Positions 1-64,000 of a stretch of DNA of 64,000 nt are shown one piece after another. Position 1 is the first letter of the stretch; every line of letters begins with the position of its first letter. Both the position numbers and the translations under genes were made by a program. Below the pieces are notes generated by a model. That model searched no databases and was not told the DNA's origin. It worked only from the letters and a program-made list of their open reading frames with translations. This stretch comes from Alphaproteobacteria bacterium (lineage in GTDB: Bacteria > Pseudomonadota > Alphaproteobacteria > MPNO01), in the NCBI GenBank assembly GCA_964291675.2, contig OZ219866.1:1856001-1920000 (forward strand), read 5' to 3'.

Positions 1-382
1 GCGTCGAGCCCAGCATGGCGACGCTCCCCATCGCCACCCCCGTCAGGGTGGCGAAGAGAGCCCCCGCGCCGACCGCGAGCACCGCCAGCCGCCCGGCGAT
101 GCGGCCGAGCCACTGGTCGAGCACGTCGATCATCCTGAACGCGACGCCGGAATGGAACATCACCGTTCCCATCAGGATGAACATCGGCAGCGGCACCAGG
201 ACGAAGGTCGAGACCGACGAGTCGATCGACAGGATGAGCTGGTTGAGCCCGATGGCGCCGCCCCAGAACACGTAGACGCCGACCAGGTTGACCAGCATGA
301 AGGCGACCGCCACCGGGATCCCGGCGAGCAGCAGCGCGCCGAGACCGCCGAAGAAACACAGCAGGTAGAACCACCATTCCAT
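1..382 (-). CDS. dctM: TRAP transporter large permease (N-terminal part; runs off window edge)
   Basis: ATG at 382 gives MEWWFYLLCFFGGLGALLLAGIPVAVAFMLVNLVG...SLVPLPMFILMGTVMFHSGVA, a DctM N-terminus; lies downstream of dctQ/dctP. Confidence 0.85.
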   Translation of the reverse strand, partial: MEWWFYLLCFFGGLGALLLAGIPVAVAFMLVNLVGVYVFWGGAIGLNQLILSIDSSVSTFVLVPLPMFILMGTVMFHSGVAFRMIDVLDQWLGRIAGRLAVLAVGAGALFATLTGVAMGSVAMLGST

Positions 383-388
383 CGCCGC

Positions 389-940
389 TCACCCCAGCGC
401 CGCGGGCGGGGCGGCCGCGAGGCGCCGCCAATGGCGCCAGGCGCGGCGTGCGAACTGGAGGCCGAGGAACAGACAGCCCACCGGGATCGCCACGAGGTTG
501 ATGGCGCGCGGCATCTCGAGCTCGGCCGGGATGCGGATCCCCCGCTGCCACGAGGTGATCGTCTCGAAGGCGCCGAACCCCGCCACCGCGAGACAGACCA
601 GCGCGCCCGCCACCGAGCCCCAGACCAGCATCTGGCGCCGCGCCTCCGGCGCGATCCGCCCGACCACCAGGTCGAGCGTCACATGCTCCTCGCGCCGCAG
701 CACCCAGGCCGCGCCGAGGAAGGTGATGTAGAGCAGCATGGTGCCGCTGATCTGGTCGATCCCGATCAGCCCCTCGCGCAGGCCATAGCGGAACACCACC
801 TTGATCGTGGTGGTCAGCATGACCGCGATCATCAGCACCGCGGCCAGAATGGCGCCGCCGTCGACGATCAGGTCGAACGCGCGCACCGCGCGTGAACGGC
901 GCGGCTCCGTCTCCGATCCCTCAAGGGGGCTGTCGGTCAA
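389..940 (-). CDS. dctQ: TRAP transporter small permease
   Basis: Four hydrophobic segments, FLGAAWVLRREEHVTLDLV DctQ motif; sits between dctP and dctM. Confidence 0.85.
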   Translation of the reverse strand: MTDSPLEGSETEPRRSRAVRAFDLIVDGGAILAAVLMIAVMLTTTIKVVFRYGLREGLIGIDQISGTMLLYITFLGAAWVLRREEHVTLDLVVGRIAPEARRQMLVWGSVAGALVCLAVAGFGAFETITSWQRGIRIPAELEMPRAINLVAIPVGCLFLGLQFARRAWRHWRRLAAAPPAALG

Positions 941-1003
941 CGCCCGGAAACGCGGCGGCGACCGGCCGGCGGTCCGCGTCCCCGCCGGCCGGACGCCGGA
1001 CGC

Positions 1004-2017
1004 CTAGTTGTATCCCAGCAGACGCCGGGCGGTCGCGTATTCCTCGGCGCTCATCACCGACTTGAACTGGGCCCAGAGCGCCTCGCCGGCGGTCTTCCGC
1101 CAGTGCGCGGCCTCCGCGTCCGAGAACGTCACCAGCTTCATGCCGCCCTTCAGCATGCCCTTGAGCTGGGTCGCCTGGAAGGCCGACACCCAGCCCTGCG
1201 ACCACGCCTGGGTGCGGCCCACGGCTTCCAGCATGACCTCCTTCGCCTCGCCTGACAGCTTGTTCCACTTGGCGAGGTTCATCTTGACGCTGATGCCGTT
1301 GCGGTAGAGCGGATGGGCGATGATGAATTTCGATATCTTGTGCCATCCGAAGGCGGTGAAGCCGTCGTAATAGGGCCAGGTGAAGCCCTCGACCGTGCCG
1401 CGCTCCAGCGCCAGATAGACCTCGCTCGGCGGCAGGGTCACCGGCTCCGCGCCGATCGCCTTGACGAAGAAGCGGGTCAGCGGCGGCACGCGGATCTTGC
1501 GCCCCTTGAGGTCGCCGAGGCCGGAGATCTTCTTCTGGGTGTACATGAAATGGTTGCCGGTATGCGGCTCGCCCGAGTAATGGCCGAGATAGCGCACGCC
1601 GTGCTTCTCGAACATCTTGGAGATGAAGGCGAACAGCTCGCTCCCCGGCCCGTTGTCCGGGATCTCGTGCGGCGACAGCTCGGAGAAATAGCCGCCCGGG
1701 ACCACGCCGGCCCAATAGTTGGGCGCGCCGTACCAGACGTCGAACAGGCCGCGCACCAGCGCCTCGGGCTGGTCGAAGGTCGGCACCACGTCGCGCGAGC
1801 CCTTGAAGGTGATCTCGACCTTGCCCTTGCCCAGCTTGTTCGCCGTCTCCAGGTACTTGATGCCGATATCGGCGGCGGACGACACCTTGGGCGGCCAGGA
1901 GCCGACCATCGTCAGCTTGGTCGCCGCCGCGCGGAGCTCGCCCCCGCCCGCCGCCGCGACGGCGAGCGCCAGCAATCCCGTGCCCATCGCGGCGCTGAGG
2001 CGTTTCGCAGGTTTCAT
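1004..2017 (-). CDS. dctP: TRAP transporter substrate-binding protein
   Basis: Signal peptide after GGAGG RBS (start MKPAKRL); DLKGRKIRV and EVYLALERGTVEG motifs. Confidence 0.88.
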   Translation of the reverse strand: MKPAKRLSAAMGTGLLALAVAAAGGGELRAAATKLTMVGSWPPKVSSAADIGIKYLETANKLGKGKVEITFKGSRDVVPTFDQPEALVRGLFDVWYGAPNYWAGVVPGGYFSELSPHEIPDNGPGSELFAFISKMFEKHGVRYLGHYSGEPHTGNHFMYTQKKISGLGDLKGRKIRVPPLTRFFVKAIGAEPVTLPPSEVYLALERGTVEGFTWPYYDGFTAFGWHKISKFIIAHPLYRNGISVKMNLAKWNKLSGEAKEVMLEAVGRTQAWSQGWVSAFQATQLKGMLKGGMKLVTFSDAEAAHWRKTAGEALWAQFKSVMSAEEYATARRLLGYN

Positions 2018-2155
2018 CGGATGTTCCTCCCTATGACCCGTACCGGCGGGTCGTTGTTGTCGCAATGAAGTCTAGGGCGTGCCCATCCTCGTTGGAAGCG
2101 CCGCCGTGGTCGCCAACCGCTTGACGCCGGTCCCCGTGGGCGGTCTTGTAGCGCG

Positions 2156-2662
2156 ATGAGCGCGGTGCACCGACCGTCCGAGATCCTGGAGACGCTGGAG
2201 CGGATCGGCGTGAGCGCCGCCGTCGCGGTGCCGGATGGCTGGCTCGGCGAGTTCCTGGTCAGGATCGAGCGGGCGCCGTGGATCTCGCTGGTCCGCGCGA
2301 CCCACGAGGAAGAGGCGCTGGCGATCGCCTGCGGCGCCAGGCTGGGCGGCGCCCGCACCGCGCTGATCGTCCAGAACGTGGGGCTGCTGACCATGGGCGC
2401 GGGCATGGTGTGCCTCGCCCAGCGCTACCGCTTTCCGCTGCTGATCCTCGCGTCCTATCGCGGCACGCCCGCCGATCCGGTGTTCTATCACGTGCCCAAG
2501 GGGCGGGTGACCGAGCCCGTCCTGCGCGGCTTCGGTCTCGGCTACGCGGTGGCCGACGGCGCCCGGCCGATCGGCGCGCAGGTGGAGCAGGCGGCGACCT
2601 ATGCGGAGGAGGCCTCCAGCCCGTTCGTGCTGCTGCTGGGCCAGGAGGATGTGCAGTGGTGA
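2156..2662 (+). CDS. TPP-dependent decarboxylase, alpha/N-terminal subunit (sulfopyruvate decarboxylase ComD-like)
   Basis: VPDGWL, ATHEEEALAIACGA and QNVGL..SYRG motifs of the ComD/phosphonopyruvate decarboxylase PYR domain. Confidence 0.75.
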   Translation: MSAVHRPSEILETLERIGVSAAVAVPDGWLGEFLVRIERAPWISLVRATHEEEALAIACGARLGGARTALIVQNVGLLTMGAGMVCLAQRYRFPLLILASYRGTPADPVFYHVPKGRVTEPVLRGFGLGYAVADGARPIGAQVEQAATYAEEASSPFVLLLGQEDVQW

Positions 2663-3285
2663 GCCGGCCCGCGCCCACCCGCGAGGCCTATTACCGGGCG
2701 ATGGCCGAGGCGCTGCCGCCGGAGACGCTGGTCGTCACCGCGCTCGGCAACGCGTCCTATCTGTGGGCCGCGATCCGCGACCGGGCGGAGAACTTCTATG
2801 TCGAGGACGCGATGGGGCTCGCGCTCCCGCTGGCGCTCGGGCTGGCGGTCGCGCGGCCCGACCGCGAGATCGTCGCGGTCGAGGGCGACGGCGGGATGCT
2901 GATGCATATGGGCGCGCTGGTGACCGTCGGCGCGGCGGCGCCCCCAAACCTCACCGTCCTGCTGATCCAGAACGGGGTTCACGCCGCCTCGGGCGGCCAG
3001 GCGCTGACCAACGCGGCGCTCGACTTCGCGGCGCTGGCCGAAGCCGCCGGCGTGGCGCGCGCCCGCAATATCGCGACCCGGGACGATTTCGGGGCGGCGC
3101 TCGGCGAGGCGCTGGCCGCGCCCGGCCCGTCCTTGCTCGCGCTCGCCACCGCGCCCGACCTCGAAATCGTGGTGCCGCCTTCCGGCTTCGATCCGGTGGT
3201 GACCAGGCGCCGCTTCCAGGACGCGATCGACGCGCCGCGCTACGTCCCCACCCTGTTCGGCGGCGGACGGCTGGTCGGGGGCTAG
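2659..3285 (+). CDS. TPP-dependent decarboxylase, beta subunit (ComE-like)
   Basis: GTG start overlapping the upstream TGA; AMGLALPLALGLA and GDGGMLM...QNGVHAASGGQ TPP-binding motif. Confidence 0.75.
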   Translation: MSRPAPTREAYYRAMAEALPPETLVVTALGNASYLWAAIRDRAENFYVEDAMGLALPLALGLAVARPDREIVAVEGDGGMLMHMGALVTVGAAAPPNLTVLLIQNGVHAASGGQALTNAALDFAALAEAAGVARARNIATRDDFGAALGEALAAPGPSLLALATAPDLEIVVPPSGFDPVVTRRRFQDAIDAPRYVPTLFGGGRLVGG

Positions 3286-3599
3286 GCCTCGCGCTCCACC
3301 TGTTCGGCGGCGACCGCCATCAGCCGTTCCATCTCGCGGCGCACGTCGGCCGCGCTCGCGCCCCTGCCTTCGAGGTCGCCGGCTACCTTGCGCAGCACGT
3401 CGTCGTCCCCCGGCTCCTCGAAATCCGCGACCACGACCTCCTTGGCGTAGGCCTCCGCGTCGCCGCCAGAGAGACCGAGCTTCTCGGCGGCCCACAGACC
3501 GAGCAGCTTGTTGCGCCGGGCGGTGGCCTTGAACTGGAACTCCTGATCCTGCTTGAACTTGGCCTCGTAGCCCTTTTCGCGCTCTTCGAAGGTGGTCAT
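3282..3599 (-). CDS. DUF1476 / F1Fo ATPase inhibitor zeta subunit
   Basis: MTTFEEREKGYEAKFKQDQEFQFKATARRNKLLGLWAAEKLG, the signature of the alphaproteobacterial zeta subunit. Confidence 0.9.
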   Translation of the reverse strand: MTTFEEREKGYEAKFKQDQEFQFKATARRNKLLGLWAAEKLGLSGGDAEAYAKEVVVADFEEPGDDDVLRKVAGDLEGRGASAADVRREMERLMAVAAEQVEREA

Positions 3600-3742
3600 C
3601 GCCCGCTGTCTCCCGCTGGACCGGTTTCCGGCCCCGCGGGCCGCTCCGCCGACTATATGGGGCCGCGCGCCGCCCGCAACCACCCACAGGCGGCGAAATC
3701 TCGCAGGATCGGTCCCGCCCCGCCCCACCTCGCGATCCGGTC

Positions 3743-3771
3743 TTGACAAACGGGAACAAAAGAAGAATATC
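3743..3771 (+). promoter_or_regulatory. sigma70-like promoter with an overlapping LexA-type box upstream of the HIRAN gene
   Basis: TTGACA at 3743-3748; GAAC-aaaagaa-GAAT at 3754-3768 (alphaproteobacterial GAAC-N7-GAAC, one mismatch). Confidence 0.55.
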
Positions 3772-3800
3772 CTTCCGGATATGCAACGGAGGGTGGAAAG

Positions 3801-4220
3801 ATGGACGCTCGGTCGCCGCCCGCATTCACGCGGCGGAGGCTGTTCGGCGCGGCGCTTGGCGCGGTCGGCCTGGCCGGACCCGCCGCGGCCGCCGTCGGCG
3901 CCGCGCGGTCGCGCCGACGGCTGACGCTGCTGGAGACCTACGTCGCCGGCACCGCCTATTACGAGGCCCGCCGCGTGCGCGCCGCGCTCCGCCCGGGCGA
4001 GGCGCTGGTCCTGCGACGCGAGCCGGACAACGCCTATGACGAGCTGGCGATCGAGGTGTTCACCGGCGCCGGCGCGAAGCTCGGCTACGTCCCGCGCGCG
4101 GACAACGAACCGTTCGCCAGGCTGCTCGACGCGGGCAAGGCGGTCAGCGCCGCGGTCATCGACGTGGACCCCCACCGCTACGACGACATCCACATGCGTC
4201 TGACGCTGCGCCTCGCTTGA
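3801..4220 (+). CDS. HIRAN domain protein with Tat-like N-terminus
   Basis: YVAGTAYY...LVLRREPDNAYDELAIEV...KLGYVPRADN HIRAN motifs; N-terminal TRRRLFG followed by a hydrophobic stretch. Confidence 0.85.
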   Translation: MDARSPPAFTRRRLFGAALGAVGLAGPAAAAVGAARSRRRLTLLETYVAGTAYYEARRVRAALRPGEALVLRREPDNAYDELAIEVFTGAGAKLGYVPRADNEPFARLLDAGKAVSAAVIDVDPHRYDDIHMRLTLRLA

Positions 4221-4256
4221 CCGGCCGGGGCGACGCTCCGATGCTCCCGCGCGCCG

Positions 4257-5015
4257 ATGTGTACGCTCGTCATCCTGAGGCGGCCGGGCCTCGACTGGCC
4301 GGTGCTGATCGCGGCGAACCGCGACGAGCACGCCGAACGCCCGTGGCGTGCGCCGGGGCGGCACTGGCCCGACCGGCCCGACGTGGTCGCCGGGATGGAC
4401 GAGCTCGCCGGCGGCACCTGGCTCGGGCTTAACGACCACGGCGTGGCCGCGGGCGTGCTCAACCGGCCGGATTCGCTTGGCCCCGATCCCCGGCTGCGCT
4501 CGCGCGGCGAGCTGGTTCTCGAAGCCCTCGACCATGCCGACGCGGTCGCGGCAGCGACCGCGCTCGCCGCCCTCGACGGGCGCAGCTATCGCAGCTTCAA
4601 CCTGGTGGTCGCCGACAACCGGGACGCGTACTGGCTGCGCGGCTTCGGCGCGAACGGCGGCGGAAGGGTCGCGCTGGACGAGATCGGCGAAGGCCTGTCG
4701 ATGGTCACCGCGCACGACCCGAACGACGTGGCGGGCTCGGCGCGCACCAGGCTGTACCTGCCGCTGTTCCGCGACGCCGCCGCCCCGGACCCGGCATCCG
4801 GCGACTGGAGCGCGTGGACCGCGCTGCTCGCCGCGCGCGAGAGCCTCCCCGGGGCGGGGCCGGGGGAAGCCATGAACGTGGTGACCGACTCGCCCTTCGG
4901 CACCCTGTCGAGCTCCTTGATCGGCCTCGCGGCGGCGCATGTCGACGGCGGCAGGGCGGTGTTCCTGTCCGCCGCGGGGCGTCCCGGGGAGGCCCCCTAC
5001 CTTCCCGTGGAGTAG
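4257..5015 (+). CDS. NRDE / TANGO2 family protein
   Basis: MCTL...AANRDE...GGTWLGLN...SRGELV...FNLVVAD. Confidence 0.9.
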
Positions 5016-5130
5016 CCGGCTCCTGCGGCCGATCGCCGCCATTGTTTGCGACCCCGCGAATTGTTATATGACTCCAGCGGTCGCCGACGCGGGCGCCGCA
5101 TTCCTTTCCCCAGTTTTCGAGTCGCACGCC

Positions 5131-5895
5131 ATGGCCCGCCGCAGACGGATTTACGAGGGCAAGGCCAAGGTCCTGTTTGAAGGGCCGGAGCCGGGAACCC
5201 TCGTCCAGTACTTCAAGGACGACGCCAGCGCGTTCAACAACGCCAAGACCGGCACCATCACCGGCAAGGGGGTCCTCAACAACCGGATCTCCGAATACCT
5301 GATGCTCAAACTCGCCGAGATCGGCATTCCGACCCATTTCGTGCGGCGTCTCAACATGCGCGAGCAACTGATTCGCGAGGTCGAGATCATCCCGGTCGAG
5401 ATCGTGGTGCGCAACATCGCGGCCGGCTCGATCGCCGAGCGCTTCGGCATTGCCGAGGGCACGCCCCTGCCGCGCTCCATCGTCGAGTACTACTACAAGT
5501 CCGACGAGCTCAACGACCCGCTGGTCGCCGAGGAGCACATCACCGCCTTCGGCTGGTCGACGCCGCAGGAGCTCGACGAGATCATGCACATGTCGCTCCG
5601 GGTGAACGACTTCCTCACCGGGCTGCTGATCACCGTCGGCATCCGGCTGGTCGACTTCAAGCTCGAATACGGGCGGCTGTGGACCAATGACGAGATGCGC
5701 ATCGTGCTGGCCGACGAGATCAGCCCCGACAATTGCCGGCTGTGGGACGTGAAGACCAACGAGAAGATGGACAAGGACCGCTTCCGGCGCGACATGGGGC
5801 GCGTCGAAGAGGCCTATCAGGAGGTCGCGCGCCGGCTCGGCATCCTTCCCGAGAGCGCGCCGGGCGACCTGAAGGGTCCGGCGGTGATGCAATAG
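5131..5895 (+). CDS. purC: Phosphoribosylaminoimidazolesuccinocarboxamide synthase
   Basis: [48 protein letters not shown]. Confidence 0.97.
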
Positions 5896-5902
5896 CGTCC
5901 CG

Positions 5903-6145
5903 GTGCGGGCGCGCATCCATATCACGCTGAAGGACGGGGTGCTCGACCCCCAGGGGAAGGCGGTCGGCCAGGCGCTGGCCGCGCTCGGCTTCGCCGGCCT
6001 GGGCGAGGTCCGCCAGGGCAAGGTGATCGACATCGACCTCGCCGAGACCGACGCCGGGCGCGCCCGCGACAGCCTGCGCGCGATGTGCGAGCGCCTGCTC
6101 GCCAACACGGTCATCGAGGACTACGAGATCACGCTGGCGGAATGA
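5903..6145 (+). CDS. purS: FGAM synthase subunit PurS
   Basis: [13 protein letters not shown]...VRQGK...[14 protein letters not shown]. Confidence 0.97.
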
Positions 6146-6200
6146 CGCGCGCGAGGAGCGGAGACCGACAGGCCATGACCCCGCCGAGAGGTCCGGCGGC

Positions 6201-6863
6201 GTGAAAGCCGCCGTCATCGTCTTCCCCGGGTCCAACTGCGACCGCGACACCGCGGTGGCGATCCGGGCGGTCGCCGGGCAGGCGCCGGCGATGGTGTGGC
6301 ATGAAGAGACCGGGCTGCCCGCGGTCGACCTGATCGCGATCCCGGGCGGCTTCGCCTATGGCGACTACCTCCGCTCCGGCGCGATGGCGGCCCATTCGCC
6401 GGTCATGCGCGCGGTCGCGGCGCGGGCCCGGGCGGGCACCGCCGTGCTCGGCATCTGCAACGGTTTCCAGGTGCTGACCGAGGCCGGGCTGCTGCCGGGC
6501 GCGTTGATGCGCAACGCGGGGCTGCGCTTCGTTTGCCGCGACGTGGCGCTCCGGGTCGAGCGCTCGGACACCGTGTTTACCCGCCGCTACGCGCCGGGCG
6601 CCGAGCTGACCATGCCGGTCGCCCACAATGACGGGAACTACGTCGCCGATGGCGAGACCCTCGACCGCCTGGAAGGCGAGGGGCTCATCGCCTTCCGCTA
6701 TCGCGACAACCCCAACGGCTCGGCGGCGGCGATCGCCGGCATCTTCGATCCCGCCCGCCGCATCCTCGGCATGATGCCGCATCCCGAACGCGCCGCCGAG
6801 GCGGTGCTCGGCGGCACCGACGGCCGCGCGCTGTTCGAGTCGCTCGCGGACAGCCTCGCCTGA
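6201..6863 (+). CDS. purQ: FGAM synthase glutaminase subunit PurQ
   Basis: [37 protein letters not shown]. Confidence 0.97.
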
Positions 6864-6864
6864 C

Positions 6865-7619
6865 ATGGCGTTCGTTCCCCTCGGAGACGACAACCCGCGG
6901 CGCTGGATCCGCTTCCAGATCGTGACGCTGGCCATCGTCGCGGGCTGCGTGCTCGCCTTCCTGTGGCAGCTCGGGCTGAGCGCGCGCGAGTACGAGATCG
7001 CCCTGTTCCGCTTCGGCGTGGTCCCGGCGGTGCTGTGGGGCGACCGGGCGCTGCCCGCCGAAATCGCCGTCCTGCCCGCGCCCGCGACATTGCTCACCAG
7101 CATGTTCCTGCATGGCAGCTGGCTGCATCTGATCGGCAACATGCTGTTCCTCTGGGTGTTCGGCGACAATGTCGAGGACGCGATGGGGCATCGCCGCTTC
7201 ATCGTCTTCTACCTGCTTTGCGGCGCGGCCGCCGGGCTCGCCCATGCGGCGAGCGTCCCGGGATCGACGGTGCCCACGCTGGGGGCGAGCGGCGGGGTCG
7301 CCGGCGTGCTCGGCGCCTATTTCGTGCTGCACCCGAGGGTCGGCGTCTGGGGGCTGCTGTTCGGCATCATCCCGCTGCGCCTGCCCACGGTCATCGTGCT
7401 CGGCGGCTGGATCGGGCTCGAGGTGCTCAACGCGATGACGGTGCAGAGCGAAGGCGCCGGCATCGCCTGGTGGGCGCATGTCGGCGGCTTCGTCGCCGGC
7501 GCGGTGCTGATCCCGTTCTTCAAGCAGGCCCATGTGCCGTTGTGGGACAGCCGGCCGGGGGCGCGGATCCGCCGGGGGATCTCGTTCGCCTCGCGCCGCG
7601 GGCCGTGGGGGGGCCGCCG

Positions 7620-7623
<4 letters not shown>
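6865..7623 (+). CDS. Rhomboid family intramembrane serine protease
   Basis: [31 protein letters not shown] catalytic Ser, AWWAHVGGF catalytic His. Confidence 0.92.
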
Positions 7624-9794
<2,171 letters not shown>

Positions 9795-9825
9795 CCCCGC
9801 GGGCGCGAAATCGAGGACCGCAGCA

Positions 9826-10065
9826 GTGCCCATGGACCCGGGCGACATCGAGCGCCTGATCAAGGAGAGCCTCCCCGACGCGGTGGTCAGCATCCAGGAC
9901 CTCGCCGGCGACGGCGACCACTACGCCGCGCATGTCGTCTCCGAGGCCTTCCGCGGCAAGACGCGGGTCCAGCAGCACCAGATGATTTACCAGGCGCTCC
10001 AGGGGCGGATGGGCGGCGAGCTTCACGCGCTCGCGCTGCAGACCGCGGTTCCCGACAGCGCCTGA
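9826..10065 (+). CDS. bolA: BolA family protein
   Basis: DLAGDGDHY...VVSEAFRGKTRVQQHQMIY...LHALALQT; adjacent to grxD. Confidence 0.92.
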   Translation: MPMDPGDIERLIKESLPDAVVSIQDLAGDGDHYAAHVVSEAFRGKTRVQQHQMIYQALQGRMGGELHALALQTAVPDSA

Positions 10066-10095
10066 CCCATGCAAGGAACGCAACAGGAGCCCGAA

Positions 10096-10443
10096 ATGAG
10101 CGAACCCGCCGTGTTCGAGAGAATCCGCGAGGATATCGGCGAAACCGATGTCGTCCTGTTCATGAAGGGAACGCCGGTGTTCCCGCAATGCGGGTTCTCC
10201 GCCGCCGTGGTTCAGGCGCTGAGCAATCTGGGCGTTCCGTTCAGGGGCGTCGACGTGCTGCGCGACCCCGAGCTGCGCGAGGGCGTCAAGCACTTCTCGA
10301 GCTGGCCGACGATCCCGCAGCTCTACGTCAAGGGCGAGTTCGTCGGTGGCTGCGACATCGTCCGCGAGATGTACGAGACCGGCGAGCTGATGGAGCTGCT
10401 GTCGACCCGCGGCATCGACATCCAGCTCGCCAACCCGGAATAG
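10096..10443 (+). CDS. grxD: Monothiol glutaredoxin Grx4
   Basis: FMKGTPVFPQCGFS, WPTIPQLYVKGEFVGGCDI. Confidence 0.95.
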   Translation: MSEPAVFERIREDIGETDVVLFMKGTPVFPQCGFSAAVVQALSNLGVPFRGVDVLRDPELREGVKHFSSWPTIPQLYVKGEFVGGCDIVREMYETGELMELLSTRGIDIQLANPE

Positions 10444-10576
10444 GGCATCTCGATACGGCCCCGCCGGGGTTCCCGCCCGGCGCTCCCCCCCTCCGGCCAT
10501 CCATGCCGCCCGCCCTCCGCTCGGCAGCCCGTGCGGGGGCGGTCCGCCGGTCGCGGCCATCTCTTGCCCACCCCGC

Positions 10577-10618
10577 CCTCATCCTGAGTAGCGCCCGGAG
10601 GGCGCGTATCGAAGGACG
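10577..10618. repeat. Empty REP-like palindromic unit (family 1: CCTCATCCTGAGTAG-hairpin-CGTATCGAAGGACG)
   Basis: Same unit recurs at 62290-62329 and 62356-62397, and split by insertions at 19450, 27405, 38502 and 50505; lies between convergent grxD and rpsD. Confidence 0.8.
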
Positions 10619-10627
10619 GGTTGCGCC

Positions 10628-11242
10628 CTATCGCGAGTAGTACTCGATGACCAGATTGGGTTCCATCTGGACCGGGTAGGGGATCTCGGCGAGCTGCGGG
10701 ATGCGCAGCATGCGGCCGACCATCTTGTTGTAGTCGACCTCGAAATAGTCCGGCACGTCCCGCTCCGGCGAGTCCATCGCCTCCAGCACCAGCCCCAGAT
10801 TGCGCGAGCGCTCGCGCACCTGGATCTCGTCGCCGACCCGCACCCGGTAGGACGGGATGGTCACCCGGCGGCCGTTGACGCTGACATGGCCGTGGCTGAT
10901 GAACTGGCGCGCGGCGAAGACGGTGGGCACGAATTTGAGCCGGTAGATCGCCGCGTCGAGGCGTTGCTCGAGCAGCCCCACCAGGTTCTCGATCGTGTCG
11001 CCGCGCCGCCTGACGGCCTCCTGGTAGATCCTGCGGAACTGCTTCTCGGTGATGTTACCGTAATAGCCGCGCAGCTTCTGCTTGGCCTGAAGCTGGATGC
11101 CGAAATCCGACACCTTGCGGCGGCGCTGGCCGTGCTCGCCCGGCGGGTAGTCGCGCTTGTTGATCGGGCTCTTGGGGCGGCCCCAGAGATTGACCCGGAG
11201 CCTGCGGTCGATCTTGTACTTGGAGCGTACGCGCTTGGTCAT
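10628..11242 (-). CDS. rpsD: 30S ribosomal protein S4
   Basis: [15 protein letters not shown]...PPGEHGQRR...[13 protein letters not shown]...[11 protein letters not shown]...[12 protein letters not shown]. Confidence 0.98.
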
Positions 11243-11337
11243 CGTCGGTTCCTTGTCCGGTTGTTTGTTGTCCCGGTAGGTCCGCCGCGGACGCGGAAGA
11301 CGGGGCGATTCCGCCCGCTTTCCCAGGAAGAGCGCGG

Positions 11338-11365
11338 AGTATAGGGGCCGCATTCCTGCTGTCAA
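11338..11365 (-). promoter_or_regulatory. sigma70-type promoter of rpsD
   Basis: Minus strand TTGACA (11365-11360), 16-bp spacer, TATACT (11343-11338). Confidence 0.65.
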
Positions 11366-11452
11366 ACCCGCGGAATTCCGGCTTCCGCCTTGCTGTTGCG
11401 GCGCCCCGAGCGGTGCCCCTATACTCCCGCGCCGAAATATCGGGGGGCGGCG

Positions 11453-11875
11453 GTGGCGAAGCGGGTCAGCCTGCCAAGGGGGTATCGTCCGCGCGAGGAC
11501 GAGCCGTTCATGAACGCCAGGCAGCGCGAGTATTTTCGCAACAAGCTGCTGGCCTGGCGGAACGATCTGCTCCAGGAGAGCTCGGCCACGCTGGAGAATT
11601 TGCAGGAGGACCACGCCCCGGCGGCCGACCTCGCCGACCGGGCGACCATCGAGACCGACCGGTCCATCGAGCTGCGCACCCGGGACCGCGAGCGCAAGCT
11701 GATCGCCAAGATCGACGCGGCGCTCTCGCGGATCGACGACGGCACCTACGGCTATTGCGAGGAGACCGCCGAGCCGATCGGCATCAGGCGGCTCGAGGCG
11801 CGGCCCATCGCGACCCTCTCGATCGAGGCCCAGGAACGCCACGAGCGGCGCGAGCGTACCTATCGCGACGACTGA
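11453..11875 (+). CDS. dksA: RNA polymerase-binding protein DksA
   Basis: [13 protein letters not shown]...DLADRA...[12 protein letters not shown]...[30 protein letters not shown] (alphaproteobacterial single-Cys type). Confidence 0.95.
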
Positions 11876-11908
11876 CCCAACCCCCTCCGGTTCCAGAAGC
11901 GGGGACCG

Positions 11909-14203
11909 ATGAAACCGCAAGCGCCCGCGGTCAGGGATCTGGTGCTGGTCGGCGGCGGCCACAGCCATGTCGCCGTGCTCAAGGCGTTCGTCATGAAGCC
12001 GCTGCCGGGCGCGAGGATCACGCTGATCGCCCGCGACGTGCACACCCCCTATTCGGGCATGCTGCCGGGCCACATCGCCGGGCATTACAGCCTGGATGCG
12101 TGCCATATCGACCTGCGCCCGCTCGCCAACCTGGCCGGCGCCCGCATCTACCACGCGGCGGCCACCGGCATCGACCTCGACGCCCGGCGGGTGCTCTGCG
12201 CCGCCCGCCCGCCGGTCCCCTATGACGCGGTCTCGATCGATATCGGCTCGGCGCCGCCGGCCCGCGACGTGCCGGGCGCGGCGGAGCACGCGGTGCCGGT
12301 CAAGCCGATCGGCCGCTTCGTCGCGCATTGGCAGGCGCTCGCCGAGCGGGCGCGGGGCCGGGCGGGCAAGACGCGCATCGCCGTCGTCGGCGGCGGCGCC
12401 GGCGGGGTCGAGCTCGCGCTCTCGGTGCAGCACCGGCTGTCGCGGGGCGACGCGGGCGGCGATATCGCGATGACCGTGGTCGATGCCGCCGCCACCCTGC
12501 TGCCCGCCCACAACGCCGCCACGCGGCGCCGATTCGCCCGCATCCTCGCCGAGCGCGGGATCGCCACGATGCTCGGCCGCGCCGCGGTTCGGGTCGAGCC
12601 CGGCAGGCTGACGCTCGACGGCGGCGAGGCGGTCGAGGCCGACGAGATTCTCTGGGTGACCGGCGCGGCGGCCGCGCGCTGGCCGGCGGAGGCGGGGCTC
12701 GACGTGGACGCGGGCGGCTTCATCCGGGTCGACGACTGCCTGCGCTCAACCTCGCACCCGGACGTGTTCGCCTGCGGCGACGTGGCCGCGGTGGTCGGCC
12801 ACGACCGGCCCAAGGCCGGGGTGTTCGCGGTCCGCCAGGGCCCGCCCTTGGCGGAGAATCTGCGCCGCGCGCTGACCGGGCGGCCGCTCCGCCGCTGGCG
12901 GCCGCAGCGCGCCTGGCTGAGCCTGATCTCGACCGGCGATGCCTACGCCGTCGCCTCGCGCGGCCGGCTCGCGGTGTCGGGGCGCTGGGTGTGGCGGGCC
13001 AAGGACTGGATCGACCGGCGCTGGATGCGCAAATACACCGACCTGCCCGAGATGACGCCCGAACCCGCGCCCGCGCCGGCGCCCGGGCTGCCGCAGCTCC
13101 CCGACCTCGACATGCGCTGCGGCGGATGCGGCGCCAAGGTGGGCCCGGACGTGCTTGCCGGGATCGTCGCCGGGCTCCGGCCGCGGCCCCGCGACGACGT
13201 GCTGATCGGCCTCGACGACCCCGACGACGCGGCGGTGATCGCCGTGCCCGCCGGCACGTCGCTGGTCCAGACGGTGGACCATTTCCGCTCCTTCGTCGAC
13301 GACCCCTATCTGTTCGGCCGCATCGCCGCCAACCACGCGCTCGGCGACATCTATGCGATGGGGGCGGAGCCCAGGACGGCGCTCGCCATCGTCACCGTCG
13401 CCTACGGGCCGGAGCGAAAGATCGCCGCCGAGATCGCCGACATGATGCAGGGGGTGACCGAGGTGCTCGCCGATGCCGGCGCCGCGCTGGTGGGCGGCCA
13501 TACCGGCGAGGGGGCGGAGCGCGCGCTCGGCCTCGCGGTGAGCGGGGCGGTCGATCCCGGACGCGTGCTGCGCAAGGCGGGGATGCGTCCCGGCGACCGG
13601 CTGATCCTCACCAAGCCGCTCGGCACCGGCACGCTGCTCGCCGCCGACATGCGCTGCCGGGCGCGGGGGCGATGGATCGACCGGGCGATCGCCTCGATGC
13701 TGCAATCCAACCGCGCGGCGGCGGAGATCCTCGCCCGCCACGGCGCGCGCGCCGCGACCGACGTGACCGGTTTCGGCCTCGCCGGCCATCTGGTCGAGAT
13801 GGTCCGCGCGTCTTCGGTCGGCGTCGTGCTTGCCGCCGCCGACCTGCCGGTGCTCGACGGCGCGCCGGAGAGCCTCGCCGCCGGGTTCGAGAGCTCGTTG
13901 CAGCGCCAGAACGCGCGCCAGGCGCGGGCGATCCAGGGCGGCGGAGCGGATGCGCTCTACCCGATCCTGTTCGACCCGCAGACCTCGGGCGGGCTGCTCG
14001 CGAGCCTGCCGGGCGAACGGGCGGCGGACTGCCTGGCGGCGCTGCGCGATGCCGGCTGCGCGGGCGCCGCGATAGTCGGCGCGGTCGAGCCCCGGGGCGA
14101 CGCCGCGGCGCCGATCCGGGTCCATCCGGGTTCGCTGTCGGAGATCGCCGAGCCCTCCGGTCCGGTTCGGCCCGCCGCGCTGTCCCCCGCCGCCAGCGCG
14201 TAG
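11909..14203 (+). CDS. selD: Selenide, water dikinase fused to an N-terminal pyridine nucleotide-disulfide oxidoreductase domain
   Basis: N-terminal [10 protein letters not shown] and GGGAGGVE flavoprotein motifs; C-terminal [41 protein letters not shown]. Confidence 0.9.
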
Positions 14204-14270
14204 ACGAGCCGGCGATCGCCCGGTTGCGCCTCTGCGGGGCGTGCGGGACACTTGGGCAGGGAGGATCGAG

Positions 14271-15074
14271 ATGGCAGAACCCAGGACGGCCGGCCCGGGG
14301 CCGGGCTATGCGAAGAACCCGGAGCACCATGTCCGCATCGAGCCCAGCCCGCGCCGCGTGCGCGCGGTCGTCGGCGGCGAGACGGTGGCGGATTCGACGC
14401 GGATGCGGCTGCTGCACGAGGCGCGGCATCTGCCGGTCTACTACTTCCCGCTGGAGGACATCCGCTTCGACCTGATGGCGAGGACGGGCACCAGCACCCA
14501 TTGCCCGTACAAGGGCGACGCCTCCTACTGGTCGCTCGCCGTCGGCGACCGCACGGTCGACGACATCGTGTGGTGCTACGAGACGCCGTTCGACGAGGTG
14601 CCCGAGCTCGCCGGGCTCGCCGCCTTCTACTGGGGCAAGGTCGACCGCTGGTACGAGGAGGACGAGGAGATCTTCGTCCACGCGCGGGACCCCTACAAGC
14701 GGGTCGACGCCATCCCGTCCTCGCGCGAGGTCCGCGTGGTGCTCGGCGGCGAGGAGGTGGCGCGGACGAGGCGCGCCCATTTCCTGTTCGAGACCAACCT
14801 GCCGGTGCGCTACTACATCCCGCGCGAGGACGTGCGCAGCGAGCTGCTGCAGCCCACGGCGAGCGCCACGCGCTGCCCCTATAAGGGCGAGGCGGTCTAT
14901 TGGCGAGCCGAGATCGGCGGGCGGGTCTTCGAGGACATCGTCTGGAGCTACCCCGACCCCATCCCGGAGTGCCCGAAGATCCGCGGCCTGATGTGCTTCT
15001 ACAACGAGAACGTCGACGCCATCCTGGTCGACGGCGAGGCGACCGAGAAGCCGACGACCAAGTGGTCGAGATAG
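14271..15074 (+). CDS. Tandem DUF427 domain protein
   Basis: Two repeats of ..VYYFP.EDIR..T.CPYKG.A.YW..DIVW.Y. Confidence 0.88.
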   Translation: MAEPRTAGPGPGYAKNPEHHVRIEPSPRRVRAVVGGETVADSTRMRLLHEARHLPVYYFPLEDIRFDLMARTGTSTHCPYKGDASYWSLAVGDRTVDDIVWCYETPFDEVPELAGLAAFYWGKVDRWYEEDEEIFVHARDPYKRVDAIPSSREVRVVLGGEEVARTRRAHFLFETNLPVRYYIPREDVRSELLQPTASATRCPYKGEAVYWRAEIGGRVFEDIVWSYPDPIPECPKIRGLMCFYNENVDAILVDGEATEKPTTKWSR

Positions 15075-15268
15075 CCCTTCGATTCGCGGCTTCGCCTCTA
15101 CGCCGCAAGCGGCGCCCCGATGCATCAGACCTTCCAATGCATCGCGCAACAAAACGGTATTTCAACCGATGAGAGGAAATGCCCACGTCTGGACTGCCCA
15201 TGACGGAGTCGGTCGTCCCGCAGGGGCGCCGGGTCCCGGGGACGGAAACCCGAAGATGGGAGAAGACG

Positions 15269-15424
15269 ATGGTCTACCGAAGGAAAGCCGCAACCCGCAG
15301 GGCGCGCCAGGCCGGGATCGTGTTCGTCGGGTTCTTCATCGCCGTCACCGCCATCGCGGTCGCGGCGGTCGTCGGCGGCTCCGAACCGGCCTATGCCTGC
15401 TTCCCGTACGTCGCCTGCTGGTAG
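15269..15424 (+). CDS. Small secreted or membrane peptide (51 aa, signal peptide plus CFPYVACW)
   Basis: GGAGAAG RBS before ATG; basic n-region, 20-aa hydrophobic h-region, PAYA c-region; GC3-rich codons. Confidence 0.55.
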   Translation: MVYRRKAATRRARQAGIVFVGFFIAVTAIAVAAVVGGSEPAYACFPYVACW

Positions 15425-15478
15425 GCCTCGCCCGCAGCCCCTCCACGCGCCGCCGGGCTTGCCGCAGCTTCGCCAGTC

Positions 15479-16336
15479 CTATTCGACCGGCGGCGCCTCG
15501 CCGGCGATCTGGCAGCGGCGCAGCAGCCGGCGCTCGTCGGGCGGGAAATCGGTGCGCGCGTGGGACGAGCACAAATTGTCCCAGACCAGCAGATCGCCCG
15601 GCGTCCACGCATGCTCGTAGACGAAATCCTCGCGCTCGGCGATGTCGAACATCTCGCCCAGGATCGCGTCGCTCTCGTCCTCGGCCAGGCCGTCGATCCG
15701 CATGGTCATCAGCCGGTCGACATAGAGCGCGCGCCGCCCGCTCGCCGGGTGGGTGATCGAGACCGGGTGGGTCCAGCCGTCGACCGTGGCGGCGCGCTCC
15801 CCCTTGCCCTCGCGGCTGTTGTAGACGACGTAGTCGTAGACGTGATGGGCGGTGCGCCCCCGGACGCGTTCGCGGATGCGCTCGGGCAGCGCGTCCCAGG
15901 CGAGGTAGTGGTTGGCGAAGCGGGTGTTGCCGCCCCGGCCCGGCACCTCGATGGCATACAGCATGGTGCCGAGATTGGGCACCTGCTTGAAGATCGTGTC
16001 GTGGTGGAAATACATCTCGCCGTCGGGCAGCGAGCCGATCGGCTTGCCGTCGACGCGGATGTTGGAGATCAGCATCATCGCGTCGTCGACCGTCGCCGCG
16101 TCCTCGGGGCGCTCCCCCCTGGGCCTGGGCCGCTTGCCGATCGCGCCGAACGCTTCGGCGAAGCGGAGCTGCTGCTCCTGGCTGAGACCCGGCGCGCGGA
16201 ACAGCAGCACGATGTGGTCGCGCCAGGCCGCGCGCAGCGCCTCGGCCGTCGCCGCGTCGACCGGCGCGGTCACGTCGAGCCCGACGATCTCCGCGCCGAG
16301 CGCATCCGAGAGCTTCCTGATCCCGAAATCCGCCAC
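15479..16336 (-). CDS. TauD/TfdA family Fe(II)/2-oxoglutarate dioxygenase
   Basis: LGAEIVGLD, FHHDT (HxD), GGNTRFAN, WTPGDLLVWDNLCSSHAR. Confidence 0.92.
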   Translation of the reverse strand: MADFGIRKLSDALGAEIVGLDVTAPVDAATAEALRAAWRDHIVLLFRAPGLSQEQQLRFAEAFGAIGKRPRPRGERPEDAATVDDAMMLISNIRVDGKPIGSLPDGEMYFHHDTIFKQVPNLGTMLYAIEVPGRGGNTRFANHYLAWDALPERIRERVRGRTAHHVYDYVVYNSREGKGERAATVDGWTHPVSITHPASGRRALYVDRLMTMRIDGLAEDESDAILGEMFDIAEREDFVYEHAWTPGDLLVWDNLCSSHARTDFPPDERRLLRRCQIAGEAPPVE

Positions 16337-16391
16337 GCCGTCCTCCGTCGGCGGCGATGATGGCGCGGGCTTCGCGGCGAAGCAACCGCGC

Positions 16392-17288
16392 TCACTCGCG
16401 CACCGGCGCGCGCCTCGCCTCCAGCCCCGCCATGGTGACGATGCCGGCGAGGATGACCGCGCCGCCGACCCAGACCCAGAGATCGGGAAATTCGCCGAAC
16501 ACCGCCAGCCCGATGGCTGCGGCGAAGATCAGCCGGGTGAACTCGAAGGGCAGCACCACCGTCGCGTCCGCCGCCTGGTAGGCGCGGGCGAGCGCGCGCT
16601 GGGTCAGCGTGCCGGCGCAGCCCATGGCGACCAGCACGCCGATCGCTTCCCAGCTCGGCGTCGTCCAGACGAACAGGGCGGGCACCAGCGAGGCCGGGAC
16701 GAAGATGACCATCTGCCATGTCGCCATCGCATCCGGGCGTTCGGTGCGGGCGAGCGACTTCATGACGATCGCCACCGCGGCCATCGCGAACACGCCGATG
16801 AAGGCGAGCAGCGCGCCGGTCGACATCTGCACCATCCCGGGCCGGAGGATGATCAGCGCGCCGACGAAGCCGAGGATCGCCGCCGACCAGCGCCTGCCAT
16901 GCGAGGCCTCGTGCAGGATCAGGATCGCCGCGGCGGAGGCGAAGATCGGCCGCGTGGTCATGATCGCCGCGATGCTGCCGAGCGAGTCCAGCGTGATCGC
17001 GGTGAAGATCAGATAGGCGGCGATCAGGCCGAAGAAGGCGCGCGCGAAATGCATCCCGAAGCGCTGGGTATGGAGCCCCTTGATGCCCGAGCGGTAGAGC
17101 CAGGGCAGCAGGAAGACCATGCCGAACAGGCTGCGCAGGAAGACGATCTCGAAGGCGTGGATCTCGTCCGAGACGTAGCGGATCAGCACCGCCATGACCG
17201 CCCAGGAGGCGGTCGAGCCCATCATCCACAGGGCGCCGCGGATCGGCGCCGGGATCGCGGCCAGCCGCCCGGCGAGGTCAGCCGGCAT
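16392..17288 (-). CDS. DMT/EamA family transporter
   Basis: About 10 hydrophobic segments, EIVFLRSLFG, GFVGALIILRPG, PFEFTRLIFA...FGEFPD. Confidence 0.9.
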   Translation of the reverse strand: MPADLAGRLAAIPAPIRGALWMMGSTASWAVMAVLIRYVSDEIHAFEIVFLRSLFGMVFLLPWLYRSGIKGLHTQRFGMHFARAFFGLIAAYLIFTAITLDSLGSIAAIMTTRPIFASAAAILILHEASHGRRWSAAILGFVGALIILRPGMVQMSTGALLAFIGVFAMAAVAIVMKSLARTERPDAMATWQMVIFVPASLVPALFVWTTPSWEAIGVLVAMGCAGTLTQRALARAYQAADATVVLPFEFTRLIFAAAIGLAVFGEFPDLWVWVGGAVILAGIVTMAGLEARRAPVRE

Positions 17289-17333
17289 CGGCGGGCAGGC
17301 GCTCGCCCGGGCCGGCCCCGCCCCCGTCCCGCA

Positions 17334-18005
17334 TCAGCGCGAGCCCGCGATCGCCAGGGCGACGCTGATATGCGCGAGCGGGCGCCCGCTCTCGGCGGCC
17401 CAGCCGTTGAACGCCTGCTGCACCGCCGCGCGGGCGCGCTTGCCGTTCGGCGTTCCCTCGCAGGCGCCGGCGGCGTTGAGCCCGCGCACCACGTCCGGCG
17501 TCAGGATGAAGCTGTCCTTGCCCGCCATGCGCAGGAAGCGCGGCGCCGAGCTTCCGCCCATCTGGGAGAAGCGCCGGGCGAGGTCGGCCCAGAGCCCGAC
17601 GATATCCGTCCCCGGCCAGTCCGCGAGGTACTCGCCGAAGCAGCCATGATCTTCGGCGACGCCCAGCATCGCCGCCGCGTTGTCGCGCGTCGCCCTGATC
17701 TTGCCCCAGTGGCGGACGATCCGTTCGTCCTTGACCAGGGCTTCGAGGTCCTCGTCGCTCATCGCCCGGACGGCATGCGCATCGAAGCCGCGAAACACCT
17801 CCTCGAAGGCGGGCCAGCGGTCGTCCACGACGCTGTGCCTGATGCCGGCGCGGAACACGCGGCGCGTCATCAGCGAGAGGTAGCGGTCGTCGGCGATCCG
17901 CCGCAGCGCCTCGGGCGGCGAGATGTCGGGCATGCGCTCGGCCAGCCGTTCCGCCCCGCCCGCGCGCGCCTCGGCTTGCGCCAGGATGTCGGCGAACGGC
18001 GTCAT
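17334..18005 (-). CDS. DNA-3-methyladenine glycosylase I family protein
   Basis: DDRYLSLMTRRVFRAG...WPAFEEVFRGFD...IVRHWGKIRATRDNA. Confidence 0.8.
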   Translation of the reverse strand: MTPFADILAQAEARAGGAERLAERMPDISPPEALRRIADDRYLSLMTRRVFRAGIRHSVVDDRWPAFEEVFRGFDAHAVRAMSDEDLEALVKDERIVRHWGKIRATRDNAAAMLGVAEDHGCFGEYLADWPGTDIVGLWADLARRFSQMGGSSAPRFLRMAGKDSFILTPDVVRGLNAAGACEGTPNGKRARAAVQQAFNGWAAESGRPLAHISVALAIAGSR

Positions 18006-18856
18006 CGGCCCAGCCTGTCGGCGATCGCCAGCGTCCGGTGCATGGTGCGCAGCACCGGGCGCTCGATCAACTCGCCGTCGACCACCAGCAGCCCGGTGGT
18101 GTTCTCGCGAAACGCGGCGACGATGCGCCGCGCGCGCTCGACCGCCGCCGGCGAGGGCGAGAAGACGTCGTTGATCGCCGGGATCTGGTCGGGGTGGATC
18201 GCCGCCTTGCCGGTGAAGCCGAGCGCGGCGGCGGCGCGGGCTTCCCGGGCGAGCCCGTCGGCATCGGCGAGGTTGAGCCAGGGCACGTCCAACAGGTCGA
18301 GCCCGTTGCGCGCGGCCGCGTGCACGACCGCCGAGCGGGCGTAGAGCAGGGCCTCCCAGCTCTGCGCGGCGCGCAGGTCGGCCGACATGTCGACCGCGCC
18401 GAAGAGCAGCGAGTCGACGCGCCCCGAGGCGCGCGCGATCTCCTGCACGTTGGCGAGCCCGTCGGTCGATTCGATTATCACGTGGTAGCGGATGCCGGCG
18501 CAGCCGCCGTCGAGCAGCGAGTCGTAGAGCGCGATCTCCGCCGCCGAACCCACCTTGGCCAGCATCAGCGCGGGCGGCGGGGCGGCGCAGGCGCGGAGCG
18601 CGAGGATGTCGCGCAGCCCTTCCTCGGTCGACAGCGGGTTGACGCGCAGCATGCGCTCGACCTCGCCGCCTGGGTCTGTGGCGAACAGCGGCAGGGCGAG
18701 CCCGCGCGCCTCCTCCTTGCGCGGCAGCGCCACCGCGTCCTCGATGTCGACGCAGACGATGTCGGCGCCCGCCCCAAGCGCCTTCTCGAACCGGTCGGGC
18801 CGCAGCCCCGGCACGAACAGCAGGCTGCGGCGCGGCCTGATCTCGCTCTCGCTCAC
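18002..18856 (-). CDS. CoA ester lyase (CitE / citramalyl-CoA lyase-like, HpcH/HpaI family)
   Basis: RRSLLFVPG, CVDIEDAV, IIESTDGL, FGAVDMSADL, GFTGKAAIHPDQI. Confidence 0.88.
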   Translation of the reverse strand: MSESEIRPRRSLLFVPGLRPDRFEKALGAGADIVCVDIEDAVALPRKEEARGLALPLFATDPGGEVERMLRVNPLSTEEGLRDILALRACAAPPPALMLAKVGSAAEIALYDSLLDGGCAGIRYHVIIESTDGLANVQEIARASGRVDSLLFGAVDMSADLRAAQSWEALLYARSAVVHAAARNGLDLLDVPWLNLADADGLAREARAAAALGFTGKAAIHPDQIPAINDVFSPSPAAVERARRIVAAFRENTTGLLVVDGELIERPVLRTMHRTLAIADRLGR

Positions 18857-18964
18857 CCGAAACTCCCTCGCTGGGCGGCGGCAAGATCGCACCCGCCCCG
18901 GGCGCTGGCAAGCGGGCGGCCCGGGTGCGATGATCGCGGCACCGCAACCGTCTCGGAGGGCGCG

Positions 18965-19444
18965 ATGTTCTCGGTCGAGCGCAGCGTTCCGGTCAATGCC
19001 GGCCTCGCCCCGGGCGAGCCCAGGCTCACCCGCCATCACATCTGGCTCGGGCTGGTGCTCAAGGCGGAGGACGCGGTGCCCTTCGTGCCGGCGATGAGCT
19101 GGTGCAAGGTCACCGGGCGGTTCGACAACGGCCTGTTCCGCGACATCGTGTTCCACGGCGAGGCGATGACCGAGAAGATCCTGTTCCACCCGGAGGAGAA
19201 GGTCGAGTTCATCCGCACCGCCGGGATCGAGATGGGCACCATCGTCAACGAGATCCTGGAGGACGAGACGGGCGAGCTCTGCTTGCGCTTCGCCTTCACC
19301 CTGGAACGCGAGGACCTGCCGCACGGCAGCCCGCAAGAGCGCGACTTCGCCGACGGCATGGCGAAGGGCTACCTGATCGCGGTCCAGGCGACGGTCGACG
19401 AGATCAGGAAGCGGGTGAAGGACGGGGTCATCGCGGCCGGGTAG
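18965..19444 (+). CDS. AtaL-like / DUF1857 SRPBCC family protein
   Basis: PVN...LTRHHIWLGLVLKAEDAVPFVPAMSWC...GTIVNEILEDETGELCLRFAF. Confidence 0.75.
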   Translation: MFSVERSVPVNAGLAPGEPRLTRHHIWLGLVLKAEDAVPFVPAMSWCKVTGRFDNGLFRDIVFHGEAMTEKILFHPEEKVEFIRTAGIEMGTIVNEILEDETGELCLRFAFTLEREDLPHGSPQERDFADGMAKGYLIAVQATVDEIRKRVKDGVIAAG

Positions 19445-19458
19445 CGCGTCCTTCGATA

Positions 19459-19852
19459 GGGGCTTATCCAGATTACTTGACGAGCTGTCGGCTGGCGCCG
19501 ACCGGCGAGGGGACCGCCGCCGGTCATGGTCGACGTCCTACCTGCCCCCATGTCGTCATGCCCGGACTTGATCCGGGCATCCATGGGCGGTGCATGGAGA
19601 GCCGGGTGCGGCCCGCCCCATCGGCATCCCTCCAGCCGGATCGCCGTGCGTACGGAGATGCCGCATGGATGGCCGGATCAAGTCCGGCCATGACGGGGTG
19701 GTGGCGGTGGAGGAGCAGGGAGAGCCGGGTGCGGCCCGCGTCGAAAGGCGAGACCGGACAGCAGAGGAACACGCCCGGACTTGATCCGGGGGCCGGGTAT
19801 GACGGACGAAAGGTCGCGGCCCCCCGCTCGTCAAGTAATCTGGATAAGCCCC
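19459..19852. mobile_element. MITE-like element copy A (27-bp perfect TIR, 8-bp TSD CTTCGATA)
   Basis: GGGGCTTATCCAGATTACTTGACGAGC at 19459-19485 and its reverse complement at 19826-19852; CTTCGATA at 19451-19458 and 19853-19860; interior contains GTCATGCCCGGACTTGATCCGGGCA palindromes. Confidence 0.85.
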
Positions 19853-19921
19853 CTTCGATACGCCCGCCTCCGGCGGGCTACTCAGGATGAGGATGGGGGT
19901 GGGCCACCCAAGACGTTTCCC

Positions 19922-20317
19922 TCACCCGAAGATGTCGTAGAGCACCAGCCCCCAGACCACAGCGCAGCCGAGCATGCTCACGAACACCGCGGCGCTGCCG
20001 ATGTCCTTGGCCTGCCTGGCGAGCGCGTGGTCGTCGAAGGAGATGCGATCGACCGTCGCTTCGATCGCCGAGTTCAGCAGCTCGACCACGAGCACGAGCA
20101 GCACCGAGCCGATGAGCAGCGCGAGCTGGACCGGGGTCGTCGGCAACGCCACCGCGACCGGGACCAGCACGGCGGCCAGCGCGAGCTCCTGGCGGAAGGC
20201 GGCCTCGTTGCGGAACGCGGCTTCGAGCCCGGCGCAGGAATAGAGCAGCGCGCGCCAGATCCGCACCGGCCCGGCCTTGCCCTTGCGCCGGCTCGCCCGT
20301 TCCTCCCGAGACGCCAT
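19922..20317 (-). CDS. dgkA: Diacylglycerol kinase
   Basis: YSCAGLEAAFRNEAAFRQE...ELLNSAIEATVDRI...AKDIGSAAV. Confidence 0.93.
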   Translation of the reverse strand: MASREERASRRKGKAGPVRIWRALLYSCAGLEAAFRNEAAFRQELALAAVLVPVAVALPTTPVQLALLIGSVLLVLVVELLNSAIEATVDRISFDDHALARQAKDIGSAAVFVSMLGCAVVWGLVLYDIFG

Positions 20318-20503
20318 CCCGACCTCCCGTGCCCCGTTCGGGCGCGCACCCTGGGCCGGGATTGCGTCACAAAAGTGACGGTTTCCGGTCATCCGGCTGT
20401 CGTGGCCGGCTTCCATGCTCCGCGCCGGCCGGCGCGGGGCCGGGCGTATCGGCGCGGCGGCCTGGGTCTCGACCGGCAGCGTTTCGCTCCTGCTTGCAGC
20501 GCC

Positions 20504-22201
20504 TCAACTCACGGCACGGCGGAGAAGCTGTCCGGGCATGGGATCGTCCGCGCCGAGCAGGGTCTCGTTGTCGCGGCGGAGCACGGTCCCGTTGACCACC
20601 ACGGCGCGGATGCCGGTCGGGGTCGAGATCAGCCGGTCGGCGCCGGCCGGCAGGTCATGGACCCGCTCCAGCGGCCCCGGCCCGACGGTCTCGGGATCGA
20701 ACACCACCGCGTCGCCGGCGCAGCCGGCGGCCAGCCGTCCCCGTCCGGCGAGACCGAAGATCGCCGCCGGACGCGCGCACAGATGGTCTATCGCCTGTTC
20801 GAGGGTGAGAGCGCCCTTGTCCCGCACCCAGCGCCCGAGGAGGTGGGTGGAGAAGCAGGCGTCGCAAAGCTGGCTCGCATGCGCGCCCGCGTCCGAGAGC
20901 CCGAGCACGGTGAACGGCTCGCCCAGCAGCGCGGCGATCGCGCCCTCGTTGGTGTTGGCGAGCGGGATGCGAAACCGTGCTTTTAGGCCGGAGGAGACCG
21001 CGAGGTCGAAAGCGAGGTCGAGCGGGTCGACGCCCTGCTCGGCGGCGGCCTCGGGCACAATCCGCCCCTCCAGCTCCGGCCGTTCGGCGCAGGCCGAGAC
21101 CTCGAGGGACTCCAGCGCCATGACCAGCGCCCAGGTCTGCGGCTCGACCGCCGCGCCGTCCCTGAGCTCGCGCTTGACCGCGGCGCGGAAGCCGGGATCG
21201 GCGAGAATTCGTCGCTTGCCGTCGGCGTCCGCCGCGGTGGCCGGCTTGAACGAGTCGAGCCGGTCGAACGGGAACGGCGCGGCGAACTGGAACTCCATGG
21301 TCAACGGCCGGCACGAGACCTGCGGGTAGACGGGCAGCCGGTCCGCGTGCTGAAGCGCCGCCTGCTCGCGATGCCGCTCGTGCAGCGAATCGTCGCCGAT
21401 ACGGGTCAGAAGGGCGGTCCAGGTGACGGTGCCGGCCGCCCGGGCGAGCTTCTCGAAGGCCGCGAAGTCGGGCTCGATTCCGTTGGTGATCTGCACCACG
21501 CCGCCGCCGTTCCGGCCCACGGCCTCGGCCAGCGGAATGGTCTCCGACGCCATGTCCGCGAGACGGCTGGGCACCGGCTTGCCGGCGAAGCCGACATGCA
21601 GCCGCGAGGTCGAGCTGGAGAAGCCGAGCGCGCCGGCGGCGACCGCCTCGCCGACGGTCCGGGCCATCGCCTCGACCTCGTCGGGACGCGCGGGACGCTC
21701 GGTCGAGTCGAGCCCCATCGCGTCGAGCCGCACCGCCGAATGGCCCACCATCGCGCCGACATTGATCGCCGTGCCGCGCGCCTCGATGGCGTCGAGATAC
21801 TCCGCGAAGCTCTCGAACGGCCACCCGTCGAGCCCTTCCTGGAGCGCCTCGAAGCTCATGCCTTCGACGTTCTCCAGCGTCCGCATCAGCGGAAGGCGAT
21901 GTTCCGGCTTCGCCGGCGCTACGCCGAAGCCGCAATTGCCCATGACCACGCTGGTCACGCCGTGCCACGGCGAGACGGTGAGCATGGGATCCCACATCAC
22001 CTGGGCGTCGTAGTGGGAGTGGATGTCGATGAAGCCGGGCGCGACCACGCATCCCTCGGCGTCGACGATCCGCGCAGCGGATCCCGGTACCTCGCCGACG
22101 GCCGCGACACGGCCGTCGCGGAGCGCCACGTCGCCGCGGAATCTCCCGGCGCCGCTGCCGTCGATGACCGTCCCGCCGACGATCTTGAGATCGTAGTCCA
22201 T
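20504..22201 (-). CDS. N-acyl-D-amino-acid deacylase family amidohydrolase
   Basis: APGFIDIHSHYDAQ, HGVTSVVMGNCGF, GLSDAGAH. Confidence 0.88.
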   Translation of the reverse strand: MDYDLKIVGGTVIDGSGAGRFRGDVALRDGRVAAVGEVPGSAARIVDAEGCVVAPGFIDIHSHYDAQVMWDPMLTVSPWHGVTSVVMGNCGFGVAPAKPEHRLPLMRTLENVEGMSFEALQEGLDGWPFESFAEYLDAIEARGTAINVGAMVGHSAVRLDAMGLDSTERPARPDEVEAMARTVGEAVAAGALGFSSSTSRLHVGFAGKPVPSRLADMASETIPLAEAVGRNGGGVVQITNGIEPDFAAFEKLARAAGTVTWTALLTRIGDDSLHERHREQAALQHADRLPVYPQVSCRPLTMEFQFAAPFPFDRLDSFKPATAADADGKRRILADPGFRAAVKRELRDGAAVEPQTWALVMALESLEVSACAERPELEGRIVPEAAAEQGVDPLDLAFDLAVSSGLKARFRIPLANTNEGAIAALLGEPFTVLGLSDAGAHASQLCDACFSTHLLGRWVRDKGALTLEQAIDHLCARPAAIFGLAGRGRLAAGCAGDAVVFDPETVGPGPLERVHDLPAGADRLISTPTGIRAVVVNGTVLRRDNETLLGADDPMPGQLLRRAVS

Positions 22202-22321
22202 GGCGCTTCCTCTATCCGCCGGCCGCTTCCGGCCCGTCCGACCGTGCCCGTCGCCGCCGGTCGCGTCGTTCCGTGCGCTTCGAGAATACCTCAGCCGGCG
22301 CCGGGCCGCCCCGGCGGGGCG

Positions 22322-23536
22322 CTAGCCTCCCGCGGCCGCCCGGTCGCGGTAGAAATTGCCGGCGCCGATGCCGTAGGGGGGCGCGTCCGGATCGAAGTGC
22401 ACGCCGATCGGATCGCCGCCGTCCCGCACCAGCCGGATCTGCTCGCGGAGCCGGCGGCGCAGCATGGCGACCCCGGTGTCGCTCGCTGCGAGGCGCTCCT
22501 CGCTGTGCAGGGTGATCGGGCCCTGGCCCTTCTGGATCTCCCAGTCGCCGGGCGCACGCCAGCGTTCTTCCTCCGTCATCTCGGACCATTTGGTCTCCAG
22601 GACCGGCGCGGTGACCAGCGGCACGCCCTCGAAGTCGAGCGGCATGCGGGTGATGTGGAAGGTCCGGTGGCGGGTGTCGTCGACCGGAACCAGCCAGCCC
22701 ATGCTCTCGGCCGTGCCGTGGCTGAGCTGGATGTTGGGGACGCTGCGCAGGCTGGGGAACATGACATGCGTGATCCGGTCCATCTCGCGCCCGTCGGCGA
22801 ACCGGCGATGGGCCGAGTACTGCATCCCGAGCGGCGTGTATTCCCATCCGACGTCCGGCATCACCGCCATGTCGGGGTTGAACTGCGGGCCGGAGAACGC
22901 GGTGTGCAGGATCACGACATGGAACGGGTCCATCGTGTTCTCCCAATCCTGTAGCCAGTTCCACGGGATCGTCTCCTCGGTCTCGTCGCCGCCGACGCTG
23001 AAGCTCGCCGCATCGGGCACGATCTTCCGGTTCCGGGGCAGGTCCTCGAACGGCGCCCAGCGGGGCAGGACGGGCTTCTTCTCCGGCGGCCCCAGATAGG
23101 CGAAGATCAGCCCGTAGCGCTCTTCCACGGGGTACCAGGGCTGGCGGCAGCGCGCCCGGAAGGCCGGCCTGTCGGCTTCGCAGGGCTGGTCGAGGCAGCG
23201 GCCCTCGGTGTCGAACAGCCAGCCGTGATAGGGGCAGCGGATACCCGCCTCCTCGACCTTGGCGAACGACATCGGCGCCCCGCGGTGGATGCAGCGGGGC
23301 GTGATCAGCCCCGGGCGGCCGCGCAGGTCGCGAAACAGGATCAGGTCTTCGCCGAGGACGCGGATCTCGCGCGGCCGCCCGCCCAGACGGTCCGACAGCT
23401 CGACCGGGTGCCAGTAGCGGCGCATCAACTCGCCGCAGGGGGTGCCGGGACCGACTTCGGTTATTTCCGCATCGTGCGTCTGCGGCTCCCGGCCATAGGC
23501 GGTGCCGCCGTCCTGCGCCGCCGTCGATCCGCTCAT
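22322..23536 (-). CDS. Rieske aromatic ring-hydroxylating oxygenase, alpha subunit (phthalate 4,5-dioxygenase-like)
   Basis: VGPGTPCGELMRRYWHPV; Rieske CIHRG...CPYHGW; mononuclear Fe motif ENTMDPFHVVILH. Confidence 0.88.
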   Translation of the reverse strand: MSGSTAAQDGGTAYGREPQTHDAEITEVGPGTPCGELMRRYWHPVELSDRLGGRPREIRVLGEDLILFRDLRGRPGLITPRCIHRGAPMSFAKVEEAGIRCPYHGWLFDTEGRCLDQPCEADRPAFRARCRQPWYPVEERYGLIFAYLGPPEKKPVLPRWAPFEDLPRNRKIVPDAASFSVGGDETEETIPWNWLQDWENTMDPFHVVILHTAFSGPQFNPDMAVMPDVGWEYTPLGMQYSAHRRFADGREMDRITHVMFPSLRSVPNIQLSHGTAESMGWLVPVDDTRHRTFHITRMPLDFEGVPLVTAPVLETKWSEMTEEERWRAPGDWEIQKGQGPITLHSEERLAASDTGVAMLRRRLREQIRLVRDGGDPIGVHFDPDAPPYGIGAGNFYRDRAAAGG

Positions 23537-23619
23537 GGGTCGTGCCTTTCTCCGGGGCTTGCGGCTCGGCAGTGTCGGCACTCGGGCGCACCGGTTCAAC
23601 CCGGTCGCGAGACAGCCCC

Positions 23620-23745
23620 TCGCCGCCGTTCGGGCTCGACGTTTTCGCCGGCCAGGCTGCGTTCGAGGTGCCGCTCGCCGAGCTCTATCCCCGACTCATG
23701 CGGTTCATCGTGCCCGCCATCGCGGCGGCGGCGAGCCTCGCGCAG
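23620..23745 (+). pseudogene. Possible C-terminal remnant of a TRAP DctM gene
   Basis: Translates as SPPFGLDVF...VPLAELYPRLMRFIVPAI, resembling the TPPFGL..F C-terminal DctM motif also seen in 30821-32131; no credible start. Confidence 0.35.
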
Positions 23746-23899
23746 GATTTGAACTCGCCGCCGTCGCCCGGACGGGTACAATCGGCAGCAGCTCGACACG
23801 AGGCCGGCGCCGCCGCCGACAACCGCCGCGGACCGAATCGGGCGTCTCCGGCGGTCGCGGGCACGTGCGAAGCGGATCGTCGACGACGGAGACAACGCC

Positions 23900-24523
23900 A
23901 TGCGGATGCTGCACGACGACGCCATACCCGCGCGCGAAGGCGGCGCCTGGGAGCTCGAACGGGACCAGCACATAAGGATCGTCGACGTGGACGGCGGGTC
24001 GATCTGCGACTTCGTCTGTTTCAACCTGCACAGGCTGGCCGAACGGTTCAGCCAGGCCCGGACCAAGGCCAATCAGGGCAAGATCCTGCTCTCCGTGGGC
24101 GATCACCTGTACACCCGCGACAACAACGTGCTGCTCACCATCGCGGAGGACAGCTACGGCATCCACGACATGGAGTACGGCATGTGCTCCGCCTGGGTGT
24201 ATGAGAACATGGGCGGCGCCTATGACAGCCTCGACGAGGGCTTCCGGATCGGCGGCCCGCTCGGCTATCCCTCATTCGGGTGCTACGAGGTGCTGCAAGG
24301 GGCGTTGAGCGGCTATCCGATCGAGCCCGAGAACATCCCCGAGACCTTCAACATCTTTCAGACCCTGGCCTTCGAGATGCCCGAGGGCACGTTCCGCACC
24401 CAGGCGGGAGGCAGCAAACCGGGCGACTTCATCGACATGGTCGCGCGCATGGACACGCTGTGCGCCGTCAGCGCCTGTCCCGCCGCCGGCAGGCCGCTGA
24501 GGGTCCAGGTCTACGAGCCCTGA
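23900..24523 (+). CDS. Urea carboxylase-associated family protein (DUF1989)
   Basis: IRIVDVDGGSICDFVCFN, ERFSQART, HDMEYGMC, FNIFQ, SKPGDFIDMVARMDTLCAVSACP. Confidence 0.85.
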   Translation: MRMLHDDAIPAREGGAWELERDQHIRIVDVDGGSICDFVCFNLHRLAERFSQARTKANQGKILLSVGDHLYTRDNNVLLTIAEDSYGIHDMEYGMCSAWVYENMGGAYDSLDEGFRIGGPLGYPSFGCYEVLQGALSGYPIEPENIPETFNIFQTLAFEMPEGTFRTQAGGSKPGDFIDMVARMDTLCAVSACPAAGRPLRVQVYEP

Positions 24524-24560
24524 ACGACAGGCCGGCCGGGAATGCGAGGTTGGCCTGGCC

Positions 24561-27416
24561 ATGGAGAACGGCGGCACAGGATCGCGTAGCGGCGCGGCCG
24601 GCCCCGACGACGCGGCGCCTCTGCTGCACCTGATCGCGGCCCTGTCGCGCGAGCTCCGTTCCGCGCCCGACACCCCGCGCGTTACCCTCGACAGCCGGCT
24701 GGGCGAAGAGCTCGGTTTCGACAGCCTGGGGCGCGCCGAGCTGCTGGCGCGCATCGAGCGGAATTTCTCGGTCGGCCTTCCCGGAGCGACGCTGGCGGAG
24801 GCGGAGACCCCGGCCGACCTCTGGCGCGCGCTGCAAGCGGCCGGCGCGCGGCGCGGGCCCGCGACCCCGCCACCCCCGGCGGATGCGCCCCCGGGCCCGG
24901 TCGAATCGATACCGGCCACCGCGGCGACCCTGACCGCGATGCTCGACTGGCACGCCGAGGCGCATCCCGACCGCGTCCACGCCTGGCTCAGGGAACGGGA
25001 AGACCATATCGAGACCGTCACCTACGCGGGGCTGCGCAAGGCGGCTCTGGCGGTCTCCGGCGGCATCCTCCATGCCGGGGTGGCGCCGGGCGGCCGCGTG
25101 GCGCTGATGCTGCCCACCTGCGCCGGGTTCCTGCACGCCTTCTTCGGCATCCTCTACGCCGGCTGCGTGCCGGTTCCGATCTATCCGCCGGCGCGGCCGT
25201 CGCAGCTCGCCGACCATCTGCGCCGTCAGGCGGCGATTCTCGCCAACGCGGGCGCCGAGCTGCTGATCACCGTCCCGGAGGCGCGGGCTCTCGCGGCCTT
25301 CCTGCGCGCGCAGGTCGCGAGCCTGCGTGCCGTCGAGACCGTGGACGGGCTCGGCGGGCGCGGCCGGCCGGAGGCCGCCCCGGCGCCCGGCGCGGGAGAC
25401 GTGGCCTTTCTCCAGTACACCTCGGGCAGCACCGGCGACCCGAAGGGCGTGGTGCTGAGCCACGCCAATTTGCTCGCCAACATCCGCGCCATGGGCCGGG
25501 CGATGGAGGCCGATCCGGGCCGCGACGTGTTCGTGAGCTGGCTTCCGCTCTACCACGACATGGGGCTGATCGGCGCGTGGCTCGGCAGCCTGCATTTCGC
25601 GGTGCCGGTCTCGATCGCCTCGCCGCTGATCTTCCTGGCGCGCCCGGAGAGCTGGCTGTGGGAGATCCACGCAAGGCGGGCGACGCTTTCGGGCGCGCCC
25701 AACTTCGCCTTCGACCTCTGCGTCGAGCGGATCGACGACGAAGCGATCGAGGGGCTCGACCTGAGCTCGGCCCGTATCGTGGTCAACGGGGCGGAGCCGG
25801 TGCGGGCCGCCTCGGTGCGGGCGTTCTGCCGGCGCTTCGCCGCGCATGGCTTCGACCCCGGGGCGCTCGCCCCGGTCTACGGCCTCGCCGAGAGCAGCGT
25901 GGGGCTGGCCTTTCCCCGGCCCGGAAGGGGGCTGCTCGCCGAGCGCATCGACCGGACCGAGCTGGCCGAGCGGTCGCGCGCAATGCCGGTGGCGGAAGGG
26001 CACGGCGATGCGGTCGAGATCGTGGCCTGCGGCTCGCCGCTCCCCGGGCACCAGTTCCGGGTGGTCGACGGGACGGGCCGCGAGCTGCCCGAGCGCCGCC
26101 AGGGGCGGCTGCAATTCGCCGGCCCCTCGTCGACCGCCGGCTACCACGACAACGCCGAGGCCACGCGCGCGCTGTTCGACGGCGACTGGCTGGAGACCGG
26201 CGACCTCGCCTACATCGCCGGCGGCGAGGTCTACCCGACGGGCCGGATCAAGGACGTCGTCATCCGCGGCGGGCGCAACATCCATCCGCACGAGCTCGAA
26301 GCCGCCATCGGCGACCTTCCGGGCATCCGGCGCGGCTGCGTCGCGGTCTTCGCCGCCGCCGGGCCGGGCGGGGAAGAGCGGCTGGTCGCGGTCGCCGAGA
26401 GCCGCGAGGCGGACGGCGCGGCCCGCGACCGGCTGCGGCGCGCCATCGAGGCGGCGGCCGTGGATGTCGCGGGCATCGCGCCGGACGATGTCGTGCTCGC
26501 CCCGCCCCGCGCGGTGCTCAAGACGTCGAGCGGCAAGATCCGCCGCGCCGCCACCCGCCAGCGCTATCTGGAGGGCCGTCTCGACGAGCCCGGCGCCGCG
26601 CCGTGGCGCCAGCTTCTCGGGCTCTGGCTGTCGGCGGCGGCGGCCCGGCTTCGCACCTTCGCCCGCCGGACGCTCGGCCGCGCCTATGCCGGGTACTGGT
26701 GGGCGGTGCTGGCGGTGCTGGCGGCTTCCGTCTGGCCGCTCGCGGTCGCGCTGCCCCGGCGCGCCTGGCGCTGGCGGGTGCTCAATGCCGCCGCGCGCGC
26801 CATGCTGAGGCTCACCTTCACGCGGCTGACGGTGGGCGGCGAGGCGGTGCCTGAGCGCGGCGCCATCCTGGTCGCCAATCACTGCAGCTATCTCGACAGC
26901 CTGGTGCTCGCCGCTGCGCTGCCGGGCGAGACCGCCTTCGTCGCCAAGGCGGAGCTCGCGCCGCAGCTCTTCGCCGGGACGCTGCTGCGCCGGCTCGGCA
27001 CGATCTTCGTCGAGCGGTTCGACGACGCAAGCGGCGTCGGCGATCTCGACGCCGTCATCGAGGCGGCGCAAGCGGGCCGCCGGCTCGCGGTCTATCCGGA
27101 AGGGACGCTCACCCGCCGCCCCGGCCTGCTCGATTTCAGGCTCGGCGCCTTCGCCGCCGCCGCCGCCGCCGGGGTGCCGGTGGTGCCGGTGACGCTGCGC
27201 GGGACGCGCTCGGCGCTGCGCGGCGGCCAGTGGTTCCCCCGCCCGGGCGACGTGCAGGTGACGCTGGGCGCCCGGCTGCTGGCCGAGGGGGACGGGTTCG
27301 CCGCCGCGATCGCGCTCCGCGACGCCGCGCGTGCGGCGATCCTGGCCGGCTGCGGCGAGCCGGATCTTTCCGGCGAGGCGACCCTGCTGGAGGACCGCCG
27401 GCCTCATCCCGAGTAG
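24561..27416 (+). CDS. ACP / fatty acyl-AMP ligase / PlsC-type acyltransferase fusion protein
   Basis: N-terminal LGFDSLGRAEL (phosphopantetheine Ser); FLQYTSGSTGDPKG, SWLPLYHDMGLIG, YGLAE and KTSSGKIRR (FAAL); C-terminal NHCSYLD and YPEGT (PlsC). Confidence 0.9.
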   Translation: MENGGTGSRSGAAGPDDAAPLLHLIAALSRELRSAPDTPRVTLDSRLGEELGFDSLGRAELLARIERNFSVGLPGATLAEAETPADLWRALQAAGARRGPATPPPPADAPPGPVESIPATAATLTAMLDWHAEAHPDRVHAWLREREDHIETVTYAGLRKAALAVSGGILHAGVAPGGRVALMLPTCAGFLHAFFGILYAGCVPVPIYPPARPSQLADHLRRQAAILANAGAELLITVPEARALAAFLRAQVASLRAVETVDGLGGRGRPEAAPAPGAGDVAFLQYTSGSTGDPKGVVLSHANLLANIRAMGRAMEADPGRDVFVSWLPLYHDMGLIGAWLGSLHFAVPVSIASPLIFLARPESWLWEIHARRATLSGAPNFAFDLCVERIDDEAIEGLDLSSARIVVNGAEPVRAASVRAFCRRFAAHGFDPGALAPVYGLAESSVGLAFPRPGRGLLAERIDRTELAERSRAMPVAEGHGDAVEIVACGSPLPGHQFRVVDGTGRELPERRQGRLQFAGPSSTAGYHDNAEATRALFDGDWLETGDLAYIAGGEVYPTGRIKDVVIRGGRNIHPHELEAAIGDLPGIRRGCVAVFAAAGPGGEERLVAVAESREADGAARDRLRRAIEAAAVDVAGIAPDDVVLAPPRAVLKTSSGKIRRAATRQRYLEGRLDEPGAAPWRQLLGLWLSAAAARLRTFARRTLGRAYAGYWWAVLAVLAASVWPLAVALPRRAWRWRVLNAAARAMLRLTFTRLTVGGEAVPERGAILVANHCSYLDSLVLAAALPGETAFVAKAELAPQLFAGTLLRRLGTIFVERFDDASGVGDLDAVIEAAQAGRRLAVYPEGTLTRRPGLLDFRLGAFAAAAAAGVPVVPVTLRGTRSALRGGQWFPRPGDVQVTLGARLLAEGDGFAAAIALRDAARAAILAGCGEPDLSGEATLLEDRRPHPE

Positions 27417-27437
27417 CCGCCAAGCGGCGTATCGAAG

Positions 27438-28638
27438 GGGGCTTATCCCGAATACTTGACGAGCGGGGGGCCGCGACGTTTCGTCCGTCATACCCGGCCC
27501 CCGGATCAAGTCCGGGCGTGTTCCTCTGCTGTCCGGTCTCGACTTTCGACGCGCGCCGCACCCGGCTCTCCCTGCTCCTCCACCGCCACCACCCCGTCAT
27601 GGCCGGCCCCCGCCCCTTCTCCCCGTTGCTCCACCGACTCCCCCGCTCCTCCCCCCGTCATGCCCGGACTTGATCCGGGCACCCATGGCCGGACTTGATC
27701 CGGCCACCCACCGGCGCCACGCCTCCCCACGGCCCGCCGTGCGCGCCGATAGGCCGCATGGGTGCCCGGGCGGGAGGCGCGGTGGCGGCAGTGGGTGCCC
27801 GGATCACCCCCGGACTCGATCCGGGGGCCGGGCATGACGAGGGGGGAGCATGACCGGGGGAGCATGAAGAGGTGGGGCAGCATGGAAGCATGGGGAGCGT
27901 TCGGGCGTTCGGGCACGACGCCGGGGATCGCCGGCGGGCGCGCCGCAGATCGCGCCGCGCGGCCGCGCCGCCCCGTGGCGCCCGGCCCCGCTCCTTCTCC
28001 CCGTTGCTCCACCGACACTCCCGCTACTCCCCACCCCGTCATGCCCGGACTTGATCCGGGCACCCATGGCCGGACTTGATCCGGCCACCCACCGGCGCCG
28101 CCACCCCTCCCCACGGCCCGCCGTGCGCGCCGATAGGCCGCATGGGTGCCCGGATCAAGTCCGGGCATGACGAGGGGGGAGCATGACCTGGGGAGCATGA
28201 CGAGGTGGGGCAGCATGGAAGCATGGGGAGCGTTCGGGCGTTCGGGCACGACGCCGGGGATCCCGGCGGGCGCGCCGCAGATCGCGCCGCGCGGCCGCGC
28301 CGCCCCGTGGCGCCCGGCCCCGCTCCTTCTCCCCGTTGCTCCACCAACACTCCCGCTACTCCCCACCCCGTCATGCCCGGACTTGATCCGGGCACCCATG
28401 GCCGGACTTGATCCGGCCACCCACCGGCGCCGCCACCCCTCCCCACGGCCCGCCGTGCGCGCCGATAGGCCGCATGGGTGCCCGGATCAAGTCCGGGCAT
28501 GACGAGGTGGGTGCATGACGAGGTGGGGAGGCATGGCGAGCGTTCCGACGTTCGGGCGCGCCGCCGGGGATCGCTGGCGGGCGCGCCGCCCCCCGTGACG
28601 CCCGGCCCCCGCTCCGTCAAGTAATCTGGATAAGCCGC
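27438..28638. mobile_element. MITE-like element copy B (about 1.2 kb, internal tandem modules, TSD TATCGAAG)
   Basis: GGGGCTTATCCCGAATACTTGACG at 27438; CGTCAAGTAATCTGGATAAGCCGC ending 28638; TATCGAAG at 27430-27437 and 28639-28646; module starts at 27657, 28038 and 28370. Confidence 0.85.
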
Positions 28639-28677
28639 TATCGAAGGACGCCCCACGCCGCGGGCCTCGCGTCGCCG

Positions 28678-29016
28678 CTACCCGGCCGGCGCCTCTTCGG
28701 CCGCCGCCCCGGTGCGGCCGAGGATAAATCTCTCCAGCAGGCCAAGCCTGCCCTTCACCTCGGACAGACCGTCTTCGACCGAGCGCAGCCGCGCATCGAT
28801 CCCGTCGAAACGTTCGTCGAAGCGTTTCTCGATCCCGTCGATGCGCCTGTCGATGCCGTCGAGGCGCTTGTCGATGCCGTCGAAGCGTTCCTCGAAACGT
28901 TTCTCGAAGCTCTCGAACCGCTTGTACATGTCCCGGCGCAGCGATCCGTTCATCGTGACGATCATCGCGGCGAGCGCCACGCCCACGCCCAGCATGGTGA
29001 TCTGCACCGGGTCCAT
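28678..29016 (-). CDS. Membrane-anchored coiled-coil repeat protein, function unknown
   Basis: N-terminal hydrophobic helix, then FEKRFEERFDGIDKRLDGIDRRIDGIEKRFDERFDGID repeats; GGAG RBS. Confidence 0.7.
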   Translation of the reverse strand: MDPVQITMLGVGVALAAMIVTMNGSLRRDMYKRFESFEKRFEERFDGIDKRLDGIDRRIDGIEKRFDERFDGIDARLRSVEDGLSEVKGRLGLLERFILGRTGAAAEEAPAG

Positions 29017-29250
29017 TACTCGAACTCCCGCACACGCGTGCCATGTCTTTTCGTCATGGCCGGGCGCAGCCTAGCAGGCCGCGCGAACTTCGTCCACGCC
29101 GCCGCCCCCGGCCCGTCCCGATAATGCGCGCGTGCAACCGAAGGGCCGGGCCCCTACACTCCGAATGTCGATCCTGGGCCGAAGGGAGGCGGCCGACGGC
29201 TGCACGGAGCGCGGGATACGACCCATGTCGCTGGCCTGTGGGAGGGAACC

Positions 29251-30267
29251 ATGCGCGCGATTCGTTTATTCGGAATTTCGATTGCGGCCGGGGCGTTGGC
29301 GGCGAGCCTCGCCGCGCCGGCGGTGGCGGCGGAGGCCGAGCTCCGGTTCGTCTCCAACTGGGGCAAGAACCTGTATTCGGTGAAACGCACCATCGAGTGG
29401 GCCGAGGAATTCAACCAGAGCGAAGCGGCCAAGGCGGCGAAGATCGGCATCAAGTATATCGGCGGGCGCGAGGTGACGCCGCCCTTGCAGCAGCTCACCG
29501 CGCTGCGCAAGGGCGTCTTCGACATGCTGTTCGGCGCCGCCGGCTACTATCTCGGCGCGGTACCGGAGTCCTTCGCGATCTACGGCTCCAAGATCACGCC
29601 GATGGAGGCCCGCAAGAACGGCGGTCTCGAGCTGCTCAACCGCATCTATCGCAAGAAGGCCAACGCCCACGTGCTCGGCTGGGTCGCCGGCGGGGTCGGC
29701 GTCAATCTGTGGCTCAAGGAGAAGCCCAGGGTCAAGGCCGACGGCACGCCGGATCTGAGCGGGATGAAGATCCGCGGCATCGCCGGCCTGCACCGGGAAT
29801 GGCTCAAGGCGATGGGCGCGACCCAGATCAGCGTCCCCGCGCCGGGCATTTACAACGCGCTCGAGCGCAACCTCGTCGACGGCGCCGCATGGCCCGGCCT
29901 CGGCATTCTGGGCTTCGGCTTCCAGAAGTTCGTCAGCTACCGGGTCGACCCGATGGTCTGGCAGTTCGACAACTTGATCTGGATCAACCTCGACAAGTGG
30001 AATTCGCTGACCCAGGCGCAGCGCGACGCCCTGACGACATCGGCGATCGCGTTCGAGCCGGTCGCCCACGTGTTCTACGAGAAGCTGGTTGCCGAACGCT
30101 GGGCCAAGCTCGGCGAACAGGGCGTCAAGTCGTTCGAGCTCACCGGTGCCGCGGCCCGGCGCTACATCGCGGCGGCCGAGAAGGTGCAGTGGGACCAGGT
30201 GAAGAAGCTGGCGCCGGACGCGTATGACGAGCTGCGCGAGAAGTTTCCGCCGTCGCCGGTCAACTAG
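29251..30267 (+). CDS. dctP: TRAP transporter substrate-binding protein
   Basis: Signal peptide, DLSGMKIRG, IYNALERNLVDG; GGAGG RBS. Confidence 0.88.
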   Translation: MRAIRLFGISIAAGALAASLAAPAVAAEAELRFVSNWGKNLYSVKRTIEWAEEFNQSEAAKAAKIGIKYIGGREVTPPLQQLTALRKGVFDMLFGAAGYYLGAVPESFAIYGSKITPMEARKNGGLELLNRIYRKKANAHVLGWVAGGVGVNLWLKEKPRVKADGTPDLSGMKIRGIAGLHREWLKAMGATQISVPAPGIYNALERNLVDGAAWPGLGILGFGFQKFVSYRVDPMVWQFDNLIWINLDKWNSLTQAQRDALTTSAIAFEPVAHVFYEKLVAERWAKLGEQGVKSFELTGAAARRYIAAAEKVQWDQVKKLAPDAYDELREKFPPSPVN

Positions 30268-30297
30268 GCGACGCGACGCCGGCGCCTCGCAGCGGGC

Positions 30298-30813
30298 GTG
30301 CGCCACCTCGTCCGGCTCTACGACAGGCTGATCGCGGCGCTGGCGGCCGTCGCCGTCGCCATGCTCGCCGGCGTGTTCGTCATGATCGTCTACGACGTGA
30401 CCGTGCGCGCGCTCGGCTACCAGCCGCCGGCGCATACCAGCGCGCTCAGCGAATACGCCATGCTTTACATGACCCTGCTGGCCGCGCCCTGGGTGCTGCG
30501 CAACAAGGGCCATGTCTTCGTCGAGTTTCTGGCCGGCAGCCTGCCGCGCGCAATGCGGCGTGCGCTGCAGCGCGGCATCTACGTGCTGTGCATCGCGGTC
30601 TGTCTGGGCCTCGCCTATTACGGGCTGGGTGCGGCGCTCGACTACTGGGAGCGCGGCGAGCTCGACATCAGGTCCATCGTGATCGCCAAATGGGCGTTCT
30701 ACGCGCCCCTGCCCGTCGGCTGTTTCCTGTGCGCCGTCGAGTTCGGCCGTTTCCTGCTCGGCGTTGACGACATGTACGACCGCGGGCCGGACATCGACAC
30801 GGAAGGCATCTGA
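30298..30813 (+). CDS. dctQ: TRAP transporter small permease
   Basis: SEYAMLYMTLLAAPWVLRNKGHVFVE; four TM segments. Confidence 0.87.
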   Translation: MRHLVRLYDRLIAALAAVAVAMLAGVFVMIVYDVTVRALGYQPPAHTSALSEYAMLYMTLLAAPWVLRNKGHVFVEFLAGSLPRAMRRALQRGIYVLCIAVCLGLAYYGLGAALDYWERGELDIRSIVIAKWAFYAPLPVGCFLCAVEFGRFLLGVDDMYDRGPDIDTEGI

Positions 30814-30820
30814 CCGGCCG

Positions 30821-32131
30821 ATGGAGTGGTACTGGATCGCCGCCATCGCCATCGGCCTCGTGGTGCTGCTGATGGGGCTGTCCGTCCCGGTCGCCATCGC
30901 CTTCTTCGCCGTCAGCGCGCTCGGCGCCTTCTGGGTGTCCGGCGAGCCGGGGCTGGAGCAGATCGCCGACAACGCCCCGGCCTCGATCTCCTCCTACGCC
31001 TTCGTGCCGATCCCGCTCTTCCTGCTGATGGGGGAGCTGTTCTTCCACACCGGGGTCGCCGGCCGGGTGTTCGACGCCTTCGATGCCCTGTTCGGCCGCC
31101 TGCCCGGCCGCCTCTCCTATGTGACCGTGGCAAGCGGCACCGCCTTCGCCGCGCTCTCCGGCAATTCGATGGGCAACACGGCCATGCTCGGCTCGCTGCT
31201 GGTCCCGGAGATGACCCGGCGGGGCTACAAGAAGCACATGTCGATGGGGCCGATCCTCGGCGTCGGCGGGCTGGCGATGATCATCCCGCCGTCGGGGCTT
31301 GGCGTGCTGCTCGGCAGCCTGGCCAAGATCGATATCGGCAAGCTGCTGATCGCCGGCGTCATTCCCGGGCTGATCCTGGCCGCGCTCTATGCCCTGCTGA
31401 TCTACATCCAGGTCCGCATCGACCCGGAGGCGGCGCCGCAATACGCGGTCGAGCCGGTGCCGCTCGGCCGCAAGCTCTGGCTGGTCGCGAGCCAGCTCCT
31501 GCCGATGGGCGTCGTCATCTTCGCGGTGATCGGGCTGATCGTGCTCGGCATCGCCACGCCGGAAGAATCGGCCGCCTTCGGCGTGCTCGGCGTGCTGGTG
31601 CTGGCCGCCGTCTTCCGCACGCTCACGCTGCGCGCCGTGATCCGCGCGCTGACCGGCGCGCTGCGCGTCACCTGCATGGTGCTCTTCATCGTGATCGCCT
31701 CCTACGCCTTTACGCAGATCCTGGCGCTCACGGGCGCGACGCGAACCCTGGTCGACACCGTGGCCACGATCGAGCTGGCGCCGCTGCTCCTGCTGCTGAT
31801 CATGTTCCTGATCCTGCTGGTCATGGGCATGTTCATGGATGTGGTCTCGATCATGCTGCTGACGATCCCGATCTTCTTCCCGCTCGCCGAGTCGCTGGGC
31901 TACGACCCGGTCTGGTTCGGCCTCGTCATGCTGCTCACCCTCGAAATCAGCATGGTCACGCCGCCCTTCGGCCTCGGCCTGTTCGTCATGCTCGGCGTCG
32001 CGCCGCGGGGCACCACCCTCGGCGATGTCGCCAAGGCCGCGGCGCCCTATGTCGTCTGCGACCTGATCCTGTTCGCCCTGCTCGTCGCCTTCCCGTCGAT
32101 CGCCCTGTTCCTGCCCGGCCTGATGGAGTGA
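30821..32131 (+). CDS. dctM: TRAP transporter large permease
   Basis: PIPLFLLMGELFFHTG, LAMIIPPS, IATPEESAAFG, TPPFGLGLF. Confidence 0.92.
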   Translation: MEWYWIAAIAIGLVVLLMGLSVPVAIAFFAVSALGAFWVSGEPGLEQIADNAPASISSYAFVPIPLFLLMGELFFHTGVAGRVFDAFDALFGRLPGRLSYVTVASGTAFAALSGNSMGNTAMLGSLLVPEMTRRGYKKHMSMGPILGVGGLAMIIPPSGLGVLLGSLAKIDIGKLLIAGVIPGLILAALYALLIYIQVRIDPEAAPQYAVEPVPLGRKLWLVASQLLPMGVVIFAVIGLIVLGIATPEESAAFGVLGVLVLAAVFRTLTLRAVIRALTGALRVTCMVLFIVIASYAFTQILALTGATRTLVDTVATIELAPLLLLLIMFLILLVMGMFMDVVSIMLLTIPIFFPLAESLGYDPVWFGLVMLLTLEISMVTPPFGLGLFVMLGVAPRGTTLGDVAKAAAPYVVCDLILFALLVAFPSIALFLPGLME

Positions 32132-32149
32132 TCCGCCAGGCGCCGTCGG

Positions 32150-32428
32150 GGCGCCGGCGGTGCCAGAGTCCATCGAGCCATCCGAGCGCATGGCCTCGCG
32201 GATGCGATGCGACAGGAACCACGCCGACCGGACCGTGACGCCCAGCGTCCGGGAGAGCTTGCCCTCGGGGTGCTTCTTGGACCGCTTGGTACGGACGCCC
32301 TTCAGCACACAGGCGCCGTCGACGACGCCGCACGCGGGGCAGACTGGCCCATCGGGCCACAGCATCGCCTCGACATGGGCGAACGCCGCTGTCTCATCGT
32401 GCATGTACGGGGCTGAAACGGCTGACAT
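32150..32428 (-). pseudogene. IS1595-family transposase remnant (internally deleted)
   Basis: HDETAAFAHVEAMLWPDGPVCPACG (Zn ribbon start) joined directly to LSRTLGVTVRSAWFLSHRIREAM (HTH); second CxxC and DDE domain absent. Confidence 0.75.
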
Positions 32429-32509
32429 CGCGGGCTTGCCGCCGGCGGCTGGCGAGAAATGGGGGCCGTTTCCGGCGACCGGCACTTGTCGAGGAAGAGG
32501 CTCGCCCGC

Positions 32510-32974
32510 CTACTTCCAGCGCGGCTCGATGCCCTCCTCGCGCAAGAACTCTTCGGCAAGCTCCCCGGCGCGCCGGTCCCGGAAGGCGTTGAAGGCGTCG
32601 ATCGTCTCCCGGTCGTCGACCCGCCTCTTCCACTGCCCGATCCGGCCGGAATAGGCGTCCGCCGCCCTTTGCCGGCGCGCTTCGTCGTCGGTCCAGTCCG
32701 AGCGCAGGAAGTCCCGCAGCATCCGGCCGTAATCCCCGCCGTCGAGGCTCGGGATGTCGAGATAGCGCCCGGGGTCGGCCTCGACGCGCTCGCGCAGCGC
32801 GCGGTTCTCCTCGGGCGGGATGCCGACCACGGACTCGGCGTCCTCGTCGTTCTCGTAGACCCAGAGCACTTCGCCGGTCCGCCGGTCGAGATGGAAGGTC
32901 TGCGGCTCGGCGTAGTCGAAGGACGCGCCTTCCTCGAAGGCGAGCATGAAGGAGGTTCGGTCGATCTCCACCAT
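32510..32974 (-). CDS. UPF0158 family protein
   Basis: FHLDRRTGEVLWV...RYLDIPSLDGGDYGRMLRDFL...AEEFLREEGIEPRW. Confidence 0.7.
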   Translation of the reverse strand: MVEIDRTSFMLAFEEGASFDYAEPQTFHLDRRTGEVLWVYENDEDAESVVGIPPEENRALRERVEADPGRYLDIPSLDGGDYGRMLRDFLRSDWTDDEARRQRAADAYSGRIGQWKRRVDDRETIDAFNAFRDRRAGELAEEFLREEGIEPRWK

Positions 32975-33011
32975 GCCCCGGTTCTGCCTCGCCCCGCCCC
33001 GCCGCGCAAGT

Positions 33012-33139
33012 CCCCCGGGGACGCGGGAGCGATTTCAGGCCGAATCGCGGTTTTCCATGCTGCCGTTACGGTTTCGGGCAATTCGTTGAAGCGATACATA
33101 GGTCAACAAGGTTGACCATTGTTTCACGTGAAACATTAG
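33012..33139. repeat. Left copy of a 128-bp inverted repeat containing a parS palindrome
   Basis: 33091-33139 is the exact reverse complement of 37261-37309; the outer 79 bp match at 59/79 without gaps (manual count). Confidence 0.9.
33120..33135. promoter_or_regulatory. parS: parS centromere-like site
   Basis: Perfect TGTTTCACGTGAAACA consensus. Confidence 0.85.
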
Positions 33140-34329
33140 ACCCGCCCGTCTTCGCCCAGCACCGAGAGGATTCCGAACAGGAAGGAGGCGGCGGCCGCGG
33201 CTATGACCACCGCCGCCACGGGGAGCGCGGTGCCGTCGTAGAGCATGGCGACGGCCTGGGTGAGCAGGCCCGACAGCAGGAACTGGGCGAAGACGACGAT
33301 GCCCGACGCGGTGCCGGTGAGCGCCGGGTCGGCCGACATGGCGGCGGCCTGGGCCTGCGGCATCGAGAGCCCTTGGCCGACCGAGAGGATCAGGATGGGC
33401 ACGAACAGCGCCGCCGGGGCGAGCGGCAGGCCGAGGGCGGGGGCGATCGCCGTCAGCGCGCCGGCCAGCGTGAGCCCGGTGCCGGAGACGATCAGCAGGC
33501 GGGCCGAGAGCCGCCCGCTCGCCCGGCCCGACAGGTAGTTGCCCAGCATGAACCCCGCCGGGCCGAGGGTGAACCAGAGCCCGTACTCGGTCGCGGGGCG
33601 GCCCAGCACGTCGACCATCAGATAGGCGGCGCCGGCATTGGCCGCCATGAAGGTCGCGCTCCCGAAGGCCGGGTTGGCCATGTGGAGCACGAAGCGCCGG
33701 CGCGCCAGCAGGCGGGCGAACCCGGCGGCGAGCCCGGTCGCGGGCGCGGCGGCGCCCGCCCGGGTCTCGCCGATCACCGCCACGGCGAGCAGCATCACCG
33801 CCAGCCCGAATCCGGCCGGCAGGATCATGATCGACTGCCAGCCGAGCGTGTCGGCGAGCCCGCCGCCGATGACCGGGGCGACCATCGGGCCGAGCACGTA
33901 GGCGGTCGTCAGATAGGCGATCATCTGCGGCAGGCGCTCGGCGCCGTAGACGTCGCTCACCATGGTGCGCGCCAGCACCACGCCGCAGGCCGCGCCCAGC
34001 CCCTGCAGGATGCGGCCGGCGATCAGCAGCTCGATCCCGGGCGCCGCCGCGCCGAGCGCCGCCCCGCCGGAGAACAGCGCGAGCCCGCCGATCAGCGTCG
34101 GCAGCCGGCCGATGCGGTCGGCCAGCGTGCCGTAGACCAGCGTGCCGGCCGCCATCGCCAGCATGGCGAGCGAGAAGGCGAGCTGCGCGGTGCCGGCATC
34201 GACCGCGAACGCGCGGCCGACGAAGGGGACGGCGGGGAAGAACAAATGGACCGAGAGCGGCCCGATCAGGGTGACGCCGACCAGGGCGGCGAACAGGACG
34301 GCGCCGGGCTCCGGCGGCCTCCGGGCCAT
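33136..34329 (-). CDS. Bcr/CflA-like multidrug MFS transporter
   Basis: GPLSVHLFFPAVP, YGTLADRIGRLP, GRILQGLGAACG, GPMVAPVIGG. Confidence 0.88.
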   Translation of the reverse strand: MARRPPEPGAVLFAALVGVTLIGPLSVHLFFPAVPFVGRAFAVDAGTAQLAFSLAMLAMAAGTLVYGTLADRIGRLPTLIGGLALFSGGAALGAAAPGIELLIAGRILQGLGAACGVVLARTMVSDVYGAERLPQMIAYLTTAYVLGPMVAPVIGGGLADTLGWQSIMILPAGFGLAVMLLAVAVIGETRAGAAAPATGLAAGFARLLARRRFVLHMANPAFGSATFMAANAGAAYLMVDVLGRPATEYGLWFTLGPAGFMLGNYLSGRASGRLSARLLIVSGTGLTLAGALTAIAPALGLPLAPAALFVPILILSVGQGLSMPQAQAAAMSADPALTGTASGIVVFAQFLLSGLLTQAVAMLYDGTALPVAAVVIAAAAASFLFGILSVLGEDGRV

Positions 34330-34342
34330 CGGCGCCCTGGGC

Positions 34343-35101
34343 TCAGTGCATCACCAGCCCGCCATCGACCAGGACGGTCTGGCCGGTGATGAAATCGCTC
34401 TCCGCCGAGGCGAGGAAGACCATGGTGCCGAGCAGGTCTTCCGGCATCTCGTCGCGCTTGAAGGCGCGCCCGGCGAGGTTCATGTCGATGTTGAACCGGA
34501 GCGCCTCGCGCTGGCTCTCGATCTGCTCGCTCATGGTGAAGCCCGGCGCGATGGAGTTCACCCTGATGCCGAAATCGCCGAGCTCGCGCGCCGCCGCCCG
34601 GGTCATCGCATCGACCGCGCCCTTGGACGAGACATAGTGCAGGAACCAGGGCACGCCGGCCTGCACGGTGGCCGACGAGATGTTGACGATCTTGCCGTAG
34701 CCCTGCTCTTTCATCTGCGGCACCACCGCCTTGATGCAGACGAAGGTGCCGCGCACGTTGACCGCCATCACCCGGTCCCACTCCTCGACCCCGATGTCGA
34801 GGAAGGAGCGGCGCTCGATGGCGGCGAAGATCGCCGCGTTGGGCACCATGACGTCGACCCGGCCGAAGCGCTCGACGGTCCGCGCCACGAGCTCGCCGAC
34901 CTGCGCCTCGTCGGACACGTCGACCTCCAGGCCGAGCGCCTCGCCGCCCGACTGGGCGATGGTGTTGACCACGTTGGTGCAGTCCTTCACGTCGCAGATC
35001 GCGACCTTCGCGCCCTCCTCGGCGAAGCGCCTGGCATAGGCCGCGCCGATCCCCTGCGCGGCGCCGGTGACGATGGCAACCCGGCCGTCGAGACGTCCCA
35101 T
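34343..35101 (-). CDS. SDR family oxidoreductase
   Basis: TGAAQGIG, YVSSKG (YxxxK), IRVNSIAPG, FITGQTVLVDGG. Confidence 0.92.
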   Translation of the reverse strand: MGRLDGRVAIVTGAAQGIGAAYARRFAEEGAKVAICDVKDCTNVVNTIAQSGGEALGLEVDVSDEAQVGELVARTVERFGRVDVMVPNAAIFAAIERRSFLDIGVEEWDRVMAVNVRGTFVCIKAVVPQMKEQGYGKIVNISSATVQAGVPWFLHYVSSKGAVDAMTRAAARELGDFGIRVNSIAPGFTMSEQIESQREALRFNIDMNLAGRAFKRDEMPEDLLGTMVFLASAESDFITGQTVLVDGGLVMH

Positions 35102-35186
35102 CCGTTCCCCCCTGGTCGCTGTGGATGCGCGCCGGAGGATACCGCAAGCCGCGCGCCGGTGCGATACTGGCCCGGGGAGGAGAGCC

Positions 35187-36065
35187 ATGGGCGAGGTCGA
35201 AGTCGCCGCAGGCGGCAACGCGGTGCTGGGCGAGAGCCCGCTCTGGTCGCCGGGCGAGGCGGCGCTCTACTGGGTCGACATCAACAACCCGACGGTGCAC
35301 CGGCTGGACCCGGCGAGCGGCGAGCGGAGGCGCTGGCGGATCGAGACCGAGACCGGCTCGATCGGCCTCGCCGGCGAGGGCCGGCTGGTGGCGGGGCTCA
35401 GGACCGGGGCGCATTATCTCGACCTCGAGAGCGGCAAGATCGAGAAGATCTGCGACCCCGAGGGCGAGGGCCGCTTCAACCGCAACCGGATGAACGACGG
35501 CAAGGTGGACCGCGCCGGGCGGTTCTGGGTGGGGACGATGAACGACCCCGGCCACGCGCCCGAGGGCACGCTGTGGCGGATCGGGGCGGACGGCGCGGCC
35601 GAGCCGATGCTGCGCGGGATCCGCATCCCCAACGCGCTCTGCTGGAGCCCGGACTCGTCCGTCATGTACTTCACCGACTCCTACTCGAACGAGATCTGGG
35701 CCTTCGACTTCGACCTCGCCACCGGGGCGATGGAGAACCGGCGGGTGTTCGCCCGCCTGCCCGAGGACGAAGGCGTGCCGGACGGCGCGACGGTGGACGC
35801 CGAGGGCTTCGTCTGGTGCGCCCGCATGTTCGGCGGCAAGGTGAGCCGCTTCGACCCCGACGGCGCCCTCGAACGCTCGATCGCGCTGCCGGTGCCGCAG
35901 GTCACGTCGTGCGCCTTCGGCGGGGCCGATCTCGACACGCTCTACATCACCACCGCCTCGCTCCGCATGGACCGCGCGGCGCTCGCCGGGCAGCCGCTGG
36001 CGGGCGCGCTGTTCGCCGCCGATCCCGGGGTGCGCGGCCTCGCCGAGCCGGAGTTCGGCGCCTGA
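35187..36065 (+). CDS. SMP-30/gluconolactonase family protein
   Basis: LGESPLW, RMNDGKVDRAGRFWVGTM, IPNALCWSPD, PDGATVDAEG, VTSCAFGG. Confidence 0.92.
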   Translation: MGEVEVAAGGNAVLGESPLWSPGEAALYWVDINNPTVHRLDPASGERRRWRIETETGSIGLAGEGRLVAGLRTGAHYLDLESGKIEKICDPEGEGRFNRNRMNDGKVDRAGRFWVGTMNDPGHAPEGTLWRIGADGAAEPMLRGIRIPNALCWSPDSSVMYFTDSYSNEIWAFDFDLATGAMENRRVFARLPEDEGVPDGATVDAEGFVWCARMFGGKVSRFDPDGALERSIALPVPQVTSCAFGGADLDTLYITTASLRMDRAALAGQPLAGALFAADPGVRGLAEPEFGA

Positions 36066-37264
36066 CCGAGGGGCGCGCCACCTCCTGGCCGGCGGTGGCG
36101 ACGATCGCCGTCGCCGGCATCGTGGCGGCGTTCCAGATCGGCAAGCTGCCGGCGGCGCTGCCGGGCTTGCGCGCCGAGCTCGGCCTGACCCTGGTGGAGG
36201 CGGGCTGGATCGTGTCCGCGCTGGCCGCGGTGGGCGTGGCCACCGGCATGGTCTGGGGCTTCGTCGCCGACCGCTTCGGCCACCGCCGCATGCTGCTGTC
36301 GGGGCTCGGCGTGATCGTCCTCGGCACCGCGCTCGGCAGCCTGGCCGAGACCGGGGCGGCGCTGTTCGCCACCCGCGTGGTCGAGGGCTGCGGCTATGTC
36401 GCGGTGCTGACCGCGGGGCCGACGGCGATCGGCGCCTTCTGCCGCGAGCGCGACCGGCCGATGGCGCTCGGCCTGTGGGCGTTCTACATGCCGGTCGGGC
36501 TGGCCGGCATGGTGGTGGTCTCGCCGGCGGCGATCGAGGCGGCGTCCTGGCGCGGGCTGTGGCAGCTCAACGGCGCGCTCGCGCTGGCCGCCATCGCGGC
36601 GGCGGCCTGGGCGACGCGGGACGCGCGCGGGGCGCGGGCGGCGACCGCCGCCGGCGGCGCGACGCCGATCTGGACCGCCATCCGCAAGACCGTCACCAGC
36701 CCGGGCCCGCCGACGCTCGCGGTCTGCTTCGCCGCCTACTCGCTGGTCTACCTCTCGGTCTCGGTCTTCCTGCCGACCTTCCTGATCGAGCGCCAGGGCT
36801 ACGCGCACCACGCCGCCGCCTACTGGGCGGCGCTCGCCATGGTGGCGAACGCGCCGGGCTGCGTGCTCGGCGGCTGGCTGCTCAGGCGCGGCTGGCCGGC
36901 GGCGCGGGTGGTCGGGCTCGCCTATCTCGGCATGCTGGTCTCGACGCCGCTGATCTTCGCCGACGGCATCGACCCCGCGCTCCGCCTCGGGGCCGCGATC
37001 TTCATGCCGTTCATCGGCGGCATGATCCCGCCCGCCGTGCTCGCCCGCACCGGGGCGCTGGCCGCCGCGCCCGGGCTCGCGGCCACCTGCGTCGGGCTGG
37101 TCAGCCAGGCGCTGATGCTCAACCAGCTCATCGGCCCGCCGCTGCTCGCCGCCCTGGTCGCCGGCCTCGCCTCCTGGGAGCGCGCCAACTGGCTCACCTT
37201 GCCGATGATCCTGCTCGGCCTCGCCGCCGCCTGGGTGCTGTCGCGGCTGGACAGGCGCGCCTAA
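36062..37264 (+). CDS. MFS transporter (CynX/NimT-like); start uncertain (CTG 36062 or GTG 36095)
   Basis: About 12 hydrophobic segments, AFQIGKLPAALP, GFVADRFGHRR; TAA stop lies inside the right inverted repeat. Confidence 0.8.
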   Translation: MTEGRATSWPAVATIAVAGIVAAFQIGKLPAALPGLRAELGLTLVEAGWIVSALAAVGVATGMVWGFVADRFGHRRMLLSGLGVIVLGTALGSLAETGAALFATRVVEGCGYVAVLTAGPTAIGAFCRERDRPMALGLWAFYMPVGLAGMVVVSPAAIEAASWRGLWQLNGALALAAIAAAAWATRDARGARAATAAGGATPIWTAIRKTVTSPGPPTLAVCFAAYSLVYLSVSVFLPTFLIERQGYAHHAAAYWAALAMVANAPGCVLGGWLLRRGWPAARVVGLAYLGMLVSTPLIFADGIDPALRLGAAIFMPFIGGMIPPAVLARTGALAAAPGLAATCVGLVSQALMLNQLIGPPLLAALVAGLASWERANWLTLPMILLGLAAAWVLSRLDRRA

Positions 37265-37388
37265 TGTTTCACGTGAAACAATGGTCAACCTTGTTGACCT
37301 ATGTATCGCGTCAGGAAACTGCCGGAAGCCGTAACAACAGCTCGCGAAACCGCGCTCCGGCGCGAAATCGGCCGCGCGTCCCCGGGGG
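37261..37388. repeat. Right copy of the 128-bp inverted repeat containing a parS palindrome
   Basis: Reverse complement of 33012-33139. Confidence 0.9.
37265..37280. promoter_or_regulatory. parS: parS centromere-like site
   Basis: Perfect TGTTTCACGTGAAACA consensus. Confidence 0.85.
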
Positions 37389-37490
37389 CCCTTCGATACG
37401 CCGCGCATCGCGTCCGGGGCGTATCAGGGGACCGGATTGCCGCGCCCGCGCGCCCGTGCGACAGTCGGGGCGGACGCGCGGGAGGGGGTC

Positions 37491-38096
37491 ATGCTGTTCC
37501 TCGTCACCTCGAAGGAGCCGAGACCGCACGGGACATGGCACACGCCCGCCCGCCATGCCGGCTGCCTCGCCCACTGGGTCGGCACGCATGTGTCGGGCGT
37601 CGCGGTGATCCACCCGATCATGTTCGTCCGGGGCTATGCGATCTATGTCGAGGCGGATAGCGGGCGCGCCTTGCGCGAGATCCTCGAAGGCAACCCGATG
37701 TGGCCCGACGAGACCTACCGGATCTACGTGCTGGAGGAGAACGGCCCCGTGAAGAACCAGCCCGTGCCCGAGGGCAAGCAGCGCTTCCTGATCCTCGCCC
37801 GCCCGGCCAAGCCGCTGCCGCCCGACCTCGACTACGCCGGCACCGACGCGATGCTGGAGCGCATCGCCGCCGAGCACGGCGCGATGGTGCATCGCCTGGT
37901 CGAGGACATCGCGGGCTACGCCATCCTGGTCGACGTGGCGAGCAACGACCAGATCCGCACCCTGCTGGAGCCGCTGCCGATCACCACCTTCGTCAACTAC
38001 GAGATCCTGCCGCTCGGCTCGATGGGCGGCCACGAGAGGCATATCGAGGCGCTCGGGCTCGACGTGCCGTTCGAGGGGAAGGGGGAGGGCGGGTAG
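37491..38096 (+). CDS. Hypothetical protein with two muconolactone-isomerase-like repeats
   Basis: GGAGG RBS; halves GYAIYVEADS..LREILEGNPM..YRIYVL and GYAILVDVASN..IRTLLEPLPI..YEILPL. Confidence 0.65.
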   Translation: MLFLVTSKEPRPHGTWHTPARHAGCLAHWVGTHVSGVAVIHPIMFVRGYAIYVEADSGRALREILEGNPMWPDETYRIYVLEENGPVKNQPVPEGKQRFLILARPAKPLPPDLDYAGTDAMLERIAAEHGAMVHRLVEDIAGYAILVDVASNDQIRTLLEPLPITTFVNYEILPLGSMGGHERHIEALGLDVPFEGKGEGG

Positions 38097-38139
38097 GGGG
38101 AGGCGGCCTTCGATACGCCCTTTCCTCCGTCTCATCCTG

Positions 38140-38399
38140 TTTGCGCGCCGCACCGAGCCGCGCTCGCGGGGAGGTTCGAGGTTCGCGCCGCGCGGCGGGT
38201 TGTCGACCGGCCATCGCCCGGGCGGCGGGCGGGCGCGCGCGCGGGCCTGCCGCCCGGCGGCGGGCGCCGCCACGAAGGCCCGCCGGCGGCCGATCCGCCG
38301 CGGCCCCTCTTCTTGCGCCGGGCGCAGGACCTCGGACAGCCGCGCCCTGGCCCCGGCGACGGTCCAGGCGCGGCGGGGGTCGGGAACCGGATCGGGCAT
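38140..38399 (-). pseudogene. Degenerate Phd/YefM-type antitoxin
   Basis: WTVAGARARLSEVLRPAQEEGPRRIG resembles a Phd N-terminus; no proper stop and no toxin gene downstream. Confidence 0.55.
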
Positions 38400-38510
38400 G
38401 CGTGCTCCGCTGAGATGCATGGTCCGACATGGTCCGGAATGTCACGGATATCGACCGCCGCGCGCTCCGGTCGGAACTACGAGGGGCGAAGCGCCGCGGG
38501 TCCTTCGATA

Positions 38511-39324
38511 GGGGCTTATCCAGATTACTTGACGAGCGGGGGGCCGCGACGTTTCGTCCGTCATACCCGGCCCCCGGATCAAGTCCGGGCGTGTTCCCCT
38601 GCTGTCCGGTCTCGCCTTTCGACGCGCGCCGCACCCGGCTCTCCCCGCTCCTCCACCGCCACCACCCCGTCATGGCCGGCCCCCGCTCCTTCTCCCCGTT
38701 GCTCCACCGACTCCCCCGCTACTCCCCACCCCGTCATGCCCGGACTTGATCCGGGCACCCATGGCCGGACTTGATCCGGCCACCCACCGGCGCCGCCACG
38801 CCTCCCCACGGCCCGCCGTGCGCGCCGATAGGCCGCATGGGTGCCCGGATCAAGTCCGGGCATGACGAGGGGGGAGCATGACAGGGGGAGCATGACGAGG
38901 TGGGGCAGCATGGAAGCATGGGGAGCGTTCGGGCGCTCGGGCACGACGCCGGGGATCGCCGGCGGGCACGCCGCAGATCGCGCCGCGCGGCCGCGCCGCC
39001 CCCCTTGGCGCCCGGCCCCCGCTCCTTCTCCCCGTTGCTCCACCGACACTCCCGCTACTCCCCCACCCCGTCATGCCCGGACTTGATCCGGCCACCCACT
39101 GGCGCCGCCCCCCCACGGGCCGCCTTGCGCGCCGAGAGGCCGCATGGGTGCCCGGATCAAGTCCGGGCATGACGAGGGGGGGGTGAACGGGCGGGGGGTG
39201 CATGACGAGGTGGGGAGGCATGGCGAGCGTTTCGACGTTCGGGCGCGACGCCGGGGATCGCCGGCGGGCGCGCCGCCCCCGTGGCGCCCGGCCCCCGCTC
39301 CGTCAAGCAATCTGGATAAGCCCC
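38511..39324. mobile_element. MITE-like element copy C (TSD CTTCGATA)
   Basis: TIR starts at 38511 and ends at 39324; CTTCGATA at 38503-38510 and 39325-39332; interior colinear with copy B but with fewer modules. Confidence 0.85.
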
Positions 39325-39455
39325 CTTCGATACGCCCCTTCCGGGCTGCTCAGGATGAGGCTTCGATACGCCCCCGTCAGGCTTGACGGCGCCGCCCCGG
39401 GCGGCGACTCTGGGGGTTCGGGCGGCAATCCAACCACCTTCGGCGGGGGAGAGTC

Positions 39456-40469
39456 ATGCGCGCGGTATGCTTGCGCGAACACGGCGGAATCGATGCGCTC
39501 AGGCTGGAGACCGACTTTCCGGACCCGGCGGTCGGCGAAGGCCAGGCGGTGATCCGCGTCCGCGCGACCTCGCTCAACTACCACGACGTGTTCACCTGCG
39601 ACGGCATGCCGGGCATCAAGGTGCCGATGCCGATGATCATCGGGCTCGACATCGCCGGCGAGATCGCCGAGATCGGGCCGGGGGTCGAGGGCTGGCGGGT
39701 CGGCGACGACGTGCTGGTCAACCCGCTCGATCCGATCGCCCCGGAGAAGGGGCTGATGGGCGAGATGGTGCTGGGCGGCACCGCCGAGTACTGCCTGGTC
39801 GACGCGACCCGGCTGATCGCCATCCCGGACGGGGTGAGCCACGCCCAGGCCGCGGCGCTGCCGGTCGCCTACGGCACCGCGCACCGCATGCTGTTCACCC
39901 ATGGCGGGCTGAAAGCGGGCGAGCGCATCCTGATCCTCGGCGCGAGCGGCGGGGTGGGCTCGTGCTGCGTGCTGCTCGCCAAGCTGGTCGGCGCCGAGGT
40001 GGTGGCCTGCGGCTCGACGCCGGAGAAGCTGGATGCGCTCAGGGAATGGGGCGCCGACCACGTGATCGACTACACCGAGACCCGGTTCGAGCGCGAGATC
40101 TGGAGGCTCTACGAGAAGCCGCACCGGCGGCGGTTTACCGGCGGCGTCGACATGGCGGTCAACTTCACCGGCGGCGATACCTGGGTGCCGAGCCTGAAGG
40201 CGCTCAAGCGCGGCGGCAGGCTGATGACCTGCGGCGCGACGGCGGGCTACGACCCGAGCGAGGATCTGCGCTACATCTGGACCTTCGAGCTCAAGGTGCT
40301 GGGCTCGAACAGCTGGGCGCCGGAGGACCTCACCCGGCTGATGGCGCTGATCGCCGACGGCAGGCTCGACCCCGTGATCGACTGCACGCTCCCGCTGGAG
40401 GAGACCCGCGAAGGCGTGCGCCGGCTGCGCGACCGCGAAGTGATCGGAAAGATCGTCATCGAGCCATGA
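39456..40469 (+). CDS. Zinc-type alcohol dehydrogenase / quinone oxidoreductase (MDR family)
   Basis: SLNYHD, GLDIAGE, LILGASGGVG, CGATAG, GKIVIEP. Confidence 0.88.
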   Translation: MRAVCLREHGGIDALRLETDFPDPAVGEGQAVIRVRATSLNYHDVFTCDGMPGIKVPMPMIIGLDIAGEIAEIGPGVEGWRVGDDVLVNPLDPIAPEKGLMGEMVLGGTAEYCLVDATRLIAIPDGVSHAQAAALPVAYGTAHRMLFTHGGLKAGERILILGASGGVGSCCVLLAKLVGAEVVACGSTPEKLDALREWGADHVIDYTETRFEREIWRLYEKPHRRRFTGGVDMAVNFTGGDTWVPSLKALKRGGRLMTCGATAGYDPSEDLRYIWTFELKVLGSNSWAPEDLTRLMALIADGRLDPVIDCTLPLEETREGVRRLRDREVIGKIVIEP

Positions 40470-41977
40470 CGCGGCCGCGCAACCTCGGCAGCGTGTTCGC
40501 ATCCCATGCCGGGAGCGACCGCCCGGCGGTGGTCGACCTGTTCGACCCGGACCGGCCGCGGAGCCTGAGCCACCGCGAGCTCGACCGCGCCTGCGGCGCG
40601 ATGGCGGCGGGGCTCGCCGCGCGCGGGCTCGGGCGCGGCGACCGGGTGGCGATCTGCGCGCTCAACCGCCTCGAATACCTGGTGGCGCTGTTCGGCGCGA
40701 TGCGGGCCGGCTGCGTGCCGGTGATGGTCAACATCAAGCTGCCCGAAGACACGATCCGCTTCATCGTCGCCGATTCGGGGGCGCGAATCGTCTTCGCCGA
40801 CGGCGACTTCGCCTTCGATCCGCCGGACGGCGTGGCGCTGATCTCGTTCGACGGCGCCGGCTGGCGGGCCTTCGCCGGGCCGGAGCCGGTACCGGCCACC
40901 CTGCCCGAGCCCGGCGACATCGCCGAACAGCCCTATACCTCGGGCTCGACGGGACGGCCCAAGGGCGTGCTGCTCGACCATGCGGGGCAGTGCTGGATGA
41001 TCGACAAGCTGGTCGAGACCCGCGCGCTGCGCGCCGACGATGCGAGCGTGATCTCGGCCCCGCTGTACCACAAGAACGCCCTGCTCGCCGTCAAGTCGGC
41101 GCTCGCCGCGGGCGGCTCCATCGTGCTCTTCGCCCGCTTCGATGCGCGTCGCTATATCCGCGCGATCGGGCGGTACGGGCTCACCATGCTGACCGGCGTG
41201 CCGACCATGTACGCGCTGATCCTGCAGGAGGAAGAGCTGCTGCGGGAGACCGATCTGAGCTCGGTCCGCGCCTGCTCGATGGGCTCGGCGCCGGCCTCGG
41301 ACAATCTGCTGGACGCGCTTGCGCTGACCTTCCCGGGCGCCGCGCTCAACCTCAACTACGGCATCACCGAGGGCGGGCCGATCCTGTTCTCGTGGAAGCA
41401 CCCGGACGGGCTGGAACGGCCGCGCATGACGGTCGGCTACCCGATCGACGGGGTCGAGATCAGGCTGGTCGGCGGACCCGATGCCGATGAGGGCACGCTG
41501 CATGTCCGGAGCCCGGGGGTGATGGCGGGCTACCACAACCTGCCGGACGACACCGCCCGCGTGCTGCGCGACGGCTGGCTCGACACCGGCGACGTGCTGA
41601 GCCGCGACGCCGACGGCTGGTACTACTTCGTCGGGCGGGTCGACGACATGTTCGTGACCGCGGGCGAGAACATCTACCCGGGCGCCGTCGAGGCGATGCT
41701 GGAGCGCCACCCCGACATCATGCAGGCGGTCGTGGTGCCGGCGCCCGACGCGCTCAAGGCGCATGTCCCGGTCGCCTTCGTCGTCGCCCGGCCGGATTCC
41801 GGGATGGACAAGGAGGCGGTCAAGCGCCACGCGCTCGCCAACGGGCCGGCCTACGCTCATCCGCGCCGCGTGTTCTTCGTCGACGCGCTGCCGCTGTCGG
41901 GCACCAACAAGATCGACCGCCGCGCCCTCCAGGCCCGCGCCGCCGCGGCCGCGCGGGAGAGCGGCACGGCGGGGTAG
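40466..41977 (+). CDS. Class I adenylate-forming enzyme (acyl-CoA ligase)
   Basis: YTSGSTGRPKG, YGITEGG, WLDTGD, GRVDDM, LPLSGTNKIDR. Confidence 0.9.
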   Translation: MTRPRNLGSVFASHAGSDRPAVVDLFDPDRPRSLSHRELDRACGAMAAGLAARGLGRGDRVAICALNRLEYLVALFGAMRAGCVPVMVNIKLPEDTIRFIVADSGARIVFADGDFAFDPPDGVALISFDGAGWRAFAGPEPVPATLPEPGDIAEQPYTSGSTGRPKGVLLDHAGQCWMIDKLVETRALRADDASVISAPLYHKNALLAVKSALAAGGSIVLFARFDARRYIRAIGRYGLTMLTGVPTMYALILQEEELLRETDLSSVRACSMGSAPASDNLLDALALTFPGAALNLNYGITEGGPILFSWKHPDGLERPRMTVGYPIDGVEIRLVGGPDADEGTLHVRSPGVMAGYHNLPDDTARVLRDGWLDTGDVLSRDADGWYYFVGRVDDMFVTAGENIYPGAVEAMLERHPDIMQAVVVPAPDALKAHVPVAFVVARPDSGMDKEAVKRHALANGPAYAHPRRVFFVDALPLSGTNKIDRRALQARAAAAARESGTAG

Positions 41978-41991
41978 GGCGTCCTTCGATA

Positions 41992-42866
41992 GGGGCTTAT
42001 CACCGCTACTCGACGGAACGTCAGCTGGCGCAGACCGGCGGCGGGAACGCCGCCCGCACGGCCGCCGGTTGGGAGGGGTGGCGCCAGTGGGTGCCCGGAT
42101 CAAGTCCGGGCATGACGGGGTGGGGGGCATGGCGACGGGGCGGGCCGCGCCCGGCTCTTCCTGCTTCTCCACCGCCACCACCACCACGTCATGGCCGGAC
42201 TTGATCCGGCCATCCATACCCCTCCGCACGCACGGCGACTCGTGTGGAGGCATGGCGATCGGGGCGGGCCGCACCCGGCTCTCCATGCACCGCTCATGGA
42301 TGCTCGGAACAAGTCCACTGCTGTGCGGTTTAGATTTTCGACGCGGGCTCCGCGCCCGTGAGCATCTGCATCTCCGCTCCCGCTGTTACCCCTACGTCAT
42401 GGCCGGCCCCCGGATCAAGTCCGGGGGTGATCCGGCCATCCACGCGGCCTCTCCGCCCGCACGACGGTCCGACGAGAGGGGCGGCGGCGCCCATGGATGC
42501 CCGGATCAAGTCCGGGCATGACGAGGGAGGGCCGAGGGCGACGGCGGCATGCGACGACGCGTCGCGCGTGTCGCGATCCGTGTCCCGATCCGGCGGATGG
42601 GCCGGAAATCCGCGCGTACCGAGGCTTTGCGCCCGGTCCAGCTCATCCAAACCGGACAGCAGTGGACTCGATCCGGGCATCCACTGGCGCCGCCGCTCCT
42701 CCCGACGGGGCGTTGTACCGGTGGCGCCAGTGGTTGCGCGGATCAAGTCCGCGCATGGGTGGCCGGATCAAGTCCGGCCATGACGGGGTGGTGGTGGCGG
42801 TGGAGGAGTACGGGAGCCGGGGGCGGCCCGCCCGCCCGTGGGTGCCCGGAACGAGTCCGGGGTGAC
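41992..42866. mobile_element. Degenerate MITE-like copy D / palindrome cluster (left TIR only)
   Basis: CTTCGATA at 41984-41991 followed by GGGGCTTATCACCGCTACTCGACG; shares modules with copy A; no right TIR found; nested 20-bp inverted repeat at 42312-42331 and 42649-42668. Confidence 0.65.
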
Positions 42867-42884
42867 ACAGGGGCCGGCGGCCGC

Positions 42885-43733
42885 TCACCCCATCAGCGCG
42901 CGGATGTATCCCGGCAGGCCGAAGGCGGCGAGGTGGACCTCCGGCGTGTAGTAGCGGGTCTCGATGCCGGCGGCGCGGAAGCGGCGTTCGATCTCGGCGA
43001 GCGGGGTGGCGCGGGGCGCGGCGCTCCGGCTGCCCCAGCCCAGCGTCATGAAGCCCGCCCCGTAGGTCGGCACCTGGGTGAGGTAGAGCCAGGCGTCGGC
43101 GAACAGCGTCCGCATCCGCCGATAGGTGCCGCGCGCCTCGTCTTCCTGCATGAAGGTGACGCCCGACTGGGCGACCAGGATGCCCGACTCGCCGAGCCGG
43201 GCGCGGCAGTCGGCGTAGAATTCCTGCTCGAACAGCGCGACCGACGAGCCGACGGGATCGGTCGAATCGACGACGATCACGTCGAAGACCTCGTCGGTCT
43301 CCTTCATGAAGGCGGCGCCGTCGGCGAAAATCACCTCGGCGCGCGGGTCGTCGAAGGCATCGCCGCAGATCGACGGCAGGTAGCGGCGCGACAGCTCGAC
43401 GACGGCGGGGTCGAGCTCGATCAGCGCGACCCGCTCGACATCGTGCTTCAAGGCCTCTTCCAGCGCGCCGCCGTCGCCGCCGCCCACGATCGCCACCCGC
43501 CGCGCCGCCCCGTGGGCGAGGATCGGCACGTGGACCAGCATCTCGTGATAGGCGAACTCGTCGCCCTCGGTGGTCTGGACGATGCCGTCGAGCGCCAGCA
43601 CCCGTCCGAAATACGGGTTCTCGAAGATCAGCAGGTCCTGGTAGCCGGTGCGTTCGCGGTGCAGGATCTTCGAGACCCTGAGGCTCTGCCGGTAGTCCTT
43701 GTAGAGGACTTCGGTGAACCATTCCTCGCTCAC
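42885..43733 (-). CDS. speE: Polyamine aminopropyltransferase (spermidine synthase)
   Basis: FGRVLALDGIVQTTEGDEFAYHEMLVHVP, IVGGGDGG, FDVIVVDSTDPVG. Confidence 0.95.
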   Translation of the reverse strand: MSEEWFTEVLYKDYRQSLRVSKILHRERTGYQDLLIFENPYFGRVLALDGIVQTTEGDEFAYHEMLVHVPILAHGAARRVAIVGGGDGGALEEALKHDVERVALIELDPAVVELSRRYLPSICGDAFDDPRAEVIFADGAAFMKETDEVFDVIVVDSTDPVGSSVALFEQEFYADCRARLGESGILVAQSGVTFMQEDEARGTYRRMRTLFADAWLYLTQVPTYGAGFMTLGWGSRSAAPRATPLAEIERRFRAAGIETRYYTPEVHLAAFGLPGYIRALMG

Positions 43734-44125
43734 CCGACGACGCCCCGCCTGCGCTCCTCGACCGCCTCGCGGCCGGGCCGGTAGCGGCGCCTGAGCACCG
43801 GGACCGCGTTGCCCGGCTCGCAGCTTCCGCACATGAAGACGTCGAAGGCGGCGTAGCCGATCTCCGGCCAGGTGTGGACGCTGATATGCGACTCGGCGAG
43901 CACCGCGACCCCGGAGACGCCGCCGTTCTCCTCGAACCTGTGCACGTGGATGTGGAGGATCGTCGCGCCGCAGGCCTCGGACGCCTCGCGCAGCGCGGCC
44001 TCGGCGACGGCGATGTCGTCGAGACGGGAGGCGTCCCAGAAGTCGATCAGCAGATGGGTGCCCGCATGGACCGCGCCTTCGCTGCGGACGAGGTAGTCGC
44101 CGGCGGGCGGGGCGATGTCGGCCAT
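43730..44125 (-). CDS. speD: S-adenosylmethionine decarboxylase proenzyme
   Basis: GTHLLIDFW, GGVSGVAVLAESHISVHTWPE (E-S self-cleavage site), DVFMCG. Confidence 0.95.
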   Translation of the reverse strand: MADIAPPAGDYLVRSEGAVHAGTHLLIDFWDASRLDDIAVAEAALREASEACGATILHIHVHRFEENGGVSGVAVLAESHISVHTWPEIGYAAFDVFMCGSCEPGNAVPVLRRRYRPGREAVEERRRGVVG

Positions 44126-44134
44126 CGGGTCCGG

Positions 44135-45913
<1,779 letters not shown>

Positions 45914-45934
45914 GGCAAGAGTCCTCGTGGCGGG

Positions 45935-47371
45935 TCAGGGGTCCGGCGGGGCCAGCACCTTGCCCGGGTTCATCAGGTTGTCGGGGTCGAGCGCCTGCTT
46001 GATCCGGCGCATCAGGTCGATGGCGATTCCGGGCTTGTAGCGGAGCAGCGCCTCGCGCTTGAGCTGGCCGATCCCGTGCTCGGCGCTGATGCTGCCGCCG
46101 TGGCGCGCGGCGGCGTCGTGGACGATGGCGTTGAGCTCGCTCTCGCGCTCCAGGAACGCCGCCCCGTCGCCGCCCGCCGGCTGGCTCATGTTGAAGTGCA
46201 GATTGCCGTCGCCGACATGGCCGAAGGCGCAGACCCGGACGCCGTCGACCGCCGCCCCGGCCGCCGCCGCCGCCTCTTCCATGAAGGCGGGGATGCGCGA
46301 GACCGGCACCGAGACGTCGTGCTTGATCGAGACCCCGTCGCGCGTCTGGGCCTCGGGGACGGTCTCGCGGATTTTCCAGAAATCGGCCGCCTGGGCGCCG
46401 CTCTCGGCGATCACCGCGTCGCGCACCAGCCCGTCCTCCATCGCCTCGGCGAGCAGCGACTCCATCCGGCCGCGCACGTCGTCGGCCTCCGAGCCGGCCG
46501 AGAGCTCGGCGAGCACGTAGCACGGGTGGCGGTCGGCAAAGGGATCGCGGGTGCCCTCGATCCGGGCGATGGTCATCTCGAAGGGGAGCCGCAGGATGAG
46601 CTCGAACGCCGTCACCCGGTCGCCCGTCGCCGCCCGCGCGCGGGCGAGCAGCTCGACCGCGGCCGCCGGGTCGTCGATCGCCACCAGCGCGGTCTCCACC
46701 GCCCGCGGGCGGGGAAACAGCTTCAGCACCGCCGCGGTGATGATGCCGAGCGTCCCCTCCGCGCCGATGAACAGATGCTTGAGGTCGTAGCCGGTATTGT
46801 CCTTCCTGAGCGCCGACAGCCCGTCCCAGACCCGCCCGTCGGGCAGCACGACCTCGAGCCCCAGCGCGAGGTCGCGCGCATTGCCGTAGCGCAGCACCCC
46901 GGTGCCGCCCGCGTTGGTCGACAGATTGCCGCCGATCCGCGCCGTCCCCTCGCCGCCGAGCGAGAGCGGGAACAGCCGGTCGGCCTCCGCCGCCGCCTTC
47001 TGCACGTCGGCCAGGATCACGCCGGCCTCGACGGTGATGGTGTAGTTGAGCGGATCGACCTCGCGCACCCGGTTGAGCCGCGCCAGGCTGAGAACCAGCG
47101 CGCGGCCGCTCGGATCCGGCGTCGCCGCGCCGCAGAGCCCGGTATTGCCGCCCTGCGGCACGATGGGGATTTTTTCGCCCGCGCACAGCGCGACCACCCG
47201 GGCGACCTCGCCGGTGGTCGACGGGCGGACCACCGCCTGCGCCGCCCCGCGGTAGCGCTTGCGCTCGTCGACCAGATAGGGCGCCATGTCGGCCGCCCCG
47301 GTCAGCAGCCCGCCGGCGCCGACGACGGCGGTCAGGCGCTCGCGCAGCGCGGGTTCGAGCGTGGCATCCAT
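45935..47371 (-). CDS. FAD-binding D-2-hydroxyacid oxidoreductase
   Basis: PQGGNTGL, IGGNLSTNAGG, LRKDNTGYDLK, HVGDGNLH, SISAEHGIG, MNPGKV. Confidence 0.92.
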   Translation of the reverse strand: MDATLEPALRERLTAVVGAGGLLTGAADMAPYLVDERKRYRGAAQAVVRPSTTGEVARVVALCAGEKIPIVPQGGNTGLCGAATPDPSGRALVLSLARLNRVREVDPLNYTITVEAGVILADVQKAAAEADRLFPLSLGGEGTARIGGNLSTNAGGTGVLRYGNARDLALGLEVVLPDGRVWDGLSALRKDNTGYDLKHLFIGAEGTLGIITAAVLKLFPRPRAVETALVAIDDPAAAVELLARARAATGDRVTAFELILRLPFEMTIARIEGTRDPFADRHPCYVLAELSAGSEADDVRGRMESLLAEAMEDGLVRDAVIAESGAQAADFWKIRETVPEAQTRDGVSIKHDVSVPVSRIPAFMEEAAAAAGAAVDGVRVCAFGHVGDGNLHFNMSQPAGGDGAAFLERESELNAIVHDAAARHGGSISAEHGIGQLKREALLRYKPGIAIDLMRRIKQALDPDNLMNPGKVLAPPDP

Positions 47372-47403
47372 GCGTGACTTTTAACCCGCATGTCTCGCCG
47401 CTG

Positions 47404-48359
47404 TCACGGGCGCGGCGCGGCGGCGCGGCGCAGCCGGTCCATGATCGCGCGGCCGAGCCCGTCCTCCGGCACCGGCATGGCGACGATCGCCGCGCAGCCG
47501 CTGCGGTCGAGCTCGTGCAGCGCGGCGAACAGATTGGCCGCCGCCTCGACCGGATTCCCGCGGGGCTCAGATTGCGCTCGACCGCGGCGCCCGGCGGCGC
47601 ATCGGGGCCGAAGGACAGCAGCGCCTCGCCGGGCCCGGCGCCCCGGGCGTCGATCCTGAGCGGCAGCTTGGGCGCGTAGTGGCTCGCGAGCTGGCCCGGC
47701 GAGCGCGGCGCGGCGCCTGGCCCGGGCGCCGCCAGCGGACCGATCAGCGCCTCGATCTCCTCCGCCGGCGTGCCGCCGGGGCGGAGCAGCCGGGCGGTCG
47801 CGCCGCTGAGATCGACCACGGTCGACTCGATGCCGACCGCGCAGGGCCCGTCGTCGAGCACCAGGTCGACCGCATCGCCGAGCGCATCCAGCACATGCCG
47901 GGCGCGGGTCGGGCTGACGGCGCCGGCCGCGTTGGCGCTCGGCGCGGCGACCGGCAGGCCGGTCTCCGCCAGCAGCGCCTCCGCCGCCTGCCCGCGCGGC
48001 GCCCGGACGGCGAGCGTCGGCAGCCCGGACCCGGCCAGCATCGAGACCGGGCAGCCCGGGCGCCGCGGCAGCACCAGCGAGAGCGGGCCCGGCCAGAACC
48101 GTTCCGCGAGGGTCTCCGCTTGCTCGGTCCACGCCACCAGCGAGCGGGCCGCCTCGACCCCCGTCACGTGGACGATCAGCGGGTTGAATGCCGGGCGGCG
48201 CTTGGCCTCGAACAGGCGGGCGACGGCGCGCCCGTCGGTCGCATCGGCGCCGAGCCCGTAGACCGTCTCCGTCGGGAAGGCGACCAGGCCGCCGGCGCGC
48301 AGCACCCGGGCGGCCTCGGCGATGGCCGCCGGGCCGGGCTCAAGCGCCGTCGCGCCCAC
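47404..48359 (-). CDS. sua5: L-threonylcarbamoyladenylate synthase (Sua5) with an apparent 1-bp frameshift near 47557
   Basis: AFPTETVYGLGA, KRRPAFNPLIVH, APSAN, SPGQLASHYAP in one frame; EAAANLFAALHELD...GLGRAIMDRLRRAAAP continues in another; span of 956 bp is one base short of a codon multiple. Confidence 0.85.
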
Positions 48360-49116
48360 GGGCGATGAACTCCGGGTTCAGGAACCCCGGCTTGCCGTAG
48401 CGGAGCGGCGCGCCGCCGGTCGTCCGCACGCTGCCGCCGGCGGCGCGCAGGACGGCGTCGCCCGCGGCGGTGTCCCACTCGTTGGTCTCGCCGTAGCGCG
48501 GGTAGAGATCGCCCTCGCCGGCGGCGAGCAGGCAGAACTTGAGCGAGCTCCCGACAATGCGGTGGGTGGAGATCTTCATGCCCGCGAGCAGCTCGGCGAG
48601 CCTCTCGCGGTCGCCATGCCTGCGGCTCGACAGCACCGCCGGGCCCCCGGCGGGCACCTTCCGGGCCGAGATCGGCTCGCGCGCGCCGCCCCGCCGCGAC
48701 CGCCACGCAGGCCCCGGCGCGAGCCCGCCATAGGTCACCCCGAGCGCCGGCGCATGCACCGCGCCCAGCACCGGCGCCCGGTCCTCGATCAGCGCGATGT
48801 TGACGGTGAACTCGTCGGTCTCGCCCAAAAATTCCCGGGTTCCGTCCAGCGGATCGACCAGCCAGAACCGTTCGCCGCCCTGTTCCGGCGCGGCGCCGGC
48901 GGCGGCCTCCTCCTCGGCGATTGCCGGGATGCCGGGGTCGAGCGCGCGGAGCGCCCGGAGGATCAGCGCCTCCGCCTCGCGGTCGGCGATCGTGACCGGC
49001 GAGGCGTCCGCCTTGCGCTCGACGGCGACGCCGGTGCGGTAATGGCGGAGGATCGCCCGCCCGGCCTCCTCGGCGATCGCCGCGACGCGGTCGAGCAGGG
49101 CGGGGCCGGCCTTCAA
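48340..49116 (-). CDS. cysQ: 3'(2'),5'-bisphosphate nucleotidase
   Basis: KADASPVTIAD, FWLVDPLDGTREF, EFTVNIALI, GSSLKFC, EWDTAAG. Confidence 0.93.
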   Translation of the reverse strand: MKAGPALLDRVAAIAEEAGRAILRHYRTGVAVERKADASPVTIADREAEALILRALRALDPGIPAIAEEEAAAGAAPEQGGERFWLVDPLDGTREFLGETDEFTVNIALIEDRAPVLGAVHAPALGVTYGGLAPGPAWRSRRGGAREPISARKVPAGGPAVLSSRRHGDRERLAELLAGMKISTHRIVGSSLKFCLLAAGEGDLYPRYGETNEWDTAAGDAVLRAAGGSVRTTGGAPLRYGKPGFLNPEFIARGRDGA

Positions 49117-49958
49117 CGCGCCCCGGGCCAGGCGGCGGCCGTCCCCGCGCCGGGCCAGGCGGCCGGCGCGCGGGCGGCCTCGGCGGCCTCCGCGGGGGGC
49201 AGCGCCGGGTCCCAGTCATTGCCGACGAAGCGGCAATCCGTCACCCCGTCCGAGGCGTCCGAGGCGAGCCAGAGCAGCGGCGCCACCATCACGCCGGGCT
49301 GGACCAGGGCGTCGCGGTCGAACGGCGCGTTGGCGGGGATGAAGCCGGTATTGGTGGGCCCGCCCGGGACCAGCACGTTGGCGGTCACCCCGGTGCCCTC
49401 CAGATCCTTGGCCCAGCTCGAGGTCGCCGCCTCCAGCGCCGCCTTCGACTGGCCGTAGGGGGTGTAGGCCTTGCGGTGCATGGTATCGAGGCTGGTGGTG
49501 ACGTTGACGATGCGGCCCCAGCCCTGGGCCACCAGATGCGGCGCGGCGAGCCTGGCGATCATGAAGGGCGCCTTGAAGTTCACGTCCATCATGCGCTGCC
49601 AGCGCTCGATATCGGCCTCCCAGAACGACACCGGCTCGTTCATGTAGGTCTCGCGGATGGTCTGCATGCCGACGCCGGCGTTGTTGACCACGATGTGGAG
49701 CCCGCCGAGGGCGCCGTTCGCGCGGGCGACCAGCGCGGCGCAGGCGGTGGAGTCGGTTATGTCGGCCGCCATGGTGTCGAGACGGCCGGGCCCGTTGCGC
49801 GCGCGCGCCGCCTCGGCCAGCGCCGCCAGCGGCTCGGCGCGCATGTCGACGGCGAGCACGTCGGCCCCGTCGCCGACCAGGCCGAGCGACATCGCGCTAC
49901 CCATGCCGCCGCCGCCGCCGGTGACGATCGCGACCTTGCCGGCCAGGGGTTCCGCCAC
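49113..49958 (-). CDS. SDR family oxidoreductase
   Basis: TGGGGGMG, NNAG, YGQSK (YxxxK). Confidence 0.88.
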   Translation of the reverse strand: MAEPLAGKVAIVTGGGGGMGSAMSLGLVGDGADVLAVDMRAEPLAALAEAARARNGPGRLDTMAADITDSTACAALVARANGALGGLHIVVNNAGVGMQTIRETYMNEPVSFWEADIERWQRMMDVNFKAPFMIARLAAPHLVAQGWGRIVNVTTSLDTMHRKAYTPYGQSKAALEAATSSWAKDLEGTGVTANVLVPGGPTNTGFIPANAPFDRDALVQPGVMVAPLLWLASDASDGVTDCRFVGNDWDPALPPAEAAEAARAPAAWPGAGTAAAWPGAR

Positions 49959-50066
49959 GAATACCTCCCATCGCGCGGTTTCAGAGTGCGCGCGGAACTT
50001 ACTTGCGGCAATCCCGGCGGACAACCGCGCGGACCGGCGCCGCCCGGCGGGCGATCCCGCGGCCGG

Positions 50067-50420
50067 TCACGCGGCGTGGGGCTCGATCTCGCGTTCGATC
50101 CTGTCGCGCAGCCCGCGTTCGGCAATTTCCAGGTCGTACCGGGTCTGTAGATTCATCCAGAACTCCGGCGTCGTGCCGAAATAGCGCCCCAGGCGCAGCG
50201 CGGTGTCGACGCTCACGCCCCTTCGGCCCTGCACGAGATCGTTCAGCCGCGGCCGCGAGACCCTGAGCGCTTTGGCGAGCCGGTACACGCTGAGCGCCAT
50301 CGGCGTCAGGAACTCGTCGCGCAACACCTCGCCGGGATGCACCGGCGCCAGCCGCCGTCCGGCAACGACATCCGAGAAATCGATCCGCCGCCGGTCGACA
50401 TCCTCTCGCTCGATGGTCAT
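50067..50420 (-). CDS. higA: HigA family antitoxin
   Basis: HPGEVLRDEFL...LAKALRVSRPRLNDLVQGRRGVSVDTALRLGRYFGTTPEFWMNLQ. Confidence 0.92.
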   Translation of the reverse strand: MTIEREDVDRRRIDFSDVVAGRRLAPVHPGEVLRDEFLTPMALSVYRLAKALRVSRPRLNDLVQGRRGVSVDTALRLGRYFGTTPEFWMNLQTRYDLEIAERGLRDRIEREIEPHAA

Positions 50421-50433
50421 GGCATGCCGCCCT

Positions 50434-50482
50434 TCAACGATAATCGACGATCTCGACCTCCCAGGCGGCGCCCTCGCGCCTG
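50434..50482 (-). pseudogene. higB: 3' remnant of a HigB/RelE toxin gene
   Basis: Minus strand reads REGAAWEVEIVDYR-stop just upstream of higA, matching the HigB C-terminal VEIVDYH motif; the rest is missing. Confidence 0.65.
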
Positions 50483-50541
50483 CTCGGGATGAACATAGAG
50501 GACTCCCTCACCCTGGGTAGCGGCGGAGCCGCGTATCGAAG

Positions 50542-50999
50542 GAGGCTTATACCGAATACTTGACGGGCGGGACGCCAACGACACTTCTTCCGTCATGCCC
50601 GGCCCCCGCTCCTTCTCCCCGTTGCTTCACCGACACTCCCGCTACTCCCCACCCCGTCATGCCCGGACTTGATCCGGGCACCCATGGCCGGACTTGATCC
50701 GGCCACCCACCGGCGCCGCCCCCCACCGGCCGTTGTGCGCGCCGAGCCGATAGCCGCCGAGAGGCCGCATGGGTGCCCGGGCGGGAGGCGCCGTGGTGGC
50801 AGTGGGTGCCCGGATCACCCCCGGACTTGATCCAGGGGCCGGGGCATGACGAGGGGGGTGCATGACGGGGGGTGCATGACGAGGTGGGGAGGCATGGCGA
50901 GCGTTCCGACGTTCGGGCGCGACGCCGGGGATCGCCGGCGGGCGCGCCGCCCCCCGTGACGCCCGGCCCCCGCTCCGTCAAGTAATCTGGATAAGCCCC
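50542..50999. mobile_element. MITE-like element copy E (TSD TATCGAAG)
   Basis: GAGGCTTATACCGAATACTTGACG at 50542; CGTCAAGTAATCTGGATAAGCCCC ending 50999; TATCGAAG at 50534-50541 and 51000-51007. Confidence 0.82.
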
Positions 51000-51913
51000 T
51001 ATCGAAGGGCGGCCAGGCGGCACCCACGGCGTGGATCACCAGCCACGCGCCCATGGCGAATTCGGGCGGGATCGCGATCGCGCTTCCGGCAAGCTCGGCG
51101 ACGGGCACGCCGGCGGATTCGACGAAGCGCCTTGTCGCCGCGATATCGGCGCTTTCGAGGATTGCGGCGGCGATGAAGGGGAGGCTCGGCGGGCGGGCGG
51201 CGGGGAGGATGCGGGCGAGCCCGGCGGGGTCGACGAAATCGAGCCGGCCGCGGTCGAGCGCGACGGTCGACGGTCGCCGCCGCCGCCTCGCGCCCGGTGA
51301 AGCGGGCATGACGGGCGGCGGCCTCGGCAGGGTCGTCGGTGCAGACCAGGACGCCCGCGAGCCCGGCGAGCGCGTTGTCGCGGGCGATCGCCGAGTCCTG
51401 CCAGACGAGGTCGGGCGTCTCGTGGCGCAGGATCTGCATGCGGCCCTCCGCCATGGTGCCGGGCGGGACGCGCAGCACCGAGAACGCGGCCTCTTCCTCG
51501 CCGCCGCCGTCGACCGGCATCGGCCGGCGCAGATGGGCCACGGGCCGCGGCGCAAACCCGGCTTCCTCCAGCCGCCGCGCCTCGGCGTCGGTGTCGTCGA
51601 CCGAATACGCGATCAGGTGCAGCCCCTCATGGCGGGCGACCGCCTCGCGGTGGGCGCGCGCGAACGGCGTGTCGAGCCCCGCCACGTCGGTCAGGATCTC
51701 CAGATAGCCGCGCCGCAGCATGGCGCAGCGATTGGCGGTGCCGGTCGGCACGCGCTCGCCCGCCGCGTCTTCGTTGCGGTGGATCGTGAACGGGGTCAGC
51801 GGGAAGCCGAGGCGGGCGAACGCCCCGGATGCCGCGTCCATGTCGGAGACGAACCAGCCGACATGGTCGAGGAAGATCTCCCCCGGGGCGGGGGTCTGTG
51901 CGGCGGCGCTCAG
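51000..51913 (-). pseudogene. VOC / glyoxalase-like protein, frameshifted by a 7-bp duplication, 3' end hit by MITE copy E
   Basis: LDHVGWFV...LGFPLTP...GTANRCAMLRRGYLEIL N-terminus; GACGGTC duplicated at 51262-51275; C-terminal part ALDRGRLDF...GAWLVIH lies in a shifted frame. Confidence 0.7.
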
Positions 51914-52872
51914 TCGTCCCAGACCTCTTCCCAGCTTCCCTGGGTCGCCGCCTTGGAATACTCCGTCGCCCGGTTCTCGAAGAAGTTGGTGTGCTCCATG
52001 CCGTTGAGCATCTCGTCCATCCAGGGCAGCGGGTTGCGCTCGGTGCGGTAGATCGGCTGCAGGCCGAGCTGAGACAGGCGGCGGTCGGCGATGTAGCGGA
52101 TGTACTGCTTGACCTCCGCCCCGGTCAGCCCCTCCACGCCGCCGAGCTCGAAGGCGAGGTCGATGAACGCGTCCTCGTGCTCCACCACGGTGTTGCAGAT
52201 CGTGTAGAGCTCGCGCTGGAACGCCTCGGTCCAGATCTCCCGGTTCTCGTCGATGAAGGTGCGGAACAGGTGGACGATCGAATCCGTGTGCAGCGACTCG
52301 TCGCGCACCGACCAGGAGACGATCTGGCCCATCCCCTTCATCTTGTTGACGCGCGGGAAGTTCATCAGGATCGCGAAGCTGGCGAACAGCTGGAGCCCTT
52401 CGGTGAAGGCGCCGAACACGGCCAGCGTCTTGGCGATGTCCTCCTTGGTGTCGGTGCCGAATTGCTGCATGAAGTCGTACTTGTCCTTCATCTCCTTGTA
52501 GCGGAGGAAGGCCTGGTACTCGGTCTCCGGCATGCCGATGGTGTCGAGCAGATGCGAGTAGGCGGCGATGTGGACGGTCTCCATGTTGGAGAACGCCGAC
52601 AGCATCATCTGCACCTCGGTCGGCTCGAACACGCGGGCGTAGTGCCGCATGTAGCAGTTGTTCACCTCGATGTCGGACTGGGTGAAGAAGCGGAAGATCT
52701 GGGTCAGCGTATGGCGCTCTTCCGCGCTCAGCTTGTTGTGCCAGTCCTTGACGTCGTCGGCGAGCGGCACCTCCTCGGGCAGCCAGTGGATGCGCTGCTG
52801 GGTGAGCCAGGCGTCATAGGCCCAGGGGTAGCGGAAGGGCTTGTAGACTCCGTTCGAATCGAGCAGCGACAT
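51910..52872 (-). CDS. nrdB: Class Ia ribonucleotide reductase, beta subunit
   Basis: YKPFRYPWA, HWLPEEV, FFTQSD, METVH..AY, TEGLQLF, RDESLH, HTNFFENRATEY. Confidence 0.95.
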   Translation of the reverse strand: MSLLDSNGVYKPFRYPWAYDAWLTQQRIHWLPEEVPLADDVKDWHNKLSAEERHTLTQIFRFFTQSDIEVNNCYMRHYARVFEPTEVQMMLSAFSNMETVHIAAYSHLLDTIGMPETEYQAFLRYKEMKDKYDFMQQFGTDTKEDIAKTLAVFGAFTEGLQLFASFAILMNFPRVNKMKGMGQIVSWSVRDESLHTDSIVHLFRTFIDENREIWTEAFQRELYTICNTVVEHEDAFIDLAFELGGVEGLTGAEVKQYIRYIADRRLSQLGLQPIYRTERNPLPWMDEMLNGMEHTNFFENRATEYSKAATQGSWEEVWDD

Positions 52873-52890
52873 CGGCGTTCCTACCCGGAC

Positions 52891-54786
52891 CTACTGACAG
52901 GCGAGGCACTCTTCGTAGTCGTTGGCCGACGCTTCCGCGGCGGCCTGGCCGTTGGCCGCGCCGACCGGCACCGGGGTCTCGGCGCGGGCCCGCGCAGCCC
53001 CGTTGCCGATGACCGCGACGTCGACCCTGTTGGCCACCTTGTCGGCGCGCTGGATCGAGCGCGAGCGGCAATAGTAGAGCGACTTCACGCCCTTCTTCCA
53101 GGCCTGGAAGTGGATGTCGTGCAGGGTCTTCTTGTGCACGTCGGCCGGCAGGAACACGTTGAGCGACTGCGACTGGCAGACGAACGGCGCGCGGTCCGCC
53201 GCGAAGTCGATCAGCCAGCGCTGGTCGACCTCGAACGCGGTCTTGAAGATCGCCTTCTCGTCGTCCGAGAGGAAGTCGAGATGGGCGACCGAGCCCTCGT
53301 TGACGGTGATCGAGGTCCAGACGTCGTCGGTGTCCCTGCCCTTCGCGGCGAGCAGCGCCTTGAGGTACTTGTTGCGCACGCTGAACGAGCCCGACAGGGT
53401 CTTGTGGGTGAAGGCGTTGGCCACGTTGGGCTCGATCCCCGGCGAGCAGCCGCCGCAGATGATCGAGATCGAGGCGGTCGGCGCGATCGCCAGCTTGTTG
53501 GAGAAGCGCTCCTCGAAGCCGTAATCGGCGGCGTCCGGGCACGGCCCGCGCTCGGCGGCGAGCGCCCGCGAGGCGGCGTCGGCATGGCCCCTGATGTGGC
53601 GGAAGATGTTGCGGTTCCACGCCTTGGCCGCGGCCGATTCGATCGGCACGTTCTGGCTCTGCAGGAAGGAGTGGAAGCCCATCACCCCGAGCCCGACCGA
53701 GCGCTCGCGGCTCGCCGCGTAGCGCGCCCGCGACATGCTGTCCGGCGCGCTCTCGATGAAGTCGTCGAGCACGTTGTCGAGGAAGCGCATCACGTCCTCG
53801 ATGAACAGCGGATCGTTGCGCCATTCGAGGAAGGTCTCGAGGTTGAGCGAGGACAGGCAGCACACCGCCGTGCGCTCCTCGCCGTGATGGTCGGGGCCGG
53901 TCGGCAGCGTGATCTCGCTGCACAGATTCGACATGCGGACCTGGAGCCCGGCGAGCTTGTGGTGCTCGGGCGCGGCGCGGTTCACGTGGTCGATGAAGAT
54001 GAAATAGGGCTCGCCGGTCTCGATCCGGCTGGTCAGCAGGCGGATCCACAGCGCGCGCGCCCCGATGCGGCGCACCACCGTCTTGTCCTTGGGGCTGATC
54101 AGCGCCCATTCCTCGTCGTTCTCGACCGCGCGCATGAAGGCGTCGGTGATCACCACCCCGTGATGCAGGTTGAGCGCCTTGCGGTTGGGGTCGCCGCCGG
54201 TGGGGCGGCGGATCTCGATGAACTCCTCGATCTCGGGGTGGTCGATGCCGATATAGACCGCCGCCGAGCCGCGCCTGAGCGAGCCCTGCGAGATCGCCAG
54301 CGTCAGCGAATCCATCACCCGGATGAACGGGATGATGCCCGAGGTCTTGCCGTTGGCGCTGACCTTCTCGCCGATCGAGCGCAGATTGCCCCAGTAGCTG
54401 CCGATGCCGCCGCCGCGCGCGGCGAGCCAGACATTCTCGTTCCACAGATCGACGATGCCGTCGAGGCTGTCGGACGCCTCGTTGAGGAAGCACGAGATCG
54501 GCAGGCCGCGCACCGTGCCGCCGTTCGACAGCACCGGCGTCGACGGCATGAACCAGAGCCGCGACATGTAGTCGTACAGCCGCTGCGCGTGCCCGGAATC
54601 GTCGCCGTAATGCGAGCTCACCCGGTAGAACAGGTCCTGGTAGCTCTCGCCCGGCAGCAGATAGCGGTCGTCCAGCACCGCCCTGCCGAACCCGGTCAGC
54701 AGGGCGTCCCGGTCGCGATCGATCTCGACCGCGACGTCGCGCCTGGACTGAAGCAGGTCAAGCTTCGAGGAAACCAGATCTAGCAC
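52891..54786 (-). CDS. nrdA: Class Ia ribonucleotide reductase, alpha subunit (short, no obvious ATP cone)
   Basis: PSTPVLSNGG..GLPISCFL, SNLCSEI, CCLSSLN, AIAPTASIS, KSLYYCRS, C-terminal CLACQ. Confidence 0.95.
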   Translation of the reverse strand: MLDLVSSKLDLLQSRRDVAVEIDRDRDALLTGFGRAVLDDRYLLPGESYQDLFYRVSSHYGDDSGHAQRLYDYMSRLWFMPSTPVLSNGGTVRGLPISCFLNEASDSLDGIVDLWNENVWLAARGGGIGSYWGNLRSIGEKVSANGKTSGIIPFIRVMDSLTLAISQGSLRRGSAAVYIGIDHPEIEEFIEIRRPTGGDPNRKALNLHHGVVITDAFMRAVENDEEWALISPKDKTVVRRIGARALWIRLLTSRIETGEPYFIFIDHVNRAAPEHHKLAGLQVRMSNLCSEITLPTGPDHHGEERTAVCCLSSLNLETFLEWRNDPLFIEDVMRFLDNVLDDFIESAPDSMSRARYAASRERSVGLGVMGFHSFLQSQNVPIESAAAKAWNRNIFRHIRGHADAASRALAAERGPCPDAADYGFEERFSNKLAIAPTASISIICGGCSPGIEPNVANAFTHKTLSGSFSVRNKYLKALLAAKGRDTDDVWTSITVNEGSVAHLDFLSDDEKAIFKTAFEVDQRWLIDFAADRAPFVCQSQSLNVFLPADVHKKTLHDIHFQAWKKGVKSLYYCRSRSIQRADKVANRVDVAVIGNGAARARAETPVPVGAANGQAAAEASANDYEECLACQ

Positions 54787-54879
54787 CCGTCACCCCCCGC
54801 CGTTATCCGGCCCGTTTGCGGATCTGCGAAACGGCGCCGAAAACGAATCGGTTGCCGAAGCACCGCGAACCCCCAGCTT

Positions 54880-54927
54880 GCACAAGAAATTGTGGTCTCG
54901 CAAGAACAAACCTACCAAACATTGTGT
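54880..54927. promoter_or_regulatory. Tandem NrdR boxes upstream of nrdA
   Basis: GCACAAGAAATTGTGG (54880-54895) and CTACCAAACATTGTGT (54912-54927), 32 bp apart, resembling acaCwAtATaTwGtgt. Confidence 0.7.
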
Positions 54928-55016
54928 TATGCACGGCGACGAATTCCCCTGTTCGAATCCAATATTCGTCATTTGTTCGTCAATTGTACCAGCTAGGTTC
55001 GACGGCACAAGCTGTC

Positions 55017-55031
55017 GTTCGCCCTCTGTTC
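55017..55031. promoter_or_regulatory. LexA-type box upstream of nrdA
   Basis: GTTC-gccctct-GTTC, perfect; a one-mismatch copy ATTC-gtcattt-GTTC at 54964-54978. Confidence 0.45.
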
Positions 55032-55062
55032 CGATTCGAATTGCGTGAATCCCGGGGATAGA

Positions 55063-55078
55063 CCACAAGATATTGTGG
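55063..55078. promoter_or_regulatory. Distal NrdR box
   Basis: CCACAAGATATTGTGG near-perfect palindrome. Confidence 0.7.
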
Positions 55079-55093
55079 TCGGGCGAACGCCCC

Positions 55094-57427
55094 TCAAGTC
55101 GCCGGATCGGCGCGGCACATCCGGGCCAGCGCGTCCGGGCGGATCGGGATCTCCGTCACCTCGACCGCGAAGGGGGCGAGCGCGTCCTCGACCGCCGCGG
55201 CGACCGCCGCGGCCGCCGGCACGGTGCCGCTCTCGCCCACCCCCTTGACGCCGAGCGGGTTCAGGCCGGTCGGCGATTCGAGGTGCCGGATGGCGATCGG
55301 CGGCAGCTCGACGGCGCCGGCGATCGTGTAGTCGGCGAGCGTCGCGGTGAGCGGCTGCGCCTCGCCGTCGAAGACGATGCGCTCCAGGATCGCGGTGCCG
55401 ATTCCGTGCGCGACGCCGCCCCGTACCTGGCCGTCGACGATCAGCGGGTTGATCATGCGCCCGCAATCGTGCACCACGACGTAGCGCAGGATCGCCACGT
55501 GTCCGGTCTCCGGATCGGCCTCGACCTCGGCGACGTGGCATCCGTTGGCGTAGCTCAGCGCATCGAAGGGCAGCGCCGCGGTGGCCTCCAGCCCGGGGGA
55601 GGCGCCGGCGGGGAGCGCGTAGCCGGGCGTGCCGTAGACCGCGTTGGCGAGCTCGCCGAAGCCGACGGAGAGCTCCGCCACGCCGCGCACCCGGGCGCAC
55701 CCGTCGACGAGCTCGATGTCGTCGGGCGCCGCTTCGAGGCGTAGCGCGGCGAGGCTGCGCAGCTTGTCCGCCACCTCGCTTGCCGCCGTCAGCGCCGACG
55801 AGCCGGCATTGACCGCCTGGCGGCTGGCCGAGGCGCCGATGCCGATCGCCATCGCGGCGGTATCGCCCATCACGATGTCGATCGACGCGGGGTCGACGCC
55901 GAGCCTGTCGGCGCAGATCTGCGCCAGCATGGTCCGCGTCCCCTGGCCGATCGCCGTCGCGCCGGTGACCAGGCTCACCCGCCCCGACGGGGCGACGCGC
56001 ACCGTCACCGCCTCGAACGGGCCGCGCCCGGTCCCCTTGACGTAGTTGGCGAGCCCGATGCCGAGATGGCGCCCTTCGGCGCGCGCCGCCGCCTGCCGCG
56101 CCCGGAACCCGTCCATCCCGGCGGCGTCCAGCGCGGCGTCGAGGCAGGCCGGGTAGTCGCCGCTGTCGAGCACGATGCCCGAGCCGCTGCGCGTCGCAAG
56201 CGGCCGCGCATAGGGCATCTCCTCGGCGGCGATGAAGTTGCGCCGCCGCACCTCCTCGCGCGCCAGCCCGGTTGCGGCGGCGATGCGGTCGACGATGCGC
56301 TCCATCGCGAAGATCCCCTGCGGATGCCCGGCGCCGCGCACCGGTGTGGTGGGCACCTTGTTGGTCACCGCCACCCGCACCCGCATCCGGTAGGCCGGCA
56401 AACGGTAGGGGCCGGGCACCACGGTCGCGGCGTTGTAGGAGAGGTTCAGCCCGCGCGCGGTATAGGCGCCGTGGTCGTGGATCATCTCGCCGCGCAGGGC
56501 GAGCAGGCGGCCGTCCGCGTCGGTCGCCGCCTCCATCTCCCAGTACTGGTCGCGCTCCTGGGTGGTGGCGGTGAAGTGCTCGCGCCGGTCCTCGATCCAC
56601 TTGACCGGACGGCCGAGACGCCGCGCCGCGTGGGCGATCACGATGTCCTCGGGGTAGACCACGAGCTTGGGCCCGAAGCCGCCGCCGAGATCGGCGGCGC
56701 GGACCGCGATCCGGCTCTCGTCGAGCCCGAGCGTCGCCACCAGGGCGCGCAGCGCGCCATGCGGCGCCTGGCTCGACAGAAACAGCGTCAGCCGGTCGTC
56801 GAGCGGGTCGGGTACGGCGACGGCGCCGCGGCACTCGATGGCGAGGCCGAGCCCCTTGTGCTGCTTCAGCGAGACCCGCACGCGATGGGCGGCGGCGGCG
56901 AAACCCGCCTCGACGTCGCCATAGCCGATCTCGTACTCGGCGAGCAGGTTGTCGTCGAGATGGCGATGCGCGCGGGGCGCGCCCTCGGCCAGCGCCTCGC
57001 TGCAGTCGGAGGCGGCGGGCAGGGCGCGGTAGTCGATTTCGACCGCCGCGGCCGCGTCCTCGGCGGCGTAGCGGCTGTCGGCCAAGACCACGGCGACCGG
57101 CTCGCCGACATGGCAGACCTCGTCCCGGGCGAGGATCTGGCGGTCCAGTATGTGGCGGTAGGACGGGCTCGGGAGCGCCGTCACCAGCCGTTCGGCGGCG
57201 AGATGCGGCGCGATCTCGGCATGGCCCAGCACCGCCGCCACCCCGGGCCGCGCGGCGGCGGCCGCGCTGTCGATGCCGGCGATCCCGGCATGGGCGAAGG
57301 GGCTGCGGACGAACGCCGCGTGCAGCATCCCCGGCAGGCCGATGTCGTCGACGAAGCGCCCGGCGCCGCGCAAGAGCGCCGGGTCCTCCAGCCGCTTGAT
57401 CGGCTTGCCGATCAGCGTGGAGCTCAG
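55094..57427 (-). CDS. Xanthine dehydrogenase family molybdopterin-binding large subunit (CoxL-like); probable CTG start
   Basis: IGKPIKRLEDPALLRGAGRFVDD, GGGFGPK, WIEDRRE, PVRGAG, GQVRGGVAHGIG, GVKGVGESG. Confidence 0.88.
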   Translation of the reverse strand: MSSTLIGKPIKRLEDPALLRGAGRFVDDIGLPGMLHAAFVRSPFAHAGIAGIDSAAAAARPGVAAVLGHAEIAPHLAAERLVTALPSPSYRHILDRQILARDEVCHVGEPVAVVLADSRYAAEDAAAAVEIDYRALPAASDCSEALAEGAPRAHRHLDDNLLAEYEIGYGDVEAGFAAAAHRVRVSLKQHKGLGLAIECRGAVAVPDPLDDRLTLFLSSQAPHGALRALVATLGLDESRIAVRAADLGGGFGPKLVVYPEDIVIAHAARRLGRPVKWIEDRREHFTATTQERDQYWEMEAATDADGRLLALRGEMIHDHGAYTARGLNLSYNAATVVPGPYRLPAYRMRVRVAVTNKVPTTPVRGAGHPQGIFAMERIVDRIAAATGLAREEVRRRNFIAAEEMPYARPLATRSGSGIVLDSGDYPACLDAALDAAGMDGFRARQAAARAEGRHLGIGLANYVKGTGRGPFEAVTVRVAPSGRVSLVTGATAIGQGTRTMLAQICADRLGVDPASIDIVMGDTAAMAIGIGASASRQAVNAGSSALTAASEVADKLRSLAALRLEAAPDDIELVDGCARVRGVAELSVGFGELANAVYGTPGYALPAGASPGLEATAALPFDALSYANGCHVAEVEADPETGHVAILRYVVVHDCGRMINPLIVDGQVRGGVAHGIGTAILERIVFDGEAQPLTATLADYTIAGAVELPPIAIRHLESPTGLNPLGVKGVGESGTVPAAAAVAAAVEDALAPFAVEVTEIPIRPDALARMCRADPAT

Positions 57428-57894
57428 CTCTCCCGCCCCCGCTCGGTGACCACGCGCTCGAACGCCGCCAGGGTCTCCTCGCTGACATGGTGCTCCAGGC
57501 CCTCGGCATCGGCGCGCGCCGCGTCCTCGCTGACGCCGATCGCCTGGAGGAAGGCGACCACGATCTGGTGCCGCCGCCGCGAGGCCTCGGCGATGCGCCG
57601 CCCCTCGTCGGTCAGGAAAATCGCGCGATAGGGCTGGGTGGTGACCAGCCCGCTCTGCTGCAGCCGCGCGACCGTCTTGGTGACGCTCGCATGGGTCACG
57701 CCGAGCCGGCGCGAGATGTCGGCGGAGCGCGCCTCGCCGGTCGAGTCGATGAGGTCGGCGATCAGCTCGACATAGTCCTCGGCGATCTCGGTCTGACGCG
57801 CCAGCCGGGTCTGGCGGTGATGCCCGGCCTGCTCGTCGGGCTCGACGAGCACCGGCGCCACCTTCGCCGGCCTCCTGCGCGTGTCCTTCGCCAC
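57424..57894 (-). CDS. mntR: Manganese-binding transcriptional regulator (DtxR/MntR family)
   Basis: AEDYVELIADL...EARSADISRRLGVTHASV...PYRAIFLT...RRRHQIV...DAEGLEHHVSEETL. Confidence 0.92.
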   Translation of the reverse strand: MAKDTRRRPAKVAPVLVEPDEQAGHHRQTRLARQTEIAEDYVELIADLIDSTGEARSADISRRLGVTHASVTKTVARLQQSGLVTTQPYRAIFLTDEGRRIAEASRRRHQIVVAFLQAIGVSEDAARADAEGLEHHVSEETLAAFERVVTERGRES

Positions 57895-57946
57895 CCGGGT
57901 CCCCCGCCTTGCCGCGCCGCGCCGACTATGCCGGAGCGCGAGCCGC

Positions 57947-57989
57947 TTGACAATTCTGGGCCGGGGCCAAATAAGTTAGCCATGGTTAA
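57947..57989 (+). promoter_or_regulatory. sigma70 promoter and MntR/DtxR-like operator for the cytochrome-ABC operon
   Basis: TTGACA at 57947-57952; near-palindrome TTAGCCATGGTTAA at 57976-57989 in an AT-rich island between divergent mntR and the operon. Confidence 0.6.
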
Positions 57990-58016
57990 ACAGTTCAGCG
58001 CGGGGAAAGACTGACA

Positions 58017-59849
58017 TTGGCACGCAACCGGGTTCGGGGGACGGCCCGGCCGGCGGCCGCGCTGCTCTGCCTCGCCGTCCTGCTGGCGGGCACGGCCTCG
58101 GCCCATGTGGCGAGCCGCGCCGAGTGGCACCCGCTGGCCGCCGCCTATCTCGACGCGGTGTTCGCGAGCCGGATCGACCCGGTCGACTGGCGGGGGATCG
58201 CGCGGCGCTACGACGGCACCGATCCGGCGTTCCGCCATGTCGGTTCCGAGCCGGCCTTCGCCGCGCTCGCCCGGCTCGCCCGCTTCGCCGGGACCGATCC
58301 CGGCGCGGCGATCCGCCGGGCGATCGCCGCGCGCGACGCAGGCGCGCTGAGGCAGGCGGCGGCGCGGGCCAACGCGACCGCGCTCCGCGCCGGGCTGGAG
58401 AGGGTTCGCGGGCTGCTGAACAGGCCGCGCGAGGCGCGCGCCGAGCTTCGTTCCGCCCGCCTCCTCTATCGCGGCTTCGAGACCGGCCTGCGCGCCCGCG
58501 ATCCGGCGGCGCACCGGCGTCTCGGGCTCGCCTGGCTCTCCCTCGCCACCCTGCTCTCCGGCGGGCAAAACGGGGCGGAGGCGGAACGCCTGATCGGCTT
58601 GCTGGCGGGCGAGATCCGCGCCCGGTTCGAGGCGGCGGCGCCGCCCTTGCCGCCATCCGCCCGGCTGCCGCCGGGCGGCGCGCTGGTCGAGCAGCGGCCG
58701 CTGCCCCGCGCGGTGCTCAATTTCGAGCGGCGCGGGGTGGAAGAGAAGACGCTCTTCCTCGTCGCCTATGGCGACATGCTGTTCGATTCGCCGGAAATTT
58801 TCGGCGCGCCGGCCCGCAGCCTCGGCCTCGCCTGCTCGTCCTGCCACAACCGGGGCGACGTCAACCGGGCGCTGTTCGTCCCCGGGCTCAGCCGCCGCCC
58901 CGGCGGGATCGACGTCGACAACGGCTTCTTCAACCCGCGCGGCAATGACCGGCGGTTCGACCCGCTGGACACGCCGAGCCTGCGCGGCATCCGCTTCACC
59001 GCGCCCTACGGGCGGGACGGGCGCACGGCGAGCCTGCGCGAATTCGTCCGCAACGTGATCGTCGGCGAGTTCGGCGGCGCGGAGCCGACCCCGCTGATGC
59101 TCGATGCCCTGCTCGCCTACATGAACGAGTTCGACTTCCTGCCGGCGCCGCTGCTGGCGCGCGACGGGCGCCTCAACGAGCGCGCGGGCGCGGCGGCGCG
59201 GCGCGGCGAGGCGATCTTCAACCGCCCCTTCCCCGGCATGGCGGGCCGGTCGTGTGCGACCTGCCACGTGCCGGACGGCAATTTCATCGACGGGCGGCGC
59301 CACGACATCGGCTCGGTCGCGGCCTCGATGCCCGGCGCCCGCGACGGCGCGCTGGATACCCCGACGCTCCTGGGCATCCGCTACACCGCGCCCTATTTCC
59401 ACGACGGCTCGCTGGCGACGCTCCCCGCCGTGGTCGCCTGGTTCGACCGGCGCTACCGCCTCGGCCTCGATGCGGGCGAGCGGGCCGACCTCGCGGCCTA
59501 TCTGGAGGCGGTCGGCACCGGGGAGCATCCCTTCGAGGCGTTCGACGGCACCAACACGCGCTTCCGGCTGGGCTTCGAGGAGGCTTCGACCTTCCTGTCG
59601 ACGCTGGACACGCTGATCCCGGCGCGCGACCGGCGCCATGCCTTGCTGCTGCTCGCCACCGTCGGCCGCGATCTGCGCTCCGATGCGGCGGCGATGGACA
59701 ACATCGCGGCGCTCGGCCGGGTGTCCGAGCTGGCCGCGAAGATCGACGCCATCTCGGACGCGGTCTCGGCGGAGGACTGGGCGGCGGCCGAGCGGCTGTG
59801 GGCCGGCTACAAGCAGGCGGAGGCGCGTCATGCGGCCGAGCTCTACTAG
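58017..59849 (+). CDS. Secreted di-haem cytochrome c peroxidase (bCcP/MauG superfamily)-like protein with extra helical domains
   Basis: Sec signal ending ASA; CSSCH (58833-58847) and CATCH (59253-59267); DTPSLRGIRFTAPYGRDG and DTPTLLGIRYTAPYFHDGS..DLAAYL. Confidence 0.82.
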   Translation: MARNRVRGTARPAAALLCLAVLLAGTASAHVASRAEWHPLAAAYLDAVFASRIDPVDWRGIARRYDGTDPAFRHVGSEPAFAALARLARFAGTDPGAAIRRAIAARDAGALRQAAARANATALRAGLERVRGLLNRPREARAELRSARLLYRGFETGLRARDPAAHRRLGLAWLSLATLLSGGQNGAEAERLIGLLAGEIRARFEAAAPPLPPSARLPPGGALVEQRPLPRAVLNFERRGVEEKTLFLVAYGDMLFDSPEIFGAPARSLGLACSSCHNRGDVNRALFVPGLSRRPGGIDVDNGFFNPRGNDRRFDPLDTPSLRGIRFTAPYGRDGRTASLREFVRNVIVGEFGGAEPTPLMLDALLAYMNEFDFLPAPLLARDGRLNERAGAAARRGEAIFNRPFPGMAGRSCATCHVPDGNFIDGRRHDIGSVAASMPGARDGALDTPTLLGIRYTAPYFHDGSLATLPAVVAWFDRRYRLGLDAGERADLAAYLEAVGTGEHPFEAFDGTNTRFRLGFEEASTFLSTLDTLIPARDRRHALLLLATVGRDLRSDAAAMDNIAALGRVSELAAKIDAISDAVSAEDWAAAERLWAGYKQAEARHAAELY

Positions 59850-60696
59850 GCGCCTCGCGCTCGCGCTTGCGCTCGCCGCGCTGGCCGCCTGGCCGGCGGC
59901 GGCGGACCGGCCGCTCACCGTCGCCTTCGTGCCGCAGGAGAACCCGGAGAAGCTGCTCGGCGACGTGCGCGCCATCGGCGCCTATCTGGAGGGCGCGACG
60001 GGACGGCGGATCGAGCCGCGCCTCACCATCGACCACGCGGCGGCGATCGAGAGCCTCGCGGCCGGGCGCGCCGACATCGCCTTCATGGGCGCGCTGCCCT
60101 ATGTGATGGCGCGCTCGCGCATCGGCGCGCGGGCGCTGCTGTCGGAGGTCTATCGCGGCAAGCCGAGCTACCGGGGCGCGGTGTTCGTGCGCCGGGATGG
60201 CGGGATCGCGCGGCTGGCGGAGTTGAGGGGCAAGTCCATCGCCTTCGCCGACCCGATCTCGGAATCGGGCTTCCTCTACCCGCTCGACCTGTTCGTCGAG
60301 GCCGGGCTGCTGGCCGCGCGCGACGACCCCAGGGCGTTTTTCGGCGAGGTCTATTTCGCGGGCGGCTACCAGCAGGCCATCCAGGCGGTGGCCAACGGGC
60401 TGGTCGACGCCGCCGGGGTGAGCATCTACGCGACGCTGCTGCTCGATGCCGGCCAGCGCGGCGCGGTCGCGGCGATCGCCCGCACGCCGCCGATCCCGTC
60501 CCATGTCGTGGTCGCCCGGGACGGGCTGGAGCCCGGCCTCCGCACCGCCTTCGTCGAGGCGATGCTGGGGCTCAACGCGCCCGCGAGGCGGCATCTGCTG
60601 AAACACGTCTATGGGCCGGACGGCTATGTCAGGCCGGACCACGCGGCCTATGACCGGGTCGCCGCGATGGCGCGCAAATACGGGCTGATCCGGTGA
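59830..60696 (+). CDS. PhnD/PtxB-fold ABC substrate-binding protein with an atypical ligand set
   Basis: Signal peptide, VAFVPQENP, ADIAFMG, LRGKSIAFADPISESGFLYP, AVANGLVDAA, TPPIPSH. Confidence 0.82.
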   Translation: MRPSSTRRLALALALAALAAWPAAADRPLTVAFVPQENPEKLLGDVRAIGAYLEGATGRRIEPRLTIDHAAAIESLAAGRADIAFMGALPYVMARSRIGARALLSEVYRGKPSYRGAVFVRRDGGIARLAELRGKSIAFADPISESGFLYPLDLFVEAGLLAARDDPRAFFGEVYFAGGYQQAIQAVANGLVDAAGVSIYATLLLDAGQRGAVAAIARTPPIPSHVVVARDGLEPGLRTAFVEAMLGLNAPARRHLLKHVYGPDGYVRPDHAAYDRVAAMARKYGLIR

Positions 60697-61517
60697 GCGC
60701 CGACGCGCTTCGCCTGTCGGGTCTCAGGGTCCGCTACGCCGCCGATGTGGAGGTTGCGCTGGCGATCGACGCGCTCGCGATCGCCGCCGGCGAACGCGTC
60801 GCGGTGATCGGGCCGAGCGGCTCCGGCAAGACCACGCTGTTGCGCGCGGTTCACGGGCTGGTCGCGCCGGAAGCCGGCACGGTCATGCTGGACGGCGTGG
60901 ACACGGCGTCGGCGGCGGCGCGCAGCCGCGTCTTCCGGCGCCGTCATGCCGCGGTGTTCCAGGAGTTCCAGCTCGTCGAGCGCGCCTCCGTGCTCGGCAA
61001 CGTGCTGTGCGGCCGGCTGGGCCACGCGCCGGTGCTGCCGAGCCTGCTCGGCCTGTTCGGCGCCGCCGACCGGGAGGCGGCGCTGGCGGCGATCGGGGCG
61101 ACCGGGCTCGGCGACTACCCGCGGCGCCGCGTCGACACACTGTCGGGCGGGCAGCGCCAGCGCGTCGCGGTCGCCCGCGCGCTCGCCCAGGCGCCGTCGC
61201 TGATCACCGCCGACGAGCCGGTCAGCAATCTCGACCCCGTCATCGCCGACGACATATTGCGCGCGCTCATGGGCTCGGCGCGCGATCACGCGATCACCGT
61301 GCTCGCCGCCGTGCATCACCCGGCGCTCGCCACCGCGCATGCCGACCGGGTGATCGGGCTCGCCGGGGGCGAGATCGTCCATGACAGCGCGGACGGCGCG
61401 CCGCTCGACGCATCGGCGCTCAGGCGGATCTACGGCCGCAGCGTGGCGCCGCAGATCGTCCAGGACGTGACGCCCCGCGAAGCCGGCGATGCGCGCTCCC
61501 CTCGCAACGTGGCGTAG
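60693..61517 (+). CDS. PhnC-like ABC transporter ATP-binding protein
   Basis: GPSGSGKT, FQEFQLVERASVLGNVLCGRL, LSGGQRQR, ADEPVSNLDP. Confidence 0.88.
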   Translation: MSADALRLSGLRVRYAADVEVALAIDALAIAAGERVAVIGPSGSGKTTLLRAVHGLVAPEAGTVMLDGVDTASAAARSRVFRRRHAAVFQEFQLVERASVLGNVLCGRLGHAPVLPSLLGLFGAADREAALAAIGATGLGDYPRRRVDTLSGGQRQRVAVARALAQAPSLITADEPVSNLDPVIADDILRALMGSARDHAITVLAAVHHPALATAHADRVIGLAGGEIVHDSADGAPLDASALRRIYGRSVAPQIVQDVTPREAGDARSPRNVA

Positions 61518-62265
61518 CAGCCTCGGCCGCGCGGCGGTGGCTCTCGGCATCGTCGTCGCGATCGCCTGGGCCTGGGCCGGGACCGGGTTCGATCCGGCCG
61601 CGCTCGGCATCGGCCTGCCCCGGCTCGGCGACTTCCTCGCCCGCATGGCGCCGCCCGATCTCAGCATCGCCGGCGTGGTGTTCCGGGCGATGCTGGAGAC
61701 GGTGCAGATCGCGCTGCTCGGCACCTTCCTCGGCGCTGTGCTCGCAATCGGGCTCGGCCTGCTGGCGGCCGCCAATTTGACGCCCGCCTGGGTCCACCAG
61801 CCGGTCAAATGGCTGCTCGGCGCGATCCGCGGAATCCCGGTGATCCTGCTCGCGCTGATGTTCGTCAGCGCCTACGGGCTCGGCCCGCTGCCCGGCGTGG
61901 CGGCGATCGCGCTGCATTCCTCGGGCATGCTGGGCAAGTTCTACGCCGAGGCGTTCGAGGCCGCCCGGCCCGGCCCGGTCGAGGCGCTGAGGACCGCCGG
62001 CGCGGCCTGGCCGCAGATCGTCCGCTTCGCGATGCTGCCCCAGATCGCCCCCGAGCTCGCCCGCGACACGCTGTTCCGCTTCGAGCTGAATCTGCGCGAA
62101 TCCCTGGTCCTCGGCCTGGTCGGCGCAGGCGGGATCGGCTTCTACATCCAGCTCTACGCCCGCGCATTCCACTACGACAAGGTGGCGACGCTGACGCTGG
62201 TCGTGCTGGCGATGGTGGTGCTGGTCGAGCAGGCGAGCGTGCTCGCACGGCGGCGGCTGAGCTGA
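61489..62265 (+). CDS. PhnE-like ABC transporter permease
   Basis: MLETVQIALLGT, GLGPLPGV, GMLGKFYAEAFE, RFELNLRESLVLGLVGAGGIG. Confidence 0.88.
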   Translation: MRAPLATWRSSLGRAAVALGIVVAIAWAWAGTGFDPAALGIGLPRLGDFLARMAPPDLSIAGVVFRAMLETVQIALLGTFLGAVLAIGLGLLAAANLTPAWVHQPVKWLLGAIRGIPVILLALMFVSAYGLGPLPGVAAIALHSSGMLGKFYAEAFEAARPGPVEALRTAGAAWPQIVRFAMLPQIAPELARDTLFRFELNLRESLVLGLVGAGGIGFYIQLYARAFHYDKVATLTLVVLAMVVLVEQASVLARRRLS

Positions 62266-62289
62266 GCGAGGAGAGTCCGCGCGGCAACG

Positions 62290-62397
62290 CGTCCTTCGAT
62301 ACGCGGCTTCGCCGCTACTCAGGATGAGGTTGGAGGGTGGCGGTCCAGACTTCCCCCTCATCCTGAGTAGCCGCCGAAGGCGGCGTATCGAAGGACG
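62290..62397. repeat. Inverted pair of empty family-1 REP-like units between convergent genes
   Basis: CGTCCTTCGATACG..CTACTCAGGATGAGG (62290-62329) and its inverse (62356-62397). Confidence 0.82.
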
Positions 62398-62403
62398 CCC
62401 CGG

Positions 62404-62946
62404 CTAGCTCGCGATCTGCGGGCCCATCTGCTTGACCGCGCCGGTCTCCAGGTTGAAGGCGATGCGCGGGATCACGTCCAGATTGGTTCCCGTCACCCGG
62501 ACGAAGCGCGCGTCGTCGGGATAGTCGATCGAGTGGATCTTGCCGTCCGCATAGATCCCGGCATGCCCCGGCGTCAGCCGGTAGGATTTTTCCGGCCGGA
62601 CCTCGCCGCGGCCGGGATCCGAGCCGTCGTCGAGCCGCTCCCACTCGGTCATGTCGGTGTATTTGGTCGCCTGGCCGTAGATCGCCCAGGAGGCGCCGTG
62701 GTCGTGCGGCGGCGAGACCCGCGCGCTCGCGTTGATGTGGGACAGCACCTGGAAGCCGAGATCGGGATCGTCGTAGAGCACGCGGACCCCGCGCTCGACG
62801 CCCGGCCCGCAATATTCCTCGACGAACTCGGGCACCCGGAGCAGCCGTTCGAGGTCGCGGCGGACCTTCTCGCGACCGCCGGGGCCGGGGTCTTCGCCGA
62901 GATGCCTGCGGCAGTCCTGACAGAACTCTTCCAGCGTATAGGCCAT
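62404..62946 (-). CDS. Cysteine dioxygenase-like cupin protein
   Basis: LYDDPDLGFQVLSH...SPPHDHGASWAIYG...IHSI; three-His cupin pattern. Confidence 0.7.
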   Translation of the reverse strand: MAYTLEEFCQDCRRHLGEDPGPGGREKVRRDLERLLRVPEFVEEYCGPGVERGVRVLYDDPDLGFQVLSHINASARVSPPHDHGASWAIYGQATKYTDMTEWERLDDGSDPGRGEVRPEKSYRLTPGHAGIYADGKIHSIDYPDDARFVRVTGTNLDVIPRIAFNLETGAVKQMGPQIAS

Positions 62947-63025
62947 GGGTCGTGCTCCCTCGATCCTCGCGGTCTCGTGCGATCTATCCTGCCACAGGGT
63001 TGGGGAACGGTGCTAGTCTCGGCGC

Positions 63026-64000
63026 ATGGCCCGGCCCGTCTCATCCGACCCGCCGCCCGCCGGCAAGCGCGCGCAATTCGCCTGGTGTCTCTACGACTGG
63101 GCCAATTCGGGCTTCCCGACGGTCATCGTCACCTTCGTCTTCGCCGCCTATTTCTCGCGCGCGGTAGCCGAGAACACCATCCAGGGCACCGCCGCGTGGG
63201 GCCACGCGCTGGCGATCTCGGGGGTGGCGATCGCGATCGTCAGCCCGATCCTGGGCTCGATCGCCGACCGCACGGGACGGCGCAAGCCCTGGCTCGGCGT
63301 CTTCGCCGCGATCACCATCGTTGCCTCGGCGCTGCTCTGGTACACCCGTCCCGAGCCGTCCTACGTGCTGTGGGCGCTGGTCTTCTTCGCCATCGCCAAT
63401 ACCGCCTTCGAGATCGGCAACGTGTTCTACAACGCGATGCTGCCGGGGCTGGCGGCGAAGGAGCGGATCGGCCGGCTGTCGGGCTGGAGCTGGGGGCTCG
63501 GCTATATGGGCGGGCTCTCTTGTCTCGGCCTGCTGCTGGTGCTGTTCGTCCAGGCCGAGACCCCGCTGTTCGGGCTCGACAAGGAGGCGGCCGAGCACAT
63601 CCGCATCGTCGGGCCGATGGTGGCGCTCTGGTTCGCCGTGTTCGCCATCCCGATCTTCCTCTGGACCCCCGACGAGGCGGGCAGGCGGACGACGGCGAGC
63701 GCGGCGATCCGCGAGGGGCTCGCCCAGCTCGCCGGCACGCTGCGCGAGATCAGGCGCCACGCCAATATCGCGCGCTTCCTGCTCGCCCGGCTGTTCTATG
63801 TCGACGGGATGAACACCATGTTCGCCTTCGGCGGCATCTACGCCGCCGGCACGTTCGGCATGTCGTTCGCCGAGATCATCCAGTTCGGCATCGCGCTCAA
63901 CGTCACCGCCGGGCTGGGCGCCGCCGGCTTCGCCTGGCTCGACGACCGCATCGGCTCCAAGCGCACCGTGCAGATCGGCATCTTGGGGCTGATCGCCTTC
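63026..64000 (+). CDS. UMF1/ATG22-like MFS transporter (runs off window edge)
   Basis: AWCLYDWANSGFPTVIVTFVFAAYF, SPILGSIADRTGRRK, VFYNAML, GWSWGLGYMGG, FYVDGMNT. Confidence 0.88.
   Translation, partial: MARPVSSDPPPAGKRAQFAWCLYDWANSGFPTVIVTFVFAAYFSRAVAENTIQGTAAWGHALAISGVAIAIVSPILGSIADRTGRRKPWLGVFAAITIVASALLWYTRPEPSYVLWALVFFAIANTAFEIGNVFYNAMLPGLAAKERIGRLSGWSWGLGYMGGLSCLGLLLVLFVQAETPLFGLDKEAAEHIRIVGPMVALWFAVFAIPIFLWTPDEAGRRTTASAAIREGLAQLAGTLREIRRHANIARFLLARLFYVDGMNTMFAFGGIYAAGTFGMSFAEIIQFGIALNVTAGLGAAGFAWLDDRIGSKRTVQIGILGLIAF

Follow-up and report, generated by a model that had tools for sequence, protein, structure and literature searches.

The window, that is, the whole 64,000-nt stretch of DNA that was analysed, contains an operon encoding, in this order, a di-haem cytochrome, a PhnD-fold binding protein, an ATPase and a PhnE-type permease. 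It diverges from an mntR gene:

57424-57894, minus strand: mntR, a DtxR-family manganese-type repressor of 156 amino acids (NF008273)
58017-59849, plus strand: cytochrome of 610 amino acids, TTG start, CCP/MauG fold, with two CxxCH motifs
59830-60696, plus strand: binding protein of 288 amino acids, PhnD/PtxB fold (PF12974, E = 3.2e-57)
60693-61517, plus strand: PhnC-like ABC ATPase (PF00005, E = 2.7e-29)
61489-62265, plus strand: PhnE-type ABC permease (TIGR01097, 256.6 bits, cut-off 216.7)

As stated in a preliminary description of this DNA, the four operon genes do overlap, by 20, 4 and 29 nt in succession. The reading frame of the binding protein opens at 59638, its likely start being the ATG at 59830, from which a signal peptide is encoded. 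The flanking genes (a Mo-cofactor dehydrogenase, a ribonucleotide reductase, an unknown 180-residue ORF and an MFS/Atg22-like gene) are of other kinds than C-P lyase, whose absence next to the operon had been pointed out; PhnJ (PF06007) also had no match in the whole genome (completeness 93.72%). It had further been anticipated that the transporter would be automatically annotated as a phosphonate system, and its homologues are indeed labelled as phosphate, phosphite or phosphonate transporters. The ATPase scores 223.2 bits against TIGR02315, under the cut-off of 266.1. The permease also matches PF00528 (E = 1.3e-17), and its passing of the PhnE equivalog cut-off would speak against a metal as the substrate.

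Linkage of these genes was surveyed in 80 loci, retained from 311 genomes encoding a relative and spanning Alphaproteobacteria, Thermodesulfobacteriota, Dadabacteria, Acidobacteriota and Spirochaetia. The binding-protein gene comes directly after the cytochrome gene in 79 of them, the sole exception stopping at a contig end. The ATPase is present in 74 loci and the permease in 70, and every locus devoid of an expected ABC gene ends within 1.7 kb. By tblastn, a divergent mntR lies 100-250 nt away in 54 loci and a co-directional DtxR-family gene adjoins in four more, giving 58/80 for the DtxR/MntR family; one further adjoining regulator, with DtxR and FeoA domains, was recognized by Pfam (locus L031). 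In Thermodesulfobacteriota, these co-directional regulators are DtxR proteins of full length that carry a FeoA/SH3 domain. This use of the same regulator family in two arrangements argues for a functional tie. The neighbourhood survey that had been proposed for cytochrome homologues has thus revealed the phnDCE-like genes at their side and, in most loci, the metal regulator.

Seventeen loci that offer at least 1 kb of upstream sequence, from Acidobacteriota, Spirochaetia, Geminicoccales and Hyphomicrobiales, gave no adjacent DtxR-family gene by tblastn. Their neighbours vary (kinases, dehydrogenases, thioredoxin-like proteins), and a box-like palindrome is present in two of them (L033 and L036). 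These loci would count against a reading tied to MntR. In two loci from one related genus (L098 and L099), mntR diverges from a 411-residue form of the cytochrome lacking the N-terminal domain, and no ABC genes were found within about 8 kb of this short form. The N-terminal domain and the ABC genes appear thus to co-occur.

The mntR product scores 199.2 bits against NCBIfam NF008273, "manganese-binding transcriptional regulator MntR" (cut-off 153), and is matched by Escherichia coli MntR (2h09, E = 1.9e-38). Its residues D40, E43, H109, E131, E134 and H135 align without gaps to D8, E11, H77, E99, E102 and H103 of Bacillus subtilis MntR (1on1), which we take to be the manganese ligands. Judged from this alignment and score, the regulator is an MntR of the manganese type. 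Three features lie in the gap between mntR and the operon:

57947-57952, plus strand: TTGACA, -35 hexamer of the proposed operon promoter, with constant spacing to the palindrome across the mntR-linked loci of both clades
57973-57992, no strand: 20-bp near-palindrome on the -10/+1 region, candidate MntR operator (repeat search)
57925-57953, minus strand: promoter-like site for mntR (TTGTCA, 17 nt, CATAGT; 9/12)

The hexamer and the near-palindrome had both been noticed at the outset and are confirmed, but the full plus-strand promoter was not called by a promoter scan of the gap, because no -10 meets the rule of the scan; the weakness of this -10 counts against the importer reading given below. 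On the minus strand, one promoter-like site was found, versus a mean of 0.2 in shuffled sequences. Its -35 overlaps the plus-strand TTGACA and its -10 stretch is kept in Defluviicoccus-like loci.

The arms of the palindrome (57976-57985 and 57980-57989 in the repeat search) are 90% complementary. The succession of TTGACA and palindrome is kept in orthologous loci of two orders, in both alphaproteobacterial clades. When scored against the perfect palindrome of one locus (L090), at least 14 of 20 positions match in 56/80 loci. Of the 54 loci where mntR is divergent, 52 are among these, and in 52 the palindrome occupies a fixed place after the -35. A site matrix gave a single strong match over the 4.8-Mb genome, 30.3 bits at the mntR-operon gap; the second best, beside an IS, reaches 15.3 bits, and none else exceeds 16 bits. 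Since the sites of the cassette itself served to build the matrix, this uniqueness means only that there is no second copy of this variant. The conservation of the -35 and palindrome, together with the single 30.3-bit match, indicates more than chance. Compared by eye, the palindrome shares its half-site core and 4-nt spacing with the enterobacterial MntR consensus quoted in PMC1698941. It looks like a conserved operator-like site overlapping the promoter, and is a candidate MntR operator.

The binding protein passes the subfamily model TIGR01098 (146.5 bits, cut-off 112.05) and stays under the cut-off of the PhnD equivalog TIGR03431 (141.5 bits versus 261.1). Its closest solved structure is PtxB (5o2j, E = 3e-25), and the ligands of its nearest structurally solved relatives are phosphite, arsenate, arsenite and hypophosphite; we know of no PhnD-family protein that carries a metal. 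The ligand and cap residues described for Trichodesmium Te_PtxB (PMC5700983, section 7), D22, Y55, Y100, S130, T131, S132, H160 and Y208, align in this order to Q36, H69, Y114, S144, E145, S146, Y180 and H225. Three of the six residues that contact phosphite, and the two of the cap, are thus replaced (Y55 by His, T131 by Glu, H160 by Tyr, Y208 by His and D22 by Gln), and the Ser-x-Ser anion hole at the helix end is retained. Among 56 unique sequences, Q36, S144, E145, S146, Y180 and H225 are invariant, position 114 is Tyr in 55 with one gap, and position 69 is His in 53 and Gln in three. From the residue types at aligned positions, this 2-His/Glu/2-Tyr pocket looks remodelled towards metal-type ligands. 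The Glu or a His could alternatively serve a protonated or neutral oxyacid, which was counted against the metal reading.

The cytochrome is predicted to consist of three helical or haem-binding blocks behind a signal peptide, for which the model shows low pLDDT:

58017-58115, plus strand: signal peptide, residues 1-33, a hydrophobic stretch to A-S-A followed by a conserved mature N-terminus
58116-58661, plus strand: N-terminal helical domain, residues 34-215, containing a four-helix bundle (model, pLDDT 89.7)
58662-59537, plus strand: di-haem core, residues about 216-507, of CCP/MauG/MbnH/hydrazine-synthase-gamma fold (structure matches)
59538-59849, plus strand: C-terminal four-helix bundle, residues 508-610, and stop codon (model)

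The haem-binding motifs are C273-H277 and C413-H417. Pfam CCP_MauG (37.8 bits, cut-off 25.6) and RoxA-like_Cyt-c (28.8 bits, cut-off 26.7) are both passed. The best NCBIfam match is the MbnH family TIGR04039, with 51.7 bits, far under the cut-off of 362.85. The core gives VIA Z scores of 14.5 to 3o5c, 13.6 to 5c2v_C (Foldseek E = 1.1e-4), 13.4 to 6e1c and 13.1 to 3l4m. For the N-terminal domain, the structure search returned only generic four-helix-bundle matches (best Z 8.5), and the matches of the C-terminal bundle (Z about 13) are also generic.

A complex of cytochrome and binding protein was modelled with a score of 0.68, the best of three controls reaching 0.00. This mark is attained by 58/80 solved complexes and 2/110 mismatched pairs, counts that are only approximate for this pair, as it was modelled from our own alignments and with haem present. 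At least 84% of contacts recur between runs, with a partner pLDDT of at least 84. The predicted interface comprises residues 138-182, 217, 270 and 554-570 of the cytochrome and 67-71, 138-142, 174-192 and 202-215 of the binding protein. The latter correspond to the invariant motifs around H69, D141 and Y180. G170, W173 and L174, the few invariant residues of the N-terminal domain, lie at the interface centre. The N-terminal helix bundle is thus predicted to dock on the pocket region of the binding protein.

The five genes probably form an MntR-repressed importer of a metal, probably manganese, with a redox or maturation partner. The best explanation as a whole, to which we give a probability of about 0.5, is an MntR-controlled metal importer with a docked di-haem redox enzyme. 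We probably have here a manganese uptake system of a new kind, of which no description was found in print. MntR loaded with Mn(II) would occupy the 20-bp palindrome, which covers the -10/+1 region, and switch the operon off; expression would follow when manganese is scarce. The PhnD-fold protein would have lost its phosphite/phosphonate pocket, and the set of His, Glu and Tyr residues next to the anion hole could fit a metal cation, probably manganese, perhaps bound jointly with a small anion in the manner of transferrin-type proteins. Through its extra N-terminal bundle, the di-haem enzyme would dock in the periplasm on the pocket side and perform a redox step needed for loading. This step could be a change in oxidation state, Mn(II)/Mn(III), or a release from Mn(III) chelates or oxides; alternatively, the enzyme may act on the binding protein itself. 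The preliminary description, which proposed a Mn/Fe importer whose cytochrome alters the redox state of the metal or its chelate, is partly supported: the comparative tests that it put forward each came out in its favour, and there are at least two readings, the metal redox change and a MauG/MbnH-like maturation of the binding protein.

In this maturation, the enzyme would oxidise a Tyr, His or Trp of the binding-protein pocket into a ligand site, as MbnH does with the copper protein MbnP. Import of a metal under MntR control would remain, but the haems would never touch the metal. Such a role is rather unlikely, despite the MbnH family being the best, albeit far sub-threshold, NCBIfam match, the structural matches to MbnH (6e1c) and MauG (3l4m), the overlap of the two genes, and a model which sets the pocket motifs against the enzyme, with interface residue 270 beside the first haem motif. 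CCP and hydrazine-synthase structures indeed score as high as MauG and MbnH. Moreover, the MbnH Tyr located 14 residues after the FHDG histidine, presumably the haem ligand of MauG and MbnH, aligns to Phe476 in the cytochrome family. The short form, which stands with mntR in the absence of a binding-protein gene, implies that the enzyme has a role without that partner. A different cargo, Fe(III)/Fe(II), Co, Cd or Zn sensed by the DtxR-family regulator, or iron and manganese together, is unlikely. Ferric-binding proteins have a comparable Tyr/Tyr/His/Glu ligand set with an anion hole, the co-directional regulators of Thermodesulfobacteriota carry the FeoA/SH3 domain of full-length DtxR types, and one short cytochrome relative is paired with an EfeM/EfeO iron-uptake-type protein. 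Against this, the alphaproteobacterial regulator passes the MntR equivalog cut-off and its operator resembles an MntR box. It also keeps Asp and Glu at the positions where the iron-sensing DtxR and IdeR have Met and Cys.

Two further explanations leave the metal aside. The transporter might be much what its annotation says and import a reduced-phosphorus compound or another small oxyanion (phosphite, hypophosphite, arsenite or selenite) that the di-haem enzyme oxidises in the periplasm, mntR being a mere neighbour. The binding proteins nearest in structure (PtxB, ArrX, AioX and HtxB), the TIGR01098 and PhnE models passed, and the preserved Ser-x-Ser anion hole and Y114 all point that way. This appears quite improbable: of the six residues that bind oxygen, three have changed, as have the two of the cap, with Glu at one position; the scores stay below the PhnD and PhnC equivalog cut-offs, and PhnJ was not found in the genome. 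The DtxR-family linkage, in two gene arrangements and several phyla, and the conserved operator-like site on the operon promoter also speak against it. Finally, the cytochrome could be a periplasmic peroxidase made at low manganese to replace manganese-based antioxidants, next to an ABC system importing an unrelated solute. The fold is that of bacterial cytochrome c peroxidases, MntR regulons are linked to oxidative stress elsewhere, and the short form occurs with mntR alone. This is nevertheless very improbable: the near-obligate, fusion-like linkage to the transporter, the docking domain and the modelled complex would be left unexplained, and the genome already holds a canonical CCP (184.5 bits).

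An MntR-controlled importer with a docked di-haem enzyme would combine traits of several known systems. The PtxB, PhnD, HtxB, AioX and ArrX proteins with PhnCE-type ABC partners share its fold, Pfam PF12974 and transporter layout. The operon described here differs by opening with a haem-enzyme gene, by its MntR-type regulator, by the absence of a catabolic partner gene nearby, and by the replaced pocket residues and missed PhnD cut-off. The MbnH-MbnP and MauG-preMADH pairs, of which MbnPH is linked to metal homeostasis, have the same di-haem CCP/MauG fold and likewise an enzyme encoded beside a periplasmic metal-related partner that it is predicted to bind. In contrast to them, the cytochrome scores far below both NCBIfam cut-offs, has Phe for the MbnH Tyr and two added four-helix bundles, and its partner is an ABC binding protein, absent in short-form loci. 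EfeUOB and the imelysin/EfeM pairs with haem enzymes, which serve redox-coupled iron uptake, also associate a periplasmic haem enzyme, a metal-binding protein and an importer under a metal regulator. Here, however, the enzyme is a c-type di-haem protein and not a DyP, and the importer is an ABC system instead of an FTR1 permease. The matches of the N-terminal domain to imelysin (Z 6.8, rank 45) and EfeM (Foldseek E = 2.9) are in the chance range. TorS-TorT and chemoreceptors also use periplasmic four-helix-bundle domains to dock binding proteins. LytS-XylFII resembles the cytochrome in its four-helix bundle, 5xsd_L being among the tied top matches of the N-terminal domain (Z 7.9), and in the predicted contact of that domain with a binding protein; helix bundles generally give matches of this kind, and the bundle is fused here to an enzyme, not to a sensor. 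With the MntR regulon importers MntH and SitABCD/MntABC, the locus has in common an MntR-equivalog regulator and an MntR-box-like palindromic operator architecture, but the operon encodes no Nramp and no cluster A-I (PF01297) importer. The divergent layout of regulator and target resembles the mntR-mntH adjacency described in PMC1698941.

No Nramp was found in the genome, which, like the lack of PhnJ, was counted in favour of a metal importer. Nramp occurs in 3/41 genomes of the order and is mostly missing whether or not the cassette is present, so that its absence here is a lineage trait. The two ZnuA-family proteins, whose subtype scores are all far under the cut-offs, comprise one ZnuA-like (248.4 bits) and one ambiguous member (AztC 67.6 bits, MntC 56.7 bits). 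In marine Alphaproteobacteria, the cassette is found on plasmids among genes for the handling of metals (CDF, ZIP, SCO, PCuAC and P-type ATPase), a setting that speaks for the metal reading; these neighbours are also largely devoted to efflux and copper handling and make it an odd place for an importer, which was counted against that reading. In one case, a short relative 47% identical to the cytochrome, on a Bradyrhizobium plasmid, overlaps the gene of an EfeM/EfeO-family metal-binding lipoprotein.

An mntR gene and a divergent operon encoding a di-haem cytochrome, a PhnD-fold binding protein, an ATPase and a PhnE-type permease lie side by side in this genome of 4.8 Mb and 69% G+C. The best named protein match is found in a Defluviicoccus sp. 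MAG (91% identical). The gene coordinates bear out the preliminary description, in which four overlapping genes were said to be transcribed away from mntR:

57424-57894, minus strand: mntR, 156 aa, NCBIfam MntR equivalog with a match to 2h09
57953-57925, minus strand: mntR-side promoter-like site
57947-57952, plus strand: TTGACA -35 element in the mntR-operon gap
57973-57992: conserved 20-bp unit of a palindrome, with arms at 57976-57985 and 57980-57989 (repeat search)
58017-59849, plus strand: cytochrome, 610 aa, signal peptide and two CxxCH motifs
59830 (likely start)-60696, plus strand: binding protein, PF12974
60693-61517, plus strand: ATPase
61489-62265, plus strand: permease

On the mntR side (52891-57894), a ribonucleotide reductase large-subunit gene is separated from mntR by one Mo-cofactor dehydrogenase gene; such a large-subunit gene directly adjoins mntR, on the same side, in a locus of a related genus with a shorter cytochrome (L099:4913-8848). 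Just past the operon, a 180-aa ORF (62404-62946, minus strand) has no Pfam or NCBIfam matches and is kept solely in the two closest genomes (L015 and L016, 94-96% identity).

Conservation of this arrangement was estimated by scanning one genome per species, which gave 311 positive genomes; the best 80 loci were kept and their neighbours counted. A binding-protein gene directly follows the cytochrome gene in 79 of these 80 loci, an ATPase gene is found in 74 and a permease gene in 70, and all loci without a transporter gene end less than 1.7 kb from the cytochrome. A divergent mntR lies 100-250 nt upstream in 54 loci, and a co-directional DtxR-family gene is present in 4 others. The linkage of cytochrome homologues to phnDCE-like and to mntR-type genes, which the preliminary description anticipated, is thus recovered among these loci. 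An adjacent DtxR-family gene was not found in 17 loci having at least 1 kb of upstream sequence, the neighbours of which are mutually dissimilar, and no conserved neighbour beyond the five genes was found across phyla. The cytochrome DNA is distinct in 74 of the 80 loci; many of those from Rhodobacterales are near-copies, which leaves far fewer than 80 independent lineages. These comprise a Defluviicoccus-like clade, marine Rhodobacterales and allies, Thermodesulfobacteriota/Dadabacteria, Acidobacteriota, Spirochaetia, Geminicoccales and Hyphomicrobiales. At the protein level, more than 1,252 full-length cytochrome relatives were counted among 8,000 scored candidates, and 3,292 cluster representatives were retrieved at E ≤ 0.001, including 151 at E ≤ 1e-30; many of the representatives are shorter and match solely residues ~200-510.

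Some additional genes are seen at individual loci. In one Acidobacteriota locus, a Phenol_MetA_deg outer-membrane protein gene (L061:7121-7933, E = 8.6e-23) lies directly 5' of the cytochrome gene on the same strand, and ~270-aa ORFs without Pfam matches occupy the equivalent place in Thermodesulfobacteriota loci (e.g., L031:6342-7139); these products could provide an outer-membrane entry channel. The latter locus adds one to those with a DtxR-family gene, having by Pfam a gene with DtxR and FeoA domains.

The regulator passes the NCBIfam MntR equivalog NF008273 (199.2 bits, cut-off 153), matches E. coli MntR (2h09) with E = 1.9e-38, and keeps D40, E43, H109, E131, E134 and H135 in alignments to 2h09 and 1on1, at the Mn-type ligand positions. 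As for the gap between mntR and the operon, where a TTGACA promoter and a near-palindrome had been reported, both sequence elements are indeed present, and the plus-strand promoter did not come out of the promoter scan: its sole hit is the minus-strand site, the -35 of which overlaps the plus-strand TTGACA, and the plus-strand -10 of the operon is weak. In both alphaproteobacterial clades, TTGACA is followed, after 16-17 nt, by an A/T-rich -10-like stretch running into the 20-bp palindrome. This position on the -10/+1 region fits repression. The palindrome is perfect in one of the compared loci, L090, and matches to it of at least 14/20, no more than 400 nt upstream, are found in 56 of the 80 loci. 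Such a match is present in 52 of the 54 loci with a divergent mntR; L033 and L036 have one with no adjacent mntR, and in L079 and L093 the sequence is too short to show any mntR. On visual comparison, the palindrome has the same inner half-site core and 4-nt spacing as the enterobacterial MntR consensus quoted in PMC1698941. The cassette resembles an MntR regulon in having an MntR equivalog and, by that visual likeness, an MntR-box-like palindrome at the target promoter. Table S5 of the same source, devoted to candidate MntR-box regulons, may contain such a site, for example that of the 'enigmatic' mntR of Mesorhizobium sp. BNC1.

A symmetric matrix was built from 24 distinct sites, all from the cassette's own loci, which makes the scan blind to divergent MntR boxes; over the whole genome it returned one site of 30.3 bits, that of the mntR-operon gap, the next best scoring 15.3 bits. 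This weaker site (G000:C1:193960, L096:2461, in the same genome) was rejected as a regulon member, as it adjoins a Mutator-family transposase/IS and ORFs without Pfam matches.

Bacterial Mn importers known so far are Nramp proteins (MntH), ABC transporters of cluster A-I (SitABCD/MntABC), MntX and a few P-type ATPases. Here, the Mn-sensor gene is tied to a machine unlike these familiar systems. Nramp is absent from the genome, and the two PF01297 proteins encoded elsewhere than in the cassette are respectively ZnuA-like and ambiguous, so that no canonical Mn importer is evident. The cytochrome is present in all 12 genomes of the genus, and in 28 of 41 relatives at E ≤ 0.001, some of these being weak CCP matches. 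Nramp occurs in 3 of 41 genomes of the order, all 3 in one genus, which has a short form of the cytochrome. Co-occurrence of Nramp and cassette over the 41 relatives was discarded as a test, the lineage effect being too strong.

That the transporter would be automatically annotated as a phosphonate system is confirmed by plasmid homologues, labelled phosphate/phosphite/phosphonate transporter with phnE. The permease passes the PhnE equivalog (256.6 bits, cut-off 216.7), whereas the ATPase misses that of PhnC (223.2 bits, cut-off 266.1) and the binding protein that of PhnD, TIGR03431 (141.5 bits, cut-off 261.1). The binding protein passes the broader subfamily TIGR01098 (146.5 bits, cut-off 112.05), stays below the cut-off of SBP_bac_11 (20.3 bits against 25), and has no match to PF01297, the PsaA/MntC/ZnuA family of cluster A-I. 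The neighbouring genes include no C-P lyase (phnG-M), ptxD or phosphonatase gene, as had been noticed at the outset, and PhnJ (PF06007) gave 0 matches genome-wide (genome 93.72% complete). The nearest solved relatives of the binding protein are PtxB, ArrX, AioX and HtxB. The phosphite ligands and cap residues given for Trichodesmium PtxB (Te_PtxB) in PMC5700983 align as follows:

Correspondence of the Te_PtxB pocket with the cassette binding protein
Te_PtxB D22, cap: Q36 here
Te_PtxB Y55, ligand: H69 here
Te_PtxB Y100, ligand: Y114 here
Te_PtxB S130, ligand: S144 here
Te_PtxB T131, ligand: E145 here
Te_PtxB S132, ligand: S146 here
Te_PtxB H160, ligand: Y180 here
Te_PtxB Y208, cap: H225 here

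By this alignment, three of the six oxygen-binding ligands are kept (Y114, S144, S146) and the others are replaced by H69, E145 and Y180. Q36, S144, E145, S146, Y180 and H225 are invariant in 56 distinct binding-protein sequences from all phyla; Y114 is Tyr in 55 of them, with one gap, and H69 is His in 53 and Gln in 3. The mean column identity of the family is 68% (22 sequences). The protein differs from standard phosphonate- and phosphite-binding proteins. From its sequence, the pocket of two His, one Glu and two Tyr, by a retained helix-end Ser-x-Ser, would be a ligand set of the metal-plus-anion type. Ferric-binding proteins and transferrins use such Tyr/His/acidic ligand sets, holding a metal together with a synergistic anion. 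An oxyanion as cargo, set against the three replaced ligands, the missed PhnD and PhnC cut-offs and the lack of catabolic genes nearby, appears very unlikely, even with half of the PtxB ligands and a PhnE-type permease on its side. Comparison with the other PhnD-like genes of the genome, intended as an internal control, was uninformative: it gave a single alignment, of 29% identity, with a gene that is itself atypical. A PhnD-family gene with an atypical His-rich pocket set (H, Y, S, H, S, P, H in a tblastn alignment) is located at G000:C2:2161595-2162290 (L005), on the same contig.

The cytochrome belongs to the bCCP/MauG superfamily, in view of its modelled two-domain di-haem fold and its two CxxCH motifs (C273-H277 and C413-H417), which show no variation among 67 sequences. 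The match to Pfam PF03150 reaches 37.8 bits (cut-off 25.6). The AlphaFold model (pLDDT 87.3) consists of a helical N-terminal domain (34-215) containing a four-helix bundle, the di-haem core, and a C-terminal four-helix bundle. The core is matched by cytochrome c peroxidase 3o5c (Z 14.5, 243 residues aligned, rmsd 4.4), by YhjA, and by hydrazine synthase gamma (Z 13.6), MbnH (13.4), MauG (13.1) and BthA (12.3). The NCBIfam subfamily models are all missed by a wide gap: 51.7 bits against 362.85 for MbnH, 40 against 443.85 for MauG, and 37.2 against 625 for hydrazine synthase gamma. In the alignment with MbnH, the Tyr found 14 residues after the FHDG histidine in MbnH is replaced by Phe476 in the cassette family; the sixth ligand of the second haem is taken here to be Met in peroxidases and Tyr in MauG/MbnH. 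Modelled alone, the N-terminal domain has a pLDDT of 89.7. It gives generic four-helix-bundle matches only (PsbQ-type, best Z 8.5; LytS sensor domain, 7.9); its scores against imelysin (Z 6.8, rank 45) and EfeM (Foldseek E = 2.9) are at chance level and speak neither for nor against an EfeM/imelysin origin, and an ESM Atlas search with residues 34-215 gave scores of 0.76, under lead level. The C-terminal bundle also has generic matches only, and the PsbQ likeness was set aside as not meaningful.

A model of the complex between cytochrome 34-610, binding protein 27-288 and two haems reached a score of 0.68, the best of 3 controls giving 0.00. Among solved complexes 58 of 80 attain this mark, and among mismatched pairs 2 of 110; these counts apply only roughly here because of the custom alignments and the small molecule in the model. 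At least 84% of contacts are shared between the runs, with a partner pLDDT of at least 84. The predicted interface involves residues 138-182, 217, 270 and 554-570 of the cytochrome, and 67-71, 138-142, 174-192 and 202-215 of the binding protein. G170, W173 and L174, the sole invariant residues in the bundle part of the N-terminal domain, are central to it, and the invariant motifs around H69, D141 and Y180 of the binding protein face the cytochrome. The model supports, short of demonstrating, binding between the two proteins.

The short forms bring further clues about the role of the N-terminal domain. In L098 and L099, two loci of one related genus, mntR is divergent from a 411-aa form made of a signal peptide, the core and the C-terminal bundle, with no N-terminal domain, and ABC genes were not found within ~8 kb; both genomes carry Nramp. 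The joint absence of domain and transporter fits a docking function for the N-terminal domain, and shows that, even where no transporter is present, the enzyme plays a role linked to MntR. The short mntR/short-form gap lacks the 20-bp box in both loci; a different small palindrome-like stretch is conserved between them (L098:8950-9200, L099:7530-7640). In L099 the short form is followed by a 339-aa ORF, an Arg/Pro-rich frame with no homologues, which was taken as spurious. Sampling 400 further genomes of the phylum yielded 1 match and no additional short forms. A more distant, 458-aa short relative (47% identity over the core) is carried by plasmid p186_1 of Bradyrhizobium sp. 186 (L102, locus 6072-8230), where, in a single case, its gene has a 4-nt overlap with the EfeM/EfeO-family lipoprotein gene upstream of it; the pair adjoins a type II secretion cluster and a gene of the alkaline phosphatase family.

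Two roles of the haems have to be weighed. The di-haem enzyme might act as a maturation enzyme for the binding protein, in the way that MauG and MbnH act on their partners, a reading compatible with the predicted docking and the shared core fold; the short-form loci argue against maturation as the sole haem role, and the proposal is judged unlikely. The preferred reading, with a probability of roughly 0.5, is that the cassette is an MntR-repressed metal importer, most likely for Mn, in which a di-haem enzyme docks on the PhnD-fold binding protein and serves it. The haems could change the redox state of the metal, as first proposed. The Tyr/His/Glu pocket, of the kind known for iron, could also accommodate another metal, which beside the Mn-type residues of the regulator looks quite unlikely as the cargo. 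A more detailed version of the manganese importer can be offered tentatively: the PhnD-fold protein would carry Mn in a Tyr/His/Glu site, loaded only while docked to a di-haem Mn(II)/Mn(III) switch. The two would act in the periplasm as an 'oxidase plus transferrin' pair for manganese, allowing bacteria to take the metal up from Mn(III) chelates/oxides or to capture Mn(II) in the form of tightly bound Mn(III), and the trait would be a mobile one, carried by plasmids in marine Alphaproteobacteria.

The module is a new combination of known parts, and no description of it was found in the full texts searched. EfeUOB associates a DyP-type EfeB, an FTR1-type EfeU and an M75/cupredoxin EfeO, in contrast to the c-type di-haem enzyme and ABC importer of the cassette. 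Should the cassette import a metal, the label 'phosphonate transporter' would be mistaken for a whole branch of annotated systems, a new class of ligand would be added to those of the PhnD fold, a di-haem peroxidase-family enzyme would acquire a role in metal trafficking, and organisms without MntH, such as the Defluviicoccus-like lineage, would have a candidate Mn route.

In marine Alphaproteobacteria, the five genes are found on plasmids. A DNA search of PLSDB gave 30 matching records, 19 of which cover at least 80% of the 5 kb and 25 of which are typed conjugative; six, in Phaeobacter, Tritonibacter and Celeribacter, match at ≥99%, and 44 records match at the protein level. Plasmids of Phaeobacter inhibens, P. 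gallaeciensis, Tritonibacter mobilis and Celeribacter indicus carry copies of the cassette with 100% identity over 5 kb (e.g., L067:7300-12300; NZ_CP010699.1, NZ_LR027556.1, NZ_CP004395.1). Such identity across genera points to very recent transfer between them. This conjugative spread in marine Rhodobacterales bears on marine trace-metal ecology, and the existence of cultured carriers (Phaeobacter, Tritonibacter, Roseovarius, Marinovum) makes the question directly testable. The plasmid neighbours are CDF, ZIP, SCO, PCuAC, DUF411, P-type ATPase, CcdA, DsbB and L,D-transpeptidase genes, a metal-related context, though one of largely efflux and copper handling that speaks partly against a starvation importer. 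The same metal island is seen on pDSHI01 of Dinoroseobacter shibae (L103, NC_009955.1 11667-22450; locus 4979-5810), where mntR and a 91-aa 'hypothetical protein' remain, the cytochrome-ABC operon is gone and a P-type ATPase gene comes next. The DNA match spans mntR and stops inside the 91-aa ORF, which looks like a deletion remnant; four more plasmids, including pDSHI03, have the same partial match.

Follow-up and report, generated by a model that had tools for sequence, protein, structure and literature searches.

A PhnD/PtxB-fold binding protein with a rewired anion pocket and a di-haem partner: a candidate MntR-repressed manganese acquisition system

The periplasmic binding proteins PtxB, PhnD, HtxB, AioX and ArrX (PF12974) are the described proteins closest to the one considered here, which resembles them in fold, in the hinge tyrosine, in both serines of an S-x-S loop and in its PhnC/PhnE-like ABC components. 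The portion of PMC5700983 cited here gives Y55, Y100, S130 and H160 as the phosphite ligands of Te_PtxB, with a capping tyrosine, Y208, held by D22; this numbering agrees with that of the 5jvb chain, and T131 and S132, which that portion does not name, were assigned by counting along the 5jvb alignment. The cluster A-I proteins PsaA, MntC and SitA (PF01297) share with the present cassette the logic of MntR/Mur repression, operators of the mntH/sitABCD type and a mixed His/carboxylate site; the cassette differs from them in an unrelated fold, in another type of ABC permease and in its redox partner, which is absent from cluster A-I. The known bacterial Mn importers are NRAMP proteins, cluster A-I ABC systems, MntX, ZIP proteins and porins, and FbpABC provides a precedent for a metal ion moved by a type I ABC importer. 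With FbpA and transferrin, the binding protein has in common the class II two-lobe fold and the generally known His/Glu/Tyr type of ligand chemistry, but it lies outside their sequence family, its regulators are of the Mn and not the Fe type, and the likeness of ligands is seen at the level of residue types. In the MauG-preMADH and MbnH-MbnP pairs, a di-haem protein of the CCP/MauG family is likewise encoded beside its periplasmic partner, and MbnH makes kynurenine in MbnP. Here, in contrast, the partner is an ABC binding protein and the enzyme carries additional N- and C-terminal helical domains, through which docking is predicted; it scores far under the equivalog cut-offs of both MauG and MbnH. 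The portion cited here of a 2022 review on importers of Mn (PMC9334652) covers NRAMP, PsaBCA-type ABC systems, ZIP proteins, porins and T6SS, and nothing PhnD-like; a literature search found no paper that connects a protein of the PhnD family with both a di-haem peroxidase and regulation by Mn.

The gene under study is the second of a four-gene operon with tight overlaps, located on the plus strand of the window (the whole stretch of 64,000 nucleotides that was analysed). The operon encodes a secreted di-haem protein of 610 aa (58017..59849), the binding protein (59830..60696), a PhnC-like ABC ATPase (60693..61517; ABC_tran, 103 bits), the start of which reaches 4 nt into the stop end of the binding-protein gene, and a PhnE-like ABC permease (61489..62265), whose gene shares 29 nt with that of the ATPase. 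The ATPase scored 223 bits against TIGR02315, below the cut-off of 266, and the permease 256.6 against the PhnE equivalog TIGR01097, above the cut-off of 216.7; by this score the membrane component is much like that of common phosphonate transporters.

The binding-protein ORF runs from an ATG at 59830 to a stop at 60694-60696 and encodes 288 aa, its start codon being backed by an N-terminal alignment with 25 homologues. It matched PF12974 with 195 bits (Pfam cut-off 27) and TIGR01098 with 147.4 (NCBIfam cut-off 112.05), and fell short of the PhnD equivalog TIGR03431 (142.5 bits against 261.1). By sequence, it matched the PtxB entry 5o2j with an E-value of 3e-25. The AlphaFold model (pLDDT 89.7) had the same entry as its top PDB match in Foldseek (E 6.7e-25, TM 0.70/0.77), and aligned with HtxB 6ghq at TM 0.80/0.86; as modelled, the two-lobe class II PhnD/PtxB fold is retained. 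The PhnD family includes binders of phosphonate, phosphite, hypophosphite, arsenite and arsenate as well as a sterol transporter protein. The only other binding-protein match in Pfam was SBP_bac_11, with 21.1 bits and thus under its cut-off of 25; the cluster A-I Mn/Zn profile PF01297 gave no match in Pfam.

The preliminary description of this DNA had proposed, by eye, that three ligand positions of PhnD/PtxB proteins are replaced here. Alignment with HMMER to the sequences of three solved PtxB proteins upheld this equivalence, pairing D-H69 with D-Y, S-E145-S with S-T-S and G-G-Y180 with G-x-H, and the codon coordinates that had been given for the three residues were exact. H69 (60034..60036) thus occupies the position of PtxB Y55, E145 (60262-60264) that of T131 within the S144-E145-S146 segment (60259..60267; S130/T131/S132, the S-T-S loop of PtxB), and Y180 (60367..60369) that of H160, so that the proposed rewiring of the anion pocket is borne out at the phosphite-contacting Tyr, Thr and His of PtxB. 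Two further substitutions were found beyond that list: H225 (60502..60504) stands at the capping Y208, and Q36 (59935..59937) at its Asp partner D22. What remains of the anion site are the two serines S144 and S146 and the hinge tyrosine Y114 (60169..60171; PtxB Y100), and the phosphite/phosphonate ligand set of PtxB and PhnD (the D-Y tyrosine, S-T-S, the STS-H histidine and the Asp-held capping tyrosine) is missing from the protein. By alignment, the carboxylate of E145 falls on the N-cap position of the helix with which PtxB binds its anion. From homology to the PtxB ligand contacts we infer that H69, E145 and Y180 are gathered in the cleft; as judged from the sequence, a pocket lined by H69, H225, E145, Y180, Y114, S144, S146 and Q36 would offer a ligand set for a metal cation rather than for an oxyanion.

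All six of H69, E145, Y180, H225, Y114 and Q36 were invariant among 26 sequences of 59-94% identity. Of 160 cassette binding proteins, 113 had exactly the nine-residue signature Q-H-Y-S-E-S-Y-Q-H (type A), and five more deviated from it solely by a Gln at position 69. Sister types of the same cassette carried the signatures Y-Y-Y-S-S-S-D-E-H (25/160) and Y-Y-Y-D-M-S-D-E-H (17/160). Since 5 of the 118 type-A proteins have Gln at position 69, and the sister types have Tyr there, H69 appears dispensable within the family. A carboxylate was always present in the cassette pockets and shifted among positions 145, 144 and 180/181; such relocation across sister subfamilies suggests that an acidic site of the cation type has been selected for.

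Divergent from the operon lies a gene for a Mn-sensing DtxR-family repressor, mntR (57424..57894, minus strand), the product of which has the Pfam domains Fe_dep_repress and Fe_dep_repr_C and scored 199.2 bits against the NCBIfam MntR equivalog NF008273 (cut-off 153). The operon promoter read from the sequence (57947..57975, plus strand) consists of a -35 TTGACA (57947-57952), a 17-nt spacer and a -10 AATAAG (57970-57975); a strict promoter scan passed over it, the -10 being without the final T. An MntR-box-like operator, AAGTTAGCCATGGTTAAACA (57973..57992, no strand assigned), overlaps the -10 and the transcription start. It agrees with the published MntR boxes of enterobacteria, AACATAGCnnnnGCTATGTT, and of R. 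capsulatus mntH, AATaTAGCCAaGGCTACAcT, as given in the cited parts of PMC1698941 (text and Table S5). The box over the -10 is conserved in relatives, whose operators include perfect palindromes, AACTTAGCCAAGGCTAAGTT in locus L012 and AAGTTAGCCATGTCTAACTT in L052, L076 and L079. The operator core with at most one mismatch had five occurrences across the genome (4.8 Mb), one of them at the operon promoter; of the others, three fall within long ORFs or at their ends and one in a gap without a called gene, and no further MntR regulon members were found among them. With an MntR equivalog adjacent and a box at its promoter, the operon would belong to the MntR regulon. An Rfam search at E <= 1 over 56500-63500 for riboswitches or other RNA elements gave two chance-level matches only.

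Of 80 genome loci, 24 had a divergent MntR homologue adjoining the cassette, and the one of these homologues that was scored against NCBIfam (L052) passed the MntR equivalog (192.6 against 153). The layout TTGACA-17-(A/T)A(A/G)ATAAG was conserved in the aligned intergenic regions of 24 loci. Of 71 assessable loci, 30 had an MntR-box-like palindrome between -350 and +80 relative to the start of the di-haem gene, where about 2 would be expected from a background of 75 sites per 996 kb. Sites resembling the Mur box (MRS) were found in 10 of the 71, about 0.7 being expected (background 20 in 605 kb); nine of these loci are labelled Rhizobiales (Hyphomicrobiales, Hoeflea, Bosea, Pelagibacterium) and the tenth, L033, Geminicoccaceae. 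The Rhizobiales sites resemble the Mur boxes of mntH and sitABCD. Mur boxes also resemble Fur boxes, and regulators of the Fur and DtxR families can sense Fe. DtxR/MntR-like repressors also accompany the cassette in Dadabacteria and Thermodesulfobacteriota, and in seven loci a DtxR-family repressor with a FeoA-type domain is encoded on the same strand; the one of these that was scored (L016) had the Thermus-type MntR as its best NCBIfam match, with 176 bits against 99 for DtxR. In Bosea (L037) the cassette has Nramp/mntH and a Fur-family gene as neighbours, and in L065 it has Nramp alone. At least one Mn-type signal was present in 47 of the 71 assessable loci and none of those signals in the other 24. 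As read from these genes and sites, the regulators point to Mn rather than Fe, and Mn-responsive regulators and operators at the operon in several lineages support a metal ligand independently of the pocket.

The di-haem partner comprises an N-terminal helical domain, a CCP/MauG-type core with the motifs C273xxCH and C413xxCH, both invariant in 31 sequences, and a C-terminal four-helix bundle. It belongs to the di-haem CCP/MauG superfamily by its match to PF03150 (CCP_MauG; 37.8 bits, cut-off 25.6), also matched RoxA-like_Cyt-c in Pfam, and scored 40 against the MauG equivalog (cut-off 443.85); a protein atlas placed it in generic "cytochrome c peroxidase family" clusters only. In its model (pLDDT 69) the helical domains are good and the haem core is poor. 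Foldseek returned nothing at E <= 0.001 for it, the best matches being bCCPs at 0.05-0.2, and VIA-align found the poorly modelled haem core to resemble the YhjA CCP (Z 8.1). With the same program, the C-terminal domain resembled four-helix bundles of the PsbQ/CyanoQ/cytochrome b562 type (Z about 8), and catenin-like bundles were matched by the N-terminal one; these likenesses are in the range of common helical arrangements, and no function was taken from them.

Gene order was kept across at least eight phyla, the loci being spread over Alphaproteobacteria, Thermodesulfobacteriota, Dadabacteria, Acidobacteriota, Anaerolineae/Caldilineaceae, Spirochaetia, Methylomirabilales and Akkermansiaceae. 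The carriers, 257 species in all, include the culturable Roseovarius lutimaris DSM 28463 and Pseudosulfitobacter pseudonitzschiae DSM 26824 as well as isolates of Bosea and Hoeflea. A di-haem homologue lies immediately 5' of the binding-protein gene in 77 of the 80 genome loci, the three misses being contig ends; the ATPase was found in 79 and the permease in 76, its misses again being contig ends. In a further 80 loci from metagenomes, retrieved with an alignment of the sister types that returned type-A proteins as well, the di-haem gene was upstream wherever the upstream sequence allows judging. In a sample of 400 other genomes of the class the cassette is rare: a search with the helical domain of the partner matched none of them.

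Complex prediction for the di-haem partner and the binding protein yielded ipSAE values of 0.71, 0.71 and 0.70, compared to 0.00 for the best of three controls; at least 83% of contacts were shared between runs, and the pLDDT of the partner was at least 84. Among solved complexes, 116 of 157 reach this ipSAE mark, as do 2 of 215 mismatched pairs, which is a rough guide, as the present runs used their own alignments and two haems. We know of no solved complex of such a kind, and it is therefore unlikely that the score reflects a memorised structure. The predicted interface covers residues 67-68, 70-71, 141-142, 174-179 and 181-182 of the binding protein, which flank H69, E145 and Y180, and, within residues 138-182 of the partner, includes the invariant G170, W173 and L174. 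As predicted, the partner docks over the binding cleft by its helical N-terminal domain, not by its haem core.

Compared with the PtxB/PhnD group, the cassette combines Mn-type regulation and an obligatory di-haem partner with a lack of nearby genes for phosphonate or phosphite catabolism: none were found among the scanned window neighbours (Pfam, NCBIfam), and genome-wide, where PhnJ (PF06007) alone was looked for, it was not found in the host genome (93.7% complete). Nramp was likewise not found in that genome, which encodes two ZnuA-family (PF01297) proteins elsewhere than in the operon that score as Zn-type or ambiguous. Among 41 relatives, which are non-independent samples, 17 had the binding protein and none of those had Nramp; the three with Nramp were all without the binding protein. 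In the present Defluviicoccus-like genus the cassette was present in 12 of 12 genomes searched and Nramp in none of the 12.

Taken together, we favour, with some reserve, the reading that the operon serves the acquisition of Mn under repression by MntR, with a partner for redox chemistry or maturation, and that the ORF is the binding protein of its Mn-regulated ABC importer. The preliminary description had proposed a metal ligand by analogy with the Fe(III)-binding FbpA. The metal part of this proposal gains from the carboxylate in the rewired pocket and from the Mn-type context; the likeness to FbpA stops at ligand chemistry, the protein being no member of the FbpA family and its regulators being of the Mn type. 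A carrier of Fe(III) in the manner of FbpA or transferrin, with the di-haem protein as a periplasmic ferroxidase comparable to EfeB/EfeO, would suit the His, His, Glu, Tyr, Tyr ligand set, as Tyr-rich sites are more usual for Fe(III) than for Mn(II); transferrin lobes occur among the fold matches of the model from rank 44 down, and the regulators of Fur and DtxR families could be iron sensors, the Fur-family matches at the loci all being under their NCBIfam cut-offs. We regard this as unlikely, given that the scored adjacent regulators of the window and L052 pass the MntR equivalog and not DtxR or Fur, that the operator agrees with published MntR boxes, that the Rhizobiales sites match Mur boxes of mntH/sitABCD with mntH itself as the Bosea neighbour, and that no ferric-binding-protein family in Pfam or NCBIfam matched above cut-off.

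Slightly less probable still is a pair of the MbnP/MbnH kind, in which the di-haem enzyme would turn a pocket residue into a new ligand for Cu or another metal. The best NCBIfam match of the partner is indeed the MbnH family, weakly so (51.7 against a cut-off of 362.85), the predicted complex is located at the cleft, and five loci have copper or cytochrome-maturation neighbours (SCO1/SenC in L017, L038 and L056, the last also with a MerR-family gene; CcmH/CtaG/DsbD in L061; YtkA and an HlyD-type gene in L065). Against these five stand the Mn-type signals of 47 of 71 loci; moreover, the mature binding protein (residues 27-288) contains no Trp, and a His-brace in the partner was discarded as its N-terminal His after AxA is not invariant (about 19/29, with Asp or Thr in about 10/29). 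Equally improbable, in our estimate, is a small non-metal solute, be it an unusual oxyanion or an organic cation or zwitterion, with the Mn regulators marking a metabolic need under Mn limitation and not the cargo. The range of the PhnD family, from several oxyanions to a sterol transporter protein, the PhnE/PhnC-like permease and ATPase, and the retention of S144, S146 and Y114 would accommodate it; the carboxylate at the helix N-cap, the loss of the O3-contacting His and the lack of a PhnJ match in the host genome speak against it, and it leaves the regulators and operators of three Mn-associated families and the obligatory di-haem partner unexplained.

If the operon serves Mn acquisition, scarcity of Mn would release MntR from the operator at the -10, and the four operon genes would be made. 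The N-terminal helical domain of the partner would sit at the mouth of the binding cleft, where the partner presumably performs an oxidative step, either altering the bound metal's redox state or maturing the pocket, the latter option being modelled on the action of MauG and MbnH upon their partner proteins. The binding protein, loaded with what would be Mn, would then hand the metal to the PhnE-type permease, in what we take to be the direction of import. A more specific version, which we hold to be rather doubtful, is that the partner oxidises Mn(II) in the pocket to Mn(III), which is trapped in a transferrin-like Tyr/His/carboxylate site. If so, trapping would be open only to a redox-active metal, and Mn would therefore be selected over Zn(II) and Cu(II), although these bind more tightly; the loading of transferrin with Mn(III) is an existing precedent, of which this would be a bacterial counterpart and, in ABC import, a new principle of metal selectivity. 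The sister types with moved carboxylates could in that event be variants for other metals or redox potentials.

The cassette is probably an undescribed Mn uptake system, and a PhnD-fold, di-haem-assisted system would then constitute an additional class of Mn importer. It could explain the Mn supply of organisms which have MntR or Mur yet no recognisable Mn importer, such as the Defluviicoccus-like genus. That an ABC binding protein is so strictly paired with a MauG-like enzyme, and is predicted to contact it, also raises the question of whether periplasmic selectivity for metals is achieved by redox chemistry or by protein maturation. At present the family is annotated as "phosphonate ABC transporter", a label that would mislead metagenome surveys of the phosphorus cycle.

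The binding-protein gene (59830-60696, forward strand) encodes a 288-aa protein with a signal peptide, which clearly belongs to Pfam PF12974 (195 bits) and falls by profile search into the broad TIGR01098 subfamily; its 142 bits against the PhnD equivalog lie below the cut-off of 261. A phmmer search against all PDB sequences returned PtxB, the phosphite-binding protein, as the top match (5o2j, E 3e-25). Three independent alignments to PtxB placed D-H69 opposite D-Y, S-E145-S opposite S-T-S and G-G-Y180 opposite G-x-H. In Bisson et al. 2017 (PMC5700983), where residue numbers are those of chain 5jvb, the phosphite ligands of PtxB are Y55, Y100, S130 and H160, and the cap is Y208, held by D22. 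By alignment and this numbering, Y55 corresponds to H69, Y100 to Y114, H160 to Y180, the cap Y208 to H225 and its holder D22 to Q36; the loop S130/T131/S132, in which T131 and S132 were placed by counting along the 5jvb alignment and not from the paper, corresponds to S144/E145/S146. Because they map onto PtxB ligand positions, the His, Glu and Tyr substitutions claimed in the preliminary description are real and correctly placed, and the alignment adds two more, H225 and Q36. Being homologous to PtxB contacts, the pocket residues are expected to face one common cavity. The AlphaFold model, built from 26 homologues, was confident (pLDDT 89.7), and its best PDB matches were PtxB, ArrX, AioX, HtxB and PhnD, with transferrin lobes appearing from rank 44 on.

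At least 1278 relatives of the binding protein were found at E <= 1e-10 (90% clusters), and 6458 at E <= 1e-3 (50% representatives). H69, E145, Y180, H225, Y114 and Q36 are invariant in 26 sequences of 59-94% identity, as are E37/N38, E106, Y108, R109, D141 and Q181/Q182. Pocket signatures, read at positions 36, 69, 114, 144-146, 180, 181 and 225 in 160 binding proteins from cassette loci, sorted into discrete types. That of the window protein, QHYSESYQH (type A), was found in 113/160; QQYSESYQH (5/160: Spirochaetia loci L059, L069 and L077, metagenome loci L118 and L130) is a type-A variant with Gln for His at 69 and the other signature positions unaltered. Both sister types, found among metagenome loci L083-L162 (representatives P0124, P0126, P0127, P0130 and P0131), have the same di-haem partner gene upstream: YYYSSSDEH with near variants (25/160) combines Y36/Y69, S-S-S and D180-E181, and YYYDMSDEH (17/160) has D144-M145-S146 and D180-E181. 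H225 and Y114 are common to all types, and each type carries at least one lobe-2 carboxylate, at 145, 144 or 180/181; the sister types could be adapted to other metals. Y180 and H225 recur in a wider clade of representatives, which has Tyr at 69 and lacks a carboxylate at 145.

The four genes of the cassette overlap on the forward strand: by 20 nt between the di-haem gene (58017-59849) and the binding-protein gene, by 4 nt between the latter and the ATPase gene (60693-61517), and by 29 nt between the ATPase gene and the permease gene (61489-62265). Family alignment yielded 80 genome loci, with 257 relatives confirmed. A di-haem homologue lay directly upstream of the binding-protein gene in 77/80, the three exceptions beginning at a contig end; the ATPase gene was present in 79/80 and the permease gene in 76/80. 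Record titles assign these loci to Alphaproteobacteria (Defluviicoccus, Rhodobacteraceae, Hoeflea, Bosea, Geminicoccaceae and others) and to Thermodesulfobacteriota, Dadabacteria, Acidobacteriota, Anaerolineae/Caldilineaceae, Spirochaetia, Methylomirabilales and Akkermansiaceae. Another 80 metagenome loci, fetched by sister-type alignment, included proteins of each sister type as well as more of type A; all those with upstream sequence had the di-haem gene there. The cassette is rare: searching 400 genomes, sampled evenly across the class, with the partner's helical domain gave no match. A PF13557 (Phenol_MetA_deg) outer-membrane barrel adjoins it in six Acidobacteriota and Dadabacteria loci (L022, L035, L043, L050, L057, L067) and may be the outer-membrane entry for its cargo. 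In three loci from Geminicoccaceae and relatives (L033, L039, L051), a DUF4399 protein gene follows the permease gene.

Upstream of the operon lies mntR (57424-57894, reverse strand; MntR equivalog, 199 bits vs 153). The forward operon promoter between them (TTGACA-17-AATAAG) is followed by an MntR-box-like site, AAGTTAGCCATGGTTAAACA (57973-57992). The sigma-70-like mntR promoter (57925-57953, reverse strand; TTGTCA-17-CATAGT) overlaps it on the opposite strand at the -35 elements, so that the two promoters stand back to back and share a control region. This arrangement of promoter and box is kept in the aligned intergenic regions of 24 loci, in some with perfect palindromes (AACTTAGCCAAGGCTAAGTT in L012, AAGTTAGCCATGTCTAACTT in Rhodobacteraceae loci). 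According to Rodionov et al. 2006 (PMC1698941), the enterobacterial MntR box is AACATAGCnnnnGCTATGTT, and alphaproteobacterial boxes upstream of mntH include AATaTAGCCAaGGCTACAcT; the sites at cassette loci share this architecture. A divergent MntR homologue was found in 24/80 loci, and a same-strand DtxR-family repressor in six (tblastn) plus L018 (Pfam). Of 71 assessable loci, 30 had a box-like site within -350..+80 of the di-haem start (background, 75 sites in 996 kb) and 10, nine of them labelled Rhizobiales, had a Mur-box-like site (background, 20 sites in 605 kb). In Bosea L037 the cassette has both Nramp and a Fur-family gene as neighbours; L065 has Nramp there, and L040 has a Fur-family gene downstream of the permease gene. 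Altogether, 47/71 assessable loci carry at least one manganese-type signal and 24/71 none.

In the 4.8-Mb host genome (two contigs, 93.7% complete, 6.7% contaminated), the MntR-box core occurs at five sites with <=1 mismatch, of which only the cassette's is in a promoter beside a transporter. Neither Nramp nor PhnJ was found in this 93.7% complete genome, which encodes two ZnuA-family proteins, one ZnuA-like and one ambiguous. Among 41 relatives (host counted), 17 carry the binding protein, including 12/12 in the genus, and none of these 17 has Nramp; the three genomes with Nramp all lack the binding protein. As the relatives are not independent, this exclusion is merely suggestive. In the neighbouring family f5, one genus has Nramp (3/4 genomes) without the cassette, and in another genus the single genome carries the cassette without Nramp.

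Two CxxCH motifs (C273 and C413) are invariant in the 610-aa partner, which scores above the Pfam CCP_MauG cut-off and far under the MauG and MbnH equivalog cut-offs. Its helical domains at both ends were well predicted and its haem core poorly. Co-folding partner residues 30-610 with binding-protein residues 27-288 and two haems gave ipSAE values of 0.71, 0.71 and 0.70, compared to 0.00 for the best of three controls, with at least 83% of contacts in common and partner pLDDT of at least 84; the ipSAE mark, reached by 116/157 solved complexes and 2/215 mismatched pairs, is a rough guide here, as our runs used their own alignments and ligands. The predicted interface comprises partner residues 31-36, 138-182 (with invariant G170, W173 and L174) and 554-558, and binding-protein residues 67-68, 70-71, 138, 141-142, 174-179, 181-182, 185-192 and 202-211, segments that flank H69, E145 and Y180. 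The model supports, but does not show, a complex at the cleft mouth. Di-haem CCP/MauG proteins carry out H2O2-driven oxidation of a partner; given this family chemistry we favour an oxidative role, in which the partner would oxidise something at the docked binding protein, either the bound metal or a pocket residue being matured.

The cassette is most likely a manganese acquisition system that MntR or Mur would repress, and whose PhnD-fold protein would now bind metal. One rival is that the ligand is Fe(III). Another is a copper cargo with MbnPH-like maturation. Copper/cytochrome-maturation genes (SCO1/SenC, MerR-family, CcmH/CtaG/DsbD, YtkA with HlyD-type) flank the cassette in five loci of some Rhizobiales (L017, L038, L056, L061, L065) and sit uneasily with a pure manganese reading. 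The third rival is a non-metal ligand. The closest relatives of the binding protein are PtxB and PhnD, whose defining ligand motif it lacks, and it is predicted to work unlike them; it belongs to neither the FbpA family nor the cluster A-I family.

Metal ABC import as such is of a known kind. An importer like this one is absent from the list in the consulted part of a 2022 review of manganese homeostasis (PMC9334652), and our literature search on a PhnD-family protein with a di-haem peroxidase and manganese regulation found no description of such a system. The docked di-haem partner would, if its role is confirmed, be a categorically new component. Beside the cassette, a 180-aa ORF (62404-62946, reverse strand) of no Pfam or NCBIfam family is conserved at this place in L001 and L002, the two closest relatives, and in no others. 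The mntR of Mesorhizobium sp. BNC1 is called 'enigmatic' by Rodionov et al. (PMC1698941), its sole MntR box lying upstream of mntR itself; a divergent cassette copy beside it, if present, would explain that lone box.
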